IMG/VR virus record: IMGVR_UViG_2667528045_000001
DNA length: 14,927 nt
Source: a virus
Lineage: Duplodnaviria > Heunggongvirae > Uroviricota > Caudoviricetes
Direction: 5' to 3' (one strand)
Shown here: positions 1 to 14,927 of the stretch, piece after piece
Layout: every line of letters starts with the position of its first letter
Position numbering within the stretch: position 1 is the first letter of the stretch
The notes under the pieces: generated by a model
What the model saw: the letters and a program-made list of their open reading frames with translations, nothing else
Databases searched by the model: none
What the model was told of the DNA's origin: nothing
Made by a program: the position numbers and the translations under genes

Positions 1-119
1 TATAACGAATGGCATCCGCATAGTGCACTGGGTTATCGCTCGCCACGGGAATATCTGCGGCAGCAGGCCAGTAATGGGTTAAGTGATAACAGGTGTCTGG
101 AAATATAGGGGCAAATCCA
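1..119 (+). mobile_element. Right end of IS2 (IS3 family): 3' end of the transposase ORF (frame 1, stop at 106-108, translated ...[33 protein letters not shown]) plus the terminal inverted repeat ending ...ggggcaaatcca at 119; the element runs off the window to the left
   Basis: Near-identical to the remembered IS2 right terminus (ttaagtgataacag.tgtctggaaatataggggcaaatcca) and to the InsD C-terminus; partial element only. Confidence 0.85.
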
Positions 120-274
120 TGTAGTACACGACCTAAACTGCCTTTCTGCCGTCATCACTGACAATTTTTTTGTTATGGACTATTCCTAATATAGTAGGAA
201 AGTTCTTTAAGTGATCGGTAGTAATCATCTATCTTTAATACTTACTCTCAACTATCAAAAGTACAGGATATATT

Positions 275-799
275 ATGAAGTTATGGCCTGTGTTGACTGG
301 CATTGCACTCTCTTTCACTCTGATAGCATGTAAGGCCCCGACACCACCTAAAGGTGTGCAGCCGATTACAAATTTTGACACCAACCGCTACCTCGGAAAA
401 TGGTATGAAATAGCTCGGCTTGAGAACCGATTTGAACGTGGTCTGGAACAGGTCAGCGCCACTTATGGGAAACGGAACGACGGAGGGATTAGTGTACTTA
501 ATCGTGGATATGACCCAACGAAAAACAAATGGAGCGAGAGCGAAGGTAAAGCATACTTTACAGGAGATAATACAACTGCAGCGTTGAAGGTTTCGTTTTT
601 TGGCCCCTTCTATGGTGGCTATAATGTAATCAAACTGGATGATGAGTATAAGTATGCTCTTGTCAGTGGTCCGAACAGAGAATACCTATGGATTCTGGCA
701 CGGACTCCAACTATTCCAGATAATGTAAAAGCAGACTATGTGCGTACTGCTCAAAAATTGGGATTCAATGTCAATGAACTATTATGGGTCAAACAATAA
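275..799 (+). CDS. blc: Outer-membrane lipoprotein of the bacterial lipocalin (Blc) family
   Basis: Signal peptide with lipobox LIAC; lipocalin motifs GKWYEIAR and KVSFFGPFYGGYNVI, clearly similar to but diverged from remembered E. coli Blc; visibly AT-rich. Confidence 0.85.
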   Translation: MKLWPVLTGIALSFTLIACKAPTPPKGVQPITNFDTNRYLGKWYEIARLENRFERGLEQVSATYGKRNDGGISVLNRGYDPTKNKWSESEGKAYFTGDNTTAALKVSFFGPFYGGYNVIKLDDEYKYALVSGPNREYLWILARTPTIPDNVKADYVRTAQKLGFNVNELLWVKQ

Positions 800-827
800 A
801 ATACCTAACCGGATTGATACTTATTAG

Positions 828-855
828 AAAAAAAACCAGCCTTTGGGGAGGCTGG
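828..855 (-). terminator. Rho-independent terminator downstream of Q (candidate tR')
   Basis: Stem ccagcct (836-842) / aggctgg (849-855) with loop ttgggg; the A8 run at 828-835 on plus gives a U-run after the stem on the minus-strand transcript. Confidence 0.6.
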
Positions 856-955
856 CTAAATCAGGGAACAAGCTGTTATATGATCATAACTACGTTGCGA
901 TTCTAACATTTGAAACATTAGTCTAATGATAACCAGACAGCAACTTTTCCTTTAA

Positions 956-1348
956 TTATCTCAAACAATCAGCATCCATCTCCAATCTGAGATCCAACAC
1001 CATCAGCATGCCCTCCACTACGCCCTCAGCTTTTTGGAGCATCCTGCCAATCCAACAATCAGATCTACCATGCTTACGCGCAAGCGCCATAAAAGTCATG
1101 CCGCCGACATAATAGTCCACTAACAAATCATGCAAATCGCTGTTGTTATTTTTCAGACGGGCCATGCACCCGCAAATGATCATCGCGTCATCGTCACAAC
1201 ATTGCGGGCGAGATTTTACTTTTGAAGGAATTAATCCCTTAAAACCGGCGGCAATGGACGACCAGGTCACATCTTCATGATTATTAGCCGCCCACGCTCC
1301 CCAACGCTCAAGAACCATCTGAATATCACGCATCAACTTACTCCACAA
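956..1348 (-). CDS. Q: Late-gene antiterminator Q (phage 21/82 QuuD type)
   Basis: Translation [33 protein letters not shown]...[17 protein letters not shown] matches the remembered Q/QuuD family; position at the end of the nin region. Confidence 0.85.
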
Positions 1349-1555
1349 AAATCAGACCAGAACGCCAATTACAAGCAAAAATCAGCAAAACAGTATTAGT
1401 TGATTGTTATCTCTGACTTCATACTCCTGCTCCTGTCAGTGTTTTGGCGTAATTCTTCAGTATTCGGTAATCGGTCAAAACAGAACCGGGGAAACGATAT
1501 AAGCGCAGACGCACCCAGCGGTGGCGAAGACGTTCTGCCATATAAAACTCAAACA

Positions 1556-1918
1556 TCATTCATTCCCCATTTCGGTGATGGTCAATTCCAGCCTCCCACC
1601 TTTGGTAACAGGCATCTTCACAACGCGGTAATCAACGACCTGAGCATCATCCAGCCAGAAACCTGCTTTGGTGAGTGCGTCAAAAGCGGCTTTTTGCAGA
1701 TTATCCAGGTCACGGCGACGGCGATCCGGCATGTGGCACTCAATGCGGATTTTCACAGGCATCGCCAGGCCGATATCCAGCATTGCGTTTTTAATGATTC
1801 GGGCGACGTTATCGCGGTATGCCTGCCCCTCTGCGCTGACGTGCGTGCGCCCGCGATTATGGCGATAATAGCGATTATTGCTCGGAGGCCAGGGTAGTGT
1901 GATGTGGTAAGTATTCAC
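1556..1918 (-). CDS. rusA: Holliday-junction resolvase RusA
   Basis: 120-aa translation essentially identical to remembered E. coli RusA (...[31 protein letters not shown]...). Confidence 0.9.
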
Positions 1919-1937
1919 GCCTTAATTACCCCCTCTT

Positions 1938-2132
1938 TCAGCCAGATAACCTGCGTTCTCGCCATACCTTCCCGCGCGCATTCTTTTGCATATGCAGCAT
2001 CGACTTGCTTGGCATGCCCTTTACCGGCAATCTTCTGTATGCGCTAAACCTAGATAGAATCCACTCTGTGCACATTGAAGCCCGCTCTATGCTTCCTTTC
2101 AGGTATTGAAGGGATTGAGATGGGCTAAGCAT
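1938..2132 (-). CDS. Small basic hypothetical protein in the nin region
   Basis: 64-aa ORF co-oriented with flanking nin genes, 8-nt overlap with the upstream gene end; no recognisable motif. Confidence 0.3.
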
Positions 2133-2472
2133 TATTGGCCTCCTGCATCAGGAGAAAGACAATAATGGCGGCGCGGAGAGGTCTGGTATCAAATATTGGG
2201 CTTACGCCTTTTGCATCCACACACCATTCAGTTAACTGGTCTAAGATAGAAATCCTGTATTTCTCAATAATCGGCCATGAAGCGCTCGGATCATTGCAGT
2301 AGTCAGGCAAATGATTTAATGGCTCAAAAGTTGTATCAGCATTTCCGTAATACCATTTGTTGGTGTTATTCCCTGATGTTTCCGGTTTACTTGCCCAAAG
2401 GCCTTTAAAAATTATGTCTCCTACCATTCTGTTAATTTCAAAATCACTTAACTGTGAATAATCCATTGTCAT
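2125..2472 (-). CDS. Nin-region protein of unknown function (start taken at MTMDYSQ)
   Basis: ATG at 2472 overlaps the stop of the upstream ninE-like gene (ATGA); GAGGA-like RBS upstream; co-oriented operon member. Confidence 0.55.
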
Positions 2473-2645
2473 TTCCTCGCACGATATCTTAGCCACCGGA
2501 TATCCCACAGGTGAGCTGTGTAATTGAAGGTTTTTACGTCAGATTCTTTTGGGATTGGCTTGCGTTTATTTCTGGAGCGTTTCGTTGGAAGGTATTTGCA
2601 GTTTTCGCAGATGATGTCGGTGAAACTTCGTCGCTGTCGCCTCAT
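2469..2645 (-). CDS. ninE: NinE-like small basic protein
   Basis: 58-aa translation [30 protein letters not shown]... resembles remembered lambda NinE; ATGA start/stop overlap with the methyltransferase stop at 2642-2645. Confidence 0.55.
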
Positions 2646-3169
2646 GCCGCCCTCCTGACGCCCTGCCCGATCGCCATCAATGCCGCTTTGGATACGGTAG
2701 TAAACATCCGTCGAGGACTGATGAACGGTCGCCAAATCAGCAGCATGGAGCCTTTGCTGTTTCCCTTCTTCTCCAGCCCTGTCGATGGTTCGATAAAATT
2801 AATCCGTCCATCAGTGATAATGCGAACTTCGTCGACACTCTCCAGAGCCTTGCTGAACCATCCGACTGACATATCCTCTGGCACAAGCATAACTACCGTC
2901 TGTCGCTGTTGTATGCACTGCTCAGCGGCTTTTTCCACCCACGGCCTGATATTGCTGTACGGTGGGTTATTCCAGATTGCACCGTGGCTTACCCACTCAG
3001 AATTGAGCGCGTCGTCGGCCTCAGTTAGCCAGTGAGCACACAGAGCATTTTTGTCGCTCGCTGCCGAATCCAGCCAGAATCCAAACTCAATATCCAGTGC
3101 ATCAAAAAGCCAAAGCGGCGTTTGCCAGCAGTCCTTGTCGTGTGCTGGCGTATTTGATTTGATAGTCAT
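2642..3169 (-). CDS. Phage DNA N6-adenine methyltransferase (Dam-like orphan MTase)
   Basis: NPPY catalytic motif ([10 protein letters not shown]) and overall resemblance to phage N6-adenine MTases; start placed at [10 protein letters not shown] (ATG 3169) where it overlaps the ninB stop as ATGA. Confidence 0.8.
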
Positions 3170-3606
3170 GCAGCCCGATCTCCCCATCTCGCTTTCCACT
3201 CCAGAGCCAGTCTCGCTTCGTCTGACCACTTAACGCCACGCTCTGTACCGAATGCCTGTATAAGCTCTAATAGCTCCGCAAATTCGCCTACACGCATCCT
3301 GCTGGTTGACTGGCCTATTACCACAAAGCCATTCCCGGCAAGGTTAGGAACAACATCCTGCTGCTTTAATGCTGCGGTAAACACACACTTCCAGCTTTCT
3401 GCATCCAGCCAGCGACCATGCCATTCAACCTGACGAGAGACGTCACCTAAGCAGGCCCATAGCTTCCTGTTTTGGTCTAAGCTGCGGTTGCGTTCCTGAA
3501 TGGTTACTACGATTGGTTTGGTTGGGTCTGGAAGGATTTGCTGTACTGCGTGAATAGCGTTTTGCTGATGTGCTGGAGATCGAATTTCAAAGGTTAGTTT
3601 TTTCAT
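3166..3606 (-). CDS. ninB: Recombination protein NinB (Orf family)
   Basis: Translation from MKKLTFEIRSPAHQQNAIHAVQQILPDPTKPIVVTIQERNRSLDQNRKLWACLGD matches remembered lambda NinB; strong GGGGGAGAGGGA RBS before ATG 3606. Confidence 0.9.
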   Translation of the reverse strand: MKKLTFEIRSPAHQQNAIHAVQQILPDPTKPIVVTIQERNRSLDQNRKLWACLGDVSRQVEWHGRWLDAESWKCVFTAALKQQDVVPNLAGNGFVVIGQSTSRMRVGEFAELLELIQAFGTERGVKWSDEARLALEWKARWGDRAA

Positions 3607-3625
3607 GACTTCCCTCTCCCCCAAA

Positions 3626-3654
3626 TAAAAAGGCCTGCGATTACCAGCAGGCCT
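3626..3654 (-). terminator. Rho-independent terminator between ren and ninB (lambda tR2 position)
   Basis: 8-bp stem aggcctgc (3631-3638) / gcaggcct (3647-3654); A-run 3626-3630 on plus gives a U-run on the minus transcript. Confidence 0.7.
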
Positions 3655-3679
3655 GTTATTAGCTCAGTAATGTAGATGG

Positions 3680-3970
3680 TCATCTTTTAACTCCATATAC
3701 CGCCAATACCCGTTTCATCGCGGCACTCTGGCGACACTCCTTAAAAATCAGGTTCGTGCTCATCTTTCCTTCCCGTTCTTCCCTGGTAGCAAACCGGTAA
3801 TACACCGTTCGCCAGACCTTACCTTCGATAACCAGAAGACCTGCCCGTGCCATTTTAGCCGCGGCCTGATTTATGCTGGTTACTGTTGCGCCTGTTAGCG
3901 CGGCAACGTCCGGCGCACAGAAGCTATTATGCGTCCCCAGGTAATGAATAATTGCCTCTTTGCCCGTCAT
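3680..3970 (-). CDS. ren: Ren protein
   Basis: 96-aa translation matches remembered lambda Ren (MTGKEAIIHYLGTHNSFCAPDVAALTG...). Confidence 0.9.
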   Translation of the reverse strand: MTGKEAIIHYLGTHNSFCAPDVAALTGATVTSINQAAAKMARAGLLVIEGKVWRTVYYRFATREEREGKMSTNLIFKECRQSAAMKRVLAVYGVKR

Positions 3971-4668
3971 ACACTTGCTCCTTTCAGTCCGAACTTAGCT
4001 TTGATTTCTGCGATCTTCGCCAGAGCCTGTGCACGATTTAGAGGTCTACCGCCCATGACAGGAAGTTGTTTTACTGGTTCAGGGATCGCCTCACCACGGT
4101 TAATTCTCGCAGTCATATGGACAAGCTCATCTGCGGCCTTACGGCGTAATTCCGCATCAGTAAGCGCATTGGCCCGCATGTTCTGATACAGGTTGGTAAC
4201 CAGCCAGTAGTGCGCATTTGATTTCCACGGATAAGACTCCGCATCCGGATACAGGCCTCGCTTCCGGCAATACTCGTAAACCATATCAACCAGCTCGCTG
4301 ACGTTTGGCAGTCCGGCGATAACGGATGCTTCTTCCCGGCACCATGCAACAAACTGCCCGGGTGATGGCAGAAATGGTCGATTCTGCCGACGGGCTACGC
4401 GCATTCCTGCGTTAACCTGTTCCATTGTGGTGATCCCGTTTTCCCGGAAAGCCAGAACCCACTGGCGGCGGATTTCGTTCAGTTCGTTCTGGTCACGGTT
4501 AGCCAGGCTCGCCGGGAAAGTTGCCAGTAACTGGCTGAACACACCGTTGATGATCTGCGCTACCTGCTGTACCTGTGGCTTTTCGTCGTACTGTTCCGGC
4601 ATGTTGTTGGCGATCCGACGCATCTGCTCACGGTCAAAGTTAACCATCTGTGCGGCGATGTTTTTCAT
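3967..4668 (-). CDS. P: Replication protein P (DnaB helicase loader)
   Basis: 233-aa translation matches remembered lambda P; 4-nt overlap with O and with ren. Confidence 0.95.
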   Translation of the reverse strand: MKNIAAQMVNFDREQMRRIANNMPEQYDEKPQVQQVAQIINGVFSQLLATFPASLANRDQNELNEIRRQWVLAFRENGITTMEQVNAGMRVARRQNRPFLPSPGQFVAWCREEASVIAGLPNVSELVDMVYEYCRKRGLYPDAESYPWKSNAHYWLVTNLYQNMRANALTDAELRRKAADELVHMTARINRGEAIPEPVKQLPVMGGRPLNRAQALAKIAEIKAKFGLKGASV

Positions 4669-5564
4669 AGATCCACCCCGTAAATCCAGTCAGTGTTTGT
4701 CAGGTCGAGTTTTGGTTTTCCGGCTGTCACGCCAGCCTGTTGCTTGTTACGGTTGATTTCGAGCTGGGTCCACTTGTCGCGGAGTTTGGCCGGACTCAGC
4801 ACGTTACCGGACCAGAAGTTGTCCTGGCAGGCCCAGCGGAAAAGCACACACATATCGCGGTGGTTACGTCCGTCACGTTCACGCATCAGGCGGATATCGT
4901 TAGCCCACCCAGCAAAATTCGGTTTTCTGGCTGATGGCGCGATGGTCTTCACCATGTCAAACATCCACTCTGCGGCGGTCAGGTCTTCTGCTGTTCCCCA
5001 CTTACTGCCGCTCTGAATTGCAGCATCCGGTTTAACCACAGAAAGATCGTTTTCTGGCTGGTCAGAGGATTCGCCAGAATTCTCGGACGAATAATCTTTT
5101 CTTTTTTCTTTTGTAATAGTGTCTTTTGTGTCCCCCTGTTTTGAGGGATAGCAATCCCCCAATTTGAGGGATGTTTTATCCCTCGTTTTAGGGGATTTTC
5201 CCTCGTTTTGAGGGATGCACCATTCTGAGATGTTTTTGTTTGGTCCAAACATGCCGCCTTGCTGCTTGATAATATTCATTCTGACGAGTTCTAACTTGGC
5301 TTCATTGCACCGTTTGACAGGTAACTTTGTAATCTCGCTAAGTTGAGAATCGGTGATTCTGTCCATTGGTTTATTCCACCCATAGGTTTTACGCAGAATG
5401 GCAAGCAGCACTTTAAACTGTCGCTTGGTCAGATCTGCGCCCGAATAAGCCTCAAGCAGCATATTTGATAGTCTGGCGTAACCATCATCGAGATCTGCCA
5501 CATTACGCTCCTGTCCGGCAAAGTTACCTCTGCCGAAGTTGAGTATTTTTGCTGTATTTGTCAT
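4665..5564 (-). CDS. O: Replication initiator protein O
   Basis: 299-aa translation matches remembered lambda O, including the acidic/serine-rich linker; the gene contains the ori iterons. Confidence 0.95.
   Translation of the reverse strand: MTNTAKILNFGRGNFAGQERNVADLDDGYARLSNMLLEAYSGADLTKRQFKVLLAILRKTYGWNKPMDRITDSQLSEITKLPVKRCNEAKLELVRMNIIKQQGGMFGPNKNISEWCIPQNEGKSPKTRDKTSLKLGDCYPSKQGDTKDTITKEKRKDYSSENSGESSDQPENDLSVVKPDAAIQSGSKWGTAEDLTAAEWMFDMVKTIAPSARKPNFAGWANDIRLMRERDGRNHRDMCVLFRWACQDNFWSGNVLSPAKLRDKWTQLEINRNKQQAGVTAGKPKLDLTNTDWIYGVDL
5085..5216 (-). repeat. ori-lambda: four ~19-bp iterons (5131-5149, 5154-5172, 5178-5196, 5198-5216) with the adjacent AT-rich unwinding region (about 5085-5130)
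   Basis: Directly visible tandem units of form tccc(c/t)c..ttt.gagggat inside O, flanked by cttttttcttttgtaatagtgtcttttg. Confidence 0.85.
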
Positions 5565-5574
5565 AATGACTCCT

Positions 5575-5654
5575 GTTGATAGATCCAGTAATGACCTCAG
5601 AACTCCATCTGGATTTGTTCAGAACGCTCGGTCTTGCACACCGGGCGTTTTTTA
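5575..5654 (+). ncRNA. oop: OOP antisense RNA with its intrinsic terminator
   Basis: Starts GTTGATAGATCCAGTAATGACCTCAGAACTCC... as remembered for lambda oop; ends in a GC stem followed by ttttttatt; antisense to the cII 3' end; candidate pO -35 ttgagt (5539-5544) and -10 cataat (5562-5567). Confidence 0.8.
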
Positions 5655-5896
5655 TTGGTGATTTCATCAAGCGCATACTTAAAAGCTCTGCTAATCGGAC
5701 TGATGTCTGATGCCATGCCAAAAGCACACAAGACCGAAGCTATAAACCTCCAGTCTGTTCTGCTTATCTTCGATTCATGACAGCCAATCATCTTTGCCAG
5801 ACCGCGCTGAGTAAGCGTTGACAGGTTGATAAGTAAATCTGTTTCTGCGCGATCAACGTCGCGCTGTGATAGTTTGCTGTAATTTGTTTGTTCCAT
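5597..5896 (-). CDS. cII: CII-type transcriptional activator
   Basis: C-terminus ...TNKKRPVCKTERSEQIQMEF resembles lambda CII; HTH-containing N-terminus of a different allele; correct position between cro and O. Confidence 0.8.
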   Translation of the reverse strand: MEQTNYSKLSQRDVDRAETDLLINLSTLTQRGLAKMIGCHESKISRTDWRFIASVLCAFGMASDISPISRAFKYALDEITNKKRPVCKTERSEQIQMEF

Positions 5897-5960
5897 TTCT
5901 TACTATTTCCATAGGTAAATAATCACTAATACGCATCTTTCGATGAGTTCTTAATTAGTT

Positions 5961-5995
5961 ACCGCGTTGTCGGCGGTGCAGATTGATAAAGAGCG
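5961..5995 (-). promoter_or_regulatory. nutR: boxA (5987-5995, CGCTCTTTA on the minus strand) and boxB hairpin (5961-5977, ACCGCCGACAACGCGGT on the minus strand)
   Basis: Motifs read directly from the sequence; boxA precedes boxB on the rightward transcript between cro and cII; boxB matches the remembered P22 nutR boxB. Confidence 0.7.
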
Positions 5996-6002
5996 GTGTT
6001 AC

Positions 6003-6230
6003 TTATGCTGCCAGAAGGTTCTTTTTGCTTATTTCAAGCATTTCGCTTGCTTGATATTTGCCACCAGAAATCTCTTCGATTTTTGATGCGTATTTCGTTT
6101 TCCCAAAAAACTCAGTCTTAGGGAGGAAGCCGTTTTTGAGCCACTTATAGACAGCCCTTTCGCTAACTCCACAAGCCTTCGCAACTTCAGGGATGCCGAC
6201 ACCTTTAATCGGCTCATCAAGATTTTGCAT
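6003..6230 (-). CDS. cro: Cro-like repressor (start at MQNLDEPIKG, ATG 6230)
   Basis: Small HTH protein (GIPEVAKACGVSERAVYKWLKNG) divergent from cI; AAGGA RBS before 6230; the longer start at 6263 would lie upstream of the PR transcription start. Confidence 0.75.
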   Translation of the reverse strand: MQNLDEPIKGVGIPEVAKACGVSERAVYKWLKNGFLPKTEFFGKTKYASKIEEISGGKYQASEMLEISKKNLLAA

Positions 6231-6308
6231 AGGAATGTCCTTTTTCGTACTTTCAGTACGCATTATGGTTGAACTGAAAGTTTTTGCAAGTGCTTTAGTA
6301 TCGTACTC
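6231..6308. promoter_or_regulatory. OR/PR/PRM switch region: PR on the minus strand (-35 TTGCAA at 6284-6289, -10 CATAAT at 6262-6267) and palindromic operators at about 6246-6260 (cgtactttcagtacg), 6272-6282 (aactgaaagtt) and 6297-6307 (agtatcgtact)
   Basis: Divergent cI/cro arrangement with three dyad-symmetric sites read directly; the cI ATG lies 7-8 nt after a TAGTAT-like -10, suggesting leaderless PRM mRNA as in lambda. Confidence 0.65.
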
Positions 6309-7016
6309 ATGGTTCAGAATGAAAAAGTGCGCAAAGAATTCGCCCAGCGGCTAGCGCAAGCCTGTAAAGAAGCTGGTCTTGATGAACATGGTAGGGGAAT
6401 GGCCATAGCCCGTGCCCTTTCTCTTTCGTCCAAAGGCGTTAGCAAATGGTTTAATGCTGAGTCTTTACCACGCCAGGAAAAAATGAATGCGCTTGCGAAA
6501 TTTCTAAACGTTGATGTTGTTTGGCTTCAGCACGGCACTTCGTTAAATGGAGCGAATGATGAAGATACTTTTTCAATTGTTGGCAAATTAAAAAAAGGGT
6601 TAGTGCGCGTGGTTGGTGAGGCAATTCTTGGTGTTGATGGTGCCATCGAGATGACCGAAGAGCGCGATGGGTGGCTCAAGATTTATAGCGATGATCCAGA
6701 TGCCTTTGGTCTTCGTGTAAAAGGAGACAGCATGTGGCCCAGAATAAAATCAGGAGAATATGTACTCATTGAGCCTAACACCAAAGTATTCCCAGGTGAT
6801 GAGGTGTTTGTCAGAACCATTGAAGGGCACAACATGATCAAGGTTCTTGGCTATGACAGAGACGGAGAATACCAATTTACAAGCATCAACCAAGACCACA
6901 GGCCAATAACGTTGCCTTATCATCAAGTAGCAAAGGTGGAGTATGTAGCTGGTATTCTGAAGCAATCTCGCCACCTAGATGACATCGAGGCCAGGGAATG
7001 GCTGAAAAGTTCATGA
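6309..7016 (+). CDS. cI: CI prophage repressor (N-terminal HTH, C-terminal LexA/S24-like autocleavage domain)
   Basis: HTH near the N-terminus; C-terminal GDSMWPRI serine motif and lysine typical of S24 peptidases; divergently arranged with cro. Confidence 0.9.
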   Translation: MVQNEKVRKEFAQRLAQACKEAGLDEHGRGMAIARALSLSSKGVSKWFNAESLPRQEKMNALAKFLNVDVVWLQHGTSLNGANDEDTFSIVGKLKKGLVRVVGEAILGVDGAIEMTEERDGWLKIYSDDPDAFGLRVKGDSMWPRIKSGEYVLIEPNTKVFPGDEVFVRTIEGHNMIKVLGYDRDGEYQFTSINQDHRPITLPYHQVAKVEYVAGILKQSRHLDDIEAREWLKSS

Positions 7017-7145
7017 CTTCATCATCACATAGCTAGTAACCAGTACGTTTGGATGGTGGTGAGAAACACACTGCAAGCAAACAGAAACATGGATATTAAA
7101 ATATTAGCTTAACACAGCAAATCGAAAGAAACAGCGAGGGCTCGG

Positions 7146-8045
7146 ATGTCCCAAGAATTATCTTTAACCTTTACCGAAAACATATATTATTCAACTAAAG
7201 AACCTGTAAGCATCAAAGATGTGATTACCTCCCTTCAAGGGTGGGAGGCCATCGCAAAACAATCAGAAGGTGTTTTGCAGGAACTGACAGGGGCTAATAT
7301 CCTTGATATATCGGTGCATGTTGCGCGATTAGAAGCAGGAAGCCTTTATGAAGATATTGTTATTAAACTCCTCTTTGGTAGCCAAGAAGAAATGGACAAG
7401 TTTCTTGCTGGCGCTCATGCAAAGATCGGAAATGGGAAAATGAGAAACGCTCTCGTTGGTGCTGTTGTTATTGGTCTGGTTGGATATGGCTTAGTTCTAG
7501 CAACTAAGGCTATGGCTCCAAGCAACACCTCCCACTTTGAAGCAAATAACAATACAATCATCAATATTGGTGCCGGTGAGGCTAATATTTCACCTGACCG
7601 TCTTCAAGCAATCATAGAAAGCACGGTAACCAATAAGAAGACTCTTGCCAAAAGTTCCATTAAGACGCTTGCCCCAGCTAGGGCAGACGAAGGATCTACG
7701 ATGGTCATAGGTACAGGGGGTGGTACAGTGACCATTCCCGCTGAAACCATTAAAAAAGCCCCAACTGAAGTTGTCTTCACACCAGAGTCATATACTCAGG
7801 ATCATTTTGATGTTGATGTTGAAATCCGTGCATTAGACCTCGACAATCCAGAGAAAGGTTGGGCTGCTGTTATCCCTGGATTAATAGATCGAAGAGTAAA
7901 TATGGTTCTTGGCCCCAACGTAAACCCATCAGATTTTGCAGGTAAATTTTCTGTACGTGCTGATATAACAATAACGTACCAGCTCAAATCATCAGATAAA
8001 AAATACCAACCGAAAGAAGTCTTTATAAAAGAAATAATCAAATAA
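7146..8045 (+). CDS. Unrecognised 299-aa protein with one central transmembrane helix in the rexAB-equivalent slot; candidate prophage-encoded exclusion/defence protein
   Basis: Long uninterrupted ORF with GAGGG RBS, co-oriented with and immediately downstream of cI, followed by a terminator; hydrophobic segment NALVGAVVIGLVGYGLVLATKAMA; AT-rich relative to the lambda-like neighbours; no match to any protein I recognise. Confidence 0.8.
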   Translation: MSQELSLTFTENIYYSTKEPVSIKDVITSLQGWEAIAKQSEGVLQELTGANILDISVHVARLEAGSLYEDIVIKLLFGSQEEMDKFLAGAHAKIGNGKMRNALVGAVVIGLVGYGLVLATKAMAPSNTSHFEANNNTIINIGAGEANISPDRLQAIIESTVTNKKTLAKSSIKTLAPARADEGSTMVIGTGGGTVTIPAETIKKAPTEVVFTPESYTQDHFDVDVEIRALDLDNPEKGWAAVIPGLIDRRVNMVLGPNVNPSDFAGKFSVRADITITYQLKSSDKKYQPKEVFIKEIIK

Positions 8046-8051
8046 TTATAC

Positions 8052-8077
8052 CCGGCCTCAGCGCCGGTTTTTCTTTT
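8052..8077 (+). terminator. Rho-independent terminator ending the cI operon (tImm-like)
   Basis: Stem ccggc (8052-8056) / gccgg (8063-8067) followed by tttttctttt. Confidence 0.6.
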
Positions 8078-8239
8078 CCTCACGATCGTCTACCTTATTT
8101 AACATCCGCACATGTGCTAACCCACGAACTAACACGCCAGCAAACAATTCTTTCTCTCCTACTGACCAATCTTCAATCTTTACAAAAATAAATTCCTTTA
8201 CATATCAAAAACATATCTCATTAAGTTAATGAACCACAA

Positions 8240-8295
8240 ACAATTCGTACTTATAGTTCTTGATAATATCGAACTATTGGTTCATTATAATCGCC
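8240..8295 (+). promoter_or_regulatory. OL/PL region: candidate -35 TTGATA (8260-8265) and -10 CATTAT (8283-8288); operator-like dyads cgtacttatagtt (8246-8258) and aactattggtt (8271-8281)
   Basis: Same ACT-N3-AGT dyad pattern as in OR; located upstream of nutL and N. Confidence 0.5.
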
Positions 8296-8335
8296 ATCAG
8301 CAGGACGCTGGCAGCCAAACGGAACAGATTGGCAG

Positions 8336-8369
8336 GCTCTTTAACTTCGATGATGCGCTGACAAAGCGC
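8336..8369 (+). promoter_or_regulatory. nutL: boxA GCTCTTTAA (8336-8344) and boxB hairpin GCGCTGACAAAGCGC (8355-8369)
   Basis: Read directly; boxB is a perfect 5-bp stem with a 5-nt loop and matches the remembered P22 nutL boxB. Confidence 0.75.
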
Positions 8370-8487
8370 GAACAGATACCAAACGAGATGGGTTTGGGGT
8401 GATGTGAATTGCAGCAGTAACGACAGCAACCAGAAGATCAGCATCTGGCGCATCACCACCAAAGCCATTTCACATGAGGAAAACATC

Positions 8488-8796
8488 ATGACGGTAATCG
8501 TGTACGGAAAATCAACATTTGCAGGAAATGCCAAAACTCGCCGTCATGAGCGGCGCAGAAAGCTGGCCATCGAGCGTGATTCCATCTGCAACATCATCGA
8601 TTCGATCTTCGGCACAGACAGTGAGGAACCTGTTCAGGAAGACCCGAGAAAGCGGTTAAGCCTTTCTGAAAAAGCAATATCACTCGGAAGCCTTCGCTGC
8701 AAGAAAGTAGATGAATGCAGTGGAAGTGTTTGCCTGCCAAACGTAGCTATTTACGCGGCAGGCTACCGGAAATCAAAACAACTGACGGCGAGATGA
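8488..8796 (+). CDS. N: Antiterminator N, P22 gene-24 type, with arginine-rich motif
   Basis: Translation from MTVIVYGKSTFAGNAKTRRHERRRKLAIERD matches the remembered P22 N; GAGGA RBS at 8476-8480; lies downstream of nutL. Confidence 0.85.
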   Translation: MTVIVYGKSTFAGNAKTRRHERRRKLAIERDSICNIIDSIFGTDSEEPVQEDPRKRLSLSEKAISLGSLRCKKVDECSGSVCLPNVAIYAAGYRKSKQLTAR

Positions 8797-8812
8797 TAAA
8801 TTCATTTGCTAA

Positions 8813-9394
8813 TTACTTGTTTTTGTCATGCTTATCCTGAGCGATAAGTTCATCCATAAGACTGTCTTTCTTCCCAGCAAACCTAATGTAGCACTCATTT
8901 CTATAGCGTTCCGGGATAACAAAACGGTCGATTTCAGGATATCCAGTAGCAGAAGGTACCCGAATAAGAAGCCCTTTTTCGAGCAATGAGATTGCTTCAG
9001 GGCTTCCCTTTTCTGTCTTTAGCTGGTTATTAGCGGCTACAGCGAATGCCAAATACGCTCTTTCTCCAAGAGTTAACGAATCAAACAAATCTTGCACGTA
9101 TTTCTCTTCTTTAGATTTGCGCTTCTGAGCAGCGAATATCTCAATTCTTACAGTCACAGCGTGATAAGCGGAATTAACAACGCCGTTAAGCACATAGCTA
9201 ACGCAAAACAACAGGATGTAATACATCCAGTAATGAGGAAGGATTTCTGGATTATGCAGGTTTATCCATTCTTTTACGCTTACAGGCATAACAATAATCA
9301 ATATGATCAGGATGATTAGCATATGAATCAACTGTTTAAGTGTCATTCCTTGCAGGAAAAAATGCATTAGTTCCTGCCACCATGAGTTGTTCAT
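8813..9394 (-). CDS. sieB: SieB-like superinfection exclusion membrane protein
   Basis: Two N-terminal hydrophobic helices and a C-terminal region (FAAQKRKSKEEK...RVPSATGYPEIDRFVIPERYRNECYIRFAGK) that fits my recollection of the SieB family; convergent with N. Confidence 0.55.
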   Translation of the reverse strand: MNNSWWQELMHFFLQGMTLKQLIHMLIILIILIIVMPVSVKEWINLHNPEILPHYWMYYILLFCVSYVLNGVVNSAYHAVTVRIEIFAAQKRKSKEEKYVQDLFDSLTLGERAYLAFAVAANNQLKTEKGSPEAISLLEKGLLIRVPSATGYPEIDRFVIPERYRNECYIRFAGKKDSLMDELIAQDKHDKNK

Positions 9395-9608
9395 CGGCGT
9401 TTCTCTTTTGCTCTCTGTAGGGGTGAATAGAGTTTATCCGATTTCTCGCTGTAGGGGTACACGAGAACCACCGAGCCTGATGTGGTTAAAAGACAGGCAT
9501 ACTAATAAACACTGCACTGTGTATTCATTCCAACGAGTGAATACACTGAGCAATGTCGCTCGTAACTAAACAGGAGCCGACTTGTTCTGATTATTGGAAA
9601 TCTTCTTT

Positions 9609-9634
9609 GCCCTCCAATGTGAGGGCGATTTTTT
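9609..9634 (+). terminator. Rho-independent terminator in the PL operon upstream of ea10 (tL-like)
   Basis: Stem gccctc (9609-9614) / gagggc (9621-9626) followed by tttttt (9629-9634). Confidence 0.5.
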
Positions 9635-9654
9635 ATCTGTGAGGATATGAATAG

Positions 9655-10023
9655 ATGTCAAACATCAAAAAATACATCATTGATTACTACTGGAAAGCAT
9701 CAATAGAAATTGAAATCGACCATGACGTAATGACAGAGGAAAAACTTCACCAGATTAATAATTTCTGGTCAGACTCTGAATACCGACTCAATAAACACGG
9801 CTCTGTATTAAATGCTGTATTAATCATGCTGGCGCAACATGCTCTGCTTATAGCAATTTCAAGCGACTTAAATGCATATGGTGTTGTGTGTGAGTTCGAC
9901 TGGAATGATGGAAATGGTCAGGAAGGATGGCCTCCAATGGATGGTAGCGAAGGAATAAGAATTACCGATATCGATACATCAGGAATATTTGATTCAGATG
10001 ATATGACTATCAAAGCCGCCTGA
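9655..10023 (+). CDS. ea10: Ea10-like early protein (122 aa, acidic C-terminus)
   Basis: Length and the 73-nt spacing to cIII fit my recollection of lambda ea10; I cannot recall the protein sequence itself. Confidence 0.5.
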   Translation: MSNIKKYIIDYYWKASIEIEIDHDVMTEEKLHQINNFWSDSEYRLNKHGSVLNAVLIMLAQHALLIAISSDLNAYGVVCEFDWNDGNGQEGWPPMDGSEGIRITDIDTSGIFDSDDMTIKAA

Positions 10024-10095
10024 GCGCGGCGTTACCGCATACCAATAACGCTTCACTCGAGGCGTTTTTCGTTATGTATAAATAAGGAGCACACC

Positions 10096-10260
10096 ATGCA
10101 ATATGCCATTGCAGGGTGGCCTGTTGCTGGCTGCCCTTCCGAATCTTTACTTGAACGAATCACCCGTAAATTACGTGACGGATGGAAACGCCTTATCGAC
10201 ATACTTAATCAGCCAGGAGTCCCAAAAAATGGATCAAACACTTATGGCTATCCAGACTAA
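10096..10260 (+). CDS. cIII: CIII (FtsH inhibitor stabilising CII), 54 aa
   Basis: Below the ORF-track length cutoff; manual translation from ATG 10096 gives [54 protein letters not shown], matching remembered lambda CIII; AAGGAG RBS. Confidence 0.9.
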   Translation: MQYAIAGWPVAGCPSESLLERITRKLRDGWKRLIDILNQPGVPKNGSNTYGYPD

Positions 10261-10372
10261 ATTCACTATCGCCACTTTTATTGGCGATGAAAAGATGTTT
10301 CGTGAGGCCGTCGACGCTTATAAAAAATGGATATTAATACTGAAACTGAGATCAAGCAAAAGCATTCACTAA
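10229..10372 (+). CDS. kil: Kil (host cell-division inhibitor), 47 aa
   Basis: [47 protein letters not shown] matches remembered lambda Kil; 32-nt overlap with cIII as in lambda. Confidence 0.85.
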
Positions 10373-10743
10373 CCCCCTTTCCTGTTTTCCTAATCAGCCC
10401 GGCATTTCGCGGGCGATATTTTCACAGCTATTTCAGGAGTTCAGCCATGAACGCTTATTACATTCAGGATCGTCTTGAGGCTCAGAGCTGGGCGCGTCAC
10501 TACCAGCAGATCGCCCGTGAAGAGAAAGAGGCAGAACTGGCAGACGACATGGAAAAAGGCCTGCCCCAGCACCTGTTTGAATCGCTATGCATCGATCATT
10601 TGCAACGCCACGGGGCCAGCAAAAAAGCCATTACCCGTGCGTTTGATGACGATGTTGAGTTTCAGGAGCGCATGGCAGAACACATCCGGTACATGGTTGA
10701 AACCATTGCTCACCACCAGGTTGATATTGATTCAGAGGTATAA
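10327..10743 (+). CDS. gam: Gam (RecBCD inhibitor)
   Basis: 138-aa translation matches remembered lambda Gam. Confidence 0.95.
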
Positions 10744-10748
10744 AACGG

Positions 10749-11534
10749 ATGAGTACAGCACTCGCAACGCTGGCAGGGAAGCTGGCTGAACGTGTCGGCA
10801 TGGATTCTGTCGACCCACAGGAACTGATCACCACTCTTCGCCAGACGGCATTTAAAGGTGATGCCAGCGATGCGCAGTTCATCGCATTGTTGATCGTCGC
10901 CAACCAGTACGGCCTTAATCCGTGGACGAAAGAAATTTACGCCTTCCCTGATAAGCAGAACGGCATCGTTCCGGTGGTGGGCGTTGATGGCTGGTCCCGC
11001 ATCATCAATGAAAACCAGCAGTTTGATGGCATGGACTTTGAGCAGGACAATGAATCCTGTACATGCCGGATTTACCGCAAGGACCGTAATCATCCGATCT
11101 GCGTTACCGAATGGATGGATGAATGCCGCCGCGAACCATTCAAAACTCGCGAAGGCAGAGAAATCACGGGGCCGTGGCAGTCGCATCCCAAACGGATGTT
11201 ACGGCATAAAGCCATGATTCAGTGTGCCCGTCTCGCCTTCGGATTTGCTGGTATCTATGACAAGGATGAAGCCGAGCGCATTGTCGAAAATACCGCATAC
11301 ACTGCAGAACGTCAGCCGGAACGCGACATCACTCCGGTTAACGATGAAACCATGCAGGAGATTAACACTCTGCTGATCGCCCTGGATAAAACATGGGATG
11401 ACGACTTATTGCCGCTCTGTTCCCAGATATTTCGCCGCGACATTCGTGCATCGTCAGAACTGACACAGGACGAAGCAGTGAAAGCTCTTGGATTCCTGAA
11501 ACAAAAAGCCACTGAACAGAAGGTGGCAGCATGA
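10749..11534 (+). CDS. bet: Bet single-strand annealing protein (Red beta)
   Basis: 261-aa translation matches remembered lambda Bet. Confidence 0.95.
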
Positions 11535-12211
11535 CACCGGACATTATCCTGCAGCGTACCGGGATCGACGTGAGAGCTATCGAGCAGGGAGATGATGCGT
11601 GGCACAAATTACGGCTCGGCGTCATCACCGCTTCACAAGTTCACAACGTGATAGCAAAGCCCCGCTCAGGAAAGAAGTGGCCTGACATGAAAATGTCCTA
11701 CTTCCACACCCTGCTGGCTGAGGTTTGCACCGGTGTGGCTCCGGAAGTTAATGCTAAGGCGCTGGCCTGGGGAAAACAGTACGAGAACGACGCCAGAACT
11801 CTGTTTGAATTCACTTCCGGCGTGAATGTTACTGAATCCCCGATCATCTATCGCGACGAAAGTATGCGCACCGCCTGCTCTCCCGATGGTTTATGCAGTG
11901 ACGGCAATGGCCTTGAGCTGAAATGCCCGTTTACCTCCCGGGATTTCATGAAGTTCCGGCTCGGTGGTTTCGAGGCCATAAAGTCGGCTTACATGGCCCA
12001 GGTGCAGTACAGCATGTGGGTGACACGAAAAGATGCCTGGTACTTTGCCAACTATGACCCGCGTATGAAGCGTGAAGGACTGCATTATGTCGTGGTTGAG
12101 CGGGATGAAAAGTACATGGCGAGTTTTGACGAGATGGTGCCGGAGTTCATCGAAAAAATGGACGAGGCACTGGCTGAAATTGGTTTTGTATTTGGGGAGC
12201 AATGGCGATGA
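11531..12211 (+). CDS. exo: Lambda exonuclease (Red alpha)
   Basis: 226-aa translation matches remembered lambda Exo; ATGA overlap with bet. Confidence 0.95.
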
Positions 12212-12390
12212 CGCATCCTCACGATAATATCCGGGTAGGCGCGATCACTTTCGTCTACTCCGTTACAAAGCGAGGCTGGGTATTTCCCGGCCTTTCTGTT
12301 ATCCAAAATCCACTGAAAGCCCAGCGGCTGGCTGAGGAGATAAATAATAAACGAGGGGCTGTATGCACAAAGCATCTCCTGTTGAGTTAA
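12208..12390 (+). CDS. Lambda orf60a-like small protein
   Basis: 60-aa translation [28 protein letters not shown]... matches my recollection of lambda orf60a; overlaps the exo stop. Confidence 0.7.
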
Positions 12391-12554
12391 GAACGAGCAT
12401 TGAGATGGCACATAGCCTTGCTCAAATTGGAGTCAGGTTTGTGCCAATACCAGCAGAAACAGACGAAGAATTTCATACGTTAGCCGCATCCCTTTCACAA
12501 AAGCTGGAAATGATGGCGGCGAAAGCAGAGGCAAACGAGAGAGAGCTTGCATGA
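12363..12554 (+). CDS. Lambda orf63-like small protein
   Basis: 63-aa ORF in the expected position after orf60a. Confidence 0.65.
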   Translation: MHKASPVELRTSIEMAHSLAQIGVRFVPIPAETDEEFHTLAASLSQKLEMMAAKAEANERELA

Positions 12555-12631
12555 CAACAACAGAATGCATTTTTCTGGCGGCGGGCTTCATATTCTGTGT
12601 GCTTATGCTTTCCGGCATGGGGCTTGTTCAG

Positions 12632-12846
12632 TGACACCTCAGCAGAAAAACGCCCTTCGCAGCATTGCCCGTCAAGCTAACTCTGAAATCAAAAAAGCCA
12701 GACAGCAGTTTCCGGATAAAAACGTCGATGACATTTGCCGTAGCGTACTGAAGAAGCACCGCGAAACGGTAACGCTGATGGGATTCACACCGACTCATTT
12801 AAGCCTGGCGATCGGCATGTTAAACGGCGTCTTTAAGGAGCGATGA
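12632..12846 (+). CDS. Lambda orf61-like small protein; start uncertain (GTG at 12632, or TTG at 12547 as in the ORF track)
   Basis: C-terminal 61 residues fit my recollection of lambda orf61; start codon not resolved. Confidence 0.45.
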
Positions 12847-12944
12847 ACATGAAAAGCAAAATCATCAGGGAGCTACAGGCTCCTTTTTTATTATTCGCAT
12901 TCACCCTCAAGCGTATTAACCAACAATTCAGGGATTAATGGAAG

Positions 12945-13163
12945 ATGGCAGACATCATTGATTCAGCATCAGAAATCGAAGAATTACAGCGCAATACAGC
13001 AATAAAAATGCGTCGTCTGAACTACCAGACTGTATCTGCCACTCATTGTTGTGAGTGTGGCGATCCGATAGATGAGCGAAGACGCCTGGTCGTTCAGGGT
13101 TGTCGGACTTGTGCAAGTTGCCAGGAGGAGATCGAACTTAAGAACAAACAATGGGGATTGTGA
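12945..13163 (+). CDS. TraR/DksA-family C4 zinc-finger protein
   Basis: Two CxxC pairs (CCECGDPIDERRR...GCRTCASCQ) in a 72-aa protein; GGAAGATG RBS. Confidence 0.75.
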   Translation: MADIIDSASEIEELQRNTAIKMRRLNYQTVSATHCCECGDPIDERRRLVVQGCRTCASCQEEIELKNKQWGL

Positions 13164-13210
13164 TGGCCTCAAAGCAGCAAATTTCAACATCGTCCAACTG
13201 AGGTGTAAAA

Positions 13211-13450
13211 ATGCTCAGAATCATTTTTCCTAACACCTGGTACGTCGACCACCACGGCACTCCCTGCAAAATCCTGCGTTCTACCTACAACAAAGTTCAC
13301 TACATCCGAAAAGGCAGAACATGTATCGCCAGCATGTTCCGCTTTAATCATGACTTTGAACCTGTGAATAAAGCTGATGCAGATCGGATAGCAGAAGAGA
13401 TCGAAACGGCAGAACACATTAAGAAGTTACGTGCCATACGCAGGAAATAG
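13211..13450 (+). CDS. Hypothetical small protein upstream of xis
   Basis: 79-aa ORF co-oriented with the operon; no recognisable motif. Confidence 0.45.
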   Translation: MLRIIFPNTWYVDHHGTPCKILRSTYNKVHYIRKGRTCIASMFRFNHDFEPVNKADADRIAEEIETAEHIKKLRAIRRK

Positions 13451-13589
13451 AAAAATTGATAAATTCAATACTGCATTTCTCAGCATTAAATTTATCTCTA
13501 TGACCAGTCAAGAGATGTACCTGCCATGAGCTTAATATCATGTCAGATATATCGGTCACAAACTCCCTCAGCAGCTAAGAGGAGGACAA

Positions 13590-13826
13590 ATGTCTCGACT
13601 AATCACTTTACAGGACTGGGCTAAAGAAGAATTTGGGGACTTAGCACCAAGTGAGCGAGTTCTGAAAAAATACGCGCAAGGGAAAATGATGGCCCCACCC
13701 GCTATAAAAGTTGGTCGCTACTGGATGATTGACCGAAATTCCCGTTTTGTAGGAACGCTTGCAGAACCGCAACTCCCAATAAACGCAAACCCAAAACTCC
13801 AACGGATAATCGCTGATGGCTGCTAG
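13590..13826 (+). CDS. xis: Excisionase-like protein
   Basis: Small protein immediately upstream of and overlapping int by 11 nt; resembles what I recall of Rac-type excisionase; strong AAGAGGAGG RBS. Confidence 0.65.
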   Translation: MSRLITLQDWAKEEFGDLAPSERVLKKYAQGKMMAPPAIKVGRYWMIDRNSRFVGTLAEPQLPINANPKLQRIIADGC

Positions 13827-14865
13827 ACCCCGATCTCACAAAATCTCTATACCCAATTTATATTGCAAATTAGATAAGCGAACCGGAAAGGTATATTGGC
13901 AATACAAACATCCACTATCCGGTCGTTTTCATAGCTTAGGAACTGATGAGAATGAAGCAAAACAAGTTGCTACTGAAGCAAATACCATTATTGCTGAACA
14001 ACGTACCCGACAAATATTAAGCGTCAATGAGCGTCTGGAAAGAATGAAAGGCAGGCGCTCAGAAATTACGGTGACAGAATGGCTTGATAAATATATTTCT
14101 ATCCAGGAGGACAGGCTGCAACATAATGAACTAAGACCCAACTCCTATCGGCAAAAAGGCAAACCCATTCGTCTTTTCCGTGAGCATTGTGGAATGCAAC
14201 ACCTCAAGGATATTACCGCACTTGATATTGCCGAAATAATTGATGCTGTAAAGGCTGAAGGTCATAACAGGATGGCGCAAGTCGTGAGAATGGTGTTGAT
14301 CGACGTCTTCAAAGAAGCACAACACGCAGGACATGTTCCGCCAGGATTTAACCCAGCGCAGGCAACAAAACAACCGCGAAATCGAGTAAACCGCCAAAGA
14401 TTGTCACTGCCCGAATGGCAGGCAATATTTGAAAGCGTAAGCAGACGGCAGCCCTATTTAAAATGCGGCATGCTACTTGCTCTTGTTACTGGACAACGTT
14501 TAGGTGATATCTGCAATTTGAAATTCTCTGATATCTGGGACGACATGTTGCACATTACTCAGGAAAAAACCGGTTCAAAACTTGCTATTCCGCTTAACCT
14601 GAAATGCGATGCTCTGAATATTACCCTTCGTGAAGTTATATCTCAGTGCAGGGATGCTGTTGTTAGTAAATATCTGGTCCATTACCGTCACACTACCTCT
14701 CAAGCAAACAGAGGAGACCAGGTTTCTGCAAATACTCTGACAACGGCTTTTAAAAAGGCCAGGGAAAAATGTGGCATAAAATGGGAGCAAGGAACTGCGC
14801 CCACATTTCATGAGCAGCGATCTCTGTCAGAACGGTTATATCGGGAACAGGTAAGCGTAAACTGA
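13816..14865 (+). pseudogene. int: Tyrosine integrase of the lambda Int family, apparently truncated at the 3' end and lacking the catalytic Tyr region
   Basis: Aligns by eye to lambda Int through the R, K and H-x-x-R catalytic residues (VTGQRLGDI, EKTGSKLAIP, FHEQRSLSERLY) but stops at ...YREQVSVN, before the HKSD...Y segment; the other two frames downstream do not continue the homology. Confidence 0.7.
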
Positions 14866-14927
14866 CCGCCGTATGTAGCCATCAGACGAGAATTGGTAAC
14901 TTAGACGCCCATCTGATATAGACGGAC

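What the first reader, a model, noticed from the sequence alone, without database searches (positions are those of the whole stretch)
7146..8045. Unrecognised 299-aa membrane protein in the cI-downstream (rexAB-equivalent) slot
In lambda the slot between cI and OL/PL holds rexA-rexB, a lysogen-expressed exclusion system, and this position is a known variable cargo site in lambdoid phages. Here it holds a single ORF that is co-oriented with cI, has its own RBS and is followed by a terminator at 8052-8077. It resembles neither RexA nor RexB nor anything else I recognise. It is much more AT-rich than the flanking lambda-identical genes, which suggests recent acquisition. It has one central hydrophobic helix (about residues 100-124) with K/R on the N-terminal side, predicting a cytoplasmic N-domain of about 95 aa and an extracytoplasmic C-domain of about 175 aa containing a Gly/Thr-rich stretch (IGTGGGTVTIPAETIKK). 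That topology would fit a superinfection-exclusion or abortive-infection protein acting at the envelope, but this is inference from position and composition only.
Basis: partly seen in the sequence, partly recalled or inferred. Interest (0 to 1): 0.85.

Follow-up and report, generated by a model that had tools for sequence, protein, structure and literature searches.

The report
Uncharacterised membrane protein riding prophage repressor operons
A real, well-conserved 299-residue single-pass membrane protein of unknown function sits right behind the phage repressor gene, a position it also takes behind unrelated repressors in many other prophages, which makes it a good but untested candidate for a new protein that protects the lysogen against other phages.

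Summary
ORF 7146-8045 (+) encodes 299 aa. It has a GAGG ribosome-binding site, follows cI with no terminator in between, and ends at an intrinsic terminator (8052-8077) upstream of OL/PL and N.

The window is 100% identical to Escherichia phage 1H12 (Jouyvirus), where the gene is annotated as hypothetical. The protein is under strong purifying selection (dN/dS 0.02-0.10). It has one hydrophobic helix, and charge asymmetry predicts N-in/C-out.

It belongs to a closed family of about 660 clusters, all near 300 aa, known only as PHROG 4506 (unknown function). Nothing significant matched in Pfam, NCBIfam, PADLOC or the PDB, by sequence or by fold. The C-terminal domain is a generic OB-like barrel.

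The new finding is synteny. In 22 of 54 non-redundant loci the gene lies immediately downstream of, and co-oriented with, a highly divergent HTH or S24 repressor. The remaining loci are other accessory slots: Q-lysis, Mu-like late region, and P4-like or P2-like elements. The shared DNA is a roughly 1-kb unit of leader, ORF and terminator with no recognisable promoter. Stx2a phages with near-identical flanks carry other cargo at this position.

Function is inferred only. I favour superinfection exclusion at the inner membrane (0.35), then abortive infection (0.25).

The parts
6003..6263 (-). cro-type HTH gene, divergent from cI. OR lies in the 6231/6264-6308 gap, with an operator-like palindrome at 6246-6260.
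   Evidence: annotated 6004-6231 in phage 1H12; palindrome and repeat.
6309..7016 (+). cI-type repressor (HTH_3 plus Peptidase_S24), of the immunity type shared with Stx2a-converting phages. Presumed promoter donor (PRM/PRE) for the ORF downstream.
   Evidence: Pfam match; 97.8% DNA identity to an Stx2a-converting phage up to position 7044.
7017..7145 (+). Spacer and leader. The scan found no terminator-like and no sigma-70 promoter-like site. RBS GAGG is at 7136-7139.
7084..8080 (+). Shared DNA unit (short leader, ORF, terminator) found behind different repressors in Edwardsiella, Kluyvera and IMG/VR contigs. Similarity begins between 7084 and 7110 and ends between 8072 and 8080.
   Evidence: blastn of the window against L013, L014, L046 and L048 gave 81-95% identity.
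7045..8178 (+). Segment replaced in Stx2a-converting phages that share both flanks. They carry a DUF3024 ORF and an NYN-domain ORF instead.
7146..8045 (+). The 299-aa ORF (PHROG 4506; RefSeq WP_000076840.1, 'hypothetical protein').
   Evidence: purifying selection.
7146..7439 (+). N-terminal alpha/beta domain (aa 1-98; strand-helix-strand-strand-helix), predicted cytoplasmic. G65 and S66 are nearly invariant.
   Evidence: AlphaFold2 model, block pLDDT mostly 85-92 (76 for residues 1-10); conservation; charge bias.
7449..7508 (+). Single transmembrane helix (aa 102-121, ALVGAVVIGLVGYGLVLATK), with small-xxx-small spacing.
   Evidence: KD>1.6 in 115 of 133 members; small-xxx-small in 122 of 133.
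7542..7580 (+). Juxtamembrane motif ANNNTIINIGAGE (aa 133-145). Six of its thirteen residues are invariant and five more at least 90% conserved among the closer 35 homologues; conservation is 30-70% across the wider family.
7701..8042 (+). C-terminal beta-rich domain (aa 186-299), predicted periplasmic, OB-like barrel. P206, A229, D231, D233, G238, W239 and R250 are nearly invariant or invariant.
8052..8077 (+). Intrinsic terminator (CCGGC-CTCAGC-GCCGG followed by a T-run) closing the cI-ORF transcription unit before OL/PL.
   Evidence: It is part of the conserved shared unit.
8244..8288 (+). OL/PL region: an operator-like sequence 86% identical (12/14) to one in OR (8244-8257) and a promoter-like site (TTGATA-17-CATTAT, 8260-8288).
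8489..8796 (+). N antiterminator gene, the first gene of the leftward early operon.
   Evidence: Pfam N_peptide E=1e-40; annotation.

Best explanation
The ORF is a lysogen-expressed accessory cassette: a short leader, one gene and an intrinsic terminator, with no recognisable promoter of its own. It is plugged into the repressor transcription unit, so it should be made whenever cI is made.

Its product is a bitopic inner-membrane protein. An alpha/beta domain of about 95 aa sits in the cytoplasm, followed by one transmembrane helix. About 175 aa lie in the periplasm: a short helical region and then an OB-like beta-barrel.

I think the most likely role is superinfection exclusion at the inner membrane. 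In this reading the periplasmic domain interferes with the channel that incoming tailed phages build to pass DNA across the cytoplasmic membrane, or with the host inner-membrane component they use. This would resemble what P22 SieA does, achieved with an unrelated protein.

What is shown: the gene, its signals, its topology signature, its conservation and its recurrent synteny.

What is inferred: co-transcription with cI, the localisation, and the entire anti-phage function and mechanism.
For: Expression logic. The ORF is co-oriented 129 bp after cI, with no terminator or promoter-like site in between and a terminator straight after it. The DNA shared with other hosts starts only 36-62 bp before the ATG and ends at the terminator. 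As far as the consensus scan shows, the unit therefore depends on an upstream promoter.

Recurrent synteny. In 22 of 54 non-redundant loci the nearest upstream gene is a co-oriented HTH-family repressor homologue, and in 4 more it is the second upstream gene. Pfam confirms HTH_3 in 19 and Peptidase_S24 in 16 of the 40 upstream neighbours scanned. These neighbours share only 11-31% identity with the window's cI. A Pseudomonas phage relative at 24% identity is likewise in the repressor operon.

A known cargo slot. Stx2a-converting phages with 93-98% identical flanks carry DUF3024 plus NYN genes here. The literature describes the cI-N interval as a mosaic hotspot that holds rexAB in lambda and bstA in BTP1, with bstA likewise conserved downstream of repressors (PMC8585504).

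Other accessory slots. Remaining contexts include:
- the Q-to-lysis interval (L009, L053, L061, L082);
- Mu-like phages, before the head protease or the lysozyme gene (L005, L008, L083);
- P4-like or mobilisable elements (L004, L081);
- a P2-like prophage end (L084).
No conserved partner gene was found.

Envelope placement. There is one TM helix with a positive-inside bias conserved in 90% of 133 representatives. The large, conserved, folded extracytoplasmic domain argues that the action is in the periplasm or at the inner membrane. [quoted passage not shown]

Late-operon copies. A Q-holin copy on the same strand (L082) and a copy in a Mu-like head operon are easier to reconcile with a harmless entry block than with a suicide effector.

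Weak association with defence genes. One relative lies 535 bp upstream of, and co-oriented with, DUF499/DUF3780/DUF1156 genes that match PADLOC models.
Against: There is no phenotype, and no homology to any characterised exclusion or defence protein. PADLOC gave nothing at E<=1 for the window protein, and PHROG 4506 has no assigned function.

Known exclusion proteins tend to be small, fast-evolving and narrow in range. This family keeps invariant residues in both domains from E. coli to cyanobacterial phages and evolves under strong constraint (dN/dS 0.02-0.10, with no hypervariable patch). That pattern fits an enzyme-like or signalling mechanism better.

A conserved 95-aa cytoplasmic domain is not obviously needed for a periplasmic block.

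Topology rests on hydropathy and charge bias only. The full-length model's pTM of 0.69 could mean that AlphaFold packs the two domains together, and I could not inspect this.

Most of the non-repressor contexts show phage or housekeeping genes, not defence islands.
Confidence: 0.35

Rival explanations
1. Abortive-infection sensor and effector. The protein is inactive in the lysogen. On infection, one domain senses a phage cue: the periplasmic OB-like barrel could sense the ejection apparatus or DNA in transit, or the cytoplasmic domain could sense a phage product. The transmembrane helices then oligomerise and the membrane is depolarised, killing the cell before progeny are made. This would be a one-protein analogue of RexA/RexB.
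For: The slot's characterised occupants, RexAB and BstA, are abortive-infection systems (PMC8585504). Both domains carry nearly invariant residues and are under strong purifying selection across phyla, which suggests a conserved intrinsic mechanism and signalling across the membrane. The TM helix has small-xxx-small spacing in 122 of 133 members, and a conserved Asn-rich juxtamembrane motif follows it. Both features are compatible with oligomerisation.
Against: No similarity to RexB, to the transmembrane effectors of CBASS or Pycsar, or to any PADLOC model beyond noise. Membrane effectors usually keep their sensor domain in the cytoplasm and have almost nothing outside, whereas here about 175 folded residues are predicted to lie outside. 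Copies in late operons would expose the carrier phage to its own suicide effector. No antitoxin-like or partner gene is conserved.
Confidence: 0.25
2. A lysogenic-conversion or host-fitness factor unrelated to phage defence. The envelope protein would change the host's cell-surface physiology, for example stress, bacteriocin, serum or bile tolerance, or envelope homeostasis. It would benefit the prophage indirectly, as lambda bor and lom are thought to.
For: The same accessory slots (cI-downstream and Q-lysis) also carry non-defence cargo. This window itself has a lipocalin (Blc-like) gene next to Q. The family is absent from defence databases. Most non-prophage neighbours are not defence genes. 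The gene is at 99% identity or more in about 2.7% of complete E. coli genomes, many from human isolates.
Against: The strong, repeated linkage to the repressor operon in unrelated phages of very different hosts, including environmental Nitrosomonas, Accumulibacter and Pseudomonas, argues for a function tied to phage biology and not to one host niche. No known virulence or fitness domain was detected.
Confidence: 0.2
3. A function in the phage's own life cycle, such as modulating induction, the lysis-lysogeny decision or lysis timing from the membrane, and not protection of the host.
For: The gene is adjacent to the repressor in about half of the loci and adjacent to lysis genes in at least seven (L008, L009, L053, L061, L077, L082, L083). 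It shares the type II membrane topology of i-spanins.
Against: The gene is dispensable. Phages with near-identical flanks lack it, and only 11 of 271 phage records that match the 6000-8800 query carry it. It also occurs in satellites and mobilisable elements that have no lysis or immunity module of this kind. It has no similarity to holins, spanins or anti-repressors.
Confidence: 0.1

Closest known systems
Lambda RexA/RexB (the cI-rexA-rexB operon)
   Same: Same genomic slot between cI and OL/PL. Co-oriented with cI and closed by a terminator before PL. Presumably expressed in the lysogen. A membrane component is involved.
   Different: RexAB is a two-gene system, with a polytopic membrane protein (RexB) and a cytoplasmic sensor (RexA). 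Here there is one gene with one TM helix. No Pfam RexA or RexB match at E<=1 and no conserved partner gene.
BstA of Salmonella prophage BTP1 (PMC8585504)
   Same: A single gene with its own Rho-independent terminator, lying downstream of the repressor and presumably sharing its promoter. That synteny is conserved across diverse Gram-negative prophages, and a minority of copies lie outside prophages.
   Different: BstA is reported to localise to sites of phage DNA replication and to act by abortive infection (PMC8585504). The protein here has a transmembrane helix. No PADLOC family matched at E<=1.
P22 SieA (PMC10883804)
   Same: A prophage-expressed inner-membrane protein that acts alone. The proposed mode of action, blocking DNA delivery across the inner membrane, is the one I favour here.
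   Different: SieA is 162-164 aa with three predicted TM helices and is encoded elsewhere in the P22 genome. This protein is 299 aa with one TM helix and two folded soluble domains. No similarity was found to any PHROG annotated as an exclusion protein. SieA's range is narrow, whereas this family spans several phyla.
Membrane-anchored exclusion proteins with an external domain, such as lactococcal Sie2009, Streptococcus thermophilus Ltp and P1 Sim (from my own knowledge; Ltp is also in PMC3952083)
   Same: Encoded next to the lysogeny module and anchored in the membrane, with the bulk of the protein outside. They block DNA injection.
   Different: They come from different hosts and have unrelated sequences. 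They are smaller and have no cytoplasmic domain. No comparison with them was run here.
PHROG 4506
   Same: Full-length match, E=1e-170, residues 1-299 against profile positions 1-300. All 133 diverse representatives match it.
   Different: The PHROG has no functional annotation, so membership says nothing about function.

Membership tests
PHROG 4506 (phage protein family, unknown function) | Full-length match to the family profile | tested here: met
   E=1e-170, residues 1-299 against profile positions 1-300 of 300. All 133 of 133 representatives match.
Lambda RexB / RexA | Sequence match to the Pfam RexA or RexB models | tested here: not met
   The Pfam scan at E<=1 returned only sub-threshold DUF1206, Bromo_TP_like and DUF3082.
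Lambda RexB / RexA | Two-gene operon of a sensor plus a polytopic membrane protein | tested here: not met
   A single ORF lies between cI and the terminator. There is one hydrophobic segment only. No conserved neighbour apart from repressors.
Lambda RexB / RexA | Position downstream of cI, co-oriented, upstream of OL/PL | tested here: met
P22 SieA | Inner-membrane protein of about 160 aa with three TM helices (PMC10883804) | tested here: not met
   299 aa with one TM segment. Localisation was not tested experimentally.
P22 SieA | Blocks DNA injection by superinfecting phages | not testable with these tools
   Needs plating, potassium-efflux and DNA-entry assays.
BstA | Sequence homology to BstA or another catalogued defence protein | tested here: not met
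   PADLOC-DB v2 returned 0 families at E<=1 for the window protein. That this release contains a BstA model is my recollection and was not checked.
BstA | Conserved synteny immediately downstream of prophage repressors | tested here: met
   22 of 54 non-redundant loci, plus 4 where the repressor is the second upstream gene.
PADLOC candidate PDC-S42 | Match to model PDLC05015 | tested here: inconclusive
   2 of 133 distant representatives match at E=5.9e-6. The window protein does not. The matching members were not identified.
OB-fold domains | Five-stranded closed beta-barrel with OB topology | tested here: inconclusive
Bitopic (type II, N-in/C-out) inner-membrane protein | One TM helix, positive-inside charge bias and no signal peptide | tested here: met
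   KD 2.24 at residues 102-120. K+R is 4 against 0; the family means are 4.1 against 1.0. This is a prediction only. DeepTMHMM and fusion mapping were not done.

The most novel reading that the evidence does not exclude
PHROG 4506 may be a new, widespread single-protein anti-phage system with no relative among known defence or exclusion proteins. It would spread as a cassette with no recognisable promoter of its own that borrows the repressor promoter of whatever temperate phage it lands in, from enterobacteria to Pseudomonas, Nitrosomonas and cyanobacterial phages. It would work by outside-in signalling: a periplasmic OB-like domain detects the incoming ejection apparatus or DNA at the inner membrane, and a conserved cytoplasmic domain executes the response. 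That transmembrane sensing logic has not, to my knowledge, been described for phage defence.
Probability: 0.2. Interest if true: 0.8.

Novelty: new variant of a known kind. Interest (0 to 1): 0.5.

Why it matters
Genes parked behind prophage repressors are made in every lysogenic cell. Those that have been studied (rexAB, bstA) turned out to be anti-phage systems.

This family combines several useful properties:
- It is large (about 660 clusters at 50% identity) and architecturally uniform.
- Pfam, NCBIfam and PADLOC do not detect it.
- It has no solved-structure relative.
- It shows the same repressor-linked synteny as BstA, across very different hosts.
- It is present in about 2.7% of complete E. 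coli genomes.

That makes it a cheap, well-defined candidate for a new exclusion or defence mechanism acting at the inner membrane. One 1-kb clone and one phage panel would test it.

If the result is negative, the family still shows how cassettes with no recognisable promoter of their own, but carrying a terminator, can colonise repressor operons.

Tried and rejected
Sequence-family searches:
- Pfam, NCBIfam and PADLOC on the window protein gave nothing above threshold.
- Pfam on 133 diverse members gave only scattered noise: at most 2 members per family, E>=0.0015.
- The UniRef name 'Baseplate protein J-like' on one Kluyvera homologue is not backed by any Pfam hit, so I disregarded it.
- A recalled resemblance of NNNTIINIGAG to YadA-head repeats was rejected: the Pfam scan listed no adhesin-head family among its matches at E<=1, and the motif is only 30-70% conserved family-wide.

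Structure searches:
- PDB sequence searches with the single protein, the full profile and the C-domain profile found nothing below E=0.06.
- Foldseek against the PDB gave TM-scores of 0.21 or less when normalised by query length.
- The AFDB library was unavailable.

Wider homology:
- A second search of the large protein database, using the 133-sequence profile, added no annotated or domain-fused relatives.
- There is no conserved downstream partner, so this is not a two-gene system.

PDC-S42 lead: ten guessed members, including the Pseudomonas and Leptolyngbya phage relatives, gave no PADLOC hit.

Literature:
- No paper mentions WP_000076840, A0A234Z8H0, phrog_4506 or PDC-S42.
- The accession is not in the held DefensePredictor supplements.
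- GiPD474 (Gifsy-1) is an ATPase-domain protein and is unrelated.
- svsR (NC-SV prophage) lies at the 3' end of a cI gene and concerns a different element.

Other:
- Rfam finds no RNA family in 7000-8400.
- 'Recent acquisition shown by AT-richness' is rejected.
Full report
1. What is in the sequence

GAGG at 7136-7139 precedes the ATG by 6 nt.

Upstream, a 235-aa HTH_3 plus Peptidase_S24 repressor (6309-7016, +) faces a divergent cro-type gene (6003-6263, -). In the 129-bp gap between cI and the ORF, the consensus scan finds neither a terminator-like nor a sigma-70-like site. Directly after the ORF it finds CCGGC-CTCAGC-GCCGG followed by TTTTTCTTTT at 8052-8077.

Downstream lie three landmarks. 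An operator-like sequence at 8244-8257 is 86% identical (12/14) to one at 6244-6257 in OR. A promoter-like site lies at 8260-8288. The N gene carries Pfam N_peptide (E=1e-40; annotated 8489-8796).

The whole window is 100% identical to Escherichia phage 1H12 (Jouyvirus) and ten sibling 'Lambda_ev/2E9/4B5' genomes, where the gene (gp50) is annotated as hypothetical. The cassette is present at 99% identity or more in 149 of 5426 complete E. coli genomes, as WP_000076840.1, 'hypothetical protein'.

2. Is it a real gene?

Yes. Codon-level comparison with orthologues in Edwardsiella, Kluyvera and an IMG/VR contig gives dN/dS of 0.10, 0.05 and 0.02. In more distant pairs pN is 0.08-0.16 against a saturated pS. 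The constraint holds in each of four segments: N-domain, TM plus motif, linker, and C-domain. The short ORFs on the opposite strand are therefore most likely incidental.

- GC of the ORF is 41.2%. The neighbours are cI 45.3%, cro 42.1%, N 49.0% and the sieB-like gene 39.9%; the window as a whole is 46.1%. The ORF is not an outlier among its immediate neighbours, so composition does not argue for recent acquisition.
- The immediate flanks are the immunity type shared with Stx2a-converting phages (cro is annotated as 933W Cro), not lambda's.
- The Gly/Thr stretch (residues 188-204) falls in the most gapped and variable part of the family alignment and has no significance that I can see.

4. The protein

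There is one strongly hydrophobic segment (residues 102-120, KD 2.24) and no second one in any of 133 family representatives. Lys plus Arg number 4 in the 17 residues before it and 0 in the 17 after. Across the family the means are 4.1 and 1.0, with N>C in 90% of members. With no signal peptide, this predicts a type II orientation, N-in and C-out.

AlphaFold2 with a 35-sequence alignment gives mean pLDDT 84.5 and pTM 0.69. The model has three parts:
- an N-terminal strand-helix-strand-strand-helix domain (residues 5-94);
- the TM helix (102-123);
- four short helices (125-179), followed by a beta-rich C-terminal domain (186-297).

Among the closer homologues, six of the thirteen residues of the juxtamembrane sequence ANNNTIINIGAGE are invariant and five more are at least 90% conserved. 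Across the wider family the motif is only 30-70% conserved. The residues that stay nearly invariant over 133 representatives are G65 and S66 in an N-domain hairpin, P177, and A229, D231, D233, G238, W239 and R250 in the C-domain. Both sides of the membrane therefore carry conserved, presumably functional, surfaces.

5. Homology and fold

- Pfam, NCBIfam and PADLOC gave nothing for the window protein.
- PHROGs gave a full-length match to phrog_4506, which has no assigned function.
- The 5.8-billion-protein search returned 56 clusters, all 294-331 aa apart from five truncated or partial entries, none with a Pfam domain and all 'hypothetical'.
- The exhaustive profile search returned 662 representatives at E<=0.001. 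Among the 150 listed, most are 290-340 aa and all match in a single stretch.
- A second word-indexed search with the 133-sequence profile added nothing annotated.
- PDB sequence searches with the single protein, the family profile and the C-domain profile found nothing.
- Foldseek against the PDB gave TM-scores of 0.21 or less when normalised by query length.

The AFDB libraries were not available. The family is thus a self-contained, uncharacterised fold combination.

6. Genomic context: the main new result

I collected 84 loci in all. ORFs were called on the 78 loci held by then plus the window. After removing duplicates, 54 distinct contexts remained.

In 22 of them the nearest upstream gene is co-oriented, at most 204 bp away, and belongs to one BLAST-linked cluster of HTH regulators. 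In 4 more that gene is the second one upstream. Pfam scanning of the 40 credible upstream neighbours finds HTH_3 in 19, Peptidase_S24 in 16 and Phage_CI_repr in 8. These neighbours are only 11-31% identical to the window's cI, and the replication modules next to them differ: lambda O/P here, DnaT with lambda-P-like genes in Pectobacterium, primase and helicase in Citrobacter.

A Pseudomonas phage relative at 24% identity is the third gene of a repressor operon.

The remaining contexts are other classical accessory positions:
- between the Q antiterminator and the lysis genes, on either strand (L009, L053, L061, L082);
- just upstream of the head protease, or near the lysozyme gene, in Mu-like phages (L005/L006, L008, L083);
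- in a P4-like element and in a mobilisable element (L004, L081);
- next to gpD at the end of a P2-like prophage (L084).

No downstream partner gene is conserved.

Among loci without an upstream repressor, neighbours are mostly phage genes (integrase, portal, capsid, tail) or housekeeping genes. Several neighbours match PADLOC models. The clearest case is L025, where the family gene lies 535 bp upstream of, and co-oriented with, genes matching DUF499, DUF3780 and DUF1156 models.

7. The shared unit

DNA similarity between the window and close homologues that sit behind different repressors begins at 7084-7110 and ends at 8072-8080. It therefore covers a leader of 36-62 bp, the ORF and the terminator. 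No promoter-like site was found in that leader.

Against an Stx2a-converting phage, identity (97.8%) stops at 7044 and resumes (93.2%) at 8179. In between, that phage carries a DUF3024 ORF and an NYN-domain ORF. Only 11 of the 271 phage records that match the 6000-8800 query contain this cassette.

This is a textbook cargo swap. The cassette appears to rely on the host phage's repressor promoter and brings its own stop signal, which would protect PL from read-through.

8. How it most likely works

Shown: the gene, its signals, the topology signature, the conservation and the synteny.

Inferred: transcription with cI in the lysogen, inner-membrane localisation with the C-domain in the periplasm, and any function at all.

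The literature describes the cI-N interval as a mosaic hotspot that holds rexAB in lambda and bstA in BTP1. BstA shows the same 'downstream of the repressor, presumably sharing its promoter' synteny across Gram-negative prophages (PMC8585504). P22 SieA shows that a single inner-membrane protein can block DNA delivery (PMC10883804).

On that basis I rank the readings as follows.

(a) Superinfection exclusion at the inner membrane, 0.35. The large folded periplasmic domain puts the action where incoming phages assemble their DNA conduit. Copies in late operons are harmless under this model.

(b) Abortive-infection sensor and effector, 0.25. This is favoured by strong conservation of both domains across phyla, by small-xxx-small spacing in the TM helix and by the precedents in this slot. 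It is disfavoured by the large external domain, by the late-operon copies and by the lack of any similarity to known membrane effectors.

(c) A host-fitness or lysogenic-conversion factor, 0.2.

(d) A role in the phage's own regulation or lysis, 0.1. This is weakened by the gene's dispensability in phages with the same flanks and by its presence in satellites.

9. Comparison with known systems, and novelty

The protein works in the place of RexAB and shows the synteny of BstA, but it is not a member of either family. Sequence, gene number and architecture tests all fail (see the membership table). It is a member of PHROG 4506, which carries no functional information.

Two of 133 distant relatives hit the PADLOC candidate model PDC-S42 at E=5.9e-6. 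I could not locate those members, so this remains an open lead.

No paper in the held library mentions the protein, the PHROG or PDC-S42. The accession is not in the held DefensePredictor supplements.

I therefore class it as a new variant of a known kind: a repressor-linked prophage accessory or exclusion gene built from an undescribed protein family.

10. Verdict

Interest is 0.5. Uncharacterised cargo in this slot would not surprise a specialist. However, the breadth and fidelity of the repressor linkage, the absence of any detectable relative and the simplicity of the decisive experiment make this a worthwhile candidate.

Noticed in passing
window 8813-9394 (-): A SieB-family superinfection-exclusion gene (Pfam SieB E=3e-25; PHROG 1301) lies just beyond N. 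The same immunity-left region therefore already carries one recognised exclusion gene besides the ORF studied.
   Followed up: partly
window 10083-10141 (+): Rfam Lambda_thermo (the cIII thermoregulator RNA element) matches at 88.5 bits, E=7e-21. It was the only Rfam hit in the window at gathering threshold.
   Followed up: no
window 275-799 (+) and 1-83 (-): A bacterial lipocalin (Blc-like; Pfam Lipocalin_2, E=2e-43) and a YbgA-like gene fragment sit next to the Q antiterminator gene (956-1348, -). They look like further accessory cargo in the Q-proximal slot of this phage.
   Followed up: partly
L080 2578-2919 and 3067-3924 (Stx2a-converting phage Stx2_EH1965): Phages with the same cI and N flanks carry a DUF3024 protein (113 aa) and an NYN-domain protein (285 aa) in the slot instead. 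This pair is also uncharacterised as far as these searches show.
   Followed up: partly
alignment A2 (133 family representatives): Two unidentified distant members match the PADLOC 'phage defence candidate' model PDC-S42 at E=5.9e-6, and two match Pfam ApeA_NTD1 at E=0.007. It is not known whether these are the same proteins, or which region matches.
   Followed up: partly
L025 2677-10055 (Motiliproteus MAG): The family gene lies 535 bp upstream of, and co-oriented with, three genes matching PADLOC/Pfam DUF499, DUF3780 and DUF1156 (methyltransferase) models, a candidate DNA-modification defence cluster.
   Followed up: partly
L004 5747-5911 and L084 783-977: A small YdcA-family gene (PF27300) lies just upstream of the family gene in a Serratia P4-like element (directly) and at a P2-like prophage end (one gene between). 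This could be an occasional companion gene.
   Followed up: no
window 8274-8534 (-): An ORF on the strand opposite PL and the start of N is annotated as a hypothetical protein in phage 1H12 and in RefSeq genomes. It overlaps the PL promoter region and is probably not a real gene. This was not tested.
   Followed up: no
E. coli NZ_CP090319.1, 2225149-2227009: In one complete genome the cassette is interrupted by an IS1B element. Truncated forms of 105-164 aa also recur in the protein cluster, so the gene is occasionally inactivated.
   Followed up: no
window 6900-7016 (3' end of cI): A 2026 paper reports a small RNA (svsR) encoded at the 3' end of the cI gene of the lambdoid prophage NC-SV that limits phage infection (PMC12803456). 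I did not test whether this cI carries an equivalent. Rfam shows nothing here at gathering threshold.
   Followed up: no

What the first reader, a model, noticed from the sequence alone, without database searches (positions are those of the whole stretch)
8813..9654. SieB-like exclusion gene antisense to the PL operon, with a structured upstream region
A sieB-like membrane protein gene lies convergent with N, so PL transcription would run antisense through it. Its 260-bp upstream region (9395-9654) contains two direct repeats of tc.ctgtaggggt (about 9412-9424 and 9449-9461), a perfect 9-bp inverted repeat gtgtattca/tgaatacac (9519-9527 and 9538-9546), and a plus-strand terminator at 9609-9634. 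Together with the 299-aa gene this would give the prophage two separate lysogen-expressed exclusion loci flanking N.
Basis: partly seen in the sequence, partly recalled or inferred. Interest (0 to 1): 0.45.

Follow-up and report, generated by a model that had tools for sequence, protein, structure and literature searches.

The report
Known sieB gene with antisense RNAs

Summary
ORF 8813-9394(-) is a P22-type SieB: Pfam SieB E=3e-25 and 84% identity to P22 SieB, with the nested Esc start at 9322.

The 260-bp "upstream region" is two unrelated modules joined where lambda carries orf28-ral.

- **Module 1 (9395-9499).** It holds the P22-mapped sieB promoter (31/31 identical, 9461..9431) and its TSS (9424). 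On the PL strand it holds the sas antisense RNA homologue (107/110 identical).
- **The direct repeats.** They lie at +1..+10 of the sieB mRNA and over the -35 region.
- **Module 2 (9519-9635).** It belongs to the PL strand: a hairpin, then the lambda PreS/LPR1 Hfq sRNA (87/88 identical, seed intact), ending at terminator tL2a.

The inverted repeat and the terminator are therefore not sieB control elements. The 299-aa gene has no known function.

Comparative work added one unexpected result. The distal repeat forms the 5' arm and loop of a PL-sense RNA hairpin, which is followed by a covariation-supported H-type pseudoknot. This cassette sits head-to-head with about 25 unrelated gene families across Enterobacterales phages. 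The two repeats change together in at least 7 sequence families.

The locus is already known. The cassette reading may be new.

The parts
8813..9394 (-). sieB coding sequence (193 aa, stop included): superinfection exclusion protein B, P22 type
   Evidence: ORF list. Pfam SieB E = 3.2e-25. PHROG 1301 E = 7e-123. 161/191 identical to P22 SieB; only 24% identical to lambda SieB. Strongly hydrophobic N-terminal segment at about residues 16-47.
8813..9322 (-). Nested in-frame esc reading frame, starting at Met25 of SieB (ATG 9322..9320)
   Evidence: P22 annotation places esc 72 nt into sieB. The window's first 60 residues differ from P22 at 2 positions and keep Met25. Expression is inferred, not shown.
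9431..9461 (-). sieB promoter (PsieB): -10 TAAACT at 9436..9431; weak -35 TACCCC at 9459..9454
   Evidence: 31/31 identical to the promoter feature annotated in P22 NC_002371 at 29690-29720. The consensus scan does not detect it because it is weak.
9424..9424 (-). Predicted sieB transcription start, giving a 30-nt leader before the ATG at 9394
   Evidence: Transferred from the P22 'sieB RNA start site' at 29727 through an identical surrounding sequence.
9408..9424 (.). Proximal direct repeat R1 (core CTGTAGGGGT, 9415-9424). Its complement is nt +1..+10 of the sieB mRNA.
   Evidence: Conserved and co-varying with R2 in other phages.
9442..9458 (.). Distal direct repeat R2 (core 9449-9458). It overlaps the -35 of PsieB and forms the 5' arm plus GGGG loop of the PL-sense hairpin.
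9390..9499 (+). sas-like antisense RNA region (PL sense). Its first 35 nt are complementary to the sieB leader and start codon.
   Evidence: 107/110 identical to nt 1-111 of the P22 RNA 'P22A-sas' detected by RNA-seq in PMC13397905. The ends in this phage are inferred.
9443..9467 (+). RNA hairpin UUCUCG-C-UGUA-GGGG-UACA-CGAGAA
   Evidence: Folding. Six of 10 pairs show compensatory changes across 42 phage sequences. In diverged families it is more stable on the + strand.
9468..9498 (+). Predicted H-type pseudoknot. S1 = 9468-9471 / 9482-9485 (CCAC/GUGG). S2 = 9475-9479 / 9494-9498 (GCCUG/CAGGC). A-rich L3 = 9486-9493.
   Evidence: Most conserved block of the region. Compensatory variants exist for both stems. 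A complete pseudoknot is found in 111/125 box-unbiased sequences, against 14/1250 shuffles. No Rfam family matches.
9500..9503 (.). Junction where lambda and P22 carry orf28 and ral (about 340 bp absent here)
   Evidence: blastn against lambda: 9415-9499 matches 34480-34396 and 9504-10100 matches 34055-33459. HK620 has the same ral-less join.
9519..9546 (+).
   Evidence: Identical in lambda. It lies just outside the lpr1 deletion used by the PreS authors (primer P969). Its function is unknown.
9548..9635 (+). PreS (LPR1) Hfq-dependent small RNA, 88 nt. The seed at 9583-9599 is intact.
   Evidence: 87/88 identical to lambda LPR1, as defined by cloning and in-vitro-transcription primers in Table S5 of bioRxiv 10.1101/2024.10.31.621285. 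Fold z = -3.9.
9607..9635 (+). Intrinsic terminator tL2a of the early-left operon, which is also the PreS 3' end
   Evidence: Terminator scan. Named tL2a in the PreS paper and at the homologous position in the HK620 record.
9655..10023 (+). ea10 (DUF2528), the next PL-operon gene
   Evidence: Pfam DUF2528 E = 1.5e-47. Annotated Ea10/ssb in related phages.

Best explanation
This is the standard lambdoid sieB locus in its P22-type allele. The adjoining 260 bp holds two further known elements that are read from the PL strand.

**In the lysogen (inferred from P22).** The weak promoter PsieB (9461..9431, start at 9424) makes a short-leader mRNA. That mRNA yields the membrane protein SieB, which aborts the lytic growth of some superinfecting phages. 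It also yields some Esc from the internal Met25 start.

**When the phage itself grows lytically.** PL-sense transcription produces the sas-type antisense RNA, at about 9390-9499. Its 5' 35 nt pair with the sieB leader and start codon. Translation then shifts from SieB to its inhibitor Esc, so the phage does not exclude itself.

- R1 is the first 10 nt of the sieB mRNA.
- R2 overlaps the -35 of PsieB. On the other strand it is the 5' arm and GGGG loop of a hairpin, which is followed by a pseudoknot. Together these form the structured body of the antisense RNA.

**The rest of the region (9519-9635).** It has nothing to do with sieB. It is the PL-transcribed, Hfq-dependent sRNA PreS (9548-9635). 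In lambda, PreS raises DnaN translation to aid phage replication. It ends at terminator tL2a and is preceded by a hairpin of unknown role.

The orf28-ral segment that separates the two modules in lambda and P22 is simply absent here.

**Shown here:** the homologies, positions and structures. **Inferred from P22 and lambda work:** expression, exclusion, the translational switch, and Hfq/dnaN regulation.
For: - SieB family membership, and 84% identity to the characterised P22 protein.
- The locus is 99.1-100% identical to annotated sieB regions of phages 1H12/Lambda_ev and VT1-Sakai, and to E. coli prophages.
- The P22 promoter feature is 31/31 identical, and the TSS maps to 9424.
- The esc start is conserved.
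- 107/110 identity to the P22 sas-region RNA seen by RNA-seq.
- The sas function is described in PMC12197685 and PMC7067206.
- The region splits into two lambda-homologous blocks with ral missing.
- PreS is 87/88 identical with its seed intact, and its terminator is named tL2a.
- 9504-9640 folds strongly on the + strand, z = -5.2.
- In 70 marker-bearing loci, the repressor and N genes lie upstream and ea10/cIII/gam/bet/exo lie downstream, all on the same strand as the hairpin-pseudoknot.
Against: - No expression data exist for this phage.
- The original sas mapping papers (Ranade & Poteete 1993) could not be read. The sas ends therefore rest on a 2026 RNA-seq table (a 127-nt species) and a review's figure of 105 nt.
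- No convincing sigma-70 promoter for sas was found upstream of 9390 (and inspection). The RNA may be processed from the PL transcript instead.
- PsieB matches consensus poorly (2/6 at -35).
- The role of the hairpin at 9519-9546 is unexplained.
Confidence: 0.85

Rival explanations
1. The whole 9395-9654 stretch is one regulatory region for sieB. The repeats are operators, the inverted repeat is a regulator site or leader structure, and the terminator insulates sieB.
For: All the elements lie upstream of the sieB start. The repeats do flank the core promoter.
Against: - The sieB mRNA starts at 9424, so 9425-9654 is not in its transcript.
- 9504-9654 is a separate homology block. In lambda and P22 it sits about 340 bp further away, beyond ral.
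- That block matches PreS/tL2a on the other strand.
- The hairpin and the terminator contain U.G pairs or a U-tail only on the + strand.
Confidence: 0.05
2. The two direct repeats are DNA operators for a protein. That protein would switch PsieB, and the equivalent promoters of other genes at this position, on or off by binding at -35 and at +1.
For: - Placement at -35 and +1 is classic repressor geometry.
- The repeats are conserved at a fixed spacing of 31-37 bp, mostly 33-34, and change together in at least 7 sequence families.
- Mismatches flanking the repeats show no bias toward G.U-compatible changes (67 against 85). RNA-RNA pairing is therefore not specifically favoured beyond the exact core.
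Against: - No cognate co-varying DNA-binding gene was identified.
- The same repeat word occurs in phages of different immunity types: lambda, P22, HK620, VT1-Sakai and this window.
- R2 is embedded in a hairpin with compensatory changes and many G.U pairs on the PL-sense strand. That points to RNA, not DNA, as the selected form.
- 'Short' cassettes lack the second repeat altogether.
Confidence: 0.12
3. The conserved block and the repeats are only recombination 'linker' sequence at a mosaic module boundary. On this view the repeats are a relic of an old 34-bp promoter duplication with no present function.
For: - The block sits exactly where unrelated genes are swapped in and out.
- The lambda and P22-type sieB alleles diverge immediately after R1.
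- Conserved boundary sequences are known in lambdoid phages (own knowledge).
Against: - A relic would decay independently in each copy. Instead the two copies change together across families while the spacer diverges.
- Both pseudoknot stems and the hairpin show compensatory substitutions. 111/125 sequences keep a complete pseudoknot, against 1% of shuffles.
Confidence: 0.08

Closest known systems
Salmonella phage P22 sieB / esc / sas system (Ranade & Poteete 1993; annotated in NC_002371)
   Same: - Same gene: 84% amino-acid identity.
- Same nested Esc start.
- Identical mapped promoter and TSS context.
- Same position after the N-type antiterminator, antisense to PL.
- 97% identical sas-region RNA.
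   Different: - The host is E. coli, not Salmonella.
- ral, orf78, orf87 and gene 17, which follow in P22, are replaced here by a direct join to PreS-ea10.
- The C-terminal half of the protein is more diverged.
- No phenotype was tested.
Phage lambda sieB (lambdap48, 34482-35036)
   Same: Same map position and orientation. The 85-bp upstream block holding both repeats, the hairpin and the pseudoknot is 94-95% identical.
   Different: The protein is only 24% identical. Homology ends right after the proximal repeat. Lambda has orf28-ral between this block and PreS.
Lambda PreS / LPR1 Hfq-dependent sRNA ending at tL2a (bioRxiv 10.1101/2024.10.31.621285)
   Same: 87/88 nt identical, with an identical seed, terminator hairpin and U-tail. 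It sits immediately upstream of ea10.
   Different: In lambda it lies between ral and ea10. Here ral is missing, so it directly follows the sieB/sas block, as in HK620. There is one base change in the terminator loop (9617).
Prophage defence genes silenced by antisense arrangement during induction, e.g. S. aureus Tha/Ith (PMC11087260)
   Same: A lysogen-expressed exclusion or defence gene is embedded antisense to lytic-cycle transcription. A built-in device prevents self-targeting.
   Different: In Tha/Ith the inhibitor is a protein from an overlapping antisense gene. Here it is an antisense RNA plus an N-terminally truncated isoform (Esc). There is no sequence relationship.
Small H-type pseudoknot RNAs such as the preQ1-I riboswitch aptamer (Rfam RF00522)
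   Same: Similar size (about 31 nt) and topology: a short stem 1, a loop that pairs with the 3' tail, and an A-rich loop 3.
   Different: No Rfam model matches, even at E <= 5. The conserved nucleotides differ and no ligand is implied. This is a resemblance of shape only.

Membership tests
SieB superinfection exclusion protein (Pfam PF14163; P22 SieB) | Profile match above the curated threshold | tested here: met
   88.9 bits against a cut-off of 26, E = 3.2e-25, covering profile positions 2-144 of 147. PHROG 1301 E = 7e-123.
SieB superinfection exclusion protein (Pfam PF14163; P22 SieB) | Full-length similarity to the genetically characterised P22 protein | tested here: met
   161/191 identical with no gaps.
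SieB superinfection exclusion protein (Pfam PF14163; P22 SieB) | Hydrophobic (membrane) N-terminal region | tested here: met
   Kyte-Doolittle 19-residue windows reach up to 3.0 over about residues 16-47. The topology itself was not predicted.
SieB superinfection exclusion protein (Pfam PF14163; P22 SieB) | Located just downstream of the N-type antiterminator and transcribed against PL from its own promoter | tested here: met
   N (Pfam N_peptide, E = 1e-40) ends at 8796 and the sieB stop is at 8813. The promoter is 31/31 identical to the P22 feature.
SieB superinfection exclusion protein (Pfam PF14163; P22 SieB) | Aborts lytic growth of superinfecting heterologous phage | not testable with these tools
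   Needs a phage challenge of cells expressing the ORF.
Esc (internal-start inhibitor of SieB) | In-frame ATG 72 nt into sieB that yields the C-terminal 169 aa | tested here: met
   ATG at 9322..9320 is Met25. The surrounding sequence is the same as in P22, where esc is annotated. Translation from it was not tested.
sas antisense RNA of P22 | PL-sense RNA complementary to the sieB leader and start codon | tested here: met
   Window 9390-9499 is 107/110 identical to nt 1-111 of the P22 RNA sequence in PMC13397905. Nt 1-35 are antisense to +1..+35 of the predicted mRNA.
sas antisense RNA of P22 | Discrete transcript (about 105 nt) that switches translation from SieB to Esc | not testable with these tools
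   The length comes from the PMC12197685 table. No promoter was recognisable upstream of 9390. Needs RNA mapping and reporter assays.
PreS / LPR1 sRNA of lambda | Sequence and seed identity with the experimentally defined 88-nt RNA | tested here: met
   87/88 identical. The 17-nt seed region at 9583-9599 is identical.
PreS / LPR1 sRNA of lambda | GC-rich 3' hairpin with a U-tail (Hfq-type terminator, tL2a) | tested here: met
   Stem 9607-9628 (8 pairs) followed by UUUUUU.
PreS / LPR1 sRNA of lambda | Position between ral and ea10 | tested here: not met
   ea10 follows, but ral is absent. This is a context difference only, and HK620 shares it.
PreS / LPR1 sRNA of lambda | Hfq binding and activation of dnaN translation | not testable with these tools
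   Known for lambda only.
Any curated RNA family (Rfam 15), for 9395-9503 | Covariance-model match | tested here: not met
   Nothing reaches gathering score in the region, and nothing overlaps 9443-9499 at E <= 5.
Known anti-phage defence systems (PADLOC), for SieB and the 299-aa protein | Profile match | tested here: not met
   No hits at E <= 0.01.

The most novel reading that the evidence does not exclude
The block 9408-9498 is one copy of a portable, previously uncatalogued RNA cassette of lambdoid early-left operons. The cassette is a PL-sense hairpin followed by a 31-nt H-type pseudoknot, which is the structured body of P22 sas.

**Where it occurs**
- It is placed head-to-head with the start of whatever lysogen-expressed gene sits there: about 25 unrelated families, of which SieB is only one.
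- It is found in phages and prophages across Enterobacterales.

**Proposed function**
- It provides a generic antisense switch that silences the resident gene once PL fires.

**Why the repeats co-vary**
- In every architecture, the first 8-14 nt of the mRNA are complementary to the hairpin's loop and 5' arm.
- In 'short' cassettes this follows from physical overlap.
- This suggests loop-to-5'-end RNA recognition as the selected interaction.
Probability: 0.35. Interest if true: 0.65.

Novelty: already known. Interest (0 to 1): 0.35.

Why it matters
As filed, the finding matters little. sieB, esc, sas, PreS and tL2a are all described, and this copy is 97-100% identical to sequenced phages and to E. 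coli prophages.

It is worth recording for annotation purposes. The stretch between sieB and ea10 is not empty "upstream" DNA. It carries two PL-sense small RNAs that gene callers, including PGAP, leave unannotated.

The comparative by-product could matter more. Suppose the hairpin-pseudoknot cassette with co-varying repeats really is a general antisense module attached to many different prophage cargo genes. It would then:
- explain how lambdoid phages avoid being hurt by their own exclusion or defence genes;
- give a sequence handle (the conserved box) for finding such lysogen-expressed cargo genes in Enterobacterales prophages;
- add an RNA family missing from Rfam.

Tried and rejected
- **Rfam.** Searched the whole window at gathering score and 8700-9750 at E <= 5. 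The only real hit is the cIII thermometer at 10083-10141; nothing hits the sieB-ea10 spacer.
- **PADLOC.** No hits for SieB or the 299-aa protein.
- **Original papers.** The P22 sieB and sas papers could not be opened by DOI. The sas coordinates therefore come from secondary sources.
- **A sigma-70 promoter for sas on the + strand.**
  - The scan finds only CTTACA-17-TATGAT at 9279-9307. A start there would cover the esc start codon, which does not fit the published effect of sas, so I did not adopt it.
  - Nothing convincing lies just upstream of 9390.
- **Direction of R1/R2 differences.** I tested whether they favour G.U-compatible changes, as RNA-RNA pairing between the mRNA 5' end and the hairpin would predict. 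The result was 67 compatible against 85 incompatible transitions in the flanks, which is uninformative.
- **MAFFT misalignments.**
  - MAFFT shifted stem 1 of the pseudoknot in GC-type variants in A3 and A4, and shifted stem 2 in A5.
  - S1 was therefore counted on A5 and S2 on A4, and a deterministic pseudoknot search was added.
- **PreS paper supplements.** Searched for lambda sieB-antisense reads. Only the host Rac sieB gene appears.
- **Literature.** Searches for a description of the conserved cassette found none. The library is incomplete, so this is weak evidence of novelty.
- **Rejected ideas.**
  - The repeats as a chance match.
  - The pseudoknot as a frameshift signal; there is no + strand ORF across it.
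  - A G-quadruplex; one repeat family has GTGG instead of GGGG.
Full report
**1. Observation**

The window is a lambdoid immunity and early-left region read in the PL direction.

- The gene order is a cI-type repressor (6309-7016, +), a 299-aa ORF (7146-8045, +), N (ending at 8796, +), the ORF in question (8813-9394, -), ea10/DUF2528 (9655-10023, +), then the cIII thermometer, gam, bet and exo.
- The direct repeats are 17-nt copies at 9408-9424 and 9442-9458, 88% identical, with spacing 34.
- Their exact core, CTGTAGGGGT, occurs only at 9415-9424 and 9449-9458 in the whole window.
- The 9-bp inverted repeat is exact. As + strand RNA it extends to a 12-bp stem with one U.G pair.
- The + strand terminator is stem 9607-9628 plus a T-run.

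**2. The gene**

- The 193-aa product matches Pfam SieB (E = 3.2e-25, 88.9 bits against a cut-off of 26) and PHROG 1301 (E = 7e-123).
- It is 84% identical over its full length to P22 SieB but only 24% identical to lambda SieB. It is therefore the P22-type allele.
- The region 8700-9800 is 99.8% identical to coliphages of the 1H12/Lambda_ev group and 99.1% identical to VT1-Sakai. In all of these the gene is annotated sieB.
- The stretch 9380-9660 is 100% identical in E. coli chromosomes.
- The P22 record annotates a nested esc frame starting 72 nt into sieB. The window keeps that ATG (9322..9320, Met25) in an almost identical N-terminus.

**3. The "260-bp upstream region" is two modules**

- blastn against lambda splits it in two. 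9415-9499 equals lambda 34480-34396, the block just upstream of lambda sieB. 9504-10100 equals lambda 34055-33459, the block downstream of ral.
- The roughly 340 bp that carry orf28 and ral in lambda, and ral in P22, are absent. The junction is at 9500-9503.
- HK620 has the same join.

**4. Module 1: promoter, repeats and antisense RNA**

- The promoter feature of the P22 record (29690-29720) is 31/31 identical to window 9461..9431 on the minus strand. The annotated sieB RNA start (29727) maps to 9424.
- It follows that the proximal repeat, read on the sieB strand (ACCCCTACAG), is nt +1..+10 of the mRNA. The distal repeat covers the weak -35 (TACCCC), and the -10 (TAAACT) lies between them.
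- On the opposite strand, a 2026 RNA-seq study of P22 infection reports a 127-nt RNA, which its authors equate with sas. Nt 1-111 of that RNA are 107/110 identical to window 9390-9499.
- Its first 35 nt are antisense to the sieB leader and AUG.
- Secondary sources summarise the published function. sas switches translation of the sieB mRNA from SieB to Esc, which lets the phage escape its own exclusion.
- I could not open the 1993 primary papers. I also could not recognise a sas promoter.

**5. Module 2: PreS and tL2a**

- The lambda sRNA LPR1/PreS lies between ral and ea10. It is about 88 nt long, is processed to about 68 nt, binds Hfq, is expressed only in lytic growth and activates dnaN translation. 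Its 3' end is the early-left terminator tL2a.
- The authors' cloning and transcription primers define the RNA as GAGCAATG...GGGCGATTTTTTA.
- The window has this RNA at 9548-9635 with 87/88 identity and an identical seed at 9583-9599.
- The HK620 record labels the homologous terminator tL2A.
It is identical in lambda and lies just outside the authors' lpr1 deletion. Its role is unknown.
- The whole 9504-9640 stretch folds far better than shuffles on the + strand, z = -5.2.
- These elements belong to the PL transcript, not to sieB.

**6. What the repeats are part of**

*First alignment.*
- I aligned the sieB-proximal block from lambda, P22, HK620 and several diverged phages.
- Both repeats are kept while the spacer diverges. 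In a Klebsiella phage, both copies carry the same changes.
- The most conserved part is a 31-nt box just beyond the distal repeat.

*The cassette in IMG/VR.*
- In every marker-bearing locus (70 of 120), the repressor and N lie upstream and ea10/cIII/kil/gam/bet/exo/erf lie downstream, all on the box strand. There were no exceptions.
- On that strand, the box is always preceded by a hairpin and abuts the start of a minus-strand gene.
- Those genes fall into about 25 unrelated clusters, and SieB accounts for only 12 loci.

*The repeats co-vary.*
- In 42 of 85 unique upstream regions, the hairpin's 5' arm and loop are repeated 33-35 nt further upstream. Shuffles gave this in 10 of 1700 cases.
- Using a broader definition of the box and all loci fetched by then, 103 of 181 unique regions carry a repeat of at least 7 nt at a spacing of 31-37 nt.
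- At least seven different repeat words occur: CTGTAGGGGT, GTTGTTGGGGA, TTGACTGTGGAA, TTGCATTGGGG, TTGTGGGGG, TTGCTGGGG and ACTGGGGA.
- In the five families I checked by eye, the minus strand reads a -10 hexamer (TAAACT, TAATCT, TATATT or TATAAT), then 6 nt, then the proximal repeat. The repeat therefore starts at the predicted +1 in these, as mapped in P22 (read from the sequences).
- 'Short' cassettes lack the second copy. They have TATNCT directly after the box, which would put the mRNA start inside the hairpin. This is an inference.

*The hairpin is an RNA feature of the PL-sense strand.*
- 56 of 63 unique hairpins are more stable on that strand (mean -8.8 against -6.2 kcal/mol) because of G.U pairs.
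- An independent genome set gave 61 against 14.
- On a 42-sequence alignment, 6 of 10 hairpin pairs show double compensatory changes.
- Over the whole proposed structure (hairpin plus both box stems), 91% of cells pair, against about 40% when the partners are slid.

*The box forms a pseudoknot.*
- It can form two interleaved stems. In the window these are S1 = CCAC/GUGG and S2 = GCCUG/CAGGC.
- To avoid selecting on the box itself, I retrieved loci through the repeats alone.
- Among 125 unique sequences, 111 have a complete H-type pseudoknot with fixed geometry. The same search found 24 on the opposite strand and 14 in 1250 shuffles.
- There are many compensatory variants. For S1: CGCG/CGCG, CCATG/CATGG, CAGGG/CCCTG, CCCGC/GCGGG and TCACG/CGTGA. 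For S2: GCCGG/CCGGC, GCTGG/CCAGC and GCCTT/AAGGC.
- Loop 3 is 60% A.

*Catalogues, range and limits.*
- No Rfam model matches.
- The box occurs in 99 stretches of the one-genome-per-species collection. Most are Enterobacterales, from Escherichia to Xenorhabdus and Proteus. The rest are chance matches in unrelated genomes or contaminating lambda DNA.
- These counts use related sequences and simple controls. They are strong for the existence of the structure, but they are not a phylogeny-aware test.

**7. Mechanism**

*Best-supported model (confidence about 0.85).* The identities are shown here; the functions are inferred from P22 and lambda.
- The prophage expresses SieB, and some Esc, from PsieB.
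- Lytic, PL-sense transcription yields the sas-type RNA. It masks the sieB ribosome-binding site, so Esc predominates and the phage spares itself.
- Further along the same transcript, PreS is released at tL2a and acts on host mRNAs through Hfq.
- The repeats are a structural part of this promoter/antisense overlap.

*Why the two copies must stay identical is unresolved.*
- The RNA reading is that the mRNA 5' end must match the hairpin's loop and 5' arm. It fits the strand bias and the short/long comparison. The flank-mismatch test did not support it further.
- A DNA-operator reading remains possible (confidence about 0.12).
- A neutral linker or relic reading is unlikely, given the concerted change and the compensatory substitutions.

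**8. Comparison and membership**

- The locus meets every sequence-testable criterion for SieB, Esc, the sas region and PreS/tL2a.
- The only criterion not met is context: ral is absent next to PreS.
- Phenotypes could not be tested.
- The 299-aa gene occupies the rex position after cI. It has only a PHROG of unknown function, distant (24% identical) relatives in Pseudomonas phages, no defence-model hit and no Pfam hit above threshold (one sub-threshold DUF1206 match). The claim of "two exclusion loci" is unsupported.

**9. Verdict**

- The finding as written describes an already known locus and partly misassigns its parts.
- Its direct repeats are nevertheless real, conserved and co-varying. 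They led to a hairpin-pseudoknot cassette that I could not find in Rfam or in the searchable literature.
- I score the finding itself low to moderate, and I give the cassette reading as the novel case.

Noticed in passing
window 9408-9498; loci L091-L210, L211-L299, L301-L398, L400-L511: A conserved cassette: an optional upstream repeat, a PL-sense hairpin and a 31-nt H-type pseudoknot. It lies head-to-head with about 25 unrelated minus-strand gene families in early-left operons of phages and prophages across Enterobacterales. It is absent from Rfam.
   Followed up: yes
window 7146-8045 (+): A 299-aa gene sits directly after the cI-type repressor, in the position of rexAB in lambda. It matches PHROG 4506 (unknown function). 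It has no PADLOC hit and no Pfam hit above threshold; the one Pfam match (DUF1206) scores 16.9 bits against a cut-off of 26.2. It is 100% identical only in the 1H12/Lambda_ev phage group, with 24%-identical relatives in Pseudomonas phages.
   Followed up: partly
window 9279-9307 (+): The best sigma-70-like match of the region (CTTACA-17-TATGAT, 9/12) lies inside sieB and points in the PL direction. It could be an internal antisense promoter. It would start at about 9314 and cover the esc start codon.
   Followed up: no
window 10047-10066 (+) and 10083-10141 (+): A second terminator-like hairpin with a T-run lies between ea10 and cIII, possibly equivalent to tL2b. It is followed by the lambda cIII thermoregulator (Rfam RF01804, 88.5 bits).
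   Followed up: no
window 9500-9503: orf28 and ral are missing relative to lambda and P22. HK620 and some IMG/VR contigs have the same ral-less join. Many close relatives differ from the window only by a ral insertion here.
   Followed up: partly
L009 (phage SfV, U82619) about 622-864, minus strand: An unannotated 81-aa ORF (MTFDEKELDNAINK...) starts right next to the conserved box in SfV, at the place where other phages have sieB. The record annotates only a 'putative terminator' there.
   Followed up: partly
L323, L324, L373 (genome contigs): Tiny contigs (under 1 kb) in assemblies of Nocardioides, Lacrimispora and Aeromicrobium carry pure lambda sieB-upstream sequence. This is most likely lambda DNA contamination of those assemblies.
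   Followed up: no
L441 (IMG/VR), tail after the type-3 repeats: One variant replaces the interleaved stems with two separate small hairpins (AGTC-GCAA-GACT and GCCCG-GAAAGA-CGGGC). This is an exception to the pseudoknot pattern.
   Followed up: no

Follow-up and report, generated by a model that had tools for sequence, protein, structure and literature searches.

A phage-21-like lambdoid prophage whose integrase gene is interrupted by an ISEc23 left end where a draft contig stops

Introduction

Tyrosine recombinases cut DNA by forming a covalent 3'-phosphotyrosyl link with it, for which the integrase (Int) of phage lambda uses Y342. The integrase of phage 21 is a tyrosine recombinase of the lambda Int family, and the attachment site of this phage is icd (PMC12803456). 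Loss or inactivation of the integrase is a recognised route to "grounded" prophages (PMC6379469).

The DNA analysed here, called the window, is the whole of draft contig LIVF01000052.1 (GCA_001420075.1), 14,927 bp in length, and carries a standard lambdoid early region with xis and int at one end. A preliminary description of this DNA had reported that the int open reading frame (ORF) terminates after its H-x-x-R box. It proposed either that a dead integrase locks the prophage in place or that the prophage/host junction falls inside the 3' end of int. In our analysis, the reading frame very likely ends early as a result of ordinary gene disruption: an ISEc23 element inserted between codons 345 and 346 of int in a phage-21-like lambdoid prophage, with the contig stopping inside the insertion sequence (IS). 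Grounded or cryptic prophages, such as Qin with its intQ' in E. coli K-12, resemble this one in that integrase function would be lost. They differ in that here the loss would come from one recent, strain-specific IS insertion, while the other parts of the 14.9-kb segment match relatives with an intact int at 99.9-100% identity.

The integrase gene and its intact relatives

The features at the int end of the window are as follows.

13590..13826, + strand: xis (excisionase, 78 aa), intact, from the ORF list and a weak Pfam Exc match
13816..14865, + strand: int ORF, 349 aa, with the C-terminal end ...FHEQRSLSERLYREQVSVN followed by the stop
13816..14850, + strand: the first 1035 nt of an int of the phage 21 type (codons 1-345), from identity to WP_000741344.1, Pfam and alignment with lambda Int
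14851..14865, + strand: IS-encoded tail of the ORF, GTA AGC GTA AAC TGA, read as V-S-V-N-stop

The int ORF exists as it had been described, ending in ...REQVSVN and a stop codon. Its start is overlapped by xis over 11 nt, and the excisionase is annotated as WP_000088653.1 in identical loci. From 13590 to 14851 there are 0 mismatches against a reference locus (L001). The xis and int sequences together are 99.4% identical in nucleotides, over 1262 nt, to those of phage 21 (M61865.1/OL657228.1), and the adjacent position of xis is shared with that phage.

A megablast search of 5,426 complete E. coli genomes with window positions 13816..14927 as query gave matches with at least 80% query coverage in 1,612 of these genomes. 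The best of them show 100% identity from query position 1 to 1036 (window 13816..14851), where every one of them ends. In the matching genomes, int is intact (1143 nt, 380 aa, WP_000741344.1), and where its 5' part is 100% identical it extends 107 nt beyond the break. The host gene icd adjoins the intact gene in the relatives examined, 113 nt past its stop codon. The identical alleles lie where phage 21, with its attachment site in icd, would place them. The preliminary description had also considered that correcting a frameshift or sequencing error might restore a full-length Int. This does not apply here and is rejected, since 1036 nt match the intact alleles with 0 mismatches and similarity is then lost abruptly.

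The part of int that is present has the domain layout of lambda Int: it encodes the arm-binding domain, the core-binding domain and, with R228, K251, H332 and R335, most of the catalytic domain. In Pfam, the arm-type DNA-binding domain is found at residues 1-71 (PF09003 Arm-DNA-bind_1, E 1.5e-28, with 99.1 bits where the cutoff is 22), while the Phage_integrase match (PF00589) of the int ORF is partial and covers profile positions 7-147 of 172. The intact protein matches lambda Int structures (1z1b) with E 1.3e-55. Alignment and residue counting equate its R228, K251, H332, R335, H355 and Y364 with lambda R212, K235, H308, R311, H333 and Y342. The C-terminus of the 380-aa protein reads ...LYREQ up to the break and GLDTQKLLGHKSRKMTDRYNDDRGKDWVIVDIKTA from there to the stop, and this last part carries LLGH355 and RY364. 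The R-K-H-R-H/W-Y active-site set is therefore incomplete in the 349-aa protein, which keeps four of the six residues and does not encode H355 and Y364. The second histidine and the tyrosine nucleophile are indeed missing, as had been claimed. Compared with phage 21 Int, the window copy lacks codons 346-380, with His-II and the Tyr nucleophile, and has four IS-derived codons instead. This copy of int is a pseudogene and not a functional member of the lambda Int-type family.

The remaining 77 nt encode nothing Int-like in any of their three frames, and the 3' remnant of int is absent from the 14,927-nt window, which holds only two chance 12-13-mer matches to it. The earlier statement that no downstream frame restores Int is thus true for all three frames. 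It carries little weight, because the contig ends 62 nt after the int stop codon and all of these 62 nt belong to the IS.

The insertion sequence at the break

The following two features lie at the break.

14851..14927, + strand: left end of ISEc23 (IS66 family), consisting of the terminal inverted repeat GTAAGCGTAAACTGACC... and the leader, 77/77 identity
14843..14850, + strand: predicted target site GGGAACAG, by analogy with other copies; its duplication would be expected at the right end of the IS

The last 77 nt of the window (GTAAGCGTAAACTGACCGCC...) match the left end of RefSeq copies of the "IS66-like element ISEc23 family" at 77 of 77 positions, and the last four codons and the stop of the int ORF are IS sequence. 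In all ISEc23 copies compared the element starts with GTAAGCG, which is also present in the window. By analogy, the IS would start at 14851, placing the break at 14850/14851. G14851 is common to int and the IS, so the match to int seems one base longer. The likeness to ISEc23 consists of these 77 nt of left end with the GTAAGCG repeat, while tnpA, tnpB and tnpC, the repeat at the right end and the duplicated target are known from reference copies. The reference copy, which is inserted in silP of strain 2013C-4991 (L002), is 2532 bp long, is organised as tnpA-tnpB-tnpC and has imperfect terminal inverted repeats that agree at 22 of 30 positions. The ATG of tnpA lies at position 86 of this IS copy, and the window ends 8 nt short of the corresponding point. 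The silP copy is flanked by an 8-bp target duplication, GAAAACAG. A second complete copy, in the same prophage type in strain Q65 (L005), has the duplication AAGTGTAT.

On the pattern of these copies, we infer a simple insertion with an 8-bp duplication; the prophage would be located at icd in this strain, as in the relatives. The right junction would be expected to read ...GTTGACGCTTAC (right end of ISEc23), GGGAACAG and GGTCTGGATACGCAAAAGTTG..., followed by icd.

The IS end also bears on the second proposal of the preliminary description, in which an attachment (att) junction inside the 3' end of int joins the gene to host sequence that completes or truncates it. Some integrase genes do overlap attP. 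At icd, prophages do restore a 3' gene end, namely that of icd and not that of int (PMC6379469). The sequence downstream of the break is the end of ISEc23 and not host DNA, and the intact int of the relatives stops 113 nt before an icd gene that follows it. The proposal is refuted on these grounds, and we give it a practically negligible probability. An att junction at a tRNA is excluded, with no tRNA gene and no Rfam match near the contig end. A search for host, tRNA or IS sequence past 14866 had been recommended; it returned an IS, ISEc23, and neither host DNA nor a tRNA.

Directly 5' of the ISEc23 left end, the sequence AACAG is found in the window (14846..14850), in silP (L002 6001..6005) and in a third locus (L003 6001..6005), where ISEc23 is nested in the tnpB of another IS66-family element. 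Two other ISEc23 copies have different flanks. The shared flank might hint at a target preference of ISEc23 in what is a biased sample, as the query that yielded both matching examples itself contained the flank. We consider it very unlikely that the insertion was selected because it locked in beneficial cargo (the lipocalin-family gene, sieB or the 299-aa gene), or that it reflects a preference of ISEc23 for ...AACAG. If either were true, this position in int would be a recurrent hotspot for the grounding of prophages.

The two ends of the contig

At the opposite end of the contig, positions 1..119 are one end of an IS2, an element of the IS3 family, and finish with ...TGTCTGGAAATATAGGGGCAAATCCA at 119, which we take to be the IS2 terminal repeat. 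Relatives without the IS2 insertion match only from window position 120 onward. Both contig ends are repeat-induced assembly breaks, since multi-copy IS ends on both sides are the usual signature of breaks in short-read assembly. The sequence stops 77 nt into ISEc23 because the window is a whole short-read contig that broke at a multi-copy repeat. The 77-nt length of the tail was considered as further support for a graph break, being a common assembler k-mer size, and was set aside; the IS2 tail is 119 nt. Among the matches listed in complete genomes, those that cover the IS2/prophage junction in full are joins of two separate pieces. The IS2 end may mark a second strain-specific IS event, one that parted the Q/lipocalin region from the lysis genes.

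Since the contig is a short-read draft that ends in a repeat, the join of int and IS could be an artefact, either a chimeric contig end or a minority subpopulation in a strain whose int is intact. This is highly improbable: int gives way to the IS precisely where the terminal repeat (GTAAGCG...) begins, as it does in real insertions, and with an intact int the contig would have continued into icd.

A rearrangement mediated by the IS, through recombination between IS copies or an adjacent deletion, might have removed or moved the att site together with the 3' end of int and, perhaps, adjoining host DNA. The right junction lies outside the contig, and in E. coli genomes that contain this IS end, the median number of matching places is 2 and the number reaches 14-16. 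The IS2 end at the other boundary, in a position that is not contiguous in complete genomes, also fits a prophage reshaped by IS activity. Against this, icd, an important housekeeping gene, adjoins int in all relatives examined and makes an adjacent deletion unlikely, and simple insertion with an 8-bp duplication is the pattern of the complete ISEc23 copies examined. A rearrangement is thus an unlikely account of the missing 3' end, and we retain a simple insertion of ISEc23 into int.

As a general lesson, where an ORF ends abruptly less than about 100 nt from the end of a draft contig, the sequence should be checked against IS termini before biology is inferred.

Strain specificity of the junction

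The int::ISEc23 junction was found in 0 of the 5,426 complete E. coli genomes, counting any place that covers at least 80% of a junction-spanning query. Pattern scans of the GTDB species representatives, with one genome per species, were negative for both the left junction seen in the window and the right junction predicted for it (IS right end, 8 N and GGTCTGGATACG...). The exact 349-aa protein is on record for one contig only, LIVF01000052.1, in 2 samples. No papers citing the assembly accession were found. With the junction absent from the 5,426 genomes and the GTDB representatives, and the protein recorded for a single contig, the insertion is, on these comparisons, a recent and strain-specific event.

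The relatives of this prophage at icd have an intact int and independent IS insertions of their own elsewhere. The prophage of strain Q65, at 100% identity, has ISEc23 between P and ren (L005 6388..8804). In the prophage of GN04592, also at 100% identity, an IS3-family element splits the Q antiterminator gene (L006 3337..5050). This prophage lineage seems to gather different disabling IS insertions strain by strain.

Consequences for excision

In the proposed sequence of events, a copy of ISEc23 would have transposed into int at 14850/14851, with tnpA-tnpB-tnpC in the same direction as int. Translation of int continues for four codons into the IS terminal repeat and then stops. In the resulting protein the domains for arm and core binding are present with four residues of the six in the active site, while His-II (H355) and the nucleophile (Y364) are lost. 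Because cleavage by these enzymes proceeds through the phosphotyrosyl link, a truncated Int without its nucleophile cannot cleave DNA or catalyse recombination between attL and attR. From this enzymology, excision that depends on Int and Xis would be abolished. The prophage is probably locked in place and unable to excise in strain GCA_001420075.1. The claim of a dead integrase that locks the prophage thus finds support in the absence of His-II and Tyr, although its cause, the ISEc23 insertion, had not been named. In principle, a compatible Int could come in trans from another prophage.

The last 107 nt of int would lie on another contig, beyond an IS of about 2.5 kb, together with the att site and icd. 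Stop codons close the int frame at the right end of the IS, so the 3' remnant could not be expressed as a fusion and no gene would be called on it.

An integrase pseudogene disrupted by an IS at a draft-contig end is already known in kind and is ordinary. The value of the finding lies mainly in annotation: int should be recorded as a pseudogene disrupted by ISEc23, and the prophage as probably excision-defective in GCA_001420075.1.

Prophage context

Over 14.85 kb, the contig is 99.9-100% identical to prophages located at icd in several clinical E. coli genomes. The order of the region is lipocalin-family gene, Q, nin region, ren, P, O, cII, cro and cI, and then the 299-aa gene, N, sieB, cIII, kil, gam, bet, exo, xis and int. 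Three further features are given below.

275..799, + strand: lipocalin-family gene, 174 aa, adjoining Q; WP_000780585.1 in identical prophages; apparent cargo
7146..8045, + strand: 299-aa ORF between cI (6309..7016) and N, in the position of lambda rexAB
10083..10141, + strand: lambda cIII thermoregulator RNA element (RF01804, 88.5 bits, E 7e-21)

The lipocalin-family gene had no match in PADLOC. The 299-aa ORF matches phrog_4506, a family of unknown function, over its full length (E 1e-170) and had no match in Pfam or PADLOC; it is a candidate for an exclusion or moron gene expressed in the lysogen. The window holds no tRNA gene. Its sole Rfam match, far from the contig end, is the cIII thermoregulator, an element that is expected in the leader of a lambdoid cIII.
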